A stretch of DNA of 64,000 bases from an uncultured Chloroflexota bacterium (GTDB lineage: Bacteria > Chloroflexota > UBA11872). Shown piece by piece: positions 1 through 64,000 of this stretch (positions are counted from its first letter, which is position 1; every line of letters begins with the position of its first letter). The position numbers and the translations under genes were made by a program. The notes beneath the pieces are model-generated. The model was not told where the DNA came from. It worked only from the letters and a program-made list of their open reading frames with translations, and made no database searches. Where the stretch lies: assembly GCA_958296175.1 (NCBI GenBank), contig OY282448.1:719899-783898 (forward strand). Direction: 5' to 3'.

Positions 1-2
1 CG

Positions 3-287
3 CCCGACGATCTTGCCCAGCGGCTGCGCACGGCCAACGGCGGCGGGCTGCAGCTGCAGATGATCAGCAACCGCGGGGCGCAGGTCTGGCCGGTGGCCGT
101 GGCGCGCAGCTTGCTGGTGGACCACTGGCGCGCCCGCTTCACAGGCGCCAACGGCGCGGAGGTCAGCCACGCGCAAATCGCCGCGCTGCTGAGCCGTGTG
201 GGCGCCGCCGGGTTGGACTTCATCAAGACCGAAAACCTCTGCACGTTCGACGGTCAGCGCAGCTATTCGCTGGCGCAGGGGGAGTGA
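3..287 (+). CDS. hypothetical protein, C-terminal fragment (gene starts upstream of window)
   Basis: Frame open from the window start to TGA at 285-287; 95 aa visible, no recognisable family. Lies immediately upstream of purE but does not look like a PurK C-terminus. Confidence 0.3.
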   Translation, partial: PDDLAQRLRTANGGGLQLQMISNRGAQVWPVAVARSLLVDHWRARFTGANGAEVSHAQIAALLSRVGAAGLDFIKTENLCTFDGQRSYSLAQGE

Positions 288-294
288 GGCCGCC

Positions 295-792
295 ATGCAC
301 GCACCAACCGAATCTCCGCGCGTCGGCATCGTGATGGGCAGCACGTCCGACTGGGACGTGATGCAGCGCACTGCCGCGACGCTGGCCGACTTTGGCGTGC
401 CCTACGAGGTGCGCGTGCTTTCGGCCCACCGCACGCCCGACGAAACGGCGGTCTGGGCGCGCACGGCCGACGAGCGCGGCCTGCGCGTGCTGATCGCCGC
501 CGCCGGCGGCGCGGCGCACCTGGCCGGGGTGGTGGCCGCCCACACGCTGCTGCCCGTGCTGGGCGTGCCCATGCAGGCCTGGTCGCTGGACGGGCTGGAC
601 TCGCTGCTGGCCATGGCGCAGATGCCGCGCGGCATTCCGGTGGCCACGCTGGCCATTGGCAGCGCCGGCGCCGTCAACGCCGCCCTGCTGGCGCTGGAAA
701 TCCTGGCGCTGAACGACCCCGACCTGCGCCAGCAGCTGGCCGACTTCCGCGCCCGCCAGGCGCGCGAGATTCTGGACACCCAACTCGAATAG
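295..792 (+). CDS. purE: N5-carboxyaminoimidazole ribonucleotide mutase (PurE)
   Basis: ATG at 295 preceded by GGGGGAGTGAGG. Protein [24 protein letters not shown]...VLSAHRTPD...[16 protein letters not shown] matches the PurE/AIR carboxylase fold and motifs. Confidence 0.9.
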
Positions 793-1065
793 AGCGCCGC
801 CGTCTGGAAACGTCCCTGCACGAGCGGGTCGGGGCCGCCGGCCGGCCGGCGGCGCAAAGGTCGACGCCGGCGCCGGACCGCCCGTGGCGGACCGAGGCGG
901 AGGTATGGGGGTAACGCCGCTCCCCACTGGGCGCCGTTCCGCCCGCGGCGGACGGGCCCTGGGATCTCGGAGAACCAGCCCGACGCGGCCACTGTGGTCT
1001 CGCCCGCGGCTGACGGGTCCTGACCTCGACGGATTCTGGACGGGGGTGAGCAGCGCCTTGGGGGG

Positions 1066-1093
1066 TTGACAGGCGCTGCCTGCTGTGTAGTAT
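1066..1093 (+). promoter_or_regulatory. consensus sigma70-like promoter driving a leaderless or near-leaderless transcript of the XRE regulator
   Basis: TTGACA at 1066-1071, a 16-nt spacer, TAGTAT at 1088-1093, and ATG at 1103 only about 9 nt past the -10 element. Confidence 0.5.
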
Positions 1094-1102
1094 GTAGGAC
1101 AC

Positions 1103-1456
1103 ATGACGCATTTCGGCGCAGTCGTTCGAGAGGAGCGCGAGCGTCTCCGGCGGCGGGATCGGCGCTTTTCCCTGCGGCAGGTGGCGCTGCGGGTCGGCGT
1201 CGAGCCGGCCTACCTGAGCAAGATCGAGCGCGGCCGGGTCCCTCCGCCCTCCGAGGCGGTCACGCGGCGGCTTGCCCAGGAGCTGGGGCAGAACCCCGAC
1301 GTGCTGCTGGCGCTGGCGGGCAAGGTGTCTGGCGATCTGCTGGCCATCATCCGCGCGCGGCCGCGGCTGTTCGCGGAGCTGCTCCGCCAGCTCGAGGAGG
1401 CGCCCGACCACGCCGTCCTCCGCGTGGTGCGCGAGGTGCGCGACGGCGAGTGGTAA
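1103..1456 (+). CDS. XRE-family helix-turn-helix transcriptional regulator
   Basis: 117 aa; [39 protein letters not shown] is a classic HTH_XRE motif. Confidence 0.8.
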
Positions 1457-1503
1457 CCGAGGAACCAAAGCCCCCCGAGGCAAACAGAGGAGAACGCGCC
1501 CCC

Positions 1504-2505
1504 ATGATCACGCTCGACGACGACCGGCTGACCTTTCGGTTTCCCGACGTGCACGCGAAGGCCGTGCTGACCATCGAGCTGCAGCGCACGCTGCGCATCC
1601 CCGACCACGACGAGGGTCTCTACGGACTGCCGCCCGGCCTGGGCCGTTTCCCGCTGCGGCACCTGGACGACTACGCGGGGCGCATCCCCGCGGCGCAGCT
1701 GCGCCGCGGCGGGGTGATCACGCCCATGTACCAGGCCGAAGCCTTGTGGATCGCCTTCGAGTCGAGCGCCGACTACCCGTTCGCCGTGAAGGTCGCGGCC
1801 GGCAAGGTCTGCGCCATCAGCGGCGGCGGCTGGATGGGGCATCTCAACACCGACCCGCAGGACTACCTGGCGGCGCCCGACCAGCCCTGGCTGGACGGCT
1901 TCTGCGTGGAGGAAGGCGTGGTGCGCCAGTTCGTGGCCATGCCGCTGGGCCAGGGCTACACCGCCGAGGAGCAGCTGACCGGCGAGGCGCAGCACGGCGG
2001 CCTGCAGCTCATGGTGTTTCCCATGAAGGCGGACCGGTACGAGGACCAGTACGAGGAGCACGAGCGCGGCATGGTGATGTCCGCGCCGCCTCCTCCCGCC
2101 GCCGACATGGGCCTTGCCCCCGGCGGCCGCATGCGGCAGCAGATCTACGCGGACGACTACGGTCTGGACGCCTGGGACCAGCGCCGCTCCAGCCGCTGCT
2201 TCGTCACCATTGCCAACTCGCGCCAGTGGCTGTCCATCACCGGCGAGCGCCCTCCGACCGAGCCGCCCTCGGCGCGGGCGTACACCGAGGCCGGCCTCCC
2301 CTGGTTCGATTACTACGCCGGCGACGCCGCGGCGCTGGCGGGCGCGGACAAGCTGCACGGCCTGGCCAGCGTGGCGCAGACCGCCGCGGCCGCGGGCGAT
2401 GCGCCGCCGCCCGACAACCAACCGCTGGCCGCGCCCCGCGTCGTCACGCTGCGCCGCAGCGACACGGCCCAGGTGCGCGAACCGTCCGGCTGGGACACCT
2501 ACTGA
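1504..2505 (+). CDS. conserved hypothetical protein (unknown function), likely co-transcribed with the XRE regulator
   Basis: ATG at 1504 preceded by GAGGAG. 333 aa, coherent codon usage, no family recognised by eye. Confidence 0.6.
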   Translation: MITLDDDRLTFRFPDVHAKAVLTIELQRTLRIPDHDEGLYGLPPGLGRFPLRHLDDYAGRIPAAQLRRGGVITPMYQAEALWIAFESSADYPFAVKVAAGKVCAISGGGWMGHLNTDPQDYLAAPDQPWLDGFCVEEGVVRQFVAMPLGQGYTAEEQLTGEAQHGGLQLMVFPMKADRYEDQYEEHERGMVMSAPPPPAADMGLAPGGRMRQQIYADDYGLDAWDQRRSSRCFVTIANSRQWLSITGERPPTEPPSARAYTEAGLPWFDYYAGDAAALAGADKLHGLASVAQTAAAAGDAPPPDNQPLAAPRVVTLRRSDTAQVREPSGWDTY

Positions 2506-2586
2506 CTAACGCCGCGCGGCGGCCGCAGGTGCGGGAAGCGCCGTCGTACGGCGATACTGTCGGGACGCGCATCCGGAGACTCGCCC

Positions 2587-3864
2587 ATGCACCGGCTGGC
2601 CATCGAGGGCGGCCCGCCCGCCGTCACCGCGCCCGTCGACGACCGGTGGGCCGACGTGACCGAGCGGGAGCGGCGCGCCGTGCTGGCGGCCCTGGAGGAC
2701 GAGAATTACGGCTACGACCAGATCGAGCGGTTCGAGGACGAGTTCCGCGCGTTCGTCGGGGCGCGCTTCGCCCTGGCGGTGTGCAACGGCACGGCGGCGC
2801 TGCACTCGGCCATGTTCGCGGCCGGCGCCGCGCGGGGGCGCGAGGTCATCGTGCCCTCGCTCACCTGGCACGCCTCCATCTCGCCGGCGCTGCACTGCGG
2901 CGCCGCGCCCGTGTTCGCCGACGCCGACCCGCAGACGTTTTGCATCGACCCCGCCGACGTGCGCCGCAAGATCACGGACCGCACCTGCGCCATCGTTGCC
3001 ACGCACGTTTACGGCGCCCCCGCCGACCTGGACGCCCTGCGTGACATTGCGGACGGCGCCGGCGTCACCCTGATCGAGGACGCCTCGCACGCCCACGGCG
3101 CGCGCTGGCGCGGACGGCCGGTCGGGGCCGTCGGGCACGTCGGCTGCTTCAGCTTGCAAGCCTCCAAACCCGTGAGCGGCATCGAAGCCGGCGTGGTAGT
3201 CACCAACGACCCGGCGCTGCACGACCGCATGGCCGCGCTGGGGCATTACGGGCGCGTGGACCGCCTGCTGCAGACCGACGCTTTCCGCGCCTTGGGCCGC
3301 GTTGGCCTGGGGGTCAAATACCGCGCCAACCCTCTGGGCATCGCCCTGGCGCGCGCGCGGCTGGCGCGGCTGCCCGACCTCAACCAGCGGCGCGCCCGTT
3401 GGTTCGCGCGGCTGGACGCCCTGCTGGACGACGTGCCCGGCGTCCATCCCCAGCAGACCTACGCCCCCGCCGAGCGCGGCGGCTATCTGATCTACGCCGT
3501 GCGCCTCGACCCCGCCGCGCTCGGCGCGCCTCTCGGCTCGATCCTTCGGGCGCTGGCCGCCGAAGGCGTGCGCGTCAACCCGGACCAACCCTCCGGCCTG
3601 TACGGCGCCATGCATCGACACCCGCTGTTCAGCGACTTCCCGTTCGACGGGCTGGGCGGCCCCTGGGGCGATCTGCCTGCGGACACGCGCCAACCCCTGC
3701 CGCCGGGCAGTCTGCCCGTGAGCGAGCGGCTCAACGCCGCGTGCGTCTGGCTCCCCACGCCCGTCGACCCCGCCGACGCCTGGGTGGCGCAGGTTGCCCA
3801 CGCCTTCGAAAAAGTGGCCGCGCACGCCCCCCGCCTCCGCCGCCTGTCCGCCCGCGGCGCATGA
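2587..3864 (+). CDS. DegT/DnrJ/EryC1/StrS-family PLP-dependent aminotransferase
   Basis: 425 aa with ALAVCNGTAALHSAMFAAG...REVIVPSLTWHAS...GCFSLQASKPV (PLP-lysine context) and DASHAHGA, typical of sugar aminotransferases. Confidence 0.85.
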   Translation: MHRLAIEGGPPAVTAPVDDRWADVTERERRAVLAALEDENYGYDQIERFEDEFRAFVGARFALAVCNGTAALHSAMFAAGAARGREVIVPSLTWHASISPALHCGAAPVFADADPQTFCIDPADVRRKITDRTCAIVATHVYGAPADLDALRDIADGAGVTLIEDASHAHGARWRGRPVGAVGHVGCFSLQASKPVSGIEAGVVVTNDPALHDRMAALGHYGRVDRLLQTDAFRALGRVGLGVKYRANPLGIALARARLARLPDLNQRRARWFARLDALLDDVPGVHPQQTYAPAERGGYLIYAVRLDPAALGAPLGSILRALAAEGVRVNPDQPSGLYGAMHRHPLFSDFPFDGLGGPWGDLPADTRQPLPPGSLPVSERLNAACVWLPTPVDPADAWVAQVAHAFEKVAAHAPRLRRLSARGA

Positions 3865-3928
3865 CGCGCGCGAGGCGCGGCCGCGAGGCAGCCGCCCCCG
3901 GCCTCGCGGCCCGGCCGGCACCCGGGCC

Positions 3929-5997
3929 GTGAATCGGCCGGCGCCGGCCACGCTGCCGTTTCGGGCGCGGGGCGGCAACGAACGGGCGCGGCTGGAAGTC
4001 AGGTTCCATCCGGCGGCGGGGGCCGCGGTGACGGGGCCGGATCTGCGCCTCACGGCCGGGGCGGTTGGCACCTGGGAGTTTCGAATCACCGTCCAGACGC
4101 CGGTCGCGGCCGGCGGCGGGTTCCTGTTCGAACGCTACGGGTTTCTGCTGGCGCACCGCGTGCAAGACGACCGGCCGCGGGGCCGCGACTTTGCCGTGCT
4201 GCATGCCAGCGCCGCCGCGCAGGTGCGGCTGGAGCTCAACACGCTCAACCAGTCCCACTGGCCCTCGTTTGCCCGCATCGCGGCGGCCGACGGCGCGCTG
4301 CGGCCCGGCGACGAGCTGCGGCTGCTGGTCGGCGACACCAGCCAGGGCGGGCCGGGCAGCGAGGTCTCCGACGTGACCTGCAACGGCCGTATCGTCGTGT
4401 CGATGGACCGCAGCGGCGGCCTGGACTACCGCCAGCTTTCGGGCGGCGAGGCGCGCCTGCACGTGGCGTCCGACCCCGCCCCCGCGCTGCTGCGGCTGCT
4501 CGGCCCATCCATCGCGCAGGTCGGCGAACCCTTTGCGCTGCACCTGGCCGTCTACGACCGCCACCACAACGTCTGCACGCAGTATCGGGGAACCATCGAG
4601 CTGCGCCCGGCGGCGGGTCTCCAGGGGCTGCCGCGCCGCGTGGAGCTTGGACCGGCGGACGCCGGCGCGGCCGTGATCGACGGCGTGTCGGCGTCCGCGC
4701 CCGGGCTGGTGCGTATCGAGGCGCACGACCGCGCCCGCGGGCTGTCCACGCGCAGCAACCCGCTGCGCGTGGAGGCGGCCCCGGCCGCGCGGCTGCTCTG
4801 GGGCGACCTGCACTCGCACAGTTGGGGCGACGTCAGCATGAGCCTGATGGACGACCCCACGCCGATGCTGCACCCGGCCGGCCGCCACGCCCAGGCGCGC
4901 GGCCAGGCGCGGCTGGACTTTGCGGCCCCCGGACCCATGGCGCCGCCCGATCAAGACCAGCGGCCCGCCGTCTGGCAGGCGCACCAGGACGCCCACCGCG
5001 CCAACGACCAGCCGGGCGCGTACGTCCCATTTCTGGCCGCCGAAGCGCATCCCCAGGTCGGCGGCGACCGCAACGTGATCTTTCGGGACTGGGCCGAGCG
5101 CCACGCGCCGGCCTTCGTCGACATGGACGAGCTGCTGGCGGCCTACGGCGGCCGCGAGGACGTGCTGCTGGAGGCGCACGTGGGCGGCGGGCCGGCGGAC
5201 TGGGAGGCCTACCCCACGGCGCACGAGCCGCTGGTGGAAGCGGCCAGCGGGCACGGGGCGGCGGAATGGCTGCTGCAGCGCGCCCTGCGCCACGGGCACC
5301 GGCCGGCCGTGATTGCCTCCGGCGACACCCACCTGCCCACACTGGCCGCCCCCATGGCCGCGCATCATTTTCGGGGACGCTTTCAGCGCTGGCTGCGGGT
5401 GCGCGACGCGGCCTTCGGCTGCGGGCCCGTGGCGGCGGTGCGCGCCGCGCGCTGCGAGCGCGGCGCCATTTGGCAGGCGCTGCGCGCGCGGCGCACCTAC
5501 GCCACTACCGGCGCGCGCATCATCCTGGAGGTGCGCGCCAACGGCCACCCGGCGGGCAGCGAGATCGCCCTCGACGCCGCGCCGCGCCGCTGCCGCAGGC
5601 CGCCTATTACGTGCGTCTGCGGCAGACCGACGGCGAATACGCCTGGAGCACGCCGATCTGGGCTGCATGCAGCCTGGGCGCCCCCGCCGCCGGCCGCAGC
5701 CTGCCCGCCTGGAACCGCCACGAAGCCATCGACCTGGACGCCGCGCATCCGAACGACGCCGAACCCTACGCCCCGCAGCTGCGCCAATACCTGGAGGACA
5801 ACGAGGACCCGAGATTGTTCCACCAGATCACCCCGATCCGCCTGGTGGACGAAGTCCCCGGCCGCGCCGCGCTCTTCTACGCCTACCTGGGCGGCGAGCG
5901 GGACCCGGTCTCGATCCGCTGGTACTTCGAGTTCCCCATGCCGCGCCTGCGCCTGGACTGGGGCTGGCGCGACTTTGGGATGAAGGACGGAGGCTGA
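3929..5997 (+). CDS. DUF3604-like / PHP-type metal-dependent hydrolase-like protein, with an apparent frameshift near 5585-5600
   Basis: Body lies in the frame of ORF 3794..5983 (LLWGDLHSHSWGD...TGARIILEVRANGHPAGSEIALDAAP). The C-terminus (AAYYVRLRQTDGEYAWSTPIWAA...WYFEFPMPRLRLDW) lies in the frame of ORF 4822..5997. The switch falls inside the gccgcgccgcgccgc repeat. Start assigned to GTG 3929, which is uncertain. Confidence 0.5.
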
Positions 5998-6163
5998 CGA
6001 CGGGGGCAGCCAGCGGCTCGCTGCCAGCGGCCTGCGGCCGCAAACCCACCGCTCTGTTCCGCAGGTGGTAGCCTGCCGTGACGGCCGTTCTCGGAAACGA
6101 CCGGGCGAACGGCGCATCGCGCTTGCAAACACGCAACAATCCAGGAGGGCGCGGCTTCCAGTG

Positions 6164-8710
6164 ATGACGAAACGACTCGTTCTGGCGGCGGTTGCCGTCG
6201 CCGTGCTTCTGTCTGCCGCGGTCTCCGCCGCCCTGGCGCAGTGGCCCACGACCTGCGTCGAGCTGAACGACCTCGCCGAGGCCGCCGCTGGCAACGTCGA
6301 CAACGTCGGCATCTATCAGCGCACCTACGGCGAACAGGCCGAAGCCGTGTGTCAGGCCGAACACCGCAACGACTTCTTCTTTGGCGCCCGCCCGTTCGCC
6401 ACGCCGCCCAAGACCGACCCGGCCGGCTTCACCCAGGCGTTCGTCGAGCGCGCCATCGACCGTTACAACGCCGACGGCATGCAAGCCGCGATCGACTACT
6501 ACAACGCGCCCGAGAGCATGGACGGGCGCTGGTACGTCTTCATCGTGGACGCCGACGGCGTGACGCGCGCCCACCCGAACCCGGAGATTCGCGGGCGCCG
6601 CGTCACCGACGTGCGCGGCCTGGCCGGTTACCCCAACGGCGCGCTGATCGCGGCCGCCGCCGCCGAGGGCGGCGCCTGGACGTCCGACGTGCTGACGGGC
6701 GCGGACGGCCAGCTGGAAACCAAGCACTACTGGCTCGTGCGCTACGACGGGCTGATCTTCGGCTCCGGCTGGTACGAACCCGGCCCCTCCAAGGCCGACG
6801 ACCCCGCCGCCTACACGCAGACCCTGGTGCAGCGCGCCGTGAGCCTCTACGACGCCGTGGGCCGCGACGAAACCTTCGCCCACTACGGCTCGCCGCAGAG
6901 CGTGGACGGCCCCTGGTACGTCTACGTCGCCGACGCGGAGGGCACGCTGCTGTCGCATCCCATCATGCCGGAGCTGGTGGGCGTCGAGGATCTGCGCGGG
7001 ACGGACGGCTTCCCCATCGCCCGGCAAAGCGCGGCCGCGGCCTCCGAGGACGGAGGCTGGGTGCACTACACCTGGACCAACCCGGAAACGGGCACGGCGC
7101 AGACCAAGCATTCCTGGAACGTCCTTCACGACGGGTTGATCTTCGGGTCGGGCTGGTACGAGCCTGCCCCGACCAAGGACGACCCCGCCGCCTTCACCCA
7201 GGCCTTCGTGCAGCAGGCCGTGAACCTCTACGAGGCCGCGGGCCGCGACGAAGCCTTCGCCTACTACGGCTCGCCGCAGAGCGTGGACGGCCCCTGGTAC
7301 GTCTTCGTCGTCGACGCCGGCGGCGAGCTGCTGGTCCACGCCGCGTCGCCGCAGCTGGTTGGACAAAGCCTGCGCGGCCCGCTGGGCACCGACAGCGCCG
7401 GCTACGCCTTCGGCGCCGACATCCTGGCCGCCGACGAGGCCGGGCGCTGGGTCAGCTACATCTTCGACAACCCCGAAACCGGCCAGGCAGGGCTCAAGCA
7501 TTCCTGGGTCCTGCGCCGCGGCGACCTGATCTTCGGCACCGGCTGGTACGAACCCGTCAGTGACGCCGCAGCCTTCACCCAGTCCTACGTGGCCAAAGCC
7601 GTGCAGGTGCTGGAGACCGACGGGCGCCAGGCCGTGCTCGACTACGCCAACGCGCCGGCCAGCGTGCAGGGACCCTGGTACACCTTCATCATCGACCGGG
7701 CCAGCGGCGCCATCGTGGCGCACGGCACGCGCCCGGAGCGCCTGGGCCGCACGCTGGACATCCTGGTGGATGTCTCCGGCTACCACTACGGCGCGGACTT
7801 CGCGCAAGCCACCGCTCAGGGCCGGTGGGTGGACTACATCTTCCTGAACACCGTGACAGGCGCCTACGAGCAGAAGCACTCGTGGGTGGTCGAACGCGAA
7901 GGCCTGATCATCGGCTCTGGCTGGTACGAACCCATCGACCGCGATGCCGACCCCGCGCGCTTCACCCAGGCGTTCGTGGCCAAGGCCCTGCGGCTGCACG
8001 AGACCGACGGGCGCCAGGCCGCCATCGACTACTACAACGCGCCGGCCAGCGTGCAGGGACCCTGGTACATCTTCATCATCGACAAGGCCAGCGGCGCCAT
8101 CGTGGCGCACGGCACGCGCCCGGAGCGCCTGGGCCGCACGCTGGACATCCTGGTGGATGTCTCCGGCTACCACTACGGCGCGGACTTCGCGCAAGCCACC
8201 GCTCAGGGCCGGTGGGTGGACTACATCTTCCTGAACACCGTGACGGGCGCCTACGAGCAGAAGCACTCGTGGGTGGTCGAACGCGAGGGCCTGATCATCG
8301 GCTCCGGCTGGTACGAACCCATCGACCGCGATGCCGACCCCGCGCGCTTCACCCAGGCGTTCGTGGCCAAGGCCCTGCGGCTGCACGAGACCGACGGGCG
8401 CCAGGCCGCCATCGACTACTACAACACCACCGCGAGCGTGGACGGCCCGTGGTACGTCTTCGTCGCCGACGCCAGCGGAGAGATGCTGGCCCACGCCGTG
8501 TCGCCGCAGCTCATTGGCCAAAGCCTGAGCGGCCCGCTGGGCACCGACAGCACCGGCTACGTCTTCGGCGCCGACATCCTGGCCGCCGACGAAACCGGGC
8601 GCTGGGTCGACTACGTCTTCCTGAACCCCACCACGGGCCAGGAAGGCACCAAGCACTCCTGGGTCGTGCGCCGCGGCGACCTGATCTTCGGCTCGGGGTG
8701 GTACGAGTAA
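6164..8710 (+). CDS. secreted protein with an N-terminal two-Cys module followed by six tandem single-Cache (sCache_2-like) domains
   Basis: ATG 6164 preceded by AGGAGG. Signal peptide MTKRLVLAAVAVAVLLSAAVSAALA. Six repeats of roughly 129 aa, each with YNAPxSVDGPWYVFxxDxxGxxxAHxxxPExxG...GxWVxYxxxNPxTGxxxxKHSWVxxxxGLIFGSGWYEP, which matches the sCache_2 pattern. No TM segment and no output domain. Confidence 0.8.
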   Translation: MTKRLVLAAVAVAVLLSAAVSAALAQWPTTCVELNDLAEAAAGNVDNVGIYQRTYGEQAEAVCQAEHRNDFFFGARPFATPPKTDPAGFTQAFVERAIDRYNADGMQAAIDYYNAPESMDGRWYVFIVDADGVTRAHPNPEIRGRRVTDVRGLAGYPNGALIAAAAAEGGAWTSDVLTGADGQLETKHYWLVRYDGLIFGSGWYEPGPSKADDPAAYTQTLVQRAVSLYDAVGRDETFAHYGSPQSVDGPWYVYVADAEGTLLSHPIMPELVGVEDLRGTDGFPIARQSAAAASEDGGWVHYTWTNPETGTAQTKHSWNVLHDGLIFGSGWYEPAPTKDDPAAFTQAFVQQAVNLYEAAGRDEAFAYYGSPQSVDGPWYVFVVDAGGELLVHAASPQLVGQSLRGPLGTDSAGYAFGADILAADEAGRWVSYIFDNPETGQAGLKHSWVLRRGDLIFGTGWYEPVSDAAAFTQSYVAKAVQVLETDGRQAVLDYANAPASVQGPWYTFIIDRASGAIVAHGTRPERLGRTLDILVDVSGYHYGADFAQATAQGRWVDYIFLNTVTGAYEQKHSWVVEREGLIIGSGWYEPIDRDADPARFTQAFVAKALRLHETDGRQAAIDYYNAPASVQGPWYIFIIDKASGAIVAHGTRPERLGRTLDILVDVSGYHYGADFAQATAQGRWVDYIFLNTVTGAYEQKHSWVVEREGLIIGSGWYEPIDRDADPARFTQAFVAKALRLHETDGRQAAIDYYNTTASVDGPWYVFVADASGEMLAHAVSPQLIGQSLSGPLGTDSTGYVFGADILAADETGRWVDYVFLNPTTGQEGTKHSWVVRRGDLIFGSGWYE
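7651..8424 (+). repeat. near-identical 387-bp tandem duplication inside the sCache gene (two copies, 129 codons each)
   Basis: cgcgccggccagcgtgcagggaccctggtaca begins at 7651 and again at 8038. The copies differ by only a few substitutions across about 387 bp. Confidence 0.85.
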
Positions 8711-8800
8711 CCGCCGCGCCGGGTCGAGGCCGCCTGGGCCCGGCGGCGCGCGCGGCCGCGCCGCCAGACGTCCAGGCGCGCGTCGGCTTCGGGCCCCGCC

Positions 8801-9151
8801 GTGGCTGACCCGCGCGGCGTAGTGCAGCGGCATTGGGACGCCGTGCAGTCCGGCGACTTCGACGCCATCGCCGCCGACTATGCGCCCGACGCGCGCTTCG
8901 TGCGCCCGGGCCTGACCACCGCGGGCCGCCAGGGCTGCCGCGAGTTCTTCGCGCGGCTCTTCGACGAGCTGGACGGCTTCCAGGCGCGGCAGGACTCGGT
9001 GACCGTGGACGGCGACGTCGTGCTGCTGGAATGGTCCGCCGCGCACGCCGACGGCCGCGCGGCCCGCGGCGTGGATACCTTCGTGGTGCGCAAGGGGCTG
9101 ATTCAGACGCAGACGCTGGCGTTCCACATCACGCCCGCAGCCGACGGCTAG
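8801..9151 (+). CDS. SnoaL-like / NTF2-like domain protein
   Basis: 116 aa. HWDAVQSGDFDAIAADYAPDARFVRPG...VLLEWSAAHADGRAARGVDTFVVRKGLI is typical of a SnoaL-like polyketide-cyclase fold. Confidence 0.6.
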   Translation: MADPRGVVQRHWDAVQSGDFDAIAADYAPDARFVRPGLTTAGRQGCREFFARLFDELDGFQARQDSVTVDGDVVLLEWSAAHADGRAARGVDTFVVRKGLIQTQTLAFHITPAADG

Positions 9152-9155
9152 ACGG

Positions 9156-9752
9156 ATGCCGGGCAGCGGCGTCGACGACGCCCTGCGCGCCCGCGTGCGC
9201 GCGGAGTTGCCCGAAGTCGCTCTGATCCGCGACTCCGCCCTGGCCGATCGGGTCGTGGAGGCGTGGGCGCTGGCGCTGGCGCGCAGTTCCTTCGACGCCA
9301 TCGCCGACATTCGCGCCTCGGGCAACCCCGACACCCCGCCGCTGACGCAGGGCACGCAAACCGACCACATTCGGGGCGTGACGCGCCTGGCCGTCGCCAT
9401 CGCCGACCAGCTGGTCGGCCAGTTCCCCGGCCTGGCCGTCGACCGCGACCTGCTGATTGCGGCCGCCCTCTGCCACGACGTGGGCAAGCCCTGGGAATTC
9501 GACCCCGACAACCAGGCCCGCTGGTCTTCCCAACGGGCGCGCACCGGCTGGCCGTCGATCCGCCACCCGGCCTACGGCGTGCACGTCTGCCTGACGGTGG
9601 GGCTGCCCGAAGAAGTGGCGCACGCCGCCGGCGGCCACTCCGGCGAGGGCGAGCTGATCCAGCGCAGCCTGATCAACCAAATCGTCCACCAAGCCGACTA
9701 CGCCTTCTGGAACGTGCTGCGCGCCGGCGGAATGCTAGAGGCGGACGGCTAG
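9156..9752 (+). CDS. HD-domain phosphohydrolase
   Basis: 198 aa with the AALCHDVGKPWEF HD motif and downstream His/Asp residues. Confidence 0.75.
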   Translation: MPGSGVDDALRARVRAELPEVALIRDSALADRVVEAWALALARSSFDAIADIRASGNPDTPPLTQGTQTDHIRGVTRLAVAIADQLVGQFPGLAVDRDLLIAAALCHDVGKPWEFDPDNQARWSSQRARTGWPSIRHPAYGVHVCLTVGLPEEVAHAAGGHSGEGELIQRSLINQIVHQADYAFWNVLRAGGMLEADG

Positions 9753-10330
9753 GCGCCCGCCGGCGCGGGCGTGATGGCCAGGCGCCGGCCGTCGGCGTGC
9801 ACCATGGCGCCGCTGAGTCCCGCAACCGAGGGGCCGCGCAGGTCGAAGCTGAACCGGCCGGCGGCGTCGCGCCGCGGGTCGCGCCGCCGCACGTCCAAGA
9901 CGGCCAGCTGCACGTCCTCGCTGCGCACGCGCAGGCCGCCGCCGCCCGCGAGGCGCGTGAGCACCACCTCGCCGCGCACCTGAATCTCGTTTTCCAGCGC
10001 GGCCTCGGGGTCCAGCAGCAGCACGTACCCGTCGAACTGGATGGTCAGGTCGGTTCCATCCTCGGCGGCGCGGCGGCGCACGGTGGCCGTGCCGCGGCTG
10101 CCGTCCACCACGCGCGTGCCTTCCGCGTCGGCGGCTTTGGGTTCGATCTCCGCTTCGATGACGCGCGCGACCAGCGTGCGAAGCAACCGGCCCGCCCGCT
10201 CTTCCTCCGAGAGCAGCGGGCCGTCGGGCGGCGCCGCGTCGGGCAGCGCGCCGGGGTCGACGGCGTTCACCGCCAGCGCGGCCGCCAGCAGCGCCGTGGC
10301 CAGACCCAGCAGCAGCCAGAACCGGTTCAC
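9749..10330 (-). CDS. hypothetical exported or membrane-anchored protein
   Basis: Frame of ORF 9749..10420. N-terminal hydrophobic anchor VNRFWLLLGLATALLAAALAVNAV. Start assigned to GTG 10330; ATG 10420 is the alternative. Confidence 0.45.
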   Translation of the reverse strand: MNRFWLLLGLATALLAAALAVNAVDPGALPDAAPPDGPLLSEEERAGRLLRTLVARVIEAEIEPKAADAEGTRVVDGSRGTATVRRRAAEDGTDLTIQFDGYVLLLDPEAALENEIQVRGEVVLTRLAGGGGLRVRSEDVQLAVLDVRRRDPRRDAAGRFSFDLRGPSVAGLSGAMVHADGRRLAITPAPAGA

Positions 10331-10589
10331 CCGCCCCGGTCCGACCCCAGCTCGTGAACCAGCGCCGCCGCGCGCAGCAAGCCTTCCGCCATCTGACTGC
10401 GGCCCGCGTTGTGCACGCACACGAAGACGACCAGCGGCGCTCGGTCTGGACCGCGGCTGCCGGCGTCGGCCATTGGGCTGAGGTCAGGAACCATTGGACT
10501 GGAGTCCGGAGAGCGCAGGCGCGTCTGGTCTCTATCTTAGGCCCGTCACGACCGCCCGCGCCTCAGGCGCAAAGAACCGCCGCCGCCGC

Positions 10590-10735
10590 CCCTGCCCCTG
10601 CTCCCGCGCCCGTCGTCTTTCCCCTCTCCCCGCGCCTACGGAGCCAGTGCCTTCGTTTCCTTGCGCGCCGCCGCCGTCTTTCCCCTCTCCCCGCGCCGGC
10701 GGGGAGAGGGTTAGGGTGAGGGGCCCCCTTCGCCC
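10590..10735. repeat. GC-rich palindromic repeat element (family with GGGAGAGGG / CCCTCTCCC core), locus 1
   Basis: tctttcccctctccccgcgcc occurs twice, followed by ggcggggagagggttagggtgagggg. The same family is seen at 19150, 29073, 47242 and 50890-51170. Confidence 0.6.
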
Positions 10736-10784
10736 CACGGCGGGGGGGGGGGACGATCGGGCAGCTTCGGCGCGCGGCCGCCGC

Positions 10785-11852
10785 CTAGTGGTGCACCACC
10801 ACCGGCGTGCCGTGGTCGCAGAAGTTCCAGGCCCAGCGCGAGTCGTCCAGGCGCAGGTTCACGCAGCCCGCGCTGCGTGTCTGGCCGAATTCGTCGTGCC
10901 AGTAGGCGTAGTGAAACCCGATCCAGCGTTCGGTGAAGTACTGAATGTGCTGGATGTCGTCCAGGTCGTATTCGGCCGCGGTGCTGCCGTTGGACACCAT
11001 GCGGGCGCGCGGCACGCGCATGAAGATGCGGTAGCTGCCGCTCGGCGTGTAGTCGGGGTAGACCCCGGTCGAGGTGGCGGCCTGCCGCACCGGCGTATCG
11101 CCGTCGAAGAACGTCACCACCTGGCGCGTGAGGTCCACCTGTGCGCGGCGGTCGGCCGGCGGGCCGTACAGCGGGTCGAGCGCCTGCAGGTCCACCACGG
11201 GCGCGTGCCGCGCGCGCGGGACCGGCGCCATGGGCACGCCCCGCCGGTTGGCCTCCATGATTCCGAGCGGAAGCTGGCTGACGCGGCTGCCGGCCGAGAC
11301 CAGCACCGCGCGGCCAAAGACTTGCCAGAGCGCGTTCGCCCCCTCCACCGCCGGCGCCAGCGGATAGCCGAACCGGAAGACCCCGCCGCTCTCGCGGTGG
11401 TAGGGCCAGAGATCGGGATGCGCGGCCACGCCGGTCTGGCGGAAGTACTGGCCGGGCTGCGGCGCGGACGGCGTCGGCCGCCGGGACACGTAGGCGCGGC
11501 CGATTTCGACCGGAACGACCCCCAGCGGTTCGCGCGAGGTGGGCGCCAGCTCCAGCGCCCCGCGCTCGAAGAACTGCACGCGCCGGCTCCCGAGGCGCAC
11601 CTGCTCGGTCACCGGCCAGCCGATGCCTTCCTCGCGGCCGTATTGCAGCCACCACACCAGCATCGGGCCGCCAAGGTGATGGCCCTGGTCCGGCAGATAG
11701 ATCACCGGCTGGGGCGCGTCGGCCTCGGGCGTGTCGGCGCGGGCGACGCCGGCGCCCACGCTTATGGAGGCGCCGACCGCCGCCAACAGGCGCGTCAGGA
11801 ACGCGCGGCGGGACGGGTTGGAACTCGAAGACAACGAAGGAACAGACACCAA
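10785..11852 (-). CDS. L,D-transpeptidase (YkuD domain) with Tat-type signal peptide
   Basis: C-terminal YRIFMRVP...HIQYFTERWIGFHYAYWHDEFGQTRSAGCVNLRLDD (catalytic His/Cys). N-terminal SRRAFLTRLLAAVGASISVGAGVARA. Start assigned to in-frame TTG/GTG at 11852/11849 after GGGAGA. Confidence 0.8.
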   Translation of the reverse strand: MVSVPSLSSSSNPSRRAFLTRLLAAVGASISVGAGVARADTPEADAPQPVIYLPDQGHHLGGPMLVWWLQYGREEGIGWPVTEQVRLGSRRVQFFERGALELAPTSREPLGVVPVEIGRAYVSRRPTPSAPQPGQYFRQTGVAAHPDLWPYHRESGGVFRFGYPLAPAVEGANALWQVFGRAVLVSAGSRVSQLPLGIMEANRRGVPMAPVPRARHAPVVDLQALDPLYGPPADRRAQVDLTRQVVTFFDGDTPVRQAATSTGVYPDYTPSGSYRIFMRVPRARMVSNGSTAAEYDLDDIQHIQYFTERWIGFHYAYWHDEFGQTRSAGCVNLRLDDSRWAWNFCDHGTPVVVHH

Positions 11853-12166
11853 GCCAGTCTCCCGGCGAGGCCGGCCTCCCACGATCTCGCAAAACGACGG
11901 CGCTCCATCAGCGCCGCCACGCTCATAGTACGCCAACGCCCCGCCAGCGCAAGGGGGGGGCATATCGACCTCGGCTCCTCCGCCGCCGTCGCCCGCCCAG
12001 GAGGGGTCCGTTGCAACACCCGTCGTTCCGACCCCGTATCGAGTACAGGCGGGCTGTTGCCGGAACGCCGGGGTTCGCCCAGGTCTCAGAGGGAGCGGGG
12101 CGGTGGAAAAGAACCTGGCGGGGGAATGCGGCGGCGCGGGGCGGGGGCGCCGAGGGGCGCCCGTGG

Positions 12167-13300
12167 TCAGCGGGTGTTCGAAGGCGCGGGGTCGGGGAGC
12201 CGCTCTTGGGCCCAGGCCAGGATGTCGGGGTTCAGCAGGAACTCGACGTCGGCGTCGGCGCGCATGGTTTGCAGCCAGCGGTCGAAGGTTGCGTTGCGGC
12301 GGCGGTCGGCGGTCTCGGGAGCGAGGCCGCGGGACGCGGCGCGTTCGTGAACCAGGATGACGTGCCAGCCCAGCGGCGTCTCCACGGGCCGGCTGCGGGT
12401 TCCGGGCCGCAGCTCGAAGGCCGCCTGGTCCCAGACCTCCGGCATGAGGCCGCGCGGCAGCCAGCCAAGGTCGCCGCCGTCCGGCGCGCTGTCGTCGATG
12501 GATACCTGCTCGGCCACCAGCGCGAAGGGCTGGAGCGCCTTCAAGCGGGCGACCACGGTTTCGGCCTGGTCCTCGGCGGCGGTCACGATCTGCGCGGCGC
12601 GAATCTGTTCGGGCGCCGGGTCGAGCTCCGACGCCAGCCGCTCGGCCACCGCGGCGGCCAGCGCGCGGTCGGCGATGACGCCGCGAATGGTGTCGGCGCC
12701 GAGCCCGGTCTGGTCACGCACGCGCGCAAAGGCCTGCTCGAACGAGGCGTCGTCCTGTTGGCCGCCAACCACGCGCACGAACTCGGCCAGGGCCGCGTCC
12801 ACGTCGGCGTCGGAGACCTCGACCTGCATCTCCAGCGCCGCGGGGCGCACGACCTCCGCGGCGACCAGATCGGTTACGGCCCCGAAGGTCAGCGTGGCCA
12901 GCTGCGATTGCAGCTCGTCCGGCGCGGCGGCGCCGGCGGCAGTTGGCGCGGCGGCGATGCGCCGCCGCAGTTCCAGCCCGCGCAGCGCCAGGTAGTCCGC
13001 ATAGCGCGCGGCGGTGATTGGTTCGCCGTTCACGATGGCGACCGGTTCGGCGGGCCGCGCAACCAGCTCGCCGTAGAGCGACGCGCCGATCAAGGCGCCG
13101 GTGACGGCCGCCAGCAGCGCGGCGGCGGCGATCAGGGACTTGGCGGCGGCGGCGCGGCGCAGGGAGGGCCGCTGCTCGCGCCAGTCGCGCAGCGCGGCGG
13201 GCAGGTCGCGCCACGCCAGGCTGACGCTGGCGCGTTGGCGGGCGGCGCGGCGGCGGTCGCGGGCGGCGCGGCGGCGTTGGGCGTGCGTGCGCGGCGGCAT
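12167..13300 (-). CDS. PpiC/parvulin-type peptidyl-prolyl cis-trans isomerase (SurA/PrsA-like), membrane anchored
   Basis: 377 aa. Arg-rich N-terminus, TM helix SLIAAAALLAAVTGALIGASLYG, and C-terminal parvulin motif GDLGWLPRGLMPEVWDQAAFELRPG...TPLGWHVILVHE. Confidence 0.75.
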   Translation of the reverse strand: MPPRTHAQRRRAARDRRRAARQRASVSLAWRDLPAALRDWREQRPSLRRAAAAKSLIAAAALLAAVTGALIGASLYGELVARPAEPVAIVNGEPITAARYADYLALRGLELRRRIAAAPTAAGAAAPDELQSQLATLTFGAVTDLVAAEVVRPAALEMQVEVSDADVDAALAEFVRVVGGQQDDASFEQAFARVRDQTGLGADTIRGVIADRALAAAVAERLASELDPAPEQIRAAQIVTAAEDQAETVVARLKALQPFALVAEQVSIDDSAPDGGDLGWLPRGLMPEVWDQAAFELRPGTRSRPVETPLGWHVILVHERAASRGLAPETADRRRNATFDRWLQTMRADADVEFLLNPDILAWAQERLPDPAPSNTR

Positions 13301-13318
13301 CCGCGCGAAGGTCTGGCG

Positions 13319-13654
13319 CTAGCCGCGCAGGCGGCGGCGCACCACGTAGGGCAGCAGGCCCAGATAGCGGGCGCGCTTGATGGCGATGGCCAGCTTGCGC
13401 TGATTCTTGGCCGTGATGCCCGTCTTGCGGCGCGACTCGATGCGGCCCGTGTCGGCGATGAAGCGCCGCAGCAGCATGGCGTTCTTGTAGTCGATGGGTT
13501 CGCCGGTCTGATTGAAGTAGTCGCCGCGGCGCCGGAACCCGCGGCCGCGGCCGCGCCCACGGCCGCCCGGCCGCGGGCGTCCGCCCGACCCGCCGCCGCC
13601 CGACGGCGGCCGCTGGCTGCTTTCCGTTGTTCCGGTGGGTCTGTCGGTGGCCAT
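13319..13654 (-). CDS. rpsR: 30S ribosomal protein S18
   Basis: [50 protein letters not shown] is the S18 signature. Gly/Arg-rich N-terminal extension. Confidence 0.9.
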
Positions 13655-13681
13655 GGCGTCCGTCCTGGGTGCTGGTGCGCG

Positions 13682-14188
13682 CTAAAAGGGCAGGTCGTCG
13701 GGGGAAATGTCGCCCTGGTCCGCCGCCGGGCGGTTGCCGCTCTGGTTGTCTGGGCGTCCGCCGCCGTCGGAGCGTGCCTCGTCGCGGTCACCGTACGACC
13801 CGCCGCCGTCACCGCCGCTCGAGCGGCTGCCCAGCATCATCATGTCGCGCGCGATCAGCTCGGTGGTGGTGCGGTCGTTGCCTTCGCGGTCTTGCCACTG
13901 GCGCGTTTCCAGCCGTCCTTCGATGTAGACCTGGGAACCGCGGCGGAGGTATTCGTTGGCGATCTCGGCAAGCCGCCTCCAGGCCACGATGCGGAACCAC
14001 TCGGTGCGCTCGCGCGCCTCCCCGTCGCGGCCTTGCCAACTGTCATTGACCGCCACGCTGAAGTTGGTGACGGGCGTGCCGTCCTGCGTGAAGCGCATCT
14101 CAGGGTCGCGCCCCAGGTTGCCGATGATCTGGACTTTGTTGAGGCCGCGCGAGCGGCCGCGCCGCTGTTGCCCGCTCTCGTTCGTCAA
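13682..14188 (-). CDS. ssb: single-stranded DNA-binding protein
   Basis: OB-fold LNKVQIIGNLGRDPEMRFTQDGTPVTNFSVAVN...WFRIVAWRRLAEI..YIEGRLETRQW, a Gly-rich linker and an acidic DDLPF tail. Confidence 0.9.
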   Translation of the reverse strand: MTNESGQQRRGRSRGLNKVQIIGNLGRDPEMRFTQDGTPVTNFSVAVNDSWQGRDGEARERTEWFRIVAWRRLAEIANEYLRRGSQVYIEGRLETRQWQDREGNDRTTTELIARDMMMLGSRSSGGDGGGSYGDRDEARSDGGGRPDNQSGNRPAADQGDISPDDLPF

Positions 14189-14523
14189 CGGTGCGCCTCC
14201 GCCAGCTGCTTGGCCTCGTAGGCGGCCACATCGGGGTCTTCGGCCACGATCAGGAAGCGCGTCACGTCTTCCAGCAGCCGCAGCGAGCGCTCCAGCTCGG
14301 CAACGTTGGCCGGGTCGATGGTGAATTTCAAGAGCACGTAGTGCCCCTCGTTCTGATTCTCGATCGGGTAGGCAAACTTGCGGCGGCCCCAGGCGTTGGC
14401 CGTGTCCACCTCGCCGCCCTGGACGCTGATGCGCTCGGTGACGGCGTCAATGTGGGCGGCGGTGAGCTCGGGGACCTGGCCGACCCCAAAGATCACCACG
14501 AGTTCGTAACTGCGCACGGCCAT
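14185..14523 (-). CDS. rpsF: 30S ribosomal protein S6
   Basis: RSYELVVIF...EVDTANAWGRRKFAYPIENQNEGHYVLLKF is the S6 signature. Stop overlaps the ssb start (ATGA). Confidence 0.9.
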   Translation of the reverse strand: MAVRSYELVVIFGVGQVPELTAAHIDAVTERISVQGGEVDTANAWGRRKFAYPIENQNEGHYVLLKFTIDPANVAELERSLRLLEDVTRFLIVAEDPDVAAYEAKQLAEAHR

Positions 14524-14761
14524 GTCGTTTCCAGAAGTCTAGCTGCGCCGCGGGGCGCAGAGTTCCAACTCCGCTGAGCTGCGGACGGCAACTCTAGCAT
14601 AGGACACGCGCGGGGAGGATGCGTGGACCGTGCCTGGCTGCCGGGGGATTGGCGGGCAGCGCGGCGGCAGGCGGGAACGGCGGCGTGTTCGCGCGGTGCA
14701 CAATGGAGGAGCAGAGGGGCGGCTGGGCGGCGATGGCCGGGGCGGCGGATAGGAGACCGAG

Positions 14762-15712
14762 GTGAAGGCGCTGCTGCTGGGCGCGGCGGCGGTCGGCGCG
14801 TGGCTGGCGCTGCGGGGGCGGCCGCCCCCATTCGAGATCACCGCGCATCTCGAGGACGGCCGCCGGACCCCAACCAGCGACGGCCGCTTGTACAGCCGCG
14901 CGTTCGGCGCGGGGGCGGACGTGCTGATGCTGCCCGGCTTCTGCGGCAACACGCGCACCTGGGAGTTCGTGACCCCGCGCCTGGCGCGTGAGTTCCGAGT
15001 GCACTGGCTCGACCTGCTGGGCCACGGGCTGTCCGACAAGCCCGCCGCCGCCCGCTACGACGCCGCCGCGCACGCCGCGCGCGTGATCGAGTGGATGGAC
15101 GCCCAGCGGCTGGCGCGCACAGTCGTGGCGGCCAGTTCGGCCGGGGCGCAGACGGCGGTCAGGCTGGCGGCGGATTACCCGGCGCGCGTGGGCGGTCTGC
15201 TGCTGGTCAGCCCGTTTCTGGTTGCCAACCTCCAGCTGCGCCTGGCCGTCTGGCTGTTGCGCGCGCTGCCCGGCCCCACGGGCATGCTGGCGCAGCGGCT
15301 CTATGCGCAACGCTGGTACGTGCGCCTGGGGCAGATGCTGGGCCGCTGCGACGCCTGGGGGACGACCAGCGCCGACGTGGATCGGCAATACCTGACCTTC
15401 GGCACGCCGGGGTTCCTGGAGGCGCTGCCGGCCATGCTGGCCGGCGTGGACCCGCTGGCGCACGACCAGGCGATTGCGCGGACCGCCTGCCCCGTGCTGA
15501 CGATCATCGGCGAGACCGACCGGGTCGCGGCCTACGACCTGGCCCTGGGGCTGGTCGGGCGCTTTGCCGACGCCGAGCTGCGCGTCATTCCACAGACGGG
15601 CCACCTGCCGCACGAGGAGGCGCCCGACGCCTTTCTGGAACGCGCCGCGCCCTTCCTGGCGCGCACGGCCTGCGCCGCGGCCGCTGGGGGGCAGCCGCGG
15701 CGGAGCGCCTGA
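14762..15712 (+). CDS. alpha/beta-hydrolase fold protein
   Basis: GTG 14762 after GGAGAC. HGLSD, nucleophile elbow AASSAGA (GxSxG variant) and C-terminal PQTGHLPHEE. Confidence 0.75.
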   Translation: MKALLLGAAAVGAWLALRGRPPPFEITAHLEDGRRTPTSDGRLYSRAFGAGADVLMLPGFCGNTRTWEFVTPRLAREFRVHWLDLLGHGLSDKPAAARYDAAAHAARVIEWMDAQRLARTVVAASSAGAQTAVRLAADYPARVGGLLLVSPFLVANLQLRLAVWLLRALPGPTGMLAQRLYAQRWYVRLGQMLGRCDAWGTTSADVDRQYLTFGTPGFLEALPAMLAGVDPLAHDQAIARTACPVLTIIGETDRVAAYDLALGLVGRFADAELRVIPQTGHLPHEEAPDAFLERAAPFLARTACAAAAGGQPRRSA

Positions 15713-15736
15713 GCGGCCGGTGGAGCGGCGGCGGCG

Positions 15737-16414
15737 GTGAGCGGCCTGGCGGCGCTGGCGTGCGCCGTGCACGGCTGCCGCCGCTGTCCGCGGTTGACGG
15801 CCTGGCGCGAGGAGGTTGCGCGCGTGAAGCGCGCCGCGTATCGAGACGAGATCTACTGGGGGCGTCCCGTGGCGGGGTTTGGCGACCCGCAGGCGCGCGT
15901 GCTGCTGGTTGGGCTGGCGCCCGCGGCGCACGGCGGCAACCGCACCGGCCGGGTGTTCACGGGGGACCGGTCGGGGGACTTCCTGTTCGCGGCGCTGCAC
16001 CGCGCGGGGTTCGCCACCCAGGCGCGCAGCGAGCGGCGCGGCGACGGGCTGGCGCTGCGCGGCGCGTACCTGACGGCCATCGTGCGCTGCGCCCCGCCGG
16101 GCAACAAACCAACGGCCGCGGAGCGGGCCGCCTGCCAGCCTTGGCTGGATGCCGAACTCGATCTGCTTCCGCGGCTGCGCGTGCTGGTGGCGCTGGGCGG
16201 CGAGGCCTGGCGCCAGCTGCTGCGTCTGCTGCGCGACCGCGGCCAGTCCGTGCCGCGCCCGGCGCCCCCGTTCCGCCACGGGGCCGAAGCCGCGATCGGC
16301 GCTCGAACGCTGCTGGGCGCCTATCACCCCAGCCAGCAGAACACCTTCACCGGACGGCTGACGCCGCCGATGCTGGACGCGGTGCTGGCCCGCGCCCGCG
16401 AATTGGCCGAGTAA
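15737..16414 (+). CDS. uracil-DNA glycosylase, family 4/5 (UdgB-like, Fe-S cysteines)
   Basis: CAVHGCRRCPRL cysteine cluster. VLLVGLAPAAHGGNRTGRVFTGDRSGDFL matches the GLAPA motif of family 5. YHPSQQNTFTG at the C-terminus. Confidence 0.8.
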   Translation: MSGLAALACAVHGCRRCPRLTAWREEVARVKRAAYRDEIYWGRPVAGFGDPQARVLLVGLAPAAHGGNRTGRVFTGDRSGDFLFAALHRAGFATQARSERRGDGLALRGAYLTAIVRCAPPGNKPTAAERAACQPWLDAELDLLPRLRVLVALGGEAWRQLLRLLRDRGQSVPRPAPPFRHGAEAAIGARTLLGAYHPSQQNTFTGRLTPPMLDAVLARARELAE

Positions 16415-16507
16415 TCCGCGGCGAACCGCGGCTCTCGGTCCTCGGCTCCTCGCCGCAGGGAGACCTTTGCGTACCTCCCAGAAGAAGGGGCCGCCGGCGG
16501 CGCGCGG

Positions 16508-17293
16508 TCAGCTCGACGCGCTGGTGTAGTTCCGCAGGCCGAAGCGCCAGAAGCGCACGGCCGCCAGCAGGGCCGCGGCGGCGATCAGCGGGGCGGCCCA
16601 CAGCACCACCAGCGGCTCGCGCCCGGTGATGGTCTGGGCGGGCACGGTGGTGATGAAGGCGACGGGGAACACAAAGGTCAAGAGCTGCCGCAGCCAGAAC
16701 GGGTAGACCTCGACGGGGTAGCGGCCGGTCTCGAAGAACAGGTTGAAGATCATGGTGATGTTCTCGACGCGCACGAACCAGAACACCAGCGTGGTCAGCG
16801 CCAGCCAGATGGCGTAGACGATGGCGACGCCGGCGGTCATGGCGGCCGCGAAGACGGCGGCGCCGGCCAGGGTGACGTTCGCCTCCAGCCGGGCCAGGCC
16901 GACCCAGATCACGGCCGCGCCCAGCACCACGTCGCTGACGTGCCAGACGACGAAGCGGCGCGTGCTGGCCAGCAGCAGGGAGGGGGCAGGCTTGAGCAGC
17001 ATGTAGTCGAAAGTGCCTTCCCGGACTTCCTGCACGACCTTGTTGAGGCTGGGGCTTAGCACGGTGGAGACCAGGCCGTTGACCAGGTAATAGACGCCCA
17101 GCAGCACCAGGACCTGTTCCATCGTCCAGCCGCCCAGCACGCGGGTGTGCGCGAACACCACCGCCAGGCCGCCGATGGCCATGGCAATGCCGAGGGCGCT
17201 GCGGATTACGTTGCCCAGCAGCTCGCCGCGGTAGGCCGTCTCGTCCAGCAGGGCGGCGCGTCCGAACGCCCAGATCACCCGCGCCAGGCGCAT
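16508..17293 (-). CDS. ABC-2 family transporter permease
   Basis: Six predicted TM helices; frame of ORF 16508..17338; start ATG 17293 (MRLARVIW). Confidence 0.7.
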   Translation of the reverse strand: MRLARVIWAFGRAALLDETAYRGELLGNVIRSALGIAMAIGGLAVVFAHTRVLGGWTMEQVLVLLGVYYLVNGLVSTVLSPSLNKVVQEVREGTFDYMLLKPAPSLLLASTRRFVVWHVSDVVLGAAVIWVGLARLEANVTLAGAAVFAAAMTAGVAIVYAIWLALTTLVFWFVRVENITMIFNLFFETGRYPVEVYPFWLRQLLTFVFPVAFITTVPAQTITGREPLVVLWAAPLIAAAALLAAVRFWRFGLRNYTSASS

Positions 17294-17295
17294 GG

Positions 17296-18099
17296 TCAGG
17301 CGCCCACGGCTTCGTAGTGGCGGATGCCGGCGCGCCACACCAGCGCCACGATCACGGCGGCCGCGGCCACCCAGCCGGCTTGCAGCGCCAGGCCCAGGGC
17401 GACCTCACCGGGCGGCAGGCGGTTAAGCAGCACCTCGATCGGGAAGCCCAGCGTGTAGCGCATCGGCAGCGCGGCGGCGAGCTGGCCCATGACGCCGGGC
17501 AGCAGCTCGACAGGCGCCACCTGGCCGCCGAGCAGGAAGGTGAGACCCATCCAGATTTCCCAGGACGACCCGGAGCGGGTGGTCCAAAAAGCGAGCAAGG
17601 CGAACCCCGTGCCGGCCAGGAAGGACAGGAGCACGGCGCCGGCCAGCGACAGCATGAAGAGCGCGATGCTGGCGGGAGTGGCGCCAAACTCCGGGCGCAG
17701 CACCAGGAACAGCGCCGTCCAGATCGGAATCAGCAGCAGCACGGCCACGGCCTTGTAGGACAGGTTGCGGGCGGCCGCCACCCACACGGGATGCATGGGC
17801 CGCAGCAGGTGCGGCGAGAGCCGGCCGTACTGAATCATCGGCCCAAAGGTGTAAATCTCGATGGCGACCGTGAGATGCGACACGATCATGAACGTGAGGT
17901 AGTAGGCCGTGAAGTCGCTCTGCCGCAGGCCGCCGACGTCGCCTTCCCCCGCCACGGCGGACCACACGGCCATATAGACGATCGGGTGGATGAACCCCCA
18001 CAGCGCATAGAGAAACACCACCACGCGGTATTGCAGCATGTCGGCCATCTCGGCGCGCAGCATGGCCAGCGGGCCCGCCAGCCCCAGGCGGAACGTCAC
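17296..18099 (-). CDS. ABC-2 family transporter permease
   Basis: Polytopic membrane protein in the frame of ORF 17296..18813. Start GTG 18099 overlaps the stop of the ATPase gene (GTGA); ATG 18063 is the alternative. Confidence 0.65.
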   Translation of the reverse strand: MTFRLGLAGPLAMLRAEMADMLQYRVVVFLYALWGFIHPIVYMAVWSAVAGEGDVGGLRQSDFTAYYLTFMIVSHLTVAIEIYTFGPMIQYGRLSPHLLRPMHPVWVAAARNLSYKAVAVLLLIPIWTALFLVLRPEFGATPASIALFMLSLAGAVLLSFLAGTGFALLAFWTTRSGSSWEIWMGLTFLLGGQVAPVELLPGVMGQLAAALPMRYTLGFPIEVLLNRLPPGEVALGLALQAGWVAAAAVIVALVWRAGIRHYEAVGA

Positions 18100-19079
18100 G
18101 TCCGGTTTCCGCGGAACACCTGCTCGATGACTTCTTCCAGCGGGGGATCTTCGACGCTGAGGTCGGCAACGGGCAGACGGGCCAGCAGCTGGCCGGTGAC
18201 GGCCGGGGCTTCGTCTTTGCGCGTGCGCACGGTGACCTGCGCGCCCTCCTGGCTGACGATTTCGCCCAGGCCGCGCAGCTCGGCGGGGTCCACGGGCTGT
18301 TCCAGATGCACGGTGATGGTCTTGTGCGGCGCGTAGCGTTCGGCCAGGCCGTGCAGGGCGCCGTCGTAGAGCAAGCGCCCGCGGTCGATCACGATGACAC
18401 GCTGCGCCAGGGCTTTTACGTCGGCCATGTAGTGGCTGGTCAGCAGCACGGTGGCGCCGGTTTCGGCGTTGTAACGCGCCACGAACGCGCGGATGCGCTG
18501 CTGCATGGTCACGTCCAGCCCAATCGTCGGCTCGTCCAGGAACAGCACGCGCGGGCCGTGCAGCAGGCCGGCGGCCAGCTCCACTTTCATGCGCTCGCCC
18601 AGCGACAGTTGGCGCACGGGCTTGGTCAGCAGGCCGTCCAGCTCCAGCAGCTCCGTCAGCAGGCCAACCGTGCGGCGGAAGACGGCGTCGTCGATCCCGA
18701 ACACCGCCTTGTTGACCTGAAACGAATCGCCGGCCGGCAGGTCCCAGAACAGTTGCTGGCGCTGGCCCATGATGAGAGTGATGCGCGCGAGGAAGTCGGC
18801 GCGGCGGTCCCAAGGCGTGAATCCCAGCACGTCCACGCGGCCGTGGGTGGGGTGCAGCAAGCCGCTGAGCACCTTGAGCGAGGTGGTCTTGCCCGCACCG
18901 TTCGGCCCCAGGAAGCCCACGATCTCGCCCGGCGCCACCTCGAACGAGATGCCGTCCACCGCGCGCACCAGACGGCGGCGGCGGCGCCAGACGCTGCGCA
19001 GCGAGGCGCGCAGGCCGGCGCCGCGCTCGGGCACCACGTAATGCTTGACCAGCCCATGCACGCGGATGTCGGGAGGCAT
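18096..19079 (-). CDS. ABC transporter ATP-binding protein
   Basis: Walker A GPNGAGKTT, signature LSLGERMKV, Walker B VLFLDEPTIGLD. Confidence 0.9.
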   Translation of the reverse strand: MPPDIRVHGLVKHYVVPERGAGLRASLRSVWRRRRRLVRAVDGISFEVAPGEIVGFLGPNGAGKTTSLKVLSGLLHPTHGRVDVLGFTPWDRRADFLARITLIMGQRQQLFWDLPAGDSFQVNKAVFGIDDAVFRRTVGLLTELLELDGLLTKPVRQLSLGERMKVELAAGLLHGPRVLFLDEPTIGLDVTMQQRIRAFVARYNAETGATVLLTSHYMADVKALAQRVIVIDRGRLLYDGALHGLAERYAPHKTITVHLEQPVDPAELRGLGEIVSQEGAQVTVRTRKDEAPAVTGQLLARLPVADLSVEDPPLEEVIEQVFRGNRT

Positions 19080-19149
19080 GCGTTCATGCTAGCGATTCGG
19101 CGCGGCGGCGGAGGGGGAGGGGGCTCTGCTCTGTGCCTGGCTTTCCGCG

Positions 19150-19195
19150 GCCCCCCTCACCCCGACCCTCTCCCTGGAGGGAGAGGGGGAAGACG
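19150..19195. repeat. palindromic repeat element, locus 2 (ccctcaccccgaccctctccctggagggagaggggga)
   Basis: Same core as loci 1, 3, 4 and 5. Sits in the divergent promoter region between the ABC ATPase and the Trx-NHL gene. Confidence 0.6.
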
Positions 19196-19337
19196 GGGAT
19201 ATCTCTAGGGTGATCGTCGGCGTGGTGACGGGTCTGGTCTCCAGGGCGAGGGGGAAGAAGGAGGGGTCTCTCTAGGGGGCGCGGGGGAAATCACGTGCGG
19301 CGTGTCACACTCGGGGGATTCGACTGGGAGGCCCGCC

Positions 19338-20807
19338 ATGACCACGCAACGCCCGATCGCAGCGCCGGAGTTCCCGGCCGGGCTGGAATGGGCCAATACC
19401 CGCCGGCCGATCCGCCTGGAGGACTTGCGCGGACGTCTGGTCATCCTGGACTTTTGGACCTTCTGCTGAATCAACTGCCTGCAGCTATTTCCGCAGTTGC
19501 GGAAACTCGAAGAAGCGCACGGGCCGGCGCTGGCGGTCGTGGGCGTGCACACGCCCAAGTTCCCGGCCGAACGCGCAACGTTCAACGTCCGCTTCGCCGC
19601 GCGGCGCCACCGGCTGGAGCATCCGGTCGTCAACGACCCCGACTTCCACATCTGGCAGACCTACGGCGTGCGCGCCTGGCCGACGCTGGTCTTCGTCGAC
19701 CCGCTGGGGAACGTGATCGGGTTCCACGCCGGCGAGGCGCCGTTCGAGGCGCTGGACCGCGCGGTGCGCAACATCCTGGATCGGCATCGGGCGGCCGGCA
19801 ACGTGATCGACACGCCGCTGGACGTGCTGGAGCATGCGCCCGACCTGGACGGTCTGGCGTTCCCCGGCAAGGTGCTGGCCGCCCCGCAGCGGTTGTACGT
19901 CGCCGATTCCGGCCACCACCGCATCGTGGAAACCGACCGCGCGGGCGCGGTGCTGCGCGTGTTCGGCTCGGGAGCGCCCGGCCACCGCGACGGCGCGGCC
20001 GCGCAGGCGCAGTTCACCTATCCGCAAGGCCTGGCGCTGCACGGGGACGTGCTCTACGCGGCGGACACCGAAAACCACCGCATCCGCGCCATCGACCTGG
20101 CGCGCGGGACGGTGGCAACCGCGGCCGGCACGGGCGCGCGCGGCCATCCCGCGCCGGGCGCGCATCCGGCCCTGCAGGCCGAGCTGGCCTCGCCCTGGGA
20201 CCTGGCCTGGCACGCAGGCCGTCTGTTCATTGCCATGGCCGGCATGCATCAGATTTGGGTCATGCATCCGTCGGACGGCACGATCGGGCCGTATGCGGGG
20301 TCGGGCGTGGAAGACTTGCAGGACGGCCCGCTGGACGGCGCCCGCCTGGCGCAGCCCAGCGGCCTGGCCGTGTTCGGCCGGCGGCTGCTGGTGGCCGACA
20401 GCGAAACCAGCGCCGTGCGCTCGCTGCCGCTGGACGGGCGCGGGGACGTCACCACGATCGTCGGCAGCGGCTTGTTCGACTTCGGCGACGTGGACGGCAG
20501 CGGCGGCGAGGTGCGCTTGCAGCACCCGCTGGCCGTGGCGGCGGGGCCCGAGGGCGCGTTCATTGCCGACAGCTACAACAACAAGCTCAAGCGCGTCGAC
20601 CCCGAGCAGCGGCGCGTGACCTCGTGTGCCGGCGCGGCGGCGCACGGCCGCAGCGACGGCCCCGCGGCCCAGGCGCGCTTCCACGAGCCGGGCGGCCTGT
20701 CTCTGGCCGACGGCGCGCTGTACGTCGCCGACACGAACAACCACGCGGTGCGAAAGCTCGATCTGGCCGCCGCCCGCGTGGAAACCCTGGAGATCCACGG
20801 CCTGTAG
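19338..20807 (+). CDS. thioredoxin-fold (redoxin) / NHL-repeat protein with in-frame TGA at 19467 - candidate selenoprotein (UxxC)
   Basis: ATG 19338 after GGGAGG. N-terminal redoxin [18 protein letters not shown], where TGA sits at the first Cys of the CxxC motif. The same frame continues to TAG 20805-20807. Downstream NHL repeats [47 protein letters not shown]. Confidence 0.6.
19488..19505 (+). promoter_or_regulatory. stem-loop 18 nt downstream of the in-frame UGA (possible bacterial SECIS-like element)
   Basis: AUUUCCGC-AGUU-GCGGAAA gives a 7-bp stem and an AGUU apical loop. Position and size are compatible with a minimal bSECIS. Confidence 0.3.
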
Positions 20808-20950
20808 CCGAACGCAGCCTTTTCTTCCTGACCGCGGGCTCTCGTTTTCTTTTCCCGCGCTCCTGCGGGAGGGTGGGGGCGCGCGGGGGGAGGAATGCAC
20901 GTCGCACGGAGGGCGGTGCCGACTTATCCTTGGGGCGACGCGCCGCCGTG

Positions 20951-21808
20951 GAGGAACTGACCACCGTGTTTGCAACGATTGGACGCACCTGGGAGCTCAC
21001 CAAGATGAGCTGGGGCGTGCTGACGAGCGACCGCAAGCTGATTGTGTTTCCGCTGCTGTCGGGGCTGGCGCTGGTGGTGCTGGCCGCGCTGCTCACGGGC
21101 GTGGGGCTGGGCGTGGGCACGCTCGACCGGCTCGGCGGCGGGGCGGTGACCATCGCGGACTTCGCGCTGCTGGCCGTCACCTACTTCCTGCTGGCCTTCG
21201 TCATCATCTACTTCAACGCCGCCTTGATCGGCGCGGCCATGGTGCGGCTGGCCGGGGGCGAACCCACGCTGGGCGACGGGTTTCGGCTGGCCAACCAGCG
21301 GCTGCCCCAGATTGCGGGCTGGGCGCTGATTTCCGCCACGGTGGGCCTGATCCTGCAGGCGCTGCGCAACCAGTCGGAGGACAACTTCCTGGGGCAGATC
21401 GTCATATCCATGGTGGGCGGCATCTGGGCGTATCTGACGTTCTTCGTGGTGCCGGTGCTGGTGGCCGAGGGCGCGGGGCCGATCGAGGCGATCAAGCGCT
21501 CCGGCTCGCTGTTCAAGCGCACCTGGGGCGAGCAGGTGGCGGCGAGCTTCGGCTTCGGCATCGTGGGGCTGATTGCGGCGGTGATCGGGCTGGCGCCCGC
21601 CTTCCTGGTGGCGCAGGTGTCGCCGATGGCCGGCGCGGCGGTGGCGGTGGTCACGGTGGGGCTGGCGATGACGGTCGTCTCGACCCTGGAAGCGATTTTC
21701 AAAGCGGCGCTGTACGGCTACGTGGCGGACGGGCGCGTGGCCGAGGGCTTCTCGCGCGGCACGCTGGAGAGCGCCTACGGCCCGCAGCGCGGGCTGAGCC
21801 GCTTCTAA
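20951..21808 (+). CDS. hypothetical polytopic membrane protein
   Basis: About 6 TM helices with no Cys. Start is uncertain: GTG 20951 or ATG 21005 after GGGAG. Confidence 0.55.
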   Translation, partial: EELTTVFATIGRTWELTKMSWGVLTSDRKLIVFPLLSGLALVVLAALLTGVGLGVGTLDRLGGGAVTIADFALLAVTYFLLAFVIIYFNAALIGAAMVRLAGGEPTLGDGFRLANQRLPQIAGWALISATVGLILQALRNQSEDNFLGQIVISMVGGIWAYLTFFVVPVLVAEGAGPIEAIKRSGSLFKRTWGEQVAASFGFGIVGLIAAVIGLAPAFLVAQVSPMAGAAVAVVTVGLAMTVVSTLEAIFKAALYGYVADGRVAEGFSRGTLESAYGPQRGLSRF

Positions 21809-21821
21809 AGGCCAGATTCAG

Positions 21822-22556
21822 TTGAGCGGCACGCACACGGGGCGGCGCGCGGCCGTCTACGGCGCCAGCAGCGGCATGGGGCGGGCCAGCGCCCTGGCGC
21901 TGGCCCGCGCCGGCGCCGACGTGGCCCTGCTGGCGCGCAACGCCCAGGCGCTGGACGAGGCGGCCGCCGAGATTCGGGCGCTGGGGCGCGCCGGCGAGGT
22001 CATCCCCGTGGACGTGCAGGACCCCGCCGCGGCGCGCGCGTCGGTCACGGCCATCGTGGACGCGCTGGGCGGGATAGACGTGCTGGTCTACGCCACCGGC
22101 TGGAACATCCCCAACCGCGCGTTCGAACGGCTGAGCCCCGCGGACTGGGACCTGATGCAGCGCACGAACCTGTGGGGGCTGTACGACGTGGTGCAGGCCG
22201 CGCTGCCGGAGCTGCGCAGGTCTGGGGCGCGGGTGGTCGTCGTCTCGTCCGCCTGCGTGCAGCTGCCCGACGTCTCCGGCATCGCCTACCAGACCACCAA
22301 GCACGCCGAGGTGGGGTTCGTGCACGGGCTGATGCAGGAGGAAGCCGCCAACGGCATTCGCGCCACCGTGCTGTTCCCGGGGCTGACCGAAACGCCCATG
22401 CTGGGCCGCCGGCCGACCCCAACGCCTGCGGAGGTGGTGGCGCAGGCGCTGCAACCCGAAGACGCGGCGCAGGCGGTGGTCTTCGTCACCTCGCTGCCGC
22501 CGCGGGCCTACGTGCCCGAACTGATGCTGCTGCCGGCCGCCATCCAGCAGCGGTAG
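21822..22556 (+). CDS. SDR-family short-chain dehydrogenase/reductase
   Basis: VYGASSGMGRA (TGxxxGxG) and YQTTK (YxxxK). Confidence 0.85.
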   Translation: MSGTHTGRRAAVYGASSGMGRASALALARAGADVALLARNAQALDEAAAEIRALGRAGEVIPVDVQDPAAARASVTAIVDALGGIDVLVYATGWNIPNRAFERLSPADWDLMQRTNLWGLYDVVQAALPELRRSGARVVVVSSACVQLPDVSGIAYQTTKHAEVGFVHGLMQEEAANGIRATVLFPGLTETPMLGRRPTPTPAEVVAQALQPEDAAQAVVFVTSLPPRAYVPELMLLPAAIQQR

Positions 22557-22619
22557 CCCAACCCGCCGGCGGCGCGGCCGGCGTATGCTGCCAGGGTCTC
22601 GCGCAGCGGCGGCCCGCCC

Positions 22620-24008
22620 ATGCCTCACGACCAATCGCTGCACCTGCTGTGCCACCCGTGGGAGGTGCAGACGGCGGTGCACGTGCGCCGCACCTGGAAC
22701 CGGCCGGCCCGCGTGCAGATGGACCCGGTGCTCGCGCCCACGGAACCGTGGGAAGGCGGCTCGGTCATCGTCTGGGGCACGGCGCACCGCGACCCGGCCA
22801 GCGGGCAGTTGCAGCTCTGGTACGAGGCCTGGAACCCGGGCCGCGGGCGCGCGGTGCCGCTGGACACGCTGGTGTGCTACGCCACCTCGCGGGACGGGGT
22901 GACCTGGGACAAGCCGGACCTGGGGATTTACGCCTGGAACGGCAGCCGCGCCAACAACATTTGCTGGATGATGCGCGGCACGGGTCCCTGGAACTATCTG
23001 GACAGCCCGCGCGTGTTGATCGACCCTGCCGCGCCCGCGGCGCGGCGCTACCGCATGGTGATCTACGCGCGCGCGCGTCCCAGCCGCCGGCACGCGTTCT
23101 TCGTGCTGACCAGCGCCGACGGGGTGCATTGGACCTGGCGCGACGAGCCGTTCCTGACCGAGAGCGGCGACCGCTTCCACTGCATCTACGACGACCGGCG
23201 GGGCGAATATTGGCTGACCTCGCGCCGCGCGCACCTGTCGCGCGATTACGCGGCCCAGCCGCGCCGCCTGGGCATTCGCAGCATTGCCCGCTGGCGCAGC
23301 CCGAACCTGCGGGACTGGTCCGCGCCCGACCAGCTGCTGCAGCCCGACGACGCCGACCCGCCGGACGCCGAGTTCTACAGCATGTATCCCATGACCGCCG
23401 GCGCGGGCTATCTGGGCTACCTGGAGTTCTACGACCGCTTTGTGGAACGGCTGCACACCGAGCTGGTGGTGAGCCGCGGCGGCGACGCCTGGCAGCGGCT
23501 GGAACGCACGCCCTGGCTCGACCGCGGCACCGAGGGCGCCTGGGACGACATGTGGGTGTTTCCCTCCAGCAACGACCCGCTGGTGGTTGGCGACCGCATG
23601 CTGGCGCCGTTTGGCGGCCGCTCCACGGCCCACAGCGGCAGGCGGCAGCCGATGTACCCGCCGCGCTGCAGCATTGGCCTGGCCGCCTTCGGCCGCGACC
23701 GCTGGGCGGCGCTCACGGCCGGCCAGGACGGCGGCGAGTTCGTGACCGAACCGATCGAGCCGACCGGCGGCCGGCTGTGGCTCAACCTCGACGCGGAGTT
23801 TGGCGAGGTGCGCGTGGCCGTGCTGGGCGAGTTCGACGGGCCAATCGAGGGATTGACGCACGACGACGCCCTGCCGCTGACGCACGACGCGGTCGACGCG
23901 CGCGTCCGCTGGCGGACGCGCGACACCCTGGCCGACCTGCGCGGCCGCCGCGTGCGCCTCCACGTCAAAGCCGCCCGCGCCAGCGTCTACGCCTTCCGCC
24001 TCGACTGA
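22620..24008 (+). CDS. beta-propeller glycoside-hydrolase-like protein (GH43/GH130-type fold), function uncertain
   Basis: 462 aa with repeated W/Y-rich blades (WYEAWNPG, YATSRDGVTWDKPDLGIYAWNG, ADGVHWTWRD). Family assignment by eye only. Confidence 0.4.
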   Translation: MPHDQSLHLLCHPWEVQTAVHVRRTWNRPARVQMDPVLAPTEPWEGGSVIVWGTAHRDPASGQLQLWYEAWNPGRGRAVPLDTLVCYATSRDGVTWDKPDLGIYAWNGSRANNICWMMRGTGPWNYLDSPRVLIDPAAPAARRYRMVIYARARPSRRHAFFVLTSADGVHWTWRDEPFLTESGDRFHCIYDDRRGEYWLTSRRAHLSRDYAAQPRRLGIRSIARWRSPNLRDWSAPDQLLQPDDADPPDAEFYSMYPMTAGAGYLGYLEFYDRFVERLHTELVVSRGGDAWQRLERTPWLDRGTEGAWDDMWVFPSSNDPLVVGDRMLAPFGGRSTAHSGRRQPMYPPRCSIGLAAFGRDRWAALTAGQDGGEFVTEPIEPTGGRLWLNLDAEFGEVRVAVLGEFDGPIEGLTHDDALPLTHDAVDARVRWRTRDTLADLRGRRVRLHVKAARASVYAFRLD

Positions 24009-24012
24009 GACC

Positions 24013-24028
24013 CGGGCCTGCGCCCGGC
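24013..24028. terminator. GC hairpin between convergent genes (ccgggc-ctgc-gcccgg)
   Basis: 6-bp perfect stem 5 nt after the stop at 24008. No U-tract, as is common at high GC. Confidence 0.3.
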
Positions 24029-24096
24029 AGGCAACGTTTCGGCAATTACCGTTCCCCCCGCCCCCATCGCTCCTTCCCCTCCTCCCGCCGCCCGTT

Positions 24097-24125
24097 CCCC
24101 GCGCCCCGCGCTGCGGGGCGCGGGG
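24097..24125. terminator. strong GC stem-loop downstream of the minus-strand MFS gene (ccccgcgc...gcgcgggg)
   Basis: 8-bp outer stem with a nested inner stem; located 40 nt past the MFS stop. Confidence 0.3.
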
Positions 24126-24164
24126 ACGGCGCACGCGCGCGGGTGACGAGCCGCGGGCGAACGA

Positions 24165-25316
24165 TTACAAGGGTCGGCGGCGGACGAGGGTGCTCAGCGC
24201 AAGCGCCAGCAGGGCCAGGACAGCGCCGCCGATGAAGGGCACCTGATGGCCGTAGGCTTCCCACAGCAGGCCGCCGCTGACGGGGACGATTACCGCCGCC
24301 ACGTGGTTCATGGTCTGCCCCGCCGCCAGGCTGGGCAGCAGGTCGTCGGGCCGCACCAGAATCCGGCGCAGGTAGGTGGTGATGCCGACCTCGGCGCTGA
24401 AAAACAGGTTGTCCAGCACGTAAAGCGCCAGCAGCGCGGCCAGCGAGGGGATCAGCGCGTAGCCGGTGAAGACCAGCGCCAGGGCCGCAAACGCCGCCAT
24501 CAGGATCGGGCGCTCGCCCACGGCGTCGATCAGCCGCCCGCAGGTGTAGGCGGCCGCGATCGTGACCACCGCGTTGACGAGGCCCAGCATGGCCACGGTC
24601 TGCACGCCGAGGCCGTGGTTCCGCACCAGCAGAAAGATCGCAAAGGTCATGAAGATGTGGCGGCGGCCGCCGTCCAGCAGCGTCAGCGCGTAGTAGACCC
24701 AGTAGCGCCGCCGCAGCACTACGCGCGGGGGCGTCCCCAGCCGCCCCATGCCCCGCAGCTGAAAGACCGCCGCCGCGCCCAGGGCGATGGATATGCCGGA
24801 CAGAATGAAGAGCGGGCGGATGCCGATGGTGGACACCAGCGCGGCCACCAGACCGATGCCGGCCAACAGCGCCGCCGCCGAGATGGAACGCAGCTGCCCC
24901 AGCCGGCGCCCCTGGGTCGCCTGCGTGCTGAGCCGCAGCGCGATGGTGCCGGAGACGGGCAGCCAGAGGTGGAACCCCACGCTGGCGATCAGCGAGAAGA
25001 CCACCAGCGACTCGATGGTTTGCACGTGGGCGAAGTTCAGATAGCCCACGGCCACCAGCAGCATCGCGGCGGCGCCGATCAGCGGCTCGGCAATGGTGAT
25101 GACCGCCGCTCCGATAGCCAGCGTCAGCAGGCCGGGGATTTCACGGATGGTTTCCAGCAGGCCGAGCTGACTGGGCCGAATGCCCAACTCCTCGACCATG
25201 AAATTGACCGAGACGGTGATGAACAGGGCGAACCCGAAGCCGAAACAGAACGTGGCGGCGGCCAGCCAGGCATAGGGCGGCACGCGCCGGCCGGCGGTGC
25301 GCGCGGGGATGTCCAC
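24165..25316 (-). CDS. MFS transporter
   Basis: 383 aa with 12 TM helices and loop motif GRLIDAVGERP. Confidence 0.8.
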   Translation of the reverse strand: MDIPARTAGRRVPPYAWLAAATFCFGFGFALFITVSVNFMVEELGIRPSQLGLLETIREIPGLLTLAIGAAVITIAEPLIGAAAMLLVAVGYLNFAHVQTIESLVVFSLIASVGFHLWLPVSGTIALRLSTQATQGRRLGQLRSISAAALLAGIGLVAALVSTIGIRPLFILSGISIALGAAAVFQLRGMGRLGTPPRVVLRRRYWVYYALTLLDGGRRHIFMTFAIFLLVRNHGLGVQTVAMLGLVNAVVTIAAAYTCGRLIDAVGERPILMAAFAALALVFTGYALIPSLAALLALYVLDNLFFSAEVGITTYLRRILVRPDDLLPSLAAGQTMNHVAAVIVPVSGGLLWEAYGHQVPFIGGAVLALLALALSTLVRRRPL

Positions 25317-25378
25317 GGGGTGGTTGGCCGCCGACGTCTGGCGCGCCTGGCTGCGGCGCAGGCGCCGGCGTCAGCCCG

Positions 25379-25594
25379 TCAGCGGCGCAGCCGCCCCTTC
25401 CCGTCGCACTTGGGGCACGTGCCGCTCAGTTCGTGCCAGCCGCCCGGCTTGGAGGGGTCGGGCCAGCGTTCGTTGACCGCGCCCGTGCCTTCGCAGCGCG
25501 TGCAGACGGGGCCCGTTGGCGGCAGAAAGCGGGGCAGCAGCAGCACCCCCGCCACGATCAAGGCGGTGGCGATGAGCCAAACTTCGAGCGGCAT
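25379..25594 (-). CDS. small membrane protein with C-terminal zinc-ribbon (CxxC...CxxC)
   Basis: 71 aa: TM helix LIATALIVAGVLLLP, then CTRCEGTG...CPKCDGKG. ATG 25594. Confidence 0.4.
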   Translation of the reverse strand: MPLEVWLIATALIVAGVLLLPRFLPPTGPVCTRCEGTGAVNERWPDPSKPGGWHELSGTCPKCDGKGRLRR

Positions 25595-25746
25595 CCCAGC
25601 CCCCAGCGCGCGTCCAGCGGCGCGCCTCAGTATAGAGGGAGCCTGGGTGCCTCTGGCGGCGGCCAGGTGACTTCGGCGGGCTTTGCGCCGGAAGGACGGG
25701 GAGTGTGACGGGGGCGGTCTGGGCGTTGGGGGCGGCGGCTGGCTGG

Positions 25747-27015
25747 TTAGCTGGCCGCTGCGGGGATGGGGCGGCCTTCGATGTGGGCGACGAAGTCTTC
25801 GCGGAAGCGGCGGGCGGCGCCGCGGACGGGTTGGTGGGCAAACTGGCCCAGGCCGCAGAACGAGGCCATCATGCTGGCGCCCAGTTCCTCCAGCAGCTCC
25901 AGGTCGTCCATGGTTCCCTGGCCGTGCAAGATGCGTTCGCAAATCTGCACGAGGTTCGGCGCGCCCTCGCGGCAGGGGATGCAGAACCCGCAGCTTTCTT
26001 CCTCGAAGAAGAGCGCGTCGCGGTAGGCCACGTCCACCATATCGGTGGTTTCGTCGAAGACCACCACGCCGCCGGTGCCCATGATGGTGCCCAGCGCGCC
26101 CATGGACTTGGGTTCCAGGGCGGCGTCCAGCTCGTTCGGGGTGAGCGGCGCGGACGACGCGCCGCCGGGCTTGAAGCCTTTGAGCCCGCGCCCGCCGGCC
26201 ACGCCGCCGCCGTAGTCGTAGATCAGCTCCCGCGCGGTGACGCCCATGGGGAGCTCGTGCACGCCTGGTTCGGCCACGTGGCCGGACAGGCAGTACATCT
26301 TGGTGCCCGCGGCCTCGCCGCGCCCCAGGTCTTGGAACCACTCGGCGCCGTTGCGCATGATGTCGGGCACGGCGGAGAGGGTTTCGACGTTGTTGATGGC
26401 CGTGGGGAGGCCCCACACGCCGACGTTGGTGGGGAAGGGCGGCTTGTAGCGCGGGTTGCCGCGCTTGCCTTCCAGCGAATTGAACAGCGCGGTTTCTTCG
26501 CCCACGATGTAGGCGCCGGCGCCGCGGCGGAAGGTGATGTCGAAGTCAAAGCCGGACGTGCCGAGAATGCCGCTGCCCAGGAAGCCGGCGGCGTAGGCGT
26601 CGCGGATGGCGGCCTGCGTGCGCTCGTGCGCCAGCCCATATTCGCCGCGGATGTACACGTATCCCAGCGTGGCGTGGCAGGCGTAGGCCGCGATGATCAT
26701 CCCCTCCAGCATGAGGTGGGGGTCCAGCTCCAGCGAGTAGCGGTTCACGTAGGTGCCTGGTTCGCTCTCGTCGCCGTTGACGACCACGTAGCGCGGGGTC
26801 TTGGGATCCTTGCGCACGAACTCCCACTTCAGGCCGGTGGGGAAGAACGCGCCGCCGCGTCCGCTGAGGCCCGAGGCCTTGATCAGGTCCGAGACGTCCT
26901 CCGGCGTCATCTCGCGCAGCACGCGCGCCAGGGCCGTGTAGCCGCCGGCGGCGCGGTAGCTGTCGAGCGTCCACGACTGCGGGTTGCCGAAGTTCTTGGT
27001 GACGACCAGGCTCAT
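25747..27015 (-). CDS. nuoF: NADH-quinone oxidoreductase subunit F-like flavoprotein (NuoF/HoxF/FdsB family)
   Basis: GRGGAFFPTGLKW, the FMN/NADH site and the C-terminal 4Fe-4S motif CGFCIPCREG. Confidence 0.85.
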   Translation of the reverse strand: MSLVVTKNFGNPQSWTLDSYRAAGGYTALARVLREMTPEDVSDLIKASGLSGRGGAFFPTGLKWEFVRKDPKTPRYVVVNGDESEPGTYVNRYSLELDPHLMLEGMIIAAYACHATLGYVYIRGEYGLAHERTQAAIRDAYAAGFLGSGILGTSGFDFDITFRRGAGAYIVGEETALFNSLEGKRGNPRYKPPFPTNVGVWGLPTAINNVETLSAVPDIMRNGAEWFQDLGRGEAAGTKMYCLSGHVAEPGVHELPMGVTARELIYDYGGGVAGGRGLKGFKPGGASSAPLTPNELDAALEPKSMGALGTIMGTGGVVVFDETTDMVDVAYRDALFFEEESCGFCIPCREGAPNLVQICERILHGQGTMDDLELLEELGASMMASFCGLGQFAHQPVRGAARRFREDFVAHIEGRPIPAAAS

Positions 27016-27533
27016 CGAGCGCCTCGGGCGCGCAGGTCGTCCAGCAGGGCGCGCGCTTTGTCGGCGGTCATGGGTCCGTGCTGTTCCAGGTTCACCATCA
27101 GCGCCGGCTGCAAGTCGCAGAGTCCCAGGCAGGAGACCGACTCGGTTTCGAACAGGCCGTCCTCGGTCACCTCGCCCACGCGCGCGCCCAGCGCCTGGTT
27201 GAAGGCGTGCAGCACCTGCGGCGCGCCCGTCAGATGGCAGCTCAGGTCGCGGCAGACCCGCAGCACGTAGGCGGCGGCGGGCTTGCGGTGGAACATGGAG
27301 TAGAAGGTCAGCACGCCGAAGACTTCGCTCTCCGGCAGACGCAGTTCCTTGGCGATCAGCGTCACGGCTTCGGGCGGCACGTAGGAAAAGATGTCCTGCG
27401 CCGCGTACAGGGCTTCCAGGGTGGTCCCCGGCTCGTCGCGCAAGGGGGCCAGCGCCTGGCGCAGCTGGTCGAGCTTGGGCCGCTCGGCGTCGTCCAGCGT
27501 GGCGCGGCGCGGCGCGCCGCTGTGGATCGCCAT
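27012..27533 (-). CDS. nuoE: NADH-quinone oxidoreductase subunit E-like 2Fe-2S protein (NuoE/HoxE/FdsG family)
   Basis: ATG 27533. CRDLSCHLTG...SCLGLCDLQPALMVN 2Fe-2S motif. Stop overlaps the nuoF start. Confidence 0.8.
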   Translation of the reverse strand: MAIHSGAPRRATLDDAERPKLDQLRQALAPLRDEPGTTLEALYAAQDIFSYVPPEAVTLIAKELRLPESEVFGVLTFYSMFHRKPAAAYVLRVCRDLSCHLTGAPQVLHAFNQALGARVGEVTEDGLFETESVSCLGLCDLQPALMVNLEQHGPMTADKARALLDDLRARGAR

Positions 27534-27754
27534 GAAGCCTCCCGCACCAGGAACGCGAACGGCCGCGCAGGCCCGAGCGCAGACGCCGCGCGCCGACAAC
27601 TGGACGCAGAGTTTACCACCGGCGGCGGAGGCGCCGCGGGCCGCGAGGGACGAGCTCCTGGCCGCTGGCCGCAAGGCGCGAAGTGCGAGGCGCGAGGCGC
27701 AGGTCCCTGGCCGCGAGGCGCGGGACCCGAGGCCCTAGCCGCGGACGGCCGCCC

Positions 27755-28969
27755 TCACCCCTCCGCCGCGCCTTCCGGGTCGAGCGTCCACAGTTCGCGG
27801 CCCCAGACCATCACGAAGACCACCACGGCCACGCTCAGGCCGCCGCCAACGGCCAGCGCCGCGGACGTGTCGATGCGGTCGGCGATGATGGACATGGGCA
27901 GCAGCCCCAGCGGCGTGAGTCCCCAGCTGAGCATCCAGATCGACAGCACGCGCCCGCGCAGGCGGTCGGGCGCCAGCAGCTGCAAGATCGACTGGTTGGT
28001 GGACATGTAGACCGCGGAAAAGAACCCGGCGACGGCCAGCACCGCGCCGGTGGCCAGAGGCGCGCGGGTGAAGGCCACCGCCACCACCAACGCGCCGTAG
28101 GCGCCGGCGGCCAGCATGGCCGCCGGGCCCTTGCGCCGATGGCCGGCATAGAGCACCACCACCAGCGAGCCGACCACCGCGCCCACGCCCAGCGCGCCCA
28201 TCAGCAGCCCCAGCTCTTCGGCCCCCGCGCGCAGGTTCTCCTTCACGAAGGCCGGCAGCAGCATGATCATGGGCATGCTGAACAAGGCGGGCGACAGGTT
28301 CAGCAGCAGGAGCGCCGTGAGCGGGCGCGACCCCCGCACATAGCGAAACCCCTCCGCCATGGCGCCCAGCGTCGACCCGCGCGCGCGCGGATGCTGATTG
28401 CCGCCGCGCACGGTCAAGAGGTTGAGCGTGCTCCACACGTAGCCAGCCGTCTGCACGAAGTAGGTGCCGGCAATGCCGATCAGCCCCACCAGGAACCCGG
28501 CCAGCGTTGGCCCCACCACGCGCGAGGCGTTCATGGTGGTGTTGGTCAGCGCCACGGCGTTGCTGAGCTCGCGGCGCGGAACCAGGTCGGACACCAGCGC
28601 GTTGCGCGCCGGGACGCTGAGGGCGAACGACGCGCCGACGGTGACCCCGGCCACGGCCAGGTGCCAGATGTCCACGGCGTTCAAGGCCACCAGCACGCCC
28701 ACGCTCAGCCCGGACAGGCTCATCAGGATTTGCATCGATATCAGCAGCCGCACGCGGTCGACCCGGTCGGCCAGCACGCCGCCGAACGGGGACAGCAGCA
28801 GCATGGGGATGGAGCGAAAGAAGGCCAGCAGGCCCAGGATGAATTCTGAATCCGTCAGCTCCACCACCAGCCAGCCCTGCGCGAGCGACTGCATCCAGAA
28901 GCTCATGGTGGTGCCCAGGTTGGCGCGCCACAGACGGCTGTAGTCGCGGTTGGCCAGCGCGGGGAACAT
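27755..28969 (-). CDS. MFS transporter
   Basis: ATG 28969. 12 TM helices; LADRVDRVRLL loop motif. Confidence 0.8.
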   Translation of the reverse strand: MFPALANRDYSRLWRANLGTTMSFWMQSLAQGWLVVELTDSEFILGLLAFFRSIPMLLLSPFGGVLADRVDRVRLLISMQILMSLSGLSVGVLVALNAVDIWHLAVAGVTVGASFALSVPARNALVSDLVPRRELSNAVALTNTTMNASRVVGPTLAGFLVGLIGIAGTYFVQTAGYVWSTLNLLTVRGGNQHPRARGSTLGAMAEGFRYVRGSRPLTALLLLNLSPALFSMPMIMLLPAFVKENLRAGAEELGLLMGALGVGAVVGSLVVVLYAGHRRKGPAAMLAAGAYGALVVAVAFTRAPLATGAVLAVAGFFSAVYMSTNQSILQLLAPDRLRGRVLSIWMLSWGLTPLGLLPMSIIADRIDTSAALAVGGGLSVAVVVFVMVWGRELWTLDPEGAAEG

Positions 28970-29072
28970 GCGGGCGCGCACGCGCCGCAGCGGCGAGCCG
29001 CGGTCGGGACCGCCCGCCGCCGGCGCTGGCGGCGCAGCGCGCGGCGTCTCGCCGCCAGTCACTGGGAACCTC

Positions 29073-29188
29073 CGTCTTCCCCTCTCCCTCCCAGGGAGAG
29101 GGCAGGAACCCGCCGACCGCCAACCCGCGCCCGCTCCCCGTCTTCCCCTCTCCCTGAGAGGGAGAGGGCAGGGTGAGGGTCGGCGCCC
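29073..29188. repeat. palindromic repeat element, locus 3 (two copies of gtcttcccctctccc-N-gggagagggcagg, the second followed by gtgagggtcgg)
   Basis: Seen directly at 29073-29107 and 29139-29183. Confidence 0.6.
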
Positions 29189-29205
29189 ACGTCCGCCACC
29201 GGGTG

Positions 29206-30270
29206 CTACAGCGGCCCGGCGGCGGGCCCGCGCTCCGCCGCGCGGCGGGCCGCGTCGACGAGGGCCACCACGCGGGCGGCGTCGGCCGCGCTGATGGACA
29301 TGGGGCGGCCATGCCCGACGGCGGCCAGAAACTCGTCCAACTCCTCCGCCCACGGATCGGCCGCGGGCACGGGAAGCGCGCGCGCGCCGTCGGGGCCAAC
29401 GACCCGAACGTGGTCCGCGCCTTCCTGGTAGCGAACCTCGCCTCGGCGGCACACGACCACGCGCCCGGCGCTGGAGGGCCCATCGAACCCCCGCCGGTAG
29501 ACGATGGTGGCCAGGCCGCCGTCCTGAAATTGCAGCGTGACGACCGCCGCGCAGCGTTCGAAGGGGCGGAGGCCCGCACCCGCGGCCGGCGCCTCGACCT
29601 CGGCGTGCCGTCCGTCGGCGCCGTCCACGGCCGCGGCGGCGTCGATGCGGACGATGGGCCCGCGGCCGTGGATGACCTGGAGCCCCAGCACCACGGCATA
29701 GGTCACCGGATGCCCGCTGACGCTTGGGACGAATCCGGCGCCGCGGCCGGCGCGCCGGTCGTTGGGGAACTGGATGACCAGCGTGTCGTGCAGCGCTCCG
29801 CCCAGGGCGTTGACCTGCGCGCGGATCAGCCGCGGCGCCGGCCGCAGCGGGCTGGTGTGGCCCACGCGGACGACCAGGCCGTGCGCGCGCGCCAGGTCGA
29901 GCAACTGCGCCGCGTCCAACGGCGTGAGCGCCAGCGGCGATTCGCTGAACAGATGCTTGCCGGCGGCCAGGGCGGCGGCGCCAAACGCGGCGTGCGTGTC
30001 GGGATGCGTGGTCACCATCACCGCGTCCACGTCGCCGCGCCGCACGGCGGCCAGGGCGTCACGGCTGTGCTCCACCCCGAAGCGCCGCGCCAGCGCCGCG
30101 GCGGTGCGTTGGTTGCGGCCGGCGATGACGACCAGGCGCGCGCCGCCGCAGGCGGCCAGGTCCTCGGCCCGCGCCGCGGCCATGCCGCCGCTGCCCACGA
30201 TGGCAACCCCAAGCAGCCCGGATGCGGACACGGGCACGGCCCACCTGCCCAAACAGCGGCGCGCCCGCAT
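29206..30270 (-). CDS. Gfo/Idh/MocA-family oxidoreductase
   Basis: Rossmann fold GVAIVGSGGMAAARAEDL...; start is uncertain (ATG 30270 or an internal GTG). Confidence 0.7.
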   Translation of the reverse strand: MRARRCLGRWAVPVSASGLLGVAIVGSGGMAAARAEDLAACGGARLVVIAGRNQRTAAALARRFGVEHSRDALAAVRRGDVDAVMVTTHPDTHAAFGAAALAAGKHLFSESPLALTPLDAAQLLDLARAHGLVVRVGHTSPLRPAPRLIRAQVNALGGALHDTLVIQFPNDRRAGRGAGFVPSVSGHPVTYAVVLGLQVIHGRGPIVRIDAAAAVDGADGRHAEVEAPAAGAGLRPFERCAAVVTLQFQDGGLATIVYRRGFDGPSSAGRVVVCRRGEVRYQEGADHVRVVGPDGARALPVPAADPWAEELDEFLAAVGHGRPMSISAADAARVVALVDAARRAAERGPAAGPL

Positions 30271-30381
30271 TGTGAACTACCCGCCGCGCCCCGCGCGAAC
30301 GCCGCGCGCTCGGTCGGCACGGGCGAAGGCTAGGGCCAGGCGCGGTGCCGGGCGCGTATCTGGCGCGGACGCCCCGGCGCG

Positions 30382-31506
30382 CTAGGCGCCGCGCGCGGCC
30401 GCCAGCGCCTGGGAGAGGCCGCGGCGCGCGGCGGGGTCCAGGGCTTGCCAGTAGGCCAGCGTCAGGAGCGCAAAGGCGAGGCCGTTGGTCGTGCGGGCGC
30501 GGGACGGCGCGGCGGCGCGTTCGTGCAGGGTGAAGAAGAACCCGCCGTCGGGGGAGGCCAGACGGTCGAACATCGCGGCCGCGCAGCGCCGCGCGGCGCT
30601 GCGTGCCTGGGCGCGCCGATGGGTGGTGCGCCGGGCGTAGGCGGCCAGCAGGTGCACGGCGTCCATGTTGGCGCACGCGCCGCCATCGTGGAACAGGCCG
30701 TCGGGCCGCTGGCAGGCCAGCACGGCGTCGACCAGGCGTTCCACGCCGCGCTCCTGCACGCCCAGCGGCCACAACAGGTTCAGCGCCAGGTTGCGGTGGC
30801 CGCGCATGGCCCAGCCCAGCGCTACGCCTGGCCCCATGCCGATGAAGCCGGTGGCCGGGTCGCGGCGCGCCTCCAGCCAGGCCAGGACGCGGCGCGCGGC
30901 GTCGTCCAGGTCGTCCAGGCGCCCGATCCCGGCCAGACGGGTGTACAGCCACAGATACTGGAAGGCGGCCTTGGCGGCCGAGCGCGGGTCGTCGGCCCAG
31001 GTCTGGTCCAGGCGCGCCAGCGCCTGGGAGGCGTCCGCGGGCGCCCAGGGAAAGGCGCGCAGCCGTTCCAGGCCGCGCGGAAACGGCCGTGCCGGCGCGC
31101 CCAGCAGCTGGAACCCGAGGCGCGTCACGGCGTCGTTGTGCAGCCGCCAGGCGCCGGGGCCGCCCGAGGTCTGGCTGGCCGTGGGTTCGTAGATTCCCAG
31201 CTGCGGGTTGTAGGCCGCCCGCAGCGCCGCCAGCGTGCGCGGTCTGACTCGCTCGACCTCGGCCCGCGCCCCCACCAGCCGCAGCGCCAGCAGCCCCCAG
31301 ACCGTGGTCTCCACGCCGGTTGCGGCCCCGGGGTGCGGGTTCTCCAGAAACGGCTGTCCGGACCGCCCGTCGGCGGCAGTTACACGCGCGGCGTACGCCG
31401 CCACCCGCGCGCGCAGCTGCGGCGGAGGGTCGTGCAGGCGGGCAGGCACGAGCAGGGGTTCCGGCGCCGCCTGGGCGCAGCGCCGCGGGCGTTCGTCCGT
31501 CGTCAT
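30382..31506 (-). CDS. hypothetical protein, possibly prenyltransferase/terpene-cyclase-like alpha-alpha toroid repeats
   Basis: Repeats resembling DGGF-type prenyltransferase motifs (RPDGLFHDGGACANMDAVHLLAAY, SPDGGFFFTLHERAAA). Family call is weak. Confidence 0.4.
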   Translation of the reverse strand: MTTDERPRRCAQAAPEPLLVPARLHDPPPQLRARVAAYAARVTAADGRSGQPFLENPHPGAATGVETTVWGLLALRLVGARAEVERVRPRTLAALRAAYNPQLGIYEPTASQTSGGPGAWRLHNDAVTRLGFQLLGAPARPFPRGLERLRAFPWAPADASQALARLDQTWADDPRSAAKAAFQYLWLYTRLAGIGRLDDLDDAARRVLAWLEARRDPATGFIGMGPGVALGWAMRGHRNLALNLLWPLGVQERGVERLVDAVLACQRPDGLFHDGGACANMDAVHLLAAYARRTTHRRAQARSAARRCAAAMFDRLASPDGGFFFTLHERAAAPSRARTTNGLAFALLTLAYWQALDPAARRGLSQALAAARGA

Positions 31507-31559
31507 GCGGCGTCAGCCGCGGGCGGCGGCGTGCGCCCCGGCGCATGCGGCACGTCCGG

Positions 31560-31922
31560 CTAGTCCTCCGCGAACTCGGACATGATCTCGATGTTCGGGG
31601 CCAACCGGCCATCGCGCTCGATCAGCAGTCCCTGCGTATCGAGCACGTGGAGGTCGCGCTGTATCGTTCGGCGGCCGACCCGCCCGTAGACGGCGGCGAG
31701 CGCTCGGCTCTGGTCGTCGTCGTCATACAGTTCGCCGCGCAGCGACGGCCCTGCCAGGCGTCGGATGAAGTCCAGCATGCGCGCCCGCCGCCGGTCGCCA
31801 AGGTCGGGGACATTTTCGAGCCGCTCACGCGCGTACTCGAGAAACGCCGCGGCTCGCCGACGCGCACGCGCATATCGAAGTGCACGTCCCAGCGCGGCAT
31901 CCAAGCGGCCCTCCCGCGACAA
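31560..31922 (-). CDS. small winged-HTH DNA-binding protein (putative autoregulator)
   Basis: 120 aa. C-terminal GRRTIQRDLHVLDTQGLLIERDG recognition helix and wing. Start codon lies inside the TGTCGCG palindrome array. Confidence 0.5.
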   Translation of the reverse strand: MSREGRLDAALGRALRYARARRRAAAFLEYARERLENVPDLGDRRRARMLDFIRRLAGPSLRGELYDDDDQSRALAAVYGRVGRRTIQRDLHVLDTQGLLIERDGRLAPNIEIMSEFAED

Positions 31923-32011
31923 TCGCCGCGACAGTGTCGCATGGATTGTCGCGAAGCTCGAACCTGTTATCCGCCTGTAAATCGCGCGACATTGTCGCGG
32001 TCAATGTCGCG
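31915..32011. promoter_or_regulatory. operator array: five TGTCGCG / CGCGACA half-sites including two perfect palindromes
   Basis: CGCGACA 31915-31921; GCGACAgTGTCGC 31928-31940; TGTCGCG 31947-31953; CGCGACAtTGTCGCG 31985-31999; TGTCGCG 32005-32011. Lower GC than surroundings. Confidence 0.55.
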
Positions 32012-32058
32012 CAGCGCCTACTCTATGCGCCCCAGAAATCACCGTCGCGCTCAGACCC

Positions 32059-32277
32059 TCAGGCCATCAAATCCTCGATGCACTTGTCAATCGCGGCGTA
32101 GTAGCGCTCTGGGCACGGTGGGGCGCCTTTACCTCGTCCGGCATTTGGAGCTCGTCGGCTCGTGAGTCCGCGCGCACGCTTGACTTCGGCGATCCAGCAC
32201 GTCTTTACAGAACCTGGTTTTACGCCGAGCTTTCGAGCCGCACATTCCTGAATCTGCCGATATGTTGGCTCTGGCAT
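32059..32277 (-). CDS. small hypothetical protein (72 aa) in a low-GC patch
   Basis: ORF MPEPTYRQIQECAARKLGVKPGSVKTCWIAEVKRARG...; same orientation as the flanking genes; no family recognised. Confidence 0.3.
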   Translation of the reverse strand: MPEPTYRQIQECAARKLGVKPGSVKTCWIAEVKRARGLTSRRAPNAGRGKGAPPCPERYYAAIDKCIEDLMA

Positions 32278-32288
32278 CCGTCAACCTC

Positions 32289-33383
32289 TCAGCCCTCCCG
32301 CACGAACCGCAGCATCTGCTCGCGCGTCAGGCCGTGCAGCCGCAGGTCGGCCAGCGTGCGGCGGTTGGTGTCCAGCGGCTGGTCGAGCACGGTAAGCCCC
32401 AGGGCGATTACGGCCTCGATGACCGGGGTGGGCGCGTGCAGCGCCTCGCCCAGGCCGGCCCAGGCGCGCAGGCCGTAGGGCACGTCTTCGGAGAGCCAGC
32501 GGGTGTCCAGCTGGCCGGGGGCTTTGAGCGCCGTGAGCATCGGGCTGCCGTTGATCGTGGCCCACAGGTCGGGCGGCTCGGCGCGCGGGCCGAAGCCGGC
32601 GGCGTGAAACGCCTCGGCCGCGTCGGGCAAGTCGTGACCCAGGGCCGCCGCCACCGCGCGGCGTTCGGCGTCCAGCGCCATGATCGCGCGCACCACGCCG
32701 GGGGTCACGCCTTCGTCGTAGAAATAGAACTCGCCGCGCGAGCGCTCGATGCGCCCGGCGTTCAGCAGCACGCCCGGCGGATGCACCACGGGGTTCAAGG
32801 CGCTCAGCCCGCAGGCCAGCACGTCGGGCGCGGGCGCGATGCCGGGAAAGAAGCGCGTCAGCGCGTCCAGCACGCGCGCGGTGTCCCGCGCCGGAAACAC
32901 GCCCAGACTCAGGCGCGGCACCACGCCCCAGATGGTGGCTTCGGCCGGGCCGGTCTTGCGGCAGACGTAGGGCGCGGTGTCGGTTTCGGCCACAGGAATG
33001 GGGGGCGCGCCCGCCTCGCGCAGGATGCCGGCCACTTCCAGCGCCCCCAGCGTGCCCGGCATGAGCGTGAGCGTCTGCCCCTGGCGCAGATGCGGCGCCA
33101 GCGCCCGCGCCCAGGGCGCGTGGGCGTAGGCCGGCACGATCAGCAGCAGCGTGTCCGAGGCGGCCGCGGCTTCCGCCGCGTCGTCCGTAACCGCGGCAAC
33201 CTGCGCCGCGCCCGTCCGCGCCGCGCCGTGCAGCTCGATGACGCCGGACGCGCGCACGGGGTCGATGGCCGCGGCAAACGCCGGCAGCTCCCCCAGCGTC
33301 ACGGCATGCCCGGCCAGCGTCAGATCGGCCGCCGCGGCCAACCCGGTATTGCCCGCGCCCAACACGGTTACGTCGGTATCCAC
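32289..33383 (-). CDS. NAD(P)-dependent octopine/nopaline (opine) dehydrogenase-family protein
   Basis: N-terminal VTVLGAGNTGLAAAADL Rossmann motif; overall similarity to opine dehydrogenases. Confidence 0.65.
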   Translation of the reverse strand: MDTDVTVLGAGNTGLAAAADLTLAGHAVTLGELPAFAAAIDPVRASGVIELHGAARTGAAQVAAVTDDAAEAAAASDTLLLIVPAYAHAPWARALAPHLRQGQTLTLMPGTLGALEVAGILREAGAPPIPVAETDTAPYVCRKTGPAEATIWGVVPRLSLGVFPARDTARVLDALTRFFPGIAPAPDVLACGLSALNPVVHPPGVLLNAGRIERSRGEFYFYDEGVTPGVVRAIMALDAERRAVAAALGHDLPDAAEAFHAAGFGPRAEPPDLWATINGSPMLTALKAPGQLDTRWLSEDVPYGLRAWAGLGEALHAPTPVIEAVIALGLTVLDQPLDTNRRTLADLRLHGLTREQMLRFVREG

Positions 33384-33620
33384 GCGCCCCTCCCCGCAGC
33401 CCGCGGCGGTGACCAGCGTCCTGGCCGCCGTCCGCCTCGACGTGCAATCGCCCCAGCGGGCGCCTGCCTGCGCGCGAGTGTTGCACAGGTCCCTTCCAGC
33501 AAAGCCGCGCGGTGACCAGCGTTCACCCAGCGGCGGCGGCCAGGCCGCGCCGCGCCGTCCGCGCGCGGGCGGCCCGATGCGTTACGGTTCGAGCGCCCGC
33601 GCGTGCGAGACTCGTGCCTG

Positions 33621-34655
33621 ATGAACGGCGATCCGTTCCGCGTTGCCTTGACCGACGGCCTGCGTTACGAGCGCGTGCTGGAGCACCGCCAGCCGCTGGA
33701 CGACGCCGGCGTCGAGCTGGAGGTGGTGGCCGCGCCCGCCAGCGACGCGGAAGCCGCCGCGCGCCTGGCCGGCTTCCAGGGCGTGATCTACTCGCACGGC
33801 CCCTATCGGCTGCACGCCTTCGACCAGCTGCCCGACCTGGTGGGCGTGATTGCGCCCACGGTCGGCGTAGACCACGTCGACGTGCAGGCGGCCACCGCGG
33901 CCGGCGTGGTGGTGGGCAACATCCCGACCTTTGCCACCGAGCAGACCGCCGACATTGCGCTCTACCTGATGCTGGGAGCGGTGCGGCGGCTGCCGCAGAT
34001 TCGGCGGGAATGGGCGGCCGGCCACCGCGCCATTGCGGACTGGGAACGGCGCGTGCCGGCCATTGGGGACATGCGCGGCAGCGTGCTGGCGCTCATCGGC
34101 CTGGGGCGCATCGCCCGCGCCGCGGCCAGCCGCGCCCAGGCCTTTGGCGCGCGCTGCATCGCCTACGCCCCCACGGTCTCGCCCTGGGAAGCGCAGGGAC
34201 TGGGCGTGAACCTGGTGGAACTGTCCGAGGCGCTGGCGCGCGCCGACATCGTGTCGATCCATCTGCCCTACACCCCCGGCACGCACCACTTCATGAACGC
34301 CGCGCGGCTGGCGCAGATGAAGCCCTCGGCCGTGCTTATCAACGTGTCGCGCGGGCCCATCGTGGACGAGGCGGCGCTGGCGGACGCGCTGGAGGCGGGC
34401 GCCATCGCCGGCGCGGGGGTGGACGTGTTCGAAACCGAACCGCCCACCCCGCAGACGCGGCTGGTGAGCCTGCCCAACGTGATCTGGACCCCGCACGTCG
34501 GCGGCTCCACCGGCGTCAGCGTGCACCGCGTCGGCCACGGCGCCGCCGAACAAATGGCCTGGATCGCCCAAGGCTTCTGGCCCCGCGACACCGTAAACCC
34601 CGAAGTCACCCCCCGCCGCCGCCTAACCAGCCGCGGCTATCCCGAGCCGGCATAG
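33621..34655 (+). CDS. D-isomer-specific 2-hydroxyacid dehydrogenase family protein
   Basis: GLGRIARAAASRAQAFGARCIAYAP (GxGxxG); catalytic region INVSRGPIVDEAAL...WTPHVGG. Confidence 0.8.
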   Translation: MNGDPFRVALTDGLRYERVLEHRQPLDDAGVELEVVAAPASDAEAAARLAGFQGVIYSHGPYRLHAFDQLPDLVGVIAPTVGVDHVDVQAATAAGVVVGNIPTFATEQTADIALYLMLGAVRRLPQIRREWAAGHRAIADWERRVPAIGDMRGSVLALIGLGRIARAAASRAQAFGARCIAYAPTVSPWEAQGLGVNLVELSEALARADIVSIHLPYTPGTHHFMNAARLAQMKPSAVLINVSRGPIVDEAALADALEAGAIAGAGVDVFETEPPTPQTRLVSLPNVIWTPHVGGSTGVSVHRVGHGAAEQMAWIAQGFWPRDTVNPEVTPRRRLTSRGYPEPA

Positions 34656-34838
34656 GGCCGAACGGCCCACGCCTCCATGCGGGCCTTGGGATCGTCCCAG
34701 GGTGACGCGGCCTGCGGCTTGCTGCCCCAAGTACCTTCGCGCCACGACCTGCTGGCACCTGCGGTCTCGATGTTCGACCACACGAGCCGGCCAGCGTTCG
34801 TTCGCTTCCGGCAACCGTCGCGGGCGGCATATCCACCG

Positions 34839-35657
34839 CTACGACTGCGAGGCCCCTTCCTGGTCGGCCAGAAACTGCCGCCCGGCGTCGGTGATCTCCC
34901 AGAGGCCGGGAGGAGTTCCGCGCAGCATCAATCCGCGCTGGACCAAGCGCAGTCTGGTGAAATGAACGTTCCACTGCCAGCGGACGCCGCCTGAACGAAC
35001 ATCTTGGTGATCGGTCTCTGTGAACTGGTCGGCCAGCGTTCTCCCAACGTAATCAACGACGAAAGACTTTGGCGCCGACCCGCCTGCTTTCACAAGGGCC
35101 TCCAGGACTGGCGTCGAGTACGCGCTTTGCGGAAGCTTCGGCCCATCTGGGATTCGTGTTCGATTCGCCGTTCCAGCTTCGTCGGCGAGCGCGCCCGCGT
35201 CGGCTGCGACGCTCCGTCCCCGGTCTGTGATTTCCCAGACGCCCCGTGGAGAATCCTGCTTCAGCAACCCGCGTCTGATCATTTCCATCCTGACGACGTG
35301 AACACGAGTGCGCCAGCGGACCCCGCGGCCTGATGGCAAACGCTGGAGGTCGCGCTCCGTCAGGCGGTCGGCGAGTTCCTTCTCGACGGCCTCGATGACG
35401 CTGACCGCCGGGGCCGCCCCGCCAGCTTCCACGAGGGTCGTCAAGATCGGCGCTGTGAACTCGCTTTGCGGCAGCACCGACCCTCGGCGCACGCTGGCAC
35501 CGGTCGCCGCGGGCTCCAACCCAAGGAGCCGCCGTAGAACGCTGTTCGGCGTGTCGACGAATGGTTCAGCGCACGCTTGCAAATACGCAAACACATCCTC
35601 GTCGACCGTGATCTTCTGAGCCCTGTTGATCTCCAATGTGCAACTACCGTCCTTCAT
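34839..35657 (-). CDS. DNA-binding protein: N-terminal ribbon-helix-helix-like segment plus two tandem Mrr_N-like winged-helix domains (paralog 1)
   Basis: 272 aa. KITVDEDVFAYLQACAEPFVDTPNSVLRRLLGL, then two repeats LPQSEx...GGSAP...LADxxTExDxQxxxSGxVRWxxxVxxxRxxLxxxGLxxxxxPxGxWEITDxGR. Low-GC gene (about 55%). Confidence 0.6.
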   Translation of the reverse strand: MKDGSCTLEINRAQKITVDEDVFAYLQACAEPFVDTPNSVLRRLLGLEPAATGASVRRGSVLPQSEFTAPILTTLVEAGGAAPAVSVIEAVEKELADRLTERDLQRLPSGRGVRWRTRVHVVRMEMIRRGLLKQDSPRGVWEITDRGRSVAADAGALADEAGTANRTRIPDGPKLPQSAYSTPVLEALVKAGGSAPKSFVVDYVGRTLADQFTETDHQDVRSGGVRWQWNVHFTRLRLVQRGLMLRGTPPGLWEITDAGRQFLADQEGASQS

Positions 35658-35735
35658 TCAGAGGCTTGCAGCCAACATTTATACAATGCACAACGGTTAG
35701 ATTCGCTTTCGCTGTCCCTCAGCAGTATCCATCTG

Positions 35736-36524
35736 CTATGGCCGCTCGTTGCTTTCTGCGTCAGTCAGGAATTGCCGCCCGGCGCCGGTGATCTCCCAGA
35801 GGCCGTGTGGGCTGTCTTGTCTCAGCAACCCGCTCCTGACCAACTGCAGCCTAGCGAACTGCGTGCGACTCCTCCATCGGATTTCCCGGGCGGACGAAAG
35901 TTGCTGGCGGTCAAGTTCCGTCAGCCTGTCGGCAAGTATCCGCCCAACTGAGTCAACGACGTCGACCGTTGGCGCAGACCCGCCTGCCTCCACAAGCGTC
36001 CTCAAGACTGGCAATAAATATTCGGTCTGTGGAAGCCATGGTCCCCTAGCTGGGATATCTTGCTTTCCCTCGCTCGGTTTGTCTACGGGGGGATCCGCGT
36101 TCGTTAAGAATCGCCGCCCGGCTTCTGTTATCTCCCAGCTGCCGGGTGGAGTTCCACGCGTTATCAAGCCACGCTTGACCATCTGCGACTTGGCAACTTG
36201 TGCGCGATGCCGCCATCGAACGGGGCCTGACGATAATCGCTGAAGGTCAGCCCCTGTTAGCCGTCCGGCCAGCTGGCTCCAAACGGCATCCAGGACATCA
36301 GTCAACTTCGCCGACCCTCCGGCGTCTATGAGTGCCGTTAAGATTGGCACCATGTATTCGTCACTAGGCAGCAATGATTTTTTAGTCTTTACGGGGGGAT
36401 TCTCGTCGGGACGCCCAAGCCCCAAAAGCCGCCGTAGGACAGTGTTTGGCGTGTCGACGAAAGGCTTGGCCTTCGACTGGAGGAGTTCGTACACTTCCTC
36501 GTCCACGTCGATCCGCCGAACCAC
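35736..36524 (-). CDS. DNA-binding protein: RHH-like segment plus two Mrr_N-like winged-helix domains (paralog 2)
   Basis: GTG 36524 after GGAGGAAGCGG. IDVDEEVYELLQSKAKPFVDTPNTVLRRLLGL, then two repeats ending GSWEITEAGRRFL and GLWEITGAGRQFL. Low GC. Confidence 0.6.
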   Translation of the reverse strand: MVRRIDVDEEVYELLQSKAKPFVDTPNTVLRRLLGLGRPDENPPVKTKKSLLPSDEYMVPILTALIDAGGSAKLTDVLDAVWSQLAGRLTGADLQRLSSGPVRWRHRAQVAKSQMVKRGLITRGTPPGSWEITEAGRRFLTNADPPVDKPSEGKQDIPARGPWLPQTEYLLPVLRTLVEAGGSAPTVDVVDSVGRILADRLTELDRQQLSSAREIRWRSRTQFARLQLVRSGLLRQDSPHGLWEITGAGRQFLTDAESNERP

Positions 36525-36635
36525 CCGCTTCCTCCGAATCGTATGGGAGGGCCTGCGCGCACCATGCCCTACCCCTCCTCTGCTTGCAAGAATCCCGGCC
36601 CTTCGGCGTGCCGCCGGAAGCCTTAGGGGGCGCAC

Positions 36636-37634
36636 ATGACGGCTGGTCCTATCCGCTGGGGGATTTTGTCTACGGCGGCCATTGCTCGGCGGGCGGTGGG
36701 GCCGGCGATTCGGTTGGCTCGGAATGGGGTGTTGCGGGCGGTGGGGAGCCGTTCGTTGGGGCGGGCGCGGGCGTTTGCGGCGGAGCTGGAGATTCCGGCG
36801 GCGCATGGGTCGTACGAGGCTCTGCTGGCGGACCCGACGGTGGACGCGGTGTACGTGCCGCTGCCAACGGCGCTGCATCGGGACTGGGTGCTGGCGGCGG
36901 CGCGGGCTGGCAAGCACGTGCTGGTGGACAAGCCGTTTGCGGTGAACGCGGCGGAAGCGGCGGAGATGGCGGCGGCCTGCCGCCGCGCCGGGGTGCAGCT
37001 GCTGGAGGGCTTTATGTACCGCTACGACCCTCGGCACGCGCGGCTGCGGGCGCTGGCGGCCGACGGCGCGATTGGCGAGCTGCGGCGCGTGGTCACGGCG
37101 TTTGCGTTTCCCATCACGCGCAACGCGGCCAACGTGCGGCTGTCCCGCGCGCTGGCGGGCGGGGCGCTGGGCGACCTGGGGACCTATTGCGTGAGCGTCA
37201 GCCGTTTGCACCTGGGCGGCGAGCCTCGGCGGGCGGCGGCGCGCCTGGAGGTGGACGCCGAGTTTGGCGTGGACGTGGACGGGTCGGCGCTGCTGGACTT
37301 CGGCGCGGGGCGCGCGGCCGTGCTGGACTTCAGCTTCCAGACGGCGCGGCGGCAGTCGCTGGCGCTGGTTGGAACGGCGGGCGTCATCCAGGCCGAGCGC
37401 CATATTCTGGACGGCGGCGCGCCGAGCGAGATTCGGATTCGAACGGCGGGCCGCACGCTGACGGAGCGCTTCGAGCCGTTCGACCCTTACCGGGCGGAGG
37501 TGGAAAATCTGGGGGACGCCGTGCACGGCCTGGCGCCGCCGCTGGTGGACGGGGACGAAGCGGTGCGCAACATGCGCGTGCTGGACGCCGTGCGCGCCAG
37601 CGCGCGGCGCGGCGCCTGGGAGGAGCTGACATGA
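36636..37634 (+). CDS. Gfo/Idh/MocA-family oxidoreductase
   Basis: IRWGILSTAAIARRAVGPAI...VLVDKPFA... typical of the family. Confidence 0.8.
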   Translation: MTAGPIRWGILSTAAIARRAVGPAIRLARNGVLRAVGSRSLGRARAFAAELEIPAAHGSYEALLADPTVDAVYVPLPTALHRDWVLAAARAGKHVLVDKPFAVNAAEAAEMAAACRRAGVQLLEGFMYRYDPRHARLRALAADGAIGELRRVVTAFAFPITRNAANVRLSRALAGGALGDLGTYCVSVSRLHLGGEPRRAAARLEVDAEFGVDVDGSALLDFGAGRAAVLDFSFQTARRQSLALVGTAGVIQAERHILDGGAPSEIRIRTAGRTLTERFEPFDPYRAEVENLGDAVHGLAPPLVDGDEAVRNMRVLDAVRASARRGAWEELT

Positions 37635-38620
37635 TGCGGCGCGTGGCCAAACCGGCCGGCCGGTTCAACGTGGTGGTGGAAGACGCGCCTGTCCCCGCCG
37701 TGGGCGCTCACGAGGTACGGGTGCGCTCCGTGCGCAGCCTGATCAGCCGCGGCTCGGAACTCTGGCGCCGCTATATCCGCCAGGAAGCCATCGACCCGCA
37801 GATGATGGGGTATTCGGTGAGCGGGGTGGTGGACGCGGCGGGGAGCGAGGCGGCGGGGTTTGCGCCGGGCGACCGGGCGGCCATTTCGGGCCCGCACGCG
37901 CAGGTCGTGGTGCAGGACGCGCGCCCGAACGTGATTGGCGGCGGCCCGGCGGTGACCGCGCTGCCGGACGCGGTCAGTTTCGAGCAGGGCGCGTTCTGGC
38001 CGCTGGTGACGAGCGCGGTGCTCTGGGTGGACGCCGAAGATATTCAGCCGCGCGACACGGTGGTGATTCTGGGGCAGGGCCTGGTGGGGAGCCTGATGCT
38101 GCAAGTGGCGCGGGCGAACGGGCGCGGGCGCCTGGCGGCGGTGGACGCGCTGCCGCGGCGCTGCGGCCTGGCGGCCGAGCTGGGCGCGGACGAGGTTATC
38201 GACGCCGCGGCCGAGGACCCGGTGGCGCGGGTGCTGGAGCTTACGGACGGGCGCGGCGCGGAGGTGGTGGTGTACGCCGTGGGCGGCCGCGCCGGCCTGC
38301 GCGCCTTTGCCCAGGCGCAGCGCATGGCGGCGGACGGCGGCCTGCTGCACGTGGTGGGGCTGTACGAAGACGATCCGCTGCCGTTGTCGTCGCGCAGCAT
38401 CCAGCGCAAGCGCCTGATCGGCGGCGCGCTGCCGGACGGCGACCGCACGGCGGCCGCGGGGCGGGCGCTCGACCTGCTGGCGGGCGGCCAGATTGCCGCC
38501 GACCGCATGGTGACGCACCGTTTCCCGTTTCAGGAAGCGCCGCAGGCCTTTCGCTTCCTGCACGACCACCCCGACGAGGCCCTGGGGGTGCTGCTGACCT
38601 GGGACGGCGGCGGGGACTGA
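37631..38620 (+). CDS. zinc-type (MDR) alcohol dehydrogenase-like protein
   Basis: ATG 37631 overlaps the upstream stop. VVILGQGLVGSLMLQVA (GxGxxG). MDR fold. Confidence 0.7.
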   Translation: MMRRVAKPAGRFNVVVEDAPVPAVGAHEVRVRSVRSLISRGSELWRRYIRQEAIDPQMMGYSVSGVVDAAGSEAAGFAPGDRAAISGPHAQVVVQDARPNVIGGGPAVTALPDAVSFEQGAFWPLVTSAVLWVDAEDIQPRDTVVILGQGLVGSLMLQVARANGRGRLAAVDALPRRCGLAAELGADEVIDAAAEDPVARVLELTDGRGAEVVVYAVGGRAGLRAFAQAQRMAADGGLLHVVGLYEDDPLPLSSRSIQRKRLIGGALPDGDRTAAAGRALDLLAGGQIAADRMVTHRFPFQEAPQAFRFLHDHPDEALGVLLTWDGGGD

Positions 38621-38861
38621 CGGGGAACGGGGCGGGGCGCGCTCGCTCGGACGCGCCTGCGGCGCCCGTCAGCCTAGCGCCGACGCGGGGGAGCGGCGCG
38701 GCGGTGTTGCGGCAGAGTCGGCCGCGGCAGGCCAGCAGGGGCGGGCATGCCGCGGTTGGGACGGGGTCTGGCCGGCGCCCGCTGCGCCTCGGGCGGTCCG
38801 CCGGGCGCGGCCACTTTCTTGGTTGCGGGCGGGCGGGTTCCTTCGAGCGGCCAGCGGCGGC

Positions 38862-40004
38862 CTACTGGTCGACCACTGCGCCGTCGGCACCCAGGCGGGT
38901 TTCGATTTCTCGGGGGGTGTAGGGGGCCTTGGCGGCGGCGTCGGGCTTGAGGCTGACGCCGATGCCGGGGCGGTCGGTCAGGCGGATGTAGCCCTCGCCG
39001 TCGTGGGGGTGGACGCCTTCCACGATGTCGCTCTTGGGGGGCGCGGTTTCGCCCAGGGGCAGTTCTTGCAAGGCGAAGTTGGGGATGGCGGCGGCCACTT
39101 GCAGGCAGGCGGCGGTGCTGACGGGGCTGAGCGGGTTGTGCGGCACCACGCCCACGTGCCGCGCTTCGGCCAGCGCGGCCACTTTCTTGGTTCCCGAAAT
39201 GCCGCCCACCATGCAGACGTCGGGCCGCACATACTGCACGGCGTCGCGGCGCAGGGCCATGTCGAACTCCCACAGCGAGCTGTAGCGCTCGCCGGTGGCG
39301 ATGGGGATGTTGATTTTGGAGGCCACGTAGGCCATTTCGTCCAGGTTGTCGGGCGTGACGGGGTCTTCGAAGAAGTAGGGGTGGTAGCGCTCGATGCCGC
39401 GGCCCAGCTGCACGGCTTCGGCGGGCGTCATGCGGCGGTGAATTTCCACGCAGAGGTCGACCTGCGACCCGGCGGCCTGGCGGTAGCGCCGCACGGCGTC
39501 CACGGCGTCTTCGATCTTGTCGACGTGGGTCTTGACGTAGGGCACGCTGCGCTCTTCGTCCAGGAAGGGCGTCAGATGGCCCACGGCGGTGTAGCCCTCG
39601 GCGCGGGCGTCGCGCACGCCTTGCACCAGCTTGTCGCGCGTGTCGCCGATGACGTGGTAGTAGACGCGGCAGCGGTCGCGCACGCGGCCGCCCAGCAGCT
39701 GGTAGACGGGCGTCTGGAAGTGCTGGCCGGCGATGTCCCACAGGGCAATGTCTATGGCGCTGAGCGCGCCCATGACGGCGGCGCCGCGGAAGTGGCTCCA
39801 GCGGTACATGTATTGCCAGTGGTGCTCGATGCGCAGCGGGTCTTCGCCCACCAGGTAGCGGCCCATCTTGTCCACGGCCGCCGCGGAGGCTTCCAGAAAG
39901 CCCCAGGCCCCGGACTCGCCCAGTCCCACGAGGCCCTTGTCCGTGTGCACCTGCACCAGCAGGTAGCTGTCGAGTAGCAGCGATTCGACGTGAGTAATGC
40001 GCAT
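38862..40004 (-). CDS. enolase-superfamily enzyme (mandelate racemase/muconate lactonizing / sugar-acid dehydratase type)
   Basis: ATG 40004. MRITHVES...LVQVHTDKGLVGLGE...DLCVEIHRRM...FEDP is the MR/MLE signature. Confidence 0.8.
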   Translation of the reverse strand: MRITHVESLLLDSYLLVQVHTDKGLVGLGESGAWGFLEASAAAVDKMGRYLVGEDPLRIEHHWQYMYRWSHFRGAAVMGALSAIDIALWDIAGQHFQTPVYQLLGGRVRDRCRVYYHVIGDTRDKLVQGVRDARAEGYTAVGHLTPFLDEERSVPYVKTHVDKIEDAVDAVRRYRQAAGSQVDLCVEIHRRMTPAEAVQLGRGIERYHPYFFEDPVTPDNLDEMAYVASKINIPIATGERYSSLWEFDMALRRDAVQYVRPDVCMVGGISGTKKVAALAEARHVGVVPHNPLSPVSTAACLQVAAAIPNFALQELPLGETAPPKSDIVEGVHPHDGEGYIRLTDRPGIGVSLKPDAAAKAPYTPREIETRLGADGAVVDQ

Positions 40005-40173
40005 GGCCGCTCCGGCGCGTGGCATGGAACGTGCATCGTACGCCGCGGCGGCGGCGTTGGCAGAACGGAGCGCCCGCCGCCCGCCTGGCGCGGCGCTGGC
40101 ACGGCCGCGCGGCGGGCGGCCGCGCCCTGTGGCAGTCTGGCCCACGGCTCTACGCGCGGACAGAGGCGGCGCC

Positions 40174-41187
40174 ATGCAGGCTCGGATACTGATCAGTCAC
40201 GGGGTTCGAACGATCCAGATGGACACCGTGGCACTGGACGATCCGGGGCCCGGCCAGGTGCTGGTGCGGCATCGTCTCACGGCCATGTCGCCCGGCACGG
40301 AGCGCGCCTCGCTGCTGGCGCTGCCCAACACGCCCGCCAGCGGCTGGCCGCGGCGCGTTGGCTACAGCGCGGTTGGCGAGGTGGCCGCGGCCGGCCAGGG
40401 CGTGGACCTGGCGCCGGGCGCGCGCGTGCTGACGCGCGGCCGCCACGCCTCGGCGGACGTGGTGAACGCGCGGGACGCGTTTCCCGTCGGCGGCGAGGTG
40501 GCGGACGAAGACGCCGCCTTCCACACGCTGCTGCGCATCGCCCTGCAAGGCGTGCGCAAAGCGCGCGTGGAGCTTGGGGAGACCGTGCTCGTCATCGGCG
40601 GCGGGCTGATCGGGCAGCTGGCCGCGCAGTTTGCTTACGCGGCCGGCGCCGGCCGCGTGCTGCTGGCGGAGCTCGACCCCTCGCGGCGCGCCATGGCGGA
40701 CGCAGTGCCGGGGATCGAGTCGCTGGACCCGACCTCGCCCGCCGACCGCGCGCGCCTGGCCGACGGACCCGGCGAGGGGCCGCACGTGGTGATCGAGTCC
40801 ACCGGCTTCCCCGCGCCCATCAACGACGCCTTCATCCTGGCAGGGCGCCTGGCGCGCGTGGTGCTGCTGGGCAGCACGCGCGGCGTGACCGACGAGGTGA
40901 ACTTCTACCGCGACGTGCACAAGAAGGGGCTGACGGTCATCGGCGCGCACGACTCGGTGCGCCTGCGCGGCGGCGGGGACGATCCGCTGACGGAGCTGCT
41001 GCCGCTGCTCTGGCCGCCCGCCCGCGACGCGGCGGCGGCGCTGGCGCTGGCCGCCGCCGGGCGCATCCGGCTGGACCTGCTGGTCACCCACCGCCTGCCG
41101 GGCGCGGAGTACGCAACGGCCTACGACCTGCTGTTCAGCTCGCACCCCTCGCTGGTCGGCTGCCTGTTCGACTGGAGCGACGCCTGA
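40174..41187 (+). CDS. zinc-type (MDR) alcohol dehydrogenase-like protein
   Basis: ATG 40174. VLVIGGGLIGQLAAQFA Rossmann motif. MDR fold. Confidence 0.7.
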   Translation: MQARILISHGVRTIQMDTVALDDPGPGQVLVRHRLTAMSPGTERASLLALPNTPASGWPRRVGYSAVGEVAAAGQGVDLAPGARVLTRGRHASADVVNARDAFPVGGEVADEDAAFHTLLRIALQGVRKARVELGETVLVIGGGLIGQLAAQFAYAAGAGRVLLAELDPSRRAMADAVPGIESLDPTSPADRARLADGPGEGPHVVIESTGFPAPINDAFILAGRLARVVLLGSTRGVTDEVNFYRDVHKKGLTVIGAHDSVRLRGGGDDPLTELLPLLWPPARDAAAALALAAAGRIRLDLLVTHRLPGAEYATAYDLLFSSHPSLVGCLFDWSDA

Positions 41188-41391
41188 GCCCTGCCGTCAG
41201 CTGCGCACCGGGTCTTTCCCCTCGCCCCGCCGTCGTCCGCCGCGAAACCCGTCGTTCCCGCGCTGGCGGGCATCCAGCTCTTGCGGCTCCCGGCTTCGGG
41301 GTGGACGAGCGAGGGAACCCGCAGACCGCGCAGGGGCGGCCGCGCGGCGGCGGCGGCGGGCGGCGCTGCCCGCGGACGGCGCGGCGGCGGC

Positions 41392-41889
41392 TCAGTCGGC
41401 GTCCAGCCGGCGGGCGTAGTGGATTTGGCGCGCCGCTTCCTGGAAGCCGAGGCGCGGATACAGCGATTGGCCCTGGGCGTTCTGTTCCAGCGTTTCGATC
41501 TTGGCCACGCGCATGCCGCGGGCGCGCAGGTGGTCGAGCGCGCGCCGGATGAGCCGCGCGCCGATCCCGCGGCGGCGCAGGCGCGCGTCCACGGCCATGT
41601 TCGGAATCTGCCCGACGCCGGTGGCGGGCGTGGGGCGCGTGGTGATATAGCCAACCACGCCGCCGTCCATGACGGCCACGAAGTGATCGCCCGGCGACGC
41701 CTCCAGCTCGGCGCGCACGCCGGCCCACTTGCGCGCCTTCCAATCCGGCGCCCCCTCCAGCCGCAGCAGCCGCTCCATGTTCTGGTCGATGCTCACACCG
41801 TCGAACCCCTCGAGCGTGAGCTCGCGGATACGCTCCACGTCCCCAGGCCGATACCCGCGGATCGTGACCTGCGGAGGCGCTGGCGTCAT
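41392..41889 (-). CDS. GNAT-family N-acetyltransferase
   Basis: ATG 41889. VDARLRRRGIGARLIRRALDHLRARG is the acetyl-CoA binding motif. Confidence 0.8.
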   Translation of the reverse strand: MTPAPPQVTIRGYRPGDVERIRELTLEGFDGVSIDQNMERLLRLEGAPDWKARKWAGVRAELEASPGDHFVAVMDGGVVGYITTRPTPATGVGQIPNMAVDARLRRRGIGARLIRRALDHLRARGMRVAKIETLEQNAQGQSLYPRLGFQEAARQIHYARRLDAD

Positions 41890-41951
41890 GCTTGTCCGTC
41901 TGGGAACCCGCGGCTTCCCCGGGGCGAGAGGACGCTCCGGTCCGGTCCCGG

Positions 41952-42434
41952 TCAGTCGGTTGAGGTCTCGGCGCCTTGCCAGGGAGGCCAGCTTTCGAAG
42001 GGTTTGGCCGCTCGGCCCGAGTAGGCCAGGGTGAAGAAGCCTTTGGCTTCGTCGCCAACGCCAACGAGAACGCCCTCCGCCCGCCCGCCGGCGCTGATGG
42101 CAATGATGCCGGCGGCGTCGCCCCCGCTGATGGCGATGATGCCCCGCGCCGACCCGGCGCCGATGGCAACGATGCCAATCGCGTTGAAGAGGCTGACGGC
42201 CACGATGCCGACCGCCACGAGCGGGCTCAGCGCGAAGGTCCCGAGCGCGACCGCGTAGCCGAGGGCGTTCTCCGAGGTGGCGACGCCTTCCATGGCCACG
42301 ACGTCGAACACGCCGAGCAGGGAGACGATCAGGCACGCAAGCATGGCGGCCAGCGCGCCAAGCCCGGAGATTCCACGGAAAACGTTGCCGACGGCCGTCT
42401 TCTCTGACATCGTTTTCTCTGACATCGTTCGCAA
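41952..42434 (-). CDS. hypothetical membrane protein with Gly-rich IAI(G/S)xGxxxG repeats
   Basis: TM helix LAAMLACLIVSLLGVF, then repeats GIVAIGAGSARGIIAISGGDAAGIIAISAGGRAEGVLVGVGDEA. The N-terminus carries a 12-bp tandem duplication (MSEKT-MSEKT). Confidence 0.45.
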   Translation of the reverse strand: MRTMSEKTMSEKTAVGNVFRGISGLGALAAMLACLIVSLLGVFDVVAMEGVATSENALGYAVALGTFALSPLVAVGIVAVSLFNAIGIVAIGAGSARGIIAISGGDAAGIIAISAGGRAEGVLVGVGDEAKGFFTLAYSGRAAKPFESWPPWQGAETSTD

Positions 42435-42576
42435 CTCCTCTCGGGGGTCTCTGGGGCGCCAGCGTGCGCAATCAGCCGCGGCCCGTCAATGGCGGGGGGG
42501 GCGACGAGGGCGTCGTCCCGCTAACGCGAAGCGCGGCACACGCCGGGGGGTCGAGCGTCGTCCCGCGCGCGTCCCG

Positions 42577-44022
42577 CTAACGCGCGTCGGCTGGCCAGGC
42601 GGCGGCGGTGACGCCGCTGGCCAGGCGCCAGTCGAGCAGCGCGTCCAGCAGCGTGCGGCGTATCGGCGCGGCGGCGGGGTCGGCCCAGAGGTTGTGTTCT
42701 TCGTGCGGGTCGCCGCGCAGATCGAAGAGCTGGCCGTCGGTTTCGCCCAGGAGGTGCACCAGCTTCCAGCGGCGGCTGCGCACCGCGGTCATCAGGTCCA
42801 CGTGCAGGCCGCTGCCGTCGTCGCGGCCTTGTTCGGTGAACACGTATGGGCGCGTCGGGGCGGGGCCGTCCGTCAGGGCGGGGAGCAGCGAGCGCGCTTC
42901 CATGGCGGGCGGCGGCTCGCAGCCGGCCAGGTCCAGGATGGTGGGTCCCAGGTCGAACAGCTGCACCAGCTCGTCCACGCGCCGCCCGGGCGCGGCGCGG
43001 CCGGGCGCCCAGACGATGCAGGGCACGCGCGTAACCGCGTCGTACATGGTCCACTTCTGGATGTGGCCGTGGTCGCCCAGGCAGTCGCCGTGGTCGGAGG
43101 TGAAGATCAGCACGCAGTCGTCGGCGTAGCCGTTGCGTTCCAGCGCGTGCAGCAGCGCGCCGACCTGGGCGTCGATCATGCTGACGTTGGCCAGATAGTG
43201 CGCCCGCTGCCGGCGCCGCCAGGCCATGGGCGGGTCGACGACGTGGACCACGGAGTCGTGGTCCACCGCGGCGTTGTGCTCGCGCATGTCTCGCAGCGCC
43301 TGCGGCTGGCCGTCCAGGTCGCTCTGGAGCACGGGCCGGATGGGCAGCTCGCGGTTCAGGTAAGGCCGCAGCGCCTCTGGCGTTGGGTCGTAGGGCGGGT
43401 GCGGGCCGGGAAAGCCCACCTGCAGGAACAAGGGCTGCGTGCGCGGATAGCTGTCCAGCCACCAGACGGCCATCCGTCCCACGAAGGTGTCGCTGTGCAC
43501 GTCGGGCGGCAGGTCCCAGGTGAACGCGCCCAGGCGCTGGCCATAGTCGGGGCGCCGCCGGTACAGCTCGCGCTGCTGTTTGACCAGCCCGCGCGCGGCC
43601 AGGGCTTTGTCCCATTCGTCGAAGTAGTAGCGGCCCTCCAGGTAGCGGTCTTTGTTTTCCACCACGTAGCGCTGGTGGAACCCGAGCGGGGTCTGGAAGG
43701 GCACGGTGTGCATCTTTCCCACGTTGACGCAGTGGTAGCCCGCCGCGGCGAGGCGCTCCACCCACGAGCGCCGCCAGGCGTGGCCGTTGCGCAGCACGCC
43801 GGTGGTGTGGGGGTATTGGCCGTTGAACAGGCTGGCGCGGGCCGGCACGCAGGAGGCGGCCGTGACGTGGCATTGGTCGAAGCTGACGCCCTCGCGCGCC
43901 AGGCGGTCGAGGTTGGGCGTGTCGACGTGCGGATGCCCAAGCGCGGCGATCGTGTCGTAGCGCTGCTGGTCGGTGACGACCAGCACGATGTTCGGACGCC
44001 GCGCGGCGTCCGGAGGCGGCAT
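42577..44022 (-). CDS. sulfatase (arylsulfatase family)
   Basis: ATG 44022. IVLVVTDQQRYD...CVPARASLFNGQ (C-x-P-x-R formylglycine motif)...GKMH...FTSDHGD. Confidence 0.85.
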   Translation of the reverse strand: MPPPDAARRPNIVLVVTDQQRYDTIAALGHPHVDTPNLDRLAREGVSFDQCHVTAASCVPARASLFNGQYPHTTGVLRNGHAWRRSWVERLAAAGYHCVNVGKMHTVPFQTPLGFHQRYVVENKDRYLEGRYYFDEWDKALAARGLVKQQRELYRRRPDYGQRLGAFTWDLPPDVHSDTFVGRMAVWWLDSYPRTQPLFLQVGFPGPHPPYDPTPEALRPYLNRELPIRPVLQSDLDGQPQALRDMREHNAAVDHDSVVHVVDPPMAWRRRQRAHYLANVSMIDAQVGALLHALERNGYADDCVLIFTSDHGDCLGDHGHIQKWTMYDAVTRVPCIVWAPGRAAPGRRVDELVQLFDLGPTILDLAGCEPPPAMEARSLLPALTDGPAPTRPYVFTEQGRDDGSGLHVDLMTAVRSRRWKLVHLLGETDGQLFDLRGDPHEEHNLWADPAAAPIRRTLLDALLDWRLASGVTAAAWPADAR

Positions 44023-45206
44023 CAGGCGGCTGGGAGCGGGTGTTCGGCGGCGAACCTGCGCCAGGCGCGGGCGTAGACGGCGGCCGCCTGCACGACTTCG
44101 GCCAGGGGCACGAACTCGTTCGCGCTGTGCGCGTAGGCGATGTCGCCCGGGCCGCACAGCACGCTGGGGATGCCCGCGTTGGCCAGGGTGGCGGCGTCGG
44201 AGCCGTAGGTCACGCCAATGACCCGCGCCTGGCCCAGCACGTCCACCACGGCCTGGCGCAGGGCCTGCACGACCGGCGCGGATTCGGGGGTGTCCAGCAC
44301 TTCGCCAAAGACCACGGGGTCCAGCAGCTCGATGCGCAGGGTGGGGTCGGCGCGCCGCGCGGCTTCGAGCACGTCCAGCAGCTCGGCTTCCACGTCCGCC
44401 TCGGACTCGCCGGGAATCTGGCGCCGCTCGACGATGGCCTCGCAGCGGTCGGGCACCATGTTGAACGACGTGCCGGCGCGGATGATGCCGACCGAGAACG
44501 ACGACTGCCCGGCCAGCGGATGCACGCGCCCGGCCAGCCGCCGCGTGAACTCACGGCGGATGACGCCCAGGGCGTCGGCCATGCGGAAGATCGCGTTGTC
44601 GCCCCGCTCGGGGGTGGAGCTGTGCGTGGCGGCGCCGTGGGTCACCAGCCGCCAGTGGCCGCCGCCGCGGTGCACGCGCACGACTTCCAGGCTGGTGGGT
44701 TCGCCCACGACGGCGGCGTCCACCTGCACGCCCGACTGGGCGAACGCGCGCGCGCCCGCGCTGCCGGTCTCTTCGTCCACGGCGGCCGCCAGCGTGAGCG
44801 GGCCGGGCGGGTCGGGAACCTGCGCCGCCCAGCGCAGCGCCAGCAGCATGGCCGCCAGCGAGCCTTTGGTGTCGCAGGCGCCGCGCCCGTGCAGCCGCCC
44901 CTGGTCGTCGACCCGGGGGGTGTGCCCGTTGGTCATGGGGCCCAGCGCCACCGTGTCCATGTGCGCTTCCAGCAGCAGGTGCGGCCCGGGCGCGTCGAGG
45001 GCGACCGAGCAGATCACGTTCGGTCGGTTGGGAAAGACTTCCTGCCGCGTGACCTGGGCGCCGAAGGAGCGCGCGAAGGCTTCCACCTCGTCGGCCATGG
45101 CCGCCTCGCCGGCGCCGCCTTCCACGCCCGGCGTCACGCTGGGCGTGGCCACCAGACGGCTCAGCAGCTCGGCAGCGTCGCGTTCGGTTGTGATGGGCGC
45201 GGTCAC
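44022..45206 (-). CDS. M20-family metallopeptidase (ArgE/DapE/ACY1-like)
   Basis: GTG 45206. LLEAHMDTVA, GRGACDTKGS and AAVDEETGSAGA metal-ligand motifs. Confidence 0.8.
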   Translation of the reverse strand: MTAPITTERDAAELLSRLVATPSVTPGVEGGAGEAAMADEVEAFARSFGAQVTRQEVFPNRPNVICSVALDAPGPHLLLEAHMDTVALGPMTNGHTPRVDDQGRLHGRGACDTKGSLAAMLLALRWAAQVPDPPGPLTLAAAVDEETGSAGARAFAQSGVQVDAAVVGEPTSLEVVRVHRGGGHWRLVTHGAATHSSTPERGDNAIFRMADALGVIRREFTRRLAGRVHPLAGQSSFSVGIIRAGTSFNMVPDRCEAIVERRQIPGESEADVEAELLDVLEAARRADPTLRIELLDPVVFGEVLDTPESAPVVQALRQAVVDVLGQARVIGVTYGSDAATLANAGIPSVLCGPGDIAYAHSANEFVPLAEVVQAAAVYARAWRRFAAEHPLPAA

Positions 45207-45344
45207 AGCGCCGCTATCTTGGCACCAACCCAGGCATTCCTGCCACCCGCCGCGGCCGCGGAGCACGCCTGACCGGACTCCCACCCCGCCCCACGCCCTT
45301 GCAGGGCGAGCGGAAGAATGTGAGGGAGAGGCTCTGGGGGCGGG

Positions 45345-46442
45345 TCAGGTGAAGCGGCCGCGGGCGGCGATGGGCCAGACGTCGACGACTTCGTCGTCTT
45401 GCAGGGCGTAGACCACGTCGTGCAGGTTGAAGGTGGTGCAGCCGTGCCAGGGGGTGATCTTGACTTTGTCGCCCGGTTGCAGGTCTGGCGCGTTCTCGGC
45501 CAGGGACAGGGTGCCGTGTTCTTCCGAGAGGCTGCGCAGCTGGATGCCGGGCGGGTCGTCCACCACGGCCAGGCCGCCGGGTTCTCTGGAGATCGACTTG
45601 GCGCCCGCGTCCACGACGGCGCGCTCGCGGGTGGGGCGGCTGACCACCGCGGCCAGCACCCAGAAGGCGGATTCGAACACGTGGCCCACGTGTTGGCGAA
45701 ACCAAGCGTCCATGGTGACGTAGGTGCCGCATTGCAGTTCGGTCCAGCCGTCGATGGTGCTGGTGATGTCGAAGGTGTTGGTGCCGCCGCCGGAGACCTC
45801 GCGGATGTCCAGGCCGGCGGCTTCGCAGGCAGCTTTGGTCTGGATGACGGCCGCCAGCGCCGCGCGGGTCTTGGCCTCGCGCTCGGCCCGGTCCACGATG
45901 CCAACCGTGTGGCCCTCGTAGCCCATCAGGCCCACCAGGTCGAGCGCCGGGGCGCGGTGCACGGCCTGCGCCAGCGCCGCGGCCGGCGCGCCGGGCAAAA
46001 CCCCGCAGCGCTGCATGCCGACCTCGACCTCGATCATCACGCCCAGCGTCACGCCCTGCGCGGCGGCGGCGGCGGACAGCGCGCGGACGTTGCGTTCGTC
46101 GTCTACGGCCACGGTCACGCGCGCCTGGCGGGCCAGCGCGCAGAGCCGCGCGAGCTTGGGCGCGCCGACCACCTGGTTGGCGATCAGCACGTCGCGCACG
46201 CCGCCGGCCACCATGGCCTCGGCCTCGCCAACCTTGGCGCAGGTGACGCCGGGCGCGCCGGCCTCGATCTGCATCAGAGCAATCTGCGGCGTCTTGTGCG
46301 TCTTGGCGTGAGGGCGCACGTGCACGGCCGTGCCCTCCAGCGCGCGCTGCATGGTCTGGATGTTGCGCCGCACCAGATCGAGGTCGATGATCGCGGCCGG
46401 GGTGTCGATGTCGGCAAGCGTCTGGGGCTGGGGGCGCGGCAT
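45345..46442 (-). CDS. alanine-racemase-N-domain / D-serine dehydratase-like (DSD1 family) PLP enzyme
   Basis: ATG 46442. VRPHAKTHKTPQIA (PLP lysine)...GLMGYEGH... Confidence 0.7.
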   Translation of the reverse strand: MPRPQPQTLADIDTPAAIIDLDLVRRNIQTMQRALEGTAVHVRPHAKTHKTPQIALMQIEAGAPGVTCAKVGEAEAMVAGGVRDVLIANQVVGAPKLARLCALARQARVTVAVDDERNVRALSAAAAAQGVTLGVMIEVEVGMQRCGVLPGAPAAALAQAVHRAPALDLVGLMGYEGHTVGIVDRAEREAKTRAALAAVIQTKAACEAAGLDIREVSGGGTNTFDITSTIDGWTELQCGTYVTMDAWFRQHVGHVFESAFWVLAAVVSRPTRERAVVDAGAKSISREPGGLAVVDDPPGIQLRSLSEEHGTLSLAENAPDLQPGDKVKITPWHGCTTFNLHDVVYALQDDEVVDVWPIAARGRFT

Positions 46443-46532
46443 CGGGATCCTTGCTCGAGGGGGACGGGGCGGGCGTGACAGCCTAGCCTTTGTCAGCCGC
46501 CGCCCGGCGGCAATCACAACGGAGCGCGGCTG

Positions 46533-46823
46533 TTGCACGTAGGAGCGCTGGAGCTTGGGTTGACCGTGCACGCCGCCGCCTCGCTGAAGGATCGGCGGCG
46601 CACCGTGGAGTCTCTGAAACGGCGCGTGCGCACCAGGTTCAACGCCGCGGTTGCGGATCTGGACGCCGACCCCGCGCCCGCGCGGGCGGCCATCGGCGTG
46701 GTCTGCGTGTCGAACGACCCGCGCCGGCTGGACGCCCAGCTGCGCGCCATCGTGGAGTTCGTCGAGGCGCTGCACCTGGACCTGGAAGTCACGCACGACC
46801 ATATCGAGATCGTGCAGGTGTGA
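46533..46823 (+). CDS. DUF503-family protein (YlxP-like)
   Basis: 96 aa. LELGLTVHAAASLKDRRRTVESLKRRVRTRFNAAVADLD matches the DUF503 pattern. Confidence 0.6.
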   Translation: MHVGALELGLTVHAAASLKDRRRTVESLKRRVRTRFNAAVADLDADPAPARAAIGVVCVSNDPRRLDAQLRAIVEFVEALHLDLEVTHDHIEIVQV

Positions 46824-47241
46824 GCGGCGGGCGGCGGACAGCGGCGTTGGCGCTGGCGCGCGGATTGTGCGGGTTTTATTACGCGACGGGCGGCGGCGGA
46901 GCGTTTACAATACGCGCGATTCAGGTGGGAGGTTCGGGGGCGTGACGGCGGCCTTAGTGCCGCGCCGGTTGCGCCGGCGCGGCTTCGGAGGAATGCCGTT
47001 GCCGCTTGAAGCGCTCTTGGGAATCGTAGCTTTTGTCGGTCTCTTCATGATGTGGGCCGTTTTGCCGGCCCGCCTTCGGAAGCGATAGCCCAGGGTTCTT
47101 CCCCGAAGAAGGCACCGCAATGCTGCGGCCCGGGCACTGATAGCCCACACCTGCTCGATGGCATCGAGCCAGGGATAGCCGCCGCAGCCCCCGAACCCCC
47201 ACTTGGTCGACTCCTGACCCTGGCCGGCCGCGGCGGCCGGC

Positions 47242-47352
47242 GGAACCCTCACCCCGACCCTCTCCCTCGTAGGGAGAGGGGGAATGACGGATGCCGCGGC
47301 GGCCGGCGGAACCCTCACCCCGACCCTCTCCCTTGTAGGGGGAGGGGGGAAG
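47242..47352. repeat. palindromic repeat element, locus 4 (two copies of ggaaccctcaccccgaccctctccc-tNgta-gggagaggggg)
   Basis: Seen directly; followed by degenerate tandem gggccgcgttgcgggtggtg units at 47400-47500. Confidence 0.6.
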
Positions 47353-47515
47353 ACGGAAGCCGCGGCGTCCACCACCCATCACCGGCTGCGTTGCAGGGCG
47401 GGTGGCGATGGGCCGCGTTGCGGGTGGTGTGGGCAGCGACTGGCCGCGTTGCGGGGCGGGCAGCAGCGGGCCGCGTTGCGGGTGGTGCGAGCGGGGGGCG
47501 GGTTCGGGCGGGGAG

Positions 47516-48853
47516 CTAGGCGCCCAGCAGGTTGCGTAGGCCGGCGGGCACGCGGCCGCTGCTCATCATTTGCATGAGCTGGCGCGCTTGCTTGAACTGG
47601 CTGAGCAGCTGGTTGACGTCGTACACGGTCACGCCGCTGCCGCGGGCGATGCGGCGGCGGCGGCTGCCGTTGATGATGTCGGGCTTGCTGCGTTCCTGCG
47701 GGGTCATGGACAGGATGATGGCCTCGGAGCGCCGCAGGCCGTCGCCGTCCAGCGCGGCCTGCACGTCGCGGGTGTTCGCCATGGCGCTCATGCCGGGCAG
47801 CATGCCCATCACCTGGCTGAGCGGGCCGATCTTCTTGACCTGCTCCAGCTGCTCCAGGAAGTCGTCCAACCCGAACGAGGCTTTGCGGAGCTTGGCGTGC
47901 AGCTCCTGCGCGCGCTGCTCGTCCACCACGGCTTCGGCGCGCTCCACCAGGGTAACCACGTCTCCCATGCCCAGAATGCGGGAGGCGGCGCGGTCGGGGT
48001 GGAAGACGTCCAGCGGTTCGATGCGCTCGCCCGCGCCGACGAACTTGACCGGGATGCCGGTCACGGCGCGGATGGACAGGGCGGCGCCGCCGCGCGCGTC
48101 GCCGTCCATCTTGGTGAGGATCAGGCCCGTCAGCGGCGTGCGCGCGTGGAAGGCCTGGGCGACGTTGACGGCTTCCTGCCCGGTGGTGGCGTCGGCCACC
48201 AGCAGGGTTTCCACCGGGTCGACCGCGCGGTGCATCTGCGCGATCTCGTCCATCATGGCCTCGTCCAGCTGCACGCGGCCCGCCGTGTCCACCACCACGT
48301 GCGAATGCGCGTTGCTGACGCCCAACTCGCGGCCGCGCGCGGCAATCTGCACCGGCTGGCCGCCCGTGCCCTGGGCGTGCACGGGCACGTCGATCTGGGC
48401 GCCCAAGGTCTGGAGCTGGTCGACGGCCGCCGGGCGGTAGACGTCGGCGGCAACCAGCAAGGGCCGTCCGCCGCGCTGCTTGAAGGCCAGGGCCAGCTTG
48501 GCGGCCGCGGTGGTCTTGCCCGACCCCTGCAACCCCACCAGCAGAATGACGCTGGGCGGGCGCGGCGCGGCGGCCAGGCGCGCGGCGCCGCCGCCCAGCA
48601 GCTGCACCAGGTTGTCGTGCACGATCTTGACGACCTGCTGGGCCGGGGTGACGCTCTCGGTGACCTCGCGGCCCACGGCGCGTTCGCGCACGGCCGCCAC
48701 GAAGTCGCGCGCCACGCGGAAGTTGACGTCGGCTTCCAGCAGCGCCATGCGCACTTCGCGCACGGCCTCGTCCACGTCGGCCTCGCGCAGCCGTCCGCGG
48801 CGCCCCAGCTTGCCAAAGACGTCCTGCAGCCGTTCGCTCAGACTCTCGAACAT
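47516..48853 (-). CDS. ffh: signal recognition particle protein Ffh
   Basis: ATG 48853. N-domain, G-domain GLQGSGKTTAAAKLA, DTAGR, TKMDGDARGGAALS, and M-domain with Met-rich C-terminus. Confidence 0.92.
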   Translation of the reverse strand: MFESLSERLQDVFGKLGRRGRLREADVDEAVREVRMALLEADVNFRVARDFVAAVRERAVGREVTESVTPAQQVVKIVHDNLVQLLGGGAARLAAAPRPPSVILLVGLQGSGKTTAAAKLALAFKQRGGRPLLVAADVYRPAAVDQLQTLGAQIDVPVHAQGTGGQPVQIAARGRELGVSNAHSHVVVDTAGRVQLDEAMMDEIAQMHRAVDPVETLLVADATTGQEAVNVAQAFHARTPLTGLILTKMDGDARGGAALSIRAVTGIPVKFVGAGERIEPLDVFHPDRAASRILGMGDVVTLVERAEAVVDEQRAQELHAKLRKASFGLDDFLEQLEQVKKIGPLSQVMGMLPGMSAMANTRDVQAALDGDGLRRSEAIILSMTPQERSKPDIINGSRRRRIARGSGVTVYDVNQLLSQFKQARQLMQMMSSGRVPAGLRNLLGA

Positions 48854-49120
48854 GTTGCGCTCGTCCGCACGGTCACCCGTGACGTGCACGCAATTCTACG
48901 CGGCGCGCGGGTCGAGCGGCCGCGCGGGCGGGGCGTCCTGCGCCGCCGGCGCAGGCCATGTCACGAACCCGTCGGCGCGCGCACGCGCGCCGACGCGCCT
49001 GTCAGACGGCAACGTGTCCTTGTCGACAGGCGAACGGTGGCAGACAATGGGGACCGGGCGACGGGCTGCATGGAGCGGCGGCGCCCGGCACCCCCCGACC
49101 ACATTCCGAGGAGGCTTCGC

Positions 49121-50791
49121 GTGATTCTCGACCGCGCCGTCGTGTTCGATCTCGAAGCCCGCATGGCGCTGCGCGAGGGCGTGGACCTGGTGGCCGACGC
49201 GGTCAAGGTCACCATGGGCCCCAAGGGGCGGAACGTGGCCTACAAACCCAGCCTGGGGCCGCCCACGCTCACCAACGACGGCGTGACCATCGCGCGCGAC
49301 ATCAAGTTCGAGAACACCTTTCTGCACACCGGCGCGGCCATCGTGTACGAAGCCTGCCGCCAGACCAACACGGTGGCGGGCGACGGCACCACCACCGCGG
49401 CCGTGCTGACCCAGGCGATGTACAGCGAGGCGTTCAGGGCCATCGTGGCGGGCATCAACCCGATGATCATCCGCCGCGGCATGGTGCCGGCGCTGGCCGA
49501 GGCCGAGGAAGCGCTGCGCACGCTGGCCGTGCGGGCCGCCACGCGCCAGGACATTGCCTGGATTGCCGGCATGTCCGCCAACGACCCGCCGGTCGGCGAG
49601 CTGATCGCCGACGTGTTCGAACGCCAGGGACTGGAAGGCGCCGTCTCCGTCGAGGAAGGCAAGAGCCTCAAGACCGAGGTCACCTACGTGGACGGCATGC
49701 GCATCGACCACGGGTTCCTGACGCCGCACTTTGCGAAAGACGAGGCCCAAACCGAAGCGGTGATCGAGAATCCCGACATTCTGATCACGGACCGGAAACT
49801 GGAGCGCCTGCGGGACTTCCTGCCGTTCCTGGAGCGTTACGCCGCCAGCGGCCGCAAGACGCTGGTGATCGTGGCCCAGGAGATCGTCGGCGAGGTGGTC
49901 ACGATGCTGGTGCAAAACCTGCACGCGGGCAACCTGGAGGTGCTGTGCGTCAAGGCGCCGGCCTTCGGCGCGCGGCAGCGGCTGATGCTGGAAGACCTGG
50001 CCGTCTTTACGGGCGGCGTGCTGGTTGGCCACGAGACTGGCGAGCCCTGGCGGGCCATCGGCCTGGACGTGCTGGGCGGCGCCGAGCGCGTGCGCTCGAC
50101 CCGCGACCAGTCGTTCGTGGTCAAGGGCCGCGGCAATCCCGCAGCCATCCAGGAGCGCGTGGAATACATCTGGATGCAGCACGGGCGCATGAAGAACCAC
50201 TTCGACCGTGAAAAGCACCAGGAGCGCGCCAACAACCTGACCGGGTCGTTCGCCGAAATCTGGGTGGGCGCGGCCAGCGCCGTCGAACGGTTCGAGCTGA
50301 AGCACCGCATCGAAGACGCCATCTCAGCCACGCGCGCCGGGCTGGACGAGGGCATCGTGCCCGGCGGCGGCACCGCGCTGGCGCGCGTGTCGCAGGAGAT
50401 TCACGACGACCCCGACCTGCCGCTGGCCGAAGCCGTGGGCCGCCGCGTCGTGCGCGACGCCCTGCGCGTGCCGGCCGAGGTGATTGCCAACAACGGCGGC
50501 TACGACGGGGCCGTGGTGGTGGACGAAATCCTGCAGCGCCGCGGCCGCGAGGGCTTCAACGCCGCCACCGGCGAGTACGAGGACCTGCTTGCGGCCGGCG
50601 TGATCGACCCGCTCAAAGTCACGCGCTCGGCCCTGCGCAACGCCGGCAGCGCGGCGATGATGCTGATTACCTCCGAGGCGGTGGTGGGCGACACGCCGTC
50701 GTTCCACCGCTGGAACGACTATTACCGCGAACGCCTGGCCAAAAAGCACGGCTTCTTCAGCGAAGACCTGGACAACCCCCGCCCAGGCTGA
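49121..50791 (+). CDS. divergent chaperonin GroEL (Cpn60) paralog lacking GGM tail, no adjacent groES
   Basis: GTG 49121 after GAGGAGG. ADAVKVTMGPKGRNV...AGDGTTTAAVL...; ends ...PSFHRWNDYYRERLAKKHGFFSEDLDNPRPG instead of a Gly-Met repeat. Confidence 0.8.
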   Translation: MILDRAVVFDLEARMALREGVDLVADAVKVTMGPKGRNVAYKPSLGPPTLTNDGVTIARDIKFENTFLHTGAAIVYEACRQTNTVAGDGTTTAAVLTQAMYSEAFRAIVAGINPMIIRRGMVPALAEAEEALRTLAVRAATRQDIAWIAGMSANDPPVGELIADVFERQGLEGAVSVEEGKSLKTEVTYVDGMRIDHGFLTPHFAKDEAQTEAVIENPDILITDRKLERLRDFLPFLERYAASGRKTLVIVAQEIVGEVVTMLVQNLHAGNLEVLCVKAPAFGARQRLMLEDLAVFTGGVLVGHETGEPWRAIGLDVLGGAERVRSTRDQSFVVKGRGNPAAIQERVEYIWMQHGRMKNHFDREKHQERANNLTGSFAEIWVGAASAVERFELKHRIEDAISATRAGLDEGIVPGGGTALARVSQEIHDDPDLPLAEAVGRRVVRDALRVPAEVIANNGGYDGAVVVDEILQRRGREGFNAATGEYEDLLAAGVIDPLKVTRSALRNAGSAAMMLITSEAVVGDTPSFHRWNDYYRERLAKKHGFFSEDLDNPRPG

Positions 50792-50889
50792 CACCCCGCC
50801 GCGCACCGCCGGCGAGTCCGCCCCCGCTCCTCCCTCGGGTCCGTCTAGTAAGCGCCGCGCTGACTGACACGGTCCAAGCCTCGCTCCCC

Positions 50890-51170
50890 CTCCCCAGGAC
50901 CTTTCCCCGCTCCCAGCGGTCTTTCCTTCTCCCCAGGACCTTTCCCCGCTCCCGGCAGTCTTTCCCCCCAGGACCTTTCCCCACTCCCGGCGGTCTTTCC
51001 CTCTCCCCAGGACCTTTCCCCGCTCCCGACCGTCTTTCCCTCTCCCCAGGACCTTTCCCCGCTCCCGGCGGTCTTTCCCCCCAGGACCTTTCCCCACTCC
51101 CGACGGTCTTTCCCTCTCCCCGGGACTTTTCCCCTCTCCCTCGAGGGAGAGGGCAGGGTGAGGGTGAAGG
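50890..51170. repeat. tandem array (about 7 copies, 35/39-nt units ccccaggacctttcccc(g/a)ctcccggcggtctttcc[ctct]) ending in palindrome cccctctccctcgagggagagggcagggtgagggt
   Basis: caggac recurs at 50895, 50934, 50969, 51008, 51047 and 51082. The terminal palindrome at 51131-51170 is the same family as loci 1-4. Confidence 0.75.
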
Positions 51171-51227
51171 CTTGGGGCCGACGCGCCCGCCGGCGCCGGG
51201 GGACTCAGCCGCTCGAACGAGCGGCGG

Positions 51228-52049
51228 CTATTCGAACTCGAGCCGCTCGCGCACGCCGCGCTTGCCTTTGAAGCTCTGCTCGGGGGCAGGGAAGCGGCGC
51301 GCGCGCACATCGCTGGCGTAGGCGGCCAGAGCGGATTCGCTGAGGCTGGCGGCGTCGCCGAAGACGCGCGTGTGCCGCAGCGTCGGCTGCGAGAAGCCCA
51401 GCAGGTCGTGCAGCACTTGAATCTGTCCGTCGCAGTGCGGCCCGGCGCCGATGCCGATGGTGGGAATCTCCAGATGCTGGGTGATGGCGCGCGCCAGCTC
51501 CGCCGGCAACAGTTCCAGCACTACGGCAAAGGCGCCGGCCGCCGCCTGCGCACGCGCGGCGTCCACCACGGCCTGCGCCGCCGACAGCCCCACCCCCTGC
51601 ACCCGATAGCCGCCGTGCAGGTGCGCCGTCTGGGGGGTCAGTCCCACGTGCGCCATCACCGGAACGCCGCGCGCGGCGAGCGCCGCGGTCGCGTCGGCGG
51701 CCGCGGTGCCGCCTTCCAGCTTGACGGCGGCCGCGCCGCCCGCCTGCATGAGCACCGCCGCATTGCGCAGCGCGTCGTCCACCGCCGCGTAGGCCATGAA
51801 GGGCAGGTCGGCAATCACCAGCGGCTCGGTCACCGCCCGCGTCACGGCCGCCGCGTGGTGCGTAATGTCGCTCACGCGCACGGGCAGCTCGTTCTCGAAC
51901 CCCAACACCGCGCGGCCCACGCTGTCCCCAACCAGAATGGCGTCCACGCCGGCGCGTTCGGCCAGGCGGGCGAAGGGCGCGTCGTAAGCCGTCACGCAGA
52001 CCAGCGGTGCGCCCTGGCCCTTGCGGGCGCGAAACTCTGCAACCGTCAC
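51228..52049 (-). CDS. panB: 3-methyl-2-oxobutanoate hydroxymethyltransferase
   Basis: GTG 52049. LVCVTAYDAPFARLAERAGVDAILVGDS...KLEGG...HVGLTPQ motifs. Confidence 0.85.
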   Translation of the reverse strand: MTVAEFRARKGQGAPLVCVTAYDAPFARLAERAGVDAILVGDSVGRAVLGFENELPVRVSDITHHAAAVTRAVTEPLVIADLPFMAYAAVDDALRNAAVLMQAGGAAAVKLEGGTAAADATAALAARGVPVMAHVGLTPQTAHLHGGYRVQGVGLSAAQAVVDAARAQAAAGAFAVVLELLPAELARAITQHLEIPTIGIGAGPHCDGQIQVLHDLLGFSQPTLRHTRVFGDAASLSESALAAYASDVRARRFPAPEQSFKGKRGVRERLEFE

Positions 52050-52429
52050 ACCTGCGCCTTGCCAGCGGCGCGCCAAGACCCTGGCGATGGTAGCGCGGGC
52101 CCCAGCCCCGCGGGCCGCGCGCGTCGTCCATCGCGCGCTCGCAAGCGTGGGCGCACCTGCGGCGCAGCGTCGACCGGGGAACGGGGGCCAGCCTCCGGAC
52201 CTTGCCCGCCCCGCCTGCCCTCGCACCGTGATACGGAGCACGTGACACGGGGGCGGGAATCCATCGTCAGACGCCCTCGGGTTCGGCGGCCCCGGGCGGC
52301 GGCCGCTTCCGAGCCGCAGGCCTGGACTATTGTCAGCGGCTGTTCCCCTGCTTAGGCTGAACGCGCTGCCGCCGGCCGGCGGGCTTGCCGCCGTCGGATC
52401 CTCCGCGCACGCCGAGGGCCGCTCCCTTC

Positions 52430-53158
52430 ATGCGCATTGCCATCCTTACCGACGTTCACGCCAACCTCACCGCCCTGCGGGCGGTGCTGGCGGACATTCG
52501 CGCGCGCGGGCCGTTTCAGCTGGTGGTGTCCGCCGGCGACCAGCTCAGCGGCGGGCCGCGGCCGGTGGAGACCTGGCGCGAGCTGGAGGCGGCGGGCGCG
52601 CTGCTGCTCGAAGGCGACACCGAGCGCGACCTGGCCAACGGCGCATGCAAGCCGATTCAAGGCGACGGCCTGCGCCGTGAGCTGATCCTGCAGGTGTTCG
52701 ACTGGACGCTCGGCCTCGTTCCCAACGACCTGCGGCAGCGCGTTGGCGAGCTCCCGACCAACCTGCGGCTCCAGGTCGACGACGGCCAGGACCTGCTGGC
52801 GGCGCATGCCAACGGGGTGAACCTGGACGACTTCATCTGGGCCGACACGCCGCCGGACGAGCTGGCGCGGCTGATCGGCCCGCGCCCGCCGGGGCTGCTG
52901 GTGGTGGGCCACATCCACGCCCCGCTGCAGCTGACCTTCAGACGCACCACCATCCTGCGCCCCGGCAGCGTGGGGCTGAAGTACGAGCCGTGCTGGGCGA
53001 ACGTGGCGCACTGGGCGGAAGTCTCCTGGGACGCCGACCGCGCCGCCTGGAGCTCCCGCGTGCACGCGGCTACCTGGGACGTGCGCGCCGAAATCGACGC
53101 CGCCCGCGCCGTCGGCTACCCCGGCATCCCCATCATGCCCGGCGGCGCGGACGCCTAA
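52430..53158 (+). CDS. metallophosphoesterase (calcineurin-like phosphoesterase)
   Basis: MRIAILTDVHAN...VSAGDQLS...VVGHIHAPL metal-binding motifs. Confidence 0.75.
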   Translation: MRIAILTDVHANLTALRAVLADIRARGPFQLVVSAGDQLSGGPRPVETWRELEAAGALLLEGDTERDLANGACKPIQGDGLRRELILQVFDWTLGLVPNDLRQRVGELPTNLRLQVDDGQDLLAAHANGVNLDDFIWADTPPDELARLIGPRPPGLLVVGHIHAPLQLTFRRTTILRPGSVGLKYEPCWANVAHWAEVSWDADRAAWSSRVHAATWDVRAEIDAARAVGYPGIPIMPGGADA

Positions 53159-53233
53159 GCGCAGAGTTCGAGGCGCGCCTCCCGGCAACGTTTGCACGTG
53201 TCCGGGCGCGAGGGCCGCCGCATTCGGGCAGCG

Positions 53234-54772
53234 TTACCTCGGCAAGCGGTTGCACTGCTCTTGGTAGCCGGAGCTGGCACGGACCGAGGTCTCGACGGCG
53301 CCGTCGAGCCAATCCGCGTACGCGCTCTCGTGATCGAATTCCAAGTCCGAGGAAGGCCACGGGACGAAGGGGAAGGAGTACCCCAAACCCCAGCGAAAAC
53401 TCGCCCACACCCCTGCCTGAACCCTGTGCGCGAAAATCTCTTCTTGGAAGCACGCTTCCCGTGTGCGCGAGTTCCCCGCATGCCAGCCAAGCGCGTGGTA
53501 AATCTCATGCGCCAGCAACGCAGCCAGCGCTTCCGTCCGCTCCCAGCGCAGGTCGGATCGAACCGCGATCGTGTCGATCGCGGGGACATAGGCCGCAAGG
53601 GTTTCGGGACTCAAGGGGTCGAACACATAGCTGGTCGTTGTCAGCGCGTCGATTACTTTGGCGTATATGGGGTCCACCGTCCGCAGCAACGTCAACGCCG
53701 CCTGCAGGGCCGGGTCGCGGTATCCCCGCGCTTCGATCGTAAACCTGCTGGACACCGGCGGCCCGCCGCCGCGGTCGTTGAACGCCTGGAGCGTGAACGT
53801 GTGCTCGCCGGCGTTCAGGCCCTCGACGCGGACTCCGAAGGCGCCGCCATCCGACCCAACCTCGCCGGAGCGCGGCGTTGCCCCCGAAATGCTCCAGCGG
53901 TAGCCGCGCAGCGGCAAGCCGCCGCCGTCGCTGGGCGGGTCGGCGCGGGCGGTGACGTCGTTGCCGGCTACCGAGACCCGCAGGTTGCGCGGCGCGGTGG
54001 GGGTGCTGGTCGGATCGATCGTGAAGCTGCTGCTGATCGGGGGGCCGTCGCCGCGGTCGTTGAACGCCGCGACTGTGAAGGTGTGCACGCCTGCGTTCAG
54101 GTCGTCGACATAGACGCTGAAGCTGCCGCCGCCGGACGCGACGCTGCCGCCGCGTGACGTGGCGCCGGACACGCTCCAGCGGTAGCCGCGCAGCGGCAAG
54201 CCGCCGCCGTCGCTGGGCGGATCGGCGGCGGTGGTGACGGCGTTGCCGGCTACCGAGACCCGCAGGTTGCGCGGCGCGGTGGGCGCGCCGGTGGCCGGGC
54301 CCACCCAGGCGAAGGCCGCTTGCACGTCGGCGCGGTGGTCGTTTTGGCAGGCTTGTTCCGCCTGCGCGCCGTACGCGCGCTGGTAGATACCGACATTGCC
54401 GTGGTTGCCCAGGTGGGCTTCCACCACGTCGTTGAGAGCCAGGCAGGTGGCGGGCCAGCCGCCGGTGGGCGCGGGGGCAGTGGGCGCGGAACCTGCGCCG
54501 CCAAGCGCCCAGGCAAAAGCGGCCTGCACGTCGGCGCGGTGGTCGTTTTGACAGGCCTGTTCCGCCTGCGCGCCGTACGCGCGCTGGTAGATACCGACAT
54601 TGCCGTGATTGCCCAGGTGGGCTTCCACCACGTCGTTGAGGCCGACGCAGGCGGCGGGCCAGCCGCCGGTTTGTGCGGCCGCCGGTGGCCCTGCAACCAG
54701 CGCGCTTGCCAGCAGCGTCAGCGCCGCAGCTATGCCAAGGGCCGCCGCACGGCGCATCCAGCCCGTTTTCAT
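53234..54772 (-). CDS. secreted protein: two copies of the two-Cys N-terminal module, two fibronectin-III-like domains, C-terminal HExxH (putative zinc metallopeptidase-like) domain
   Basis: Signal peptide MKTGWMRRAAALGIAAALTLLASALVAG. 2x GGWPxxCxxLNDVVEAHLGNHGNVGIYQRAYGAQAEQACQNDHRADVQAAFAW. 2x PTAPRNLRVSVAGN...GYRWS. C-terminus AALLAHEIYHALGWH. Confidence 0.65.
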   Translation of the reverse strand: MKTGWMRRAAALGIAAALTLLASALVAGPPAAAQTGGWPAACVGLNDVVEAHLGNHGNVGIYQRAYGAQAEQACQNDHRADVQAAFAWALGGAGSAPTAPAPTGGWPATCLALNDVVEAHLGNHGNVGIYQRAYGAQAEQACQNDHRADVQAAFAWVGPATGAPTAPRNLRVSVAGNAVTTAADPPSDGGGLPLRGYRWSVSGATSRGGSVASGGGSFSVYVDDLNAGVHTFTVAAFNDRGDGPPISSSFTIDPTSTPTAPRNLRVSVAGNDVTARADPPSDGGGLPLRGYRWSISGATPRSGEVGSDGGAFGVRVEGLNAGEHTFTLQAFNDRGGGPPVSSRFTIEARGYRDPALQAALTLLRTVDPIYAKVIDALTTTSYVFDPLSPETLAAYVPAIDTIAVRSDLRWERTEALAALLAHEIYHALGWHAGNSRTREACFQEEIFAHRVQAGVWASFRWGLGYSFPFVPWPSSDLEFDHESAYADWLDGAVETSVRASSGYQEQCNRLPR

Positions 54773-54932
54773 CCGTGCATTCCTTTTCGCGGCGGTGGCG
54801 ACCGGTGCCGGCGGCGCGCAGATCGTTCATAATTTGTTCGCCTCACGGCAGCGTAGCACGGGTAACCTTCGCCGCGAACCGAACAACGAGGCCGCCAACG
54901 GTCGGCCGCGGCCGGCGGGCCGGGCGCGAGCG

Positions 54933-55619
54933 TCAGCCGCCCGGCGAACGAGGCTCCGAGGCGTGGGGCGGCTCGGCTGAATCTAGGCCCGCGCTGGCCA
55001 GGGTTGCTCGCCAGACGGTTTCTACCCGGCGTTGGAGGGAGGCCGTGTCCGTGAGGTTCTCGATGCGCCAGATGGGGCGGTCGGGGCGGCGGGCGGCGAA
55101 GCGGCGGGCTTTTTCTTCGGGCGGGGACTGCACGGCCAGCCGGCGGCGGGCCTGGGCGGCTGTGATGCGGCCCGAGGCCGCGGCGCGCGCGACTTGCAGC
55201 TCGGGCGCGGCCACGACGATCCAGAGGCCGTCCAGCTGGGCGCCGGTCGGCCCTTCGACGACTTTGATGGCTTCCACCAGCGTGGCCGGCGCTTCGGTGG
55301 GTTGGCGCAGCAGCTCGGCGGTGCGCCGGCCGACCCTGGGGAACACCAGGCGCTCCAGGCGGTGCAGCGCCTGCGGGTCGTGGAACACCGTCTCGGCCAG
55401 CGCGGCGCGGTTGGGCCAGCCGCCGCGCATGACGGCCGGGCCGAAGGCGCGCTCGATCTCCGCCGCCAGCTCCGCGTCCGCCGCCAGCAGCTCGCGCACC
55501 GTTCGGTCCGAGTCGATCACGCGCGCGCCCAGCCGCTGCGCCATGCGCGCAACCGTGGACTTGCCGGCGCCCAGGTTGCCGGTTAGCCCGATGACGAGGC
55601 GGCGCGCGTCTGCGTTCAC
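54933..55619 (-). CDS. coaE: dephospho-CoA kinase
   Basis: GTG 55619. IGLTGNLGAGKSTVARMAQRLGARVIDSD (P-loop). Confidence 0.8.
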   Translation of the reverse strand: MNADARRLVIGLTGNLGAGKSTVARMAQRLGARVIDSDRTVRELLAADAELAAEIERAFGPAVMRGGWPNRAALAETVFHDPQALHRLERLVFPRVGRRTAELLRQPTEAPATLVEAIKVVEGPTGAQLDGLWIVVAAPELQVARAAASGRITAAQARRRLAVQSPPEEKARRFAARRPDRPIWRIENLTDTASLQRRVETVWRATLASAGLDSAEPPHASEPRSPGG

Positions 55620-56190
55620 GCGCCGCGGCCTTGCGTTCCGCCTTCGGGGGACCTTTGCGTACTTCCCAGGCGCGGGGGCCGGTGGGGTTGCCGACGTGCA
55701 CGGCCGCCGCCTGTTGCCGTACCTCCCAGGCGCAGGGGACGGTGTCGGCGAACCAATGCCAGCATCGGTGTACCTCGTGCCTGCGGGATTCCGGCGTTCA
55801 CCGGAATGACGGATTCTGCAAAGGTCTCGTCGGGCGCCGCGACCTTTCGGTCGGCCGCGCGGGCACCGCGCGTTTGGAAGCCGCCGTCTGTGGGGCGTAT
55901 GCTTGCTGCACGCACACATTGTGCCTTCGGGGCAGGGTGAGCCTGGCGGTGCCGGGCAATTCCCGACCGGCGGTGAGGCGCATGGCCGAGCCCGCGACCC
56001 GGCGTTTGCCGGTTGATCCGGTGCGAATCCGGAGCCGACGGTACAGTCCGGATGGAAGAAGGCGCCGTGGGCGCGCTCATGCGCGCGCGCCCGTGCCCCG
56101 GCGGCTCACGCGTTGGACGAACACCGTGGCACCCGCCCTGACCGCCATACCCGCCTTCTTCTCGGACGCCGCGCGCCGCTGTGGGGCGCC

Positions 56191-57342
56191 GTGAGCGCCG
56201 TCGCGGTTCTCCGCAGCCCGCCCGCCGCGCGCGGCGGCGCGGCCGCGCAGGCGGCCCTGCGGCGGGCGCTGGCGCTGGCGCTGGCCGTGCAGGGGCGCAC
56301 GCATCCCAACCCGCCGGTCGGCGCCGTGGTGCTGGCCGACGACGGCGCAGTCGTCGGCGAGGGCGCGACCCAGCCCGCCGGCGGCGCGCACGCCGAGGTC
56401 ATGGCCCTGCGCGCCGCCGGCGCCCGCGCCCGCGGCGGAACCCTGGCGGTGACTCTGGAACCTTGCAACCACCGGGGCCGCACGCCGCCCTGCACGCAGG
56501 CGATCCTGGCGGCCGGGATCGCGCGGGCGGCGGTTGCGCTGCGGGACGCCAATCCGCGCGTGTGCGGCGGGGGCATTGACCACCTGCGCCGCCAGGGCGT
56601 CGAGGTGGAGGTTGCGGGCGGCCGGGCCGCCCGCCAGGCGGCGGCGCTGGCCCACGGGCACTTCAAGCTGGCTGCCACCGGCCGCCCCCACCTCACCGCC
56701 AAGTGGGCCATGACGCTGGACGGCAAGGTTGCGCGGCCGCGGGGCGGCGGCCGCATCACCGGCGCGGCCGCCTGGCGGCGCGTGCATGACGAGCGCAACG
56801 CGGCCGACGCGGTCGTCACCGGGGTCGGCTCGATCCAGGTGGACGACTCCCGCCTGACCGTGCGGCCGCCGCCGCCTGACGGGCGCCAGCCCGTGCGCGT
56901 GGTGGTCGATTCGCAGGCCCGCTGCCCCCTCGACGCCCGCGTGCTGCACGCGCCGGGAGAGGCGCTGATCGTGACGGGGGCGGCGGCGCCCGACCACCGC
57001 CGGCGGCGGCTGGAACGGGCGGGCGCCGCGGTGCTGACCTGTCCGGTCGACGCAGCGGGGCGCGTCGACCTGGGCGCCGCGCTGGATGCGCTGGGCGCGC
57101 ACGGGCTGACGACGCTGCTGTGTGAAGCCGGCCCCACGCTCACCGGCGCGCTGCTGGCGGCCGACGCCGTCGACCGCCTGGTGGTCTTCGTTGCGCCCTG
57201 GGTGATGGGCGCGGGGCTTGCCGCGCCTGCGCCGGCCGCGGCCGTCAGCCGCCGCCTGCTCGACCCGCTCCAGGCAACGGCCGTCGGCCCCGACGTCATG
57301 CTGGAGGGCGCGCTGCACCGCTACGGCCCGGAGGCTGCCTGA
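56191..57342 (+). CDS. ribD: bifunctional riboflavin biosynthesis deaminase/reductase RibD
   Basis: GTG 56191. HAEVMAL...LEPCNHRGRTPPC (CMP/dCMP deaminase zinc motif) and a C-terminal reductase domain. Confidence 0.88.
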   Translation: MSAVAVLRSPPAARGGAAAQAALRRALALALAVQGRTHPNPPVGAVVLADDGAVVGEGATQPAGGAHAEVMALRAAGARARGGTLAVTLEPCNHRGRTPPCTQAILAAGIARAAVALRDANPRVCGGGIDHLRRQGVEVEVAGGRAARQAAALAHGHFKLAATGRPHLTAKWAMTLDGKVARPRGGGRITGAAAWRRVHDERNAADAVVTGVGSIQVDDSRLTVRPPPPDGRQPVRVVVDSQARCPLDARVLHAPGEALIVTGAAAPDHRRRRLERAGAAVLTCPVDAAGRVDLGAALDALGAHGLTTLLCEAGPTLTGALLAADAVDRLVVFVAPWVMGAGLAAPAPAAAVSRRLLDPLQATAVGPDVMLEGALHRYGPEAA

Positions 57343-57343
57343 G

Positions 57344-57997
57344 ATGTTCACCGGCATCGTGGAAGACCTGGGGCGCGTGACGGCGTCGTCGACCGCGCAG
57401 GGCGTGCGCCGCATCAGCGTGCGCACGCGCCTGGACGCCGCCGCCCTGCGCCTGGGCGCATCCATCGCGCTCAACGGCGTGTGCCTGACCATCGTGGCGG
57501 CGCGCGGCCGCGAGCTGACCGTGCAGGCGGTGCCGGAAACGCTGCGGCGCACCAACCTGGGCGGCCTGGCGCCCGGGTCCCGCGTGAACGTCGAGCGGCC
57601 GCTGGCCTTTGGCAGCCGCATGGGCGGGCACTACGTGCAAGGCCACGTCGACGCCTCGGCCCGGCTGCTGGAGCGCCGGGCCGAGGGCGGCTCGGAGATC
57701 GTGCGGTTCGAGACGCCGCCGGGTCTGGGCCAGTGGCTCGTGTCCAAAGGCTTCGTGGCGCTGGACGGCGTGAGCCTGACGGTGGTGGACCCAACCGACG
57801 CGTCGTTCGCCGTGGCGCTCGTTCCTCACACGCGCCGGTCGGTGACCCTGGGCGCCGCGCGCGTGGGCTATCGGGCGAATCTGGAAGTGGACGTCCTGGC
57901 CAAGTACGGCCATCCGCCCGCCGCGGCGGCGGGCGAACCCGAACCGTCGATCGCGGGGCTGCGCGCGGCGGGGTTTCGGCTGGACGACACGCGATGA
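57344..57997 (+). CDS. ribE: riboflavin synthase (alpha subunit)
   Basis: [12 protein letters not shown]...[10 protein letters not shown]...GHYVQGHVD... duplicated lumazine-binding repeats. Confidence 0.88.
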
Positions 57998-59184
57998 CGC
58001 GCGACGCCGTGCAGGCCGCGGTCGCAAGCATCCGCCGCGGCGGGATTGCGGCGGTGGTGGACGACGGGCAGGCGCGCCCGGACGTGGACCTGGTGACCGC
58101 CGGGGCCACCCTGACGACGGAAACCCTGGCAACCCTGCGCGCGCTCGGCGGCGGCGCGGTCTACGCGCCCGCCGCGCCGCGGCTGCTGGACGCCTGCGGG
58201 ATTGCCGAGCGGCCGCCGGACGCGCGCGACCCGCTGGCGCGCCGCGCGGCCGCAACCGCATCCGTGGGGCTTGCGGGTCGCGCGGGGCAGGACGGCGACG
58301 CCGCGGTCGCGGCCGTGGTGCGCGCCCTGGCCGCGCCGAACCCCGCGAGCGGCGCGTTCGGCTCGCCCGGCCCCGTGACGCCGCTGCGGGCGCGCGAGGG
58401 CGGCGTGCTGCGGCGCCTGGGCCACACCGAGGCAGCCGTGGACCTGGCGGCGCTAGCGGGTCTTTCGCCCGTGGCCGTGCTGACGCGCGTCGACACGCCG
58501 AACCCGGCGGCGCTGGGGACGGTGTTTCACGCGCCCGGCGGCGCGCGCCTGCCGGTCGTCCGCATCAGCCAGATCGTCCACCACCGGCGCACCACCGAGC
58601 GCGTGGTCGACCGCGTGTCCACCGCGCGCCTGCCCACGCGCCAGGCCGAGTTCCAGGCGGTGGCCTTCCATGACCGCACCACGCGCGAGGACCATCTGGC
58701 GCTCACGCTGGGCGACCTGCGCGGCGCGCCGCCGCCGCTGGTGCGGGTGCATTCCGAATGTTTGACCGGCGACGTGTTCGGGTCGCAGCGCTGCGACTGC
58801 GGCGCCCAGCTGGACGCGGCGCTGGCGCACCTGGCCGCCGAAGGCCGCGGCGTGGTGCTCTACGTGCGGCAGGAAGGCCGCGGGATTGGCCTGGCCAACA
58901 AGCTGCGCGCCTACGAGCTGCAAGACCGCGGCCTGGACACCGTGGACGCCAACAGCCACCTGGGGTTTGCCGCCGACCTGCGCGATTACGGCGTAGGCGC
59001 CCAGATTCTGCGCGAGCTGGGCATCACCCGCCTGCGGCTGCTGACCAACAATCCCAAGAAGACCGAGGGGTTCCGCGCGTACGGCCTGGACGTGGCGGCG
59101 CAGCTGCCGCTGACGGTCGAACCCGGCGAACACAACCGCCGCTACCTGACGGCCAAACGCGAGCGCCTGGGCCACGACTTATGA
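57994..59184 (+). CDS. ribBA: bifunctional 3,4-dihydroxy-2-butanone-4-phosphate synthase / GTP cyclohydrolase II
   Basis: ATG 57994 overlaps the ribE stop (ATGA). C-terminal [20 protein letters not shown]...[10 protein letters not shown] (GCH II). Confidence 0.88.
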
Positions 59185-59255
59185 CCGCCGCCGCGTCCGC
59201 CCCGCACGTGCGGTTCCGTTCGGCCGCGAGGCTCTCCTGAATGGATGGTCCCCCA

Positions 59256-59765
59256 ATGTCCACCGCCGCACCTGCCCCGCACGTGATCGACCCGCCGCCG
59301 GACGGGGCGGGTCTGCGCGTGGCCATCGCCGCCGCGCGGTTCAACGAGTTCTTCGTGGGCCACCTGCTGGGCGCCTGCCGGCGCGAGCTGCGGCTGCACG
59401 GCGTGGACGACGCCGACGTGACGATTGCCTGGGCGCCTGGGTCGTTCGAGCTTCCTTTCGCGGCGCGCGAGCTGATCGACGCCGGGCCGCCGGACGCCGT
59501 CGTCTGCCTGGGCTGCATCATCCGCGGCGAAACCTCGCACTACGACCACGTGGCGCAGGAGTCCGCCCGCGGCATCGCGCGCGTGACCCTGGACACCCGC
59601 ACCCCCGTGATCTACGGCATCGTCACGGCGGACACGGTGGAACAGGCCATCAACCGCTGCGGCGCCAAAGCCGGTAACCGCGGCGCCGACGCCGCCCGCG
59701 CCGCCATTGCCATGGCGCGCCTGGCGCAGGCCTTGCGCACACACCGCCGCCCGGCGGGCGGCTGA
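59256..59765 (+). CDS. ribH: 6,7-dimethyl-8-ribityllumazine synthase
   Basis: VAIAAARFNEFFVGHLLGACRREL...LGCIIRGETSHYDHV... Confidence 0.88.
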   Translation: MSTAAPAPHVIDPPPDGAGLRVAIAAARFNEFFVGHLLGACRRELRLHGVDDADVTIAWAPGSFELPFAARELIDAGPPDAVVCLGCIIRGETSHYDHVAQESARGIARVTLDTRTPVIYGIVTADTVEQAINRCGAKAGNRGADAARAAIAMARLAQALRTHRRPAGG

Positions 59766-59781
59766 TCCTGTCGACGGCCGT

Positions 59782-59988
59782 CGGCTCCCCGCGAACGCGG
59801 AGACGGCTACTACCTGCCGACGTTGGTGCACCACTGCACCGCCGGCTCCTCGCGAACGCGGGGACGGCCGTTCGGGATGTGGTCGAGAGTAAGACGGTAG
59901 GTACGGCTCCTCGCGAACGCGGGGCGGCCGCCTCAGGCCCCGAATCCGCGGCGCGGTCTCGGCCGTCGCCCTGCGAGTGCGGGGCGGC
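59782..59988. CRISPR. CRISPR-like mini-array: four copies of a roughly 25-nt partially palindromic repeat (cGGCTCCTCGCGAACGCGGGGACGGC) separated by three unique 35-37-nt spacers; last copy degenerate; no cas genes in window
   Basis: Repeats at 59783-59807, 59844-59868, 59906-59929 and a degenerate copy at 59965-59988. Spacers at 59808-59843, 59869-59905 and 59930-59964 are unique and lower in GC (56-64%) than the genome. Confidence 0.35.
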
Positions 59989-60077
59989 GGACGGACGGCG
60001 ACGGCATGCCGCGGGCGGGGGGTGCCGGCCGTGGGACGGAATGTTTCGTAGCATGGGGAGCGGACGTTGGTCCGTGC

Positions 60078-60153
60078 GGGGCATTCGTCTAGCGGCCAAG
60101 GACACCGCCCTCTCAAGGCGGAGATCGCGGGTTCGAATCCCGCATGCCCTACC
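60078..60153 (+). tRNA. tRNA-Glu (anticodon CUC)
   Basis: Cloverleaf: acceptor GGGGCAU/AUGCCCU (G1-U72), D-arm GUCU..GGAC, anticodon stem CCGCC/GGCGG with loop CUCUCAA, T-arm GCGGG-UUCGAAU-CCCGC. Followed by a C15 tract. Confidence 0.85.
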
Positions 60154-60289
60154 CCCCCCCCCCCGGCCAGACGGCCGCGTCCCGCGCGTTCCCTGGTGGA
60201 CGACGCGGCCGGATGCCGCAGGCAGATTTTCGCCGATAGGCGCTTCGGCCGCCGCGGGCGGCCGAAGGGACGTGCGCTCGGCGGGGGCG

Positions 60290-61213
60290 TCAGCGCGCCT
60301 CGGCGAACCGCTGCGCCTGGTCGACGATGTTCACGCCCACGCTCTCGCTCCAGGCGTCGATCAGGCGGGCGAAGACCGGGCCGGGCTGGCCGCTGCCCAC
60401 GGGGGCGCCGTTGACGCGCGTGACCGGCAGCAGGCCGTAGGGCGTGCTGCTGAGCAGGGCTTCGTCGGCCACCAGCACGTCGTAGGTGGTCAGGTCGGCC
60501 TCGCGGACCGGGATACCGAGGTCGGCGCTGAGGTCGCGCGCCATGCCCAGGCTCACGCCTTCCAGCGCGGCGCCGGTGCGCGGGGTCAGAATCTCGCCGC
60601 CGCGCACCAGCAGCACGTTGGCGCCGGTGGCTTCGGCGATGCGCCCGCCGCCGTCCAGCAGCAGCGTGTAGGCGCCGGGGTCGAGCGCGTGCGCTTCCTG
60701 CTCGGCACGGGCGAAGACCATGCGGCTGCGCGTCTTCATGCGCGGGTCTTGCGCGGCCGCCTCCACGTGGCGCACCGAGGGAATCACGCAGCGGGCGCCC
60801 TCCAGGTAATGGCGGGCCCAATAGCGGAACCCCAGCTCGTGCGTCCACACCAGCACGTTGGGGCCCGCGCCGCCGCGCCCAACCGTGCCGAAGTGCGGAT
60901 GGCTGCCGCGCGTGACGTTGTGGAAGATCCACGTGTCGCTGCCGTCCGGCAGGTCCGGACGGTTGCGTTCCACGACCTCCAGGGTCGCGGTCGTCAGTTC
61001 GTCCGGCGTCAGTCCAGGGTCGAGGCGCGCGTAGCGCAGCGAGCGGTAGAGCCGCTCGATATGTTCCTGGAGCCTGAACGGCCGCCCGCCAAAGGTGCGC
61101 GCGGCCTCGTACACCACCTCGCCGTAGATGATGGCAAGGTCGTTGGGCCAGTAGCGGGCCTGCTCCAGCGGAACGACCGCCCCGTCCACGTAGGCCCAGG
61201 CGCTGGCGCTCAC
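60290..61213 (-). CDS. fold-type IV PLP aminotransferase (branched-chain/D-amino-acid aminotransferase or aminodeoxychorismate lyase family)
   Basis: GTG 61213. EVVYEAARTFGGRPFRLQEHIERLYRSLRYARL...NVLLVRGGEILTP motifs. Confidence 0.75.
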   Translation of the reverse strand: MSASAWAYVDGAVVPLEQARYWPNDLAIIYGEVVYEAARTFGGRPFRLQEHIERLYRSLRYARLDPGLTPDELTTATLEVVERNRPDLPDGSDTWIFHNVTRGSHPHFGTVGRGGAGPNVLVWTHELGFRYWARHYLEGARCVIPSVRHVEAAAQDPRMKTRSRMVFARAEQEAHALDPGAYTLLLDGGGRIAEATGANVLLVRGGEILTPRTGAALEGVSLGMARDLSADLGIPVREADLTTYDVLVADEALLSSTPYGLLPVTRVNGAPVGSGQPGPVFARLIDAWSESVGVNIVDQAQRFAEAR

Positions 61214-61412
61214 GCAGGGGTTCCCCACGGCTCCACTCGGCGCCGCCGAGCCTAGCAGCACGGCCGCCCCGGGCGCGAGACGCGCGGCGGCGGCGGAACT
61301 TCCGTGGGACGTGAGGGGGCTCGGGCGCCAACCGCCGCCGGTGGGGCGTGCGGCGGGGGGCGGGCCAGGCTTGCCGCTGGCGTCGACCGGGCTTACGCTG
61401 CCATAGGACGGG

Positions 61413-61709
61413 ATGACAGCGATGGGTTTCGAGGGTATGAGCACGCAACCTGTGCTGCGCCACCGGCGGCCGGAGGGCGTGAAGGTTCGCCGGCTCAGCG
61501 ACTACAAGCGCACGCTGAAACGCCGCATCCGGCGGTTCGAGCTGCGCTACGAGATGCCGACCGAGGAGATGCTCGAACGCACCGCCACCGGCGAGCTGCG
61601 GGAAACGGCCGAGATTTCACGATGGCAATACGACGCGGACGTGCTCGCTCGCCTGGCCGCCAACGGGGCGAACGGCACGGCTGGCTCCGGTTCAAACGCT
61701 ACGAGCTGA
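61413..61709 (+). CDS. small hypothetical protein (98 aa), basic N-terminus
   Basis: ORF ...RRLSDYKRTLKRRIRRFELRYEMPTEEMLERTATGELRETAEISRWQYDADVLARL... Its 3' end overlaps the next ORF by about 85 nt in another frame. Confidence 0.35.
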   Translation: MTAMGFEGMSTQPVLRHRRPEGVKVRRLSDYKRTLKRRIRRFELRYEMPTEEMLERTATGELRETAEISRWQYDADVLARLAANGANGTAGSGSNATS

Positions 61710-62140
61710 TTCATCGGGAAGTCCTGGCCAACCACCCGTTCGTCGTCGAAGACCGCACGCACTTCGTCCCAACCGCGGCCGGGAAGCGGGTGACAGCGTA
61801 CGCCTGCGCGGGTGTCGTAGCTTGCCGGGGAGGCGTCGAGATCGAGGTCGCGAAGCTGTTGGAGGTTCGGGTTCACCACGGCCAGGATGAGGTTCGGGGA
61901 GTGACGTACCGCTACCACGCAAGCGTGGGCAGGGGCGCGTCCAGGCGCAACCTCCTCCGCTACGACAGCGGCCACGCCCACACGCCGGGCGTGTATCACC
62001 GCCACGAATACGACCTGCACACCGGCAAGGATTCTCTGACCCTGTTGACGCGGGAGGAGTTTCCGGTGCTGGGCGACATGGTGGACGAACTGGCGCGAAT
62101 GTTTCCGCAGGCGGGGGCGCCGGACGACCGGCGGCCATAG
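61622..62140 (+). CDS. small hypothetical His-rich protein (about 170 aa)
   Basis: ATG 61622. ...WLRFKRYELIHREVLANHPFVVEDRTHFV...YRYHASVGRGASRRNLLRYDSGHAHTPGVYHRHEYDLHTG... No family recognised; GC slightly below the local average. Confidence 0.4.
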   Translation: MAIRRGRARSPGRQRGERHGWLRFKRYELIHREVLANHPFVVEDRTHFVPTAAGKRVTAYACAGVVACRGGVEIEVAKLLEVRVHHGQDEVRGVTYRYHASVGRGASRRNLLRYDSGHAHTPGVYHRHEYDLHTGKDSLTLLTREEFPVLGDMVDELARMFPQAGAPDDRRP

Positions 62141-62409
62141 GCGGCGGAGCGGCAGCGGCCAGCAACGCGGCGGGGCGCCCCTGCCCCGGCGTGGAGGCGA
62201 CGGCCAAACCCACGCAGCGGGCGCACCAGAAGCCCTGCCAGCCCGCGGTTGTCGGCGCGGCGGCGTGGATCGGGCGGCGGTTCGGGCCAGAGCTGCGAGA
62301 GCCGCCGCACGCGCGCCGGGCGGGCTACGATCGAGAGATGCACCGACGATCCATCCTGCGCCGCGCGCCCATCGACCCGCTGGGCCTGTCCGCCGCGGCG
62401 TAGGCGCCC

Positions 62410-62988
62410 ATGCCGCTGTTTTCCTCCCGGCGGGAGCGCCGCCTCTGGGCGTGGACGTTGGCCGTGGCGGCGGCGATCTATTCCACGCTGGGGCTGACGG
62501 GGACGCTGGTCGACGCCCTGCGCGACCGCGGGTTGCTGGACGCCTCGCTCGCCCTGGGCATGTTCCTGGCGGCCATGGCCCTGTGCGGGGCGACCGTCCT
62601 GACGCACGGGCTGAAGACTCGCGTGGGCGGCGCAGAAGTTGCCGTCGCGCTGGGCGTGGCCACCGCCTATTTCATGGTGTTCGCCCGCACGACGAGCCTG
62701 GAGGAACGGAGCCACCTGATCGAATACTGCGTCGTGGCCGTTTTCATCCATGCGGCGCTCACGGAGCGCGCCCGTCAGGGACGCCGCGTGCCTGCCCCCG
62801 CCCTGCTGGCCGTGCTGGGCGCGTCGCTGGTCGGCGCGTTGGACGAAGGTATCCAGGCGTTCCTGCCCACCCGCGTGTTCGACCCCGTCGACATTTTGTT
62901 CAACACGCTGGCCAGCGCGATGGCGGTGGTGTCGAGCCTGGCGCTGGGCTGGGCGCGGCGGTTCCGGCCGGGTGGGCCGCGCAGCTAA
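62410..62988 (+). CDS. VanZ-family membrane protein
   Basis: 4 TM helices; HLIEYCVVAVFIHAAL motif. Confidence 0.7.
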   Translation: MPLFSSRRERRLWAWTLAVAAAIYSTLGLTGTLVDALRDRGLLDASLALGMFLAAMALCGATVLTHGLKTRVGGAEVAVALGVATAYFMVFARTTSLEERSHLIEYCVVAVFIHAALTERARQGRRVPAPALLAVLGASLVGALDEGIQAFLPTRVFDPVDILFNTLASAMAVVSSLALGWARRFRPGGPRS

Positions 62989-63008
62989 CAGGGCGGCGCG
63001 GCCGCGCG

Positions 63009-63083
<75 letters not shown>

Positions 63084-63215
63084 AATCATTCTACCTGCCC
63101 GCGGGCCGCTGCGGCGCCCGACGTGGGAATTTCGGCGCGGGGCGACGGGGCGGCGGGGCGGGCCGCGCGGGGACAGCATCGGCCGCGCGGCGGGCGGGCA
63201 GGGGTCGGGCGTAGG

Positions 63216-63545
63216 GGGCGGGAGCATCGAACCGGGCGGTAAGCCGCATTCTGTCGCGGGCGGCCATCTATCTGGGACCGGCGTTGCCGCCGGCCTCGTG
63301 CGGCCCACCTGGGACTGGGCGAGCAGCCTCGCAGCGTCCCGGCTTGGCCTTGCTTCCGGTAGAGGTTGGCCGTTTCACTCCCGGCGGGGCGCCGGGCATC
63401 GTCACTGTGCCCCTGGTCCGGCCCTTGGCGGCGGGCGGCCGCCTCGGACGGCGGGTGTTACCCGCTACCGTGCTCTGTGAAGTGCGGACTTTCCTCTCGG
63501 GCGGCGGGCCCGAGCGGCCGCCTGCCCGACCCGATGCTCCCGGAG
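63216..63545 (-). ncRNA. rnpB: RNase P RNA (bacterial type A)
   Basis: Minus-strand RNA contains GAGGAAAGUCCGCAC (P4 5' strand), GGUAACACCCGCC, GGAAGCAAGGCCAAG, GACAGAAUGCGGCUUACCG, and a long P1 helix GGGAGCAUCGGGUCGGGC paired with GCCCGGUUCGAUGCUCCC. Confidence 0.85.
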
Positions 63546-63837
63546 CCATCGTCGCACATTGCGCCGGCGCGGCGATGGGCCGGCGGGCCTGGCTTGCACA
63601 CGCGGGACTTGCAGCGCGCGTGGGGATTGCCGCGGGCCGCACTGGAACGGCCTGTGTCCAGCAGCCGCAGGCCTGGGCGGCGGCCCTTCGCAGGGGAAGA
63701 GTGAGTGTGAGGCTGCGAACTCGTCATGACCCGGCAGGGTATGTCCGGCGGACGGCCGCCGCGTGATGCGGCGATGGTCCAGGTGAACACTCACCCTGGG
63801 TGGCCGCGCGGCCGAAGCCTCGCGGCACAATCCCTAG

Positions 63838-64000
63838 AAAGGAGGTGATCCAGCCGCAGCTTCCGCTACGGCTACCTTGTTACAACTTCGCCCCAATCGC
63901 CAGCCCCGCCCTCGACGGCTGCTCCCCTTGCGGGTTGGCGCACCGTCTTCAGGTGTTGCCGACTTTCATGGCGTGATGGGCGGTGTGTACAACGCCCGGG
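63838..64000 (-). rRNA. 16S ribosomal RNA, 3' terminal about 160 nt (gene continues beyond window end)
   Basis: Plus strand carries AAGGAGGTGATCCAGCCGCA and GGCTACCTTGTTACAACTT (the 1541R/1492R primer sites), plus GGGCGGTGTGTACAA. This places the 16S 3' end (GGAUCACCUCCUUUCU) on the minus strand ending near 63838. Confidence 0.9.

Follow-up and report, generated by a model that had tools for sequence, protein, structure and literature searches.

Genes A and B, two paralogues lying side by side in a 64-kb window of Chloroflexota DNA (the whole stretch analysed), are read here, with moderate confidence, as a controller that is double-headed, duplicated and orphaned from a paraMORC-like restriction-modification module, and not as a complete defence system. 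Because the ATPase and the methylase of that module are missing from the window, only the duplicated regulator is present. The evidence comprises the domain content, paralogy and foreign composition of the two genes, the chromosomal slot that they share with relatives, the linkage of family gene, GHKL gene and methylase in those relatives, and the TTGCAA arrays at family promoters. The ancestor of B and A would be the leading ('controller-position') gene of a three-gene module that moves horizontally and runs in the order family gene, ~820-aa GHKL/transducer ATPase and convergent N6/N4 DNA methyltransferase. The window controller would have gained a second Mrr_N winged helix, replacing the usual disordered basic linker, and would then have been duplicated in tandem. 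Its partner genes were presumably lost rather than never present, and could also exist outside the 64 kb searched. The window pair itself is probably just an orphan regulator, and its value is that it leads to the widespread module.

The gene pair and its surroundings

Two intact, co-oriented ORFs were read on the minus strand between the genes for a 2-hydroxyacid dehydrogenase (2-HADH, 33603-34655) and a Gfo/Idh/MocA oxidoreductase (36636-37634), with gene B upstream and gene A downstream. Gene A (34839..35657, minus strand) starts with ATG and encodes 272 aa, and its protein has an exact match on record as P0001. Gene B (35736..36524, minus strand) encodes 262 aa from a GTG start at 36524-36522. 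Direct reading placed a Shine-Dalgarno sequence for gene B, GGAGGAAG, at 36528..36535 on the minus strand, and it was graded strong. The proteins have the same architecture, a SeqA_N-like N-terminus followed by two Mrr_N winged helices, and are 50% identical across 256 residues (E 3e-79). These results confirmed the sequence-only reading of two paralogous genes, and reading of the ORFs also bore out its claim that the island holds nothing else. The 78-nt B-A spacer (35658..35735, minus strand, 47% GC) was scanned and contained neither a detectable sigma-70-like promoter nor a terminator, so B and A are probably co-transcribed.

The pair's region is the lowest-GC 2-kb window in the 64 kb (0.617, against a mean of 0.722 and an sd of 0.024). 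The GC dip described earlier was therefore real, but not its stated depth of 50-55%, as GC over 34660-36630 was 62.0% and just one 300-nt window went down to 55%. Codon usage, proposed earlier as a check, also looked foreign, with GC3 of 0.73 in gene A and 0.64 in gene B compared with 0.87-0.92 in the neighbouring genes. The distal border (34656..34838, 183 nt, 70% GC), between the stop codons of 2-HADH and gene A, carried no repeat, tRNA or att-like feature. Direct repeats, which had been suggested as a mark of the island borders, were not found there, and neither were a tRNA, an integrase or a sigma-70 consensus promoter; the repeats detected at the island were the four Mrr_N-coding units themselves. 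No small toxin gene (PIN, RelE, ParE etc.) was found beside the pair. A type II toxin-antitoxin pair with an RHH antitoxin was rejected, since the island of two paralogues has no adjacent toxin gene.

Zn-ADH, enolase-superfamily and octopine-DH-like genes lie close by, which makes a sugar-acid or oxidoreductase cluster plausible; of the metabolic context described earlier, the identities of the flanks were upheld and the cluster itself is graded no higher than that. Gene B and the divergent Gfo/Idh/MocA gene are separated by 111 nt, and from its position the divergent Gfo/ADH operon is possibly regulated by the pair too. It is very unlikely, however, that A and B are ordinary local transcription factors for the adjacent oxidoreductase or sugar-acid genes. 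The divergent layout, its recurrence at three related loci (L001-L003) and a TTGCAA 47 nt from the Gfo start would agree with such a role, but no recurrent metabolic partner was found across 80 loci of the family, where the recurrent partners are a GHKL protein and a methylase. This survey of homologue neighbourhoods, which the sequence-only reading had called for, gave partners of restriction-modification type and not metabolic ones. The genes are also foreign in composition and without a ligand-binding domain, and the full module at another locus (L085) retains the 2-HADH side of the slot and not the Gfo side.

Domains and family of A and B

Pfam found Mrr_N (PF14338) twice in each protein, as predicted earlier, with 86.6 bits for A (E 1.3e-24) and 91.9 bits for B (E 2.8e-26) against a gathering cut-off of 29.5 bits. 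Family HMMs run on the six-frame translation recovered all four Mrr_N units at E 1e-31 to 1e-41. On the minus strand, they placed the N-terminal module of gene A at 35514-35621, Mrr_N-1 at 35199-35486 and Mrr_N-2 at 34857-35150, and the corresponding parts of gene B at 36417-36521, 36096-36380 and 35754-36050. Pfam detected no nuclease, ligand-binding or other further domain in A or B, in agreement with the earlier statement that no nuclease or effector is attached. Mrr, or another type IV methyl-directed restriction enzyme, was rejected as an identity because A and B have no Mrr_cat domain. The description of Mrr_N as a 'modified-DNA sensor' turned out to be a presumption of the literature rather than a demonstrated property (PMC3874153; PMC11037411).

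The sole Pfam match of the N-terminal 35-45 residues was SeqA_N, below its cut-off of 23 bits in both A (18.2 bits, E 1.5e-3) and B (22.8 bits, E 5.8e-5). No RHH family, RHH_1 included, was reported at E up to 1. NCBIfam gave weak N-terminal matches to SeqA and SepA (NF008389 at 22.1 bits against a cut-off of 185), and a search of the PDB with the family profile matched SeqA N-terminal chains only (1xrx, E 0.038). By these profile scores, the N-terminus appears to resemble the SeqA oligomerisation domain more closely than any DNA-binding RHH family. The beta-alpha-alpha pattern behind the proposed RHH-like N-terminus was retained, with no profile match for the RHH assignment itself. In the AF2 model of gene B, both winged-helix domains had pLDDT >90, and residues 1-34 were modelled in the monomer as coil-helix-helix with a pLDDT of only 55-79. 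Foldseek comparison of this model with the PDB returned single or tandem winged helices (best E 1.3e-3, none at or below 1e-3) and was uninformative, since the matches were generic winged helices only.

Both window proteins retain 27/27 family-invariant residues, and their retention despite ~50% mutual divergence argues that A and B function. A functionless remnant of a decayed island would account for the absent partner genes and for the lack of the extra operators found on either side of the -35 box in relatives, and frameshifted family genes do occur at three loci (L051, L061, L079). We nevertheless regard it as decidedly unlikely, as both ORFs are full length with every invariant residue kept at 50% mutual identity, the four Mrr_N units are still recognised, and gene B keeps a promoter-like box and its strong Shine-Dalgarno sequence.

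A and B belong to a large, unnamed family with 2,483 cluster representatives, whose usual form has one Mrr_N. The sequence-only reading had taken the architecture as one not known, but one-Mrr_N relatives number in the thousands and an exhaustive family search showed proteins with RHH and two to four Mrr_N in other genomes, by which the doubled Mrr_N was rejected as a window-only feature. One locus (L084) has a second, independent tandem pair of RHH plus two-Mrr_N genes; a 284-aa ORF with an HNH-like DH...N...CHECH motif follows it, and IS605 and DUF5131 genes are nearby. The HNH-like motif had no Pfam support. Tandem Mrr_N units were also found fused to effector-type domains, HSDR_N nuclease-like in P0138 and a UvrD helicase in P0248. 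The GC of the family gene was below that of its own locus in 67/80 loci. Among 2.9 million viral contigs there were 2 relatives, neither of RHH type, and among 72,556 plasmids 2 matches to the N-terminal part only, so in these collections phages and plasmids are not the main carriers of the family.

PADLOC-DB 2.0, which had been named as a check, gave no match for gene A and only mREase_IV for gene B, over profile positions 8-93 of 317, the Mrr_N part. As this domain-level match was the only one and no known system was recognised, A and B lie outside any known system. No described counterpart of the family or of its ~820-aa partner was found in the literature on Mrr_N/PF14338 and SeqA_N/PF17206.

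The three-gene module, its slot and its promoters

At 20/80 loci an ~820-aa protein is encoded directly downstream of the family gene on the same strand, with a median gap of 24 nt, and at 13/20 of these GHKL-linked loci a convergent N6/N4 DNA methylase (N6_N4_Mtase) comes next. Other neighbours of the family were type IIG restriction-modification enzymes, further GHKL ATPases, integrases and PIN proteins (3/136 neighbour proteins, at other loci), in a census that rests on heuristic ORF choice and yields counts only. Two motifs, ExxxNxxD and DxGxG, are invariant in the ~820-aa partner, which also has an Ig-like domain and is helical at its C-terminus. It belongs to no Pfam family and showed a weak, sub-threshold match to HATPase_c_3. 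The top Foldseek matches of its AF2 model were Hsp90, topoisomerase VI-B and GyrB (E 9e-7 to 3e-5), while sequence and profile searches of the PDB with it found nothing. From its motifs and predicted fold, the partner appears to be a GHKL-type ATPase. No DUF4263, RecB, HNH or TIR domain and no recognisable nuclease was found in it, and PADLOC gave it no match. It forms >3,000 clusters at 90% identity, all annotated 'hypothetical'. The module is spread in soil Actinomycetota and Chloroflexota, and we found no name for it.

Related Chloroflexota MAGs carry family genes in the same chromosomal slot. The flanks of the family genes at L001-L003 are 70-78% identical to the 2-HADH, Gfo and Zn-ADH of the window, and L002 and L003 have the full module between the same two flank genes as the window pair. 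At L085 the full module adjoins orthologues of 2-HADH (64%) and octopine-DH (79.5%). The entire module of L002 is foreign in composition, with GC3 of 0.52-0.58 against 0.85-0.90. No remnants of the GHKL gene or the methylase were found in the 64-kb window or in L001, and the best tblastn hit of two GHKL and two methylase queries against the 64 kb had an E of 0.17. An intergenic palindrome shared by L002 and L003, AACGATTGCAATCTAGATTGCAATCGTT, has no conserved counterpart in the window. The slot may be a hotspot of repeated replacement rather than a site of loss, because the GC3 gap of an ancestral insertion should have faded where flank proteins are ~72% identical. Across genomes this one slot offers a natural series of full module, controller alone and duplicated double-headed controller, which could reveal either the decay of a defence module or the retention and reuse of its regulators.

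The sequence-only reading had proposed that the pair is the sensor/regulator part of a defence system whose effector lies elsewhere. A link to restriction contexts was found, through the GHKL/methylase module at 20/80 loci, but not a complete system. Because the partner genes of relatives are adjacent, an effector that was lost or never arrived is likelier than one encoded elsewhere. We accordingly consider it unlikely that a four-headed A/B complex recognises DNA that is foreign or modified and relays this to an effector elsewhere in the genome. The restriction-modification contexts of relatives, the effector-type fusions P0138 and P0248 and the tandem pair of L084 with its HNH-like ORF beside IS605 and DUF5131 point in that direction. 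However, every informative relative has its partner genes next to the family gene, apparently in one operon, the 64 kb contain nothing like a GHKL protein or methylase, PADLOC recognises nothing beyond the Mrr_N domain, and the L084 motif lacks Pfam support.

TTGCAA was the top-enriched hexamer in the 150 nt upstream of family genes, with 62 observed against 4.3 ± 1.9 expected from dinucleotide shuffles. It was found at 19/20 GHKL loci, with spacings that cluster at 12, 19-24 and 31-34 nt. Between -3 and +6 kb of family genes there were ~65 occurrences, 44 of them within 250 nt before the gene, and most family loci with a GHKL partner have a TTGCAA-N17-TAnnnT layout. Judged by this layout, one TTGCAA would be the -35 box of family promoters, flanked by further copies at 12 nt on its upstream and ~33 nt on its downstream side. 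A candidate promoter of the family type precedes gene B on the minus strand (36561..36589), with TTGCAA at 36589-36584, a 17-nt spacer and CATGGT at 36566-36561. This TTGCAA precedes the starts of both divergent genes, by ~60 nt for B and by 47 nt for Gfo (to its start codon), and is one of only 8 in the 64-kb window. It is the single copy at gene B, possibly just a -35 box, without the flanking operator copies of relatives, and upstream of gene A there are one-mismatch variants only. Since B has one TTGCAA and A none, the operator logic of relatives may not apply in the window.

On the preferred reading of an orphaned controller, the A/B pair is probably a dimeric autoregulator. The SeqA_N-like beta-alpha-alpha N-terminus would form homodimers or A/B heterodimers, and the four winged helices of a dimer, as the presumed readers of TTGCAA, would bind short palindromes of that type, arrayed on one helix face at the family's own promoter. 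Such binding would autoregulate the B-A operon.

The same arrays could instead belong to a SeqA-like reader of methylation state, in which an N-terminal oligomeriser and winged helices bind methylated, hemimethylated or unmethylated TTGCAA-type paired sites; we hold this to be quite unlikely. Among solved structures, the N-terminus has relatives only in SeqA N-terminal domains, and SeqA likewise joins an oligomerisation domain by a flexible linker to a DNA-binding domain and prefers paired sites on the same face (PMC2691817). The family spacings of 12, ~22 and ~33 nt match one, two and three turns of the helix, the module includes a methylase, and as a hexameric palindrome TTGCAA resembles a type II target. 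On the other hand, Mrr-N is only 'presumed DNA binding' (PMC3874153), methylation dependence of winged helices can go either way (PMC11037411), no methylase is linked to the pair in the window, and ordinary operator-promoter geometry, with sites at -35 and +1, would also explain the phasing. It is as doubtful that in relatives such a reader makes the ATPase, through its expression or its activity, depend on the methylation left by the partner methylase, and we give equally little weight to the idea that the window pair acts by itself as an epigenetic or xenogeneic DNA binder. There is likewise a rather small chance that TTGCAA has two roles, as the sequence modified by the linked methylase and as the operator at the family gene, with GHKL expression gated by the methylation status of the host; if true, a restriction-modification-like system would here be established by a new logic. 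Should such gating hold, A and B might, at similarly long odds, have become independent of the module and still read such sites, for example by silencing or excluding incoming modules like it at the slot.

Comparison with known systems

The best whole-model Foldseek matches were MukE, JetB and other kite proteins, which also have two winged helices per chain, but at E 1e-3 to 5e-2, an rmsd of 17-18 A and 10-13% identity. At the level of the model, this resemblance appears to be a generic fold likeness and is not evidence of homology. With the type IV restriction endonuclease Mrr, A and B share the N-terminal winged-helix family PF14338, well above its cut-off; unlike Mrr, they have no Mrr_cat PD-(D/E)xK nuclease and two winged helices per chain instead of one. 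The likeness to SeqA, the E. coli replication-origin sequestration protein, lies in a ~35-residue beta-alpha-alpha N-terminus (IEVDDELY...ILRRML against IDVDEEVY...VLRRLL) followed by a linker and a DNA-binding domain, and in target sites paired at whole helical turns. It is confined to the N-terminal ~45 residues, at scores below family cut-offs, with no SeqA_C and no link to GATC. The Chloroflexota and Actinomycetota hosts are not known to have SeqA/Dam biology.

Controller (C) proteins of restriction-modification systems, such as C.PvuII and C.Esp1396I, are XRE-type helix-turn-helix dimers of ~80-100 aa. The relatives of A and B, though not the window pair, are like them in placing a small DNA-binding protein first in an operon with a large enzyme, in a methylase transcribed separately and convergently, and in repeated palindromic boxes that overlap their own promoter. 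In contrast, the A/B family combines a SeqA_N-like N-terminus with Mrr_N winged helices, and Pfam gave no match in A or B to HTH_3 or HTH_31, so that no XRE-type helix-turn-helix was recognised. The downstream enzyme of relatives is a GHKL ATPase without a recognisable nuclease, and the window has one TTGCAA box only and neither downstream enzyme nor methylase.

MORC and paraMORC GHKL ATPases occur in restriction-modification-like operons (Iyer, Abhiman and Aravind 2008, PMC2292703), and the GHKL-nuclease VcSduA, a GHKL-Shedu protein, was shown experimentally to be anti-phage (PMC12137116); neither paper mentions Mrr_N or SeqA_N partners. The ~820-aa protein differs from these ATPases in having no Pfam family, no PADLOC match and no DUF4263, RecB, HNH or TIR domain. 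The linkage of a GHKL ATPase to a methylase or nuclease that marks a paraMORC module was absent from the window but present in relatives, which carry a GHKL-plus-transducer ATPase linked to a DNA methylase on foreign-looking DNA. With its non-HTH controller, the module is a candidate for a defence system of a new, restriction-modification-like kind.

Gene pair and composition of the island

Genes A (34839-35657) and B (35736-36524), both on the minus strand, were intact, co-oriented ORFs whose proteins were 50% identical across their whole length (E 3e-79), which bears out the two paralogous genes proposed by the sequence-only reading. Gene B started with GTG (36524-36522), 3 nt past the end of a Shine-Dalgarno sequence on the same strand (GGAGGAAG), and the B-A spacer was 78 nt long with 47% GC. 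Pfam placed two Mrr_N domains in each protein (86.6 and 91.9 bits; gathering score 29.5) and an enzyme domain in neither, in agreement with the paired Mrr_N-like winged helices without a nuclease described earlier. In the AlphaFold model (mean pLDDT 83.8) two winged helices were predicted with confidence and the coil-helix-helix N-terminus with less, and a fold search with this model gave generic winged-helix matches only. The four Mrr_N units of the window shared 48-57% identity among themselves and 51-60% with the single unit of the related loci L001 and L002, so both duplications, the internal one of Mrr_N and the tandem one of the gene, are old.

For residues 1 to 35-45 of A and B the sole Pfam match was SeqA_N, just under the cut-off. 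NCBIfam matched them weakly to the SeqA and SepA N-termini, and a family profile run against all PDB sequences found SeqA N-terminal chains only (1xrx, E 0.038). A SeqA-like methylation reader would fit these matches; we consider it quite unlikely. Mrr-N is described as "presumed DNA binding" (PMC3874153), and restriction-enzyme winged helices may be methyl-dependent or not (PMC11037411). The Mrr_N assignment stands; its "modified-DNA-sensing" label is therefore a lead and not a fact.

At 62% GC against 72.2% for the window, the island (34660-36630) was about 4 sd under the mean, lower than any other 2-kb stretch in the 64 kb. The dip seen earlier is thus real, but its depth, put at 50-55% GC, was overstated. 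GC3 was 0.64-0.73 in A and B versus 0.87-0.92 in the adjoining genes, and this persistent gap argues against a single old insertion. The island borders carried no direct or other repeats, tRNA or integrase, the direct repeats having been a suggested check. The flanking genes encode a 2-hydroxyacid dehydrogenase (2-HADH), a Gfo/Idh/MocA oxidoreductase (Gfo), a Zn-ADH, an enolase-superfamily enzyme and an octopine-DH-like protein. An ordinary metabolic regulator would suit such neighbours; given beside it the island's composition and the neighbourhoods of relatives described below, we hold it to be the least probable of the readings considered. A second, smaller GC dip (60-64%) lay at 31800-32400, between an unannotated 374-aa gene and the octopine-DH-like gene, and contained a 72-aa minus-strand ORF (32059-32277) with no Pfam match.

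An uncharacterised protein family

A word-indexed search found 337 relatives, and exhaustive phmmer against 1.84 billion representatives recovered 2,483 (E <= 1e-3), of which 1,141 had E <= 1e-10. The usual member has 150-190 aa, with the N-terminus of A and B, a disordered basic linker and one Mrr_N, and the N-terminal motif A-E-P-F-V-D-T-P-N-x-V-L-R-R-L-L-G-L is invariant. Source annotations were "hypothetical", "winged helix-turn-helix domain-containing" and "negative regulator of replication initiation", the last owing to the SeqA_N match. Viral contigs and plasmids carried almost no family members.

Among 185,579 species genomes, a single scan recovered 192 relatives, and 80 loci were taken for context. 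Most of these were from MAGs of Solirubrobacterales, of other Actinomycetota, and of Chloroflexota and Acidimicrobiia; a few came from Proteobacteria, Nitrospira and Acidobacteriota and one from an archaeon. The one-Mrr_N form accounted for 73 of the family ORFs in these loci and the two-Mrr_N form for the window's two only. The exhaustive search added two full-length RHH plus two Mrr_N proteins (P0170 and P0264, 33-35% identity) and proteins with three or four Mrr_N units; elsewhere, Mrr_N pairs were preceded by a coiled coil, by an HSDR_N nuclease-like domain or by a UvrD helicase. The doubled Mrr_N is accordingly not unique to the window, and the architecture, previously taken as undescribed, represents a rare form within a large, uncharacterised family. 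P0264 is one of two tandem paralogues at L084:6930-9639 (294 and 259 aa), each RHH plus two Mrr_N, which form another pair independent of A and B. Next comes a 284-aa ORF that has an HNH-like DH...N...CHECH motif but no Pfam match, and IS605 OrfB and DUF5131 genes are close by. Two Streptomyces loci (L078:9986-19336 and L080:9785-19220) carried the family N-terminal module without Mrr_N, adjoining convergent ORFs of ~1,900 and ~1,000 aa.

GHKL/methylase module and its chromosomal slot

Recurrent neighbours were derived by clustering all adjoining ORFs of the 80 loci. An ~820-aa protein was encoded on the same strand directly downstream of the family gene in 20 loci (median gap 24 nt), and a convergent ~410-aa protein followed immediately in 13. 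Pfam (E 4e-12) and PADLOC (MTase_II) identify the latter as an N6_N4 DNA methylase. The ~820-aa protein had one weak HATPase_c_3 match in Pfam, none in PADLOC and no PDB sequence relative. Its alignment conserved the Bergerat-fold motifs ExxxNxxD and DxGxG, and its AlphaFold model (pLDDT 66.9) best matched Hsp90, topoisomerase VI-B and GyrB (E 9e-7 to 3e-5), then Ig-like domains; the fold search saw no nuclease fold. We take the protein to be a GHKL/transducer ATPase with an Ig-like domain. It had more than 3,000 relatives (clusters) at E <= 1e-10, all "hypothetical", many on contigs equal in size to those of family matches, a proxy for a shared contig. The full three-gene module was found in L002 (9880-14260), L085 (2770-7170), L003, L005, L006, L008, L013, L017, L027, L028, L031, L053 and L055. 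Its GC3 was 0.52-0.58 versus 0.85-0.90 in L002, with similar values in L055 and L008, so it is foreign in composition wherever checked; the family gene had lower GC than its locus in 67/80 loci. A tyrosine integrase lay within a few kb of the family gene in seven loci. The module looks like an undescribed restriction-modification-like system.

Among 136 other neighbour proteins (Pfam/PADLOC) were type IIG restriction-modification enzymes (3), HATPase_c_3 (4), HTH_31 (4), PIN (3), UvrD/GajB-like (2) and mad2 of MADS (2, PADLOC), besides transposases, RepB and ordinary metabolic genes. The proposed neighbourhood check thus did point to restriction-type and mobile contexts. In 11 Solirubrobacterales-type loci (Solirubrobacteraceae and related) the context was instead UvrA, an uncharacterised 124-aa protein and a nitroreductase, which looks like vertical inheritance. 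A four-gene variant (L033:9785-14925, L010:1045-6204) ran from the family gene through an uncharacterised ~230-aa protein and a clear ~545-aa HATPase_c_3 protein (E 1e-14) to a ~720-aa protein with RNA_pol_A_CTD and Sigma70_r4 matches. On a viral-flagged contig (L082:2117-8378), a 296-aa protein combined an ArsR-like N-terminus (by eye), a coiled coil and Mrr_N; its gene lay ~1.1 kb downstream of that for a 1,416-aa type IIG restriction-modification-like enzyme (by eye), with two small ORFs between.

The window's 2-HADH, Gfo and Zn-ADH proteins were 70-78% identical to the family-gene flanks of Chloroflexota MAGs L001-L003. At this slot, L002 and L003 carried Gfo (-), the family gene (+), an 829-aa GHKL gene (+), methylase (-) and 2-HADH (-). 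L085, which holds the closest non-paralogous relative (P0002), carried the family gene, an 817-aa GHKL gene and an intact methylase, then 2-HADH (64%) and octopine-DH (79.5%) orthologues. L001 had the family gene and then ~1 kb with two odd tRNA-like genes, and the window had its pair of double-headed paralogues; nothing across its 64 kb showed similarity to the GHKL protein or the methylase. Slot comparison and foreign composition together make the island one of the states in which a variable foreign module is found at this common position; the other states may reflect loss or replacement. The adjacent tRNA-like genes of L001 (10867-10941 and 10946-11021), at the GHKL and methylase position of L002/L003, were called by ARAGORN as tRNA-Ser (anticodon ACT) and a tRNA with an 8-nt anticodon loop (Rfam 66 and 40 bits). 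Between its two orthologues, one gene past the methylase, L085 also had a DUF559/MTES_1575 gene (8400-8750; Vsr-like endonuclease fold), absent from the window.

The sequence-only reading had suggested the sensor/regulator part of a defence system. Regulator- or sensor-type proteins, restriction-like ancestry and foreign DNA hold, but what the window carries here is not a defence system. A sensor role for A and B, with the effector encoded elsewhere, would agree with their enzyme-free domains; relatives keep their partners directly adjacent, and we regard it as unlikely.

TTGCAA promoter arrays and comparison with known systems

No hexamer was more enriched than TTGCAA in the 150 nt preceding family genes, where it had 62 copies in 31/79 regions versus 4.3 +/- 1.9 (maximum 10) in dinucleotide-preserving shuffles. 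It preceded the family gene in 19/20 loci with the GHKL partner and in 12/59 others, and in GHKL loci 44 of ~65 copies between -3 and +6 kb sat in the 250 nt before the gene. TTGCAA/TTGTAA spacings clustered at 12, 19-24 and 31-34 nt. The usual arrangement was TTGCAA-N17-TAnnnT, a layout that marks TTGCAA as the -35 box, with two further copies, one 12 nt upstream of it and the other ~33 nt downstream, close to where transcription is expected to start. This geometry is that of a self-repressed promoter and makes the arrays found among L001-L080 and L085 a candidate operator; TTGCAA is possibly also the methylase target.

Eight TTGCAA copies occurred in the window, one of them inside gene A and one in a promoter-like box of gene B on the minus strand (TTGCAA 36589-36584, 17-nt spacer, CATGGT 36566-36561). 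The flanking copies of relatives were missing upstream of B, and no TTGCAA box, promoter or terminator was detected upstream of A. A functionless remnant could look like this; both ORFs are intact and retain all family-invariant residues, and we find it very unlikely. We lean towards A and B being orphaned, internally doubled, tandemly duplicated derivatives of the controller-position gene of a paraMORC-like GHKL/methylase module, and probably functional dimeric site-specific autoregulators. They would descend from that gene, with the partners lost in this genome, would bind specific sites as homo- or heteromeric dimers, one domain reading TTGCAA, and may control the operon that encodes them and perhaps also the divergent one of Gfo.

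Modest in itself, the pair leads to a candidate restriction-modification-like module that is widespread, has no name, and combines a non-HTH controller with a clear candidate operator that can be tested. In controller-regulated restriction-modification systems the controller comes first, the enzyme next and the methylase is convergent. The gene order of the relatives (family gene, GHKL, convergent methylase) matches that of C-protein systems. paraMORC GHKL ATPases are found in restriction-modification operons with methylases (PMC2292703), and one GHKL-nuclease defence protein has been verified experimentally (PMC12137116); the literature searched, including both papers, held no description of the ~820-aa partner family or of an Mrr_N/SeqA_N controller. 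SeqA dimers act on paired sites at whole helical turns (PMC2691817), and the site spacings of the family likewise fit one, two and three helical turns.
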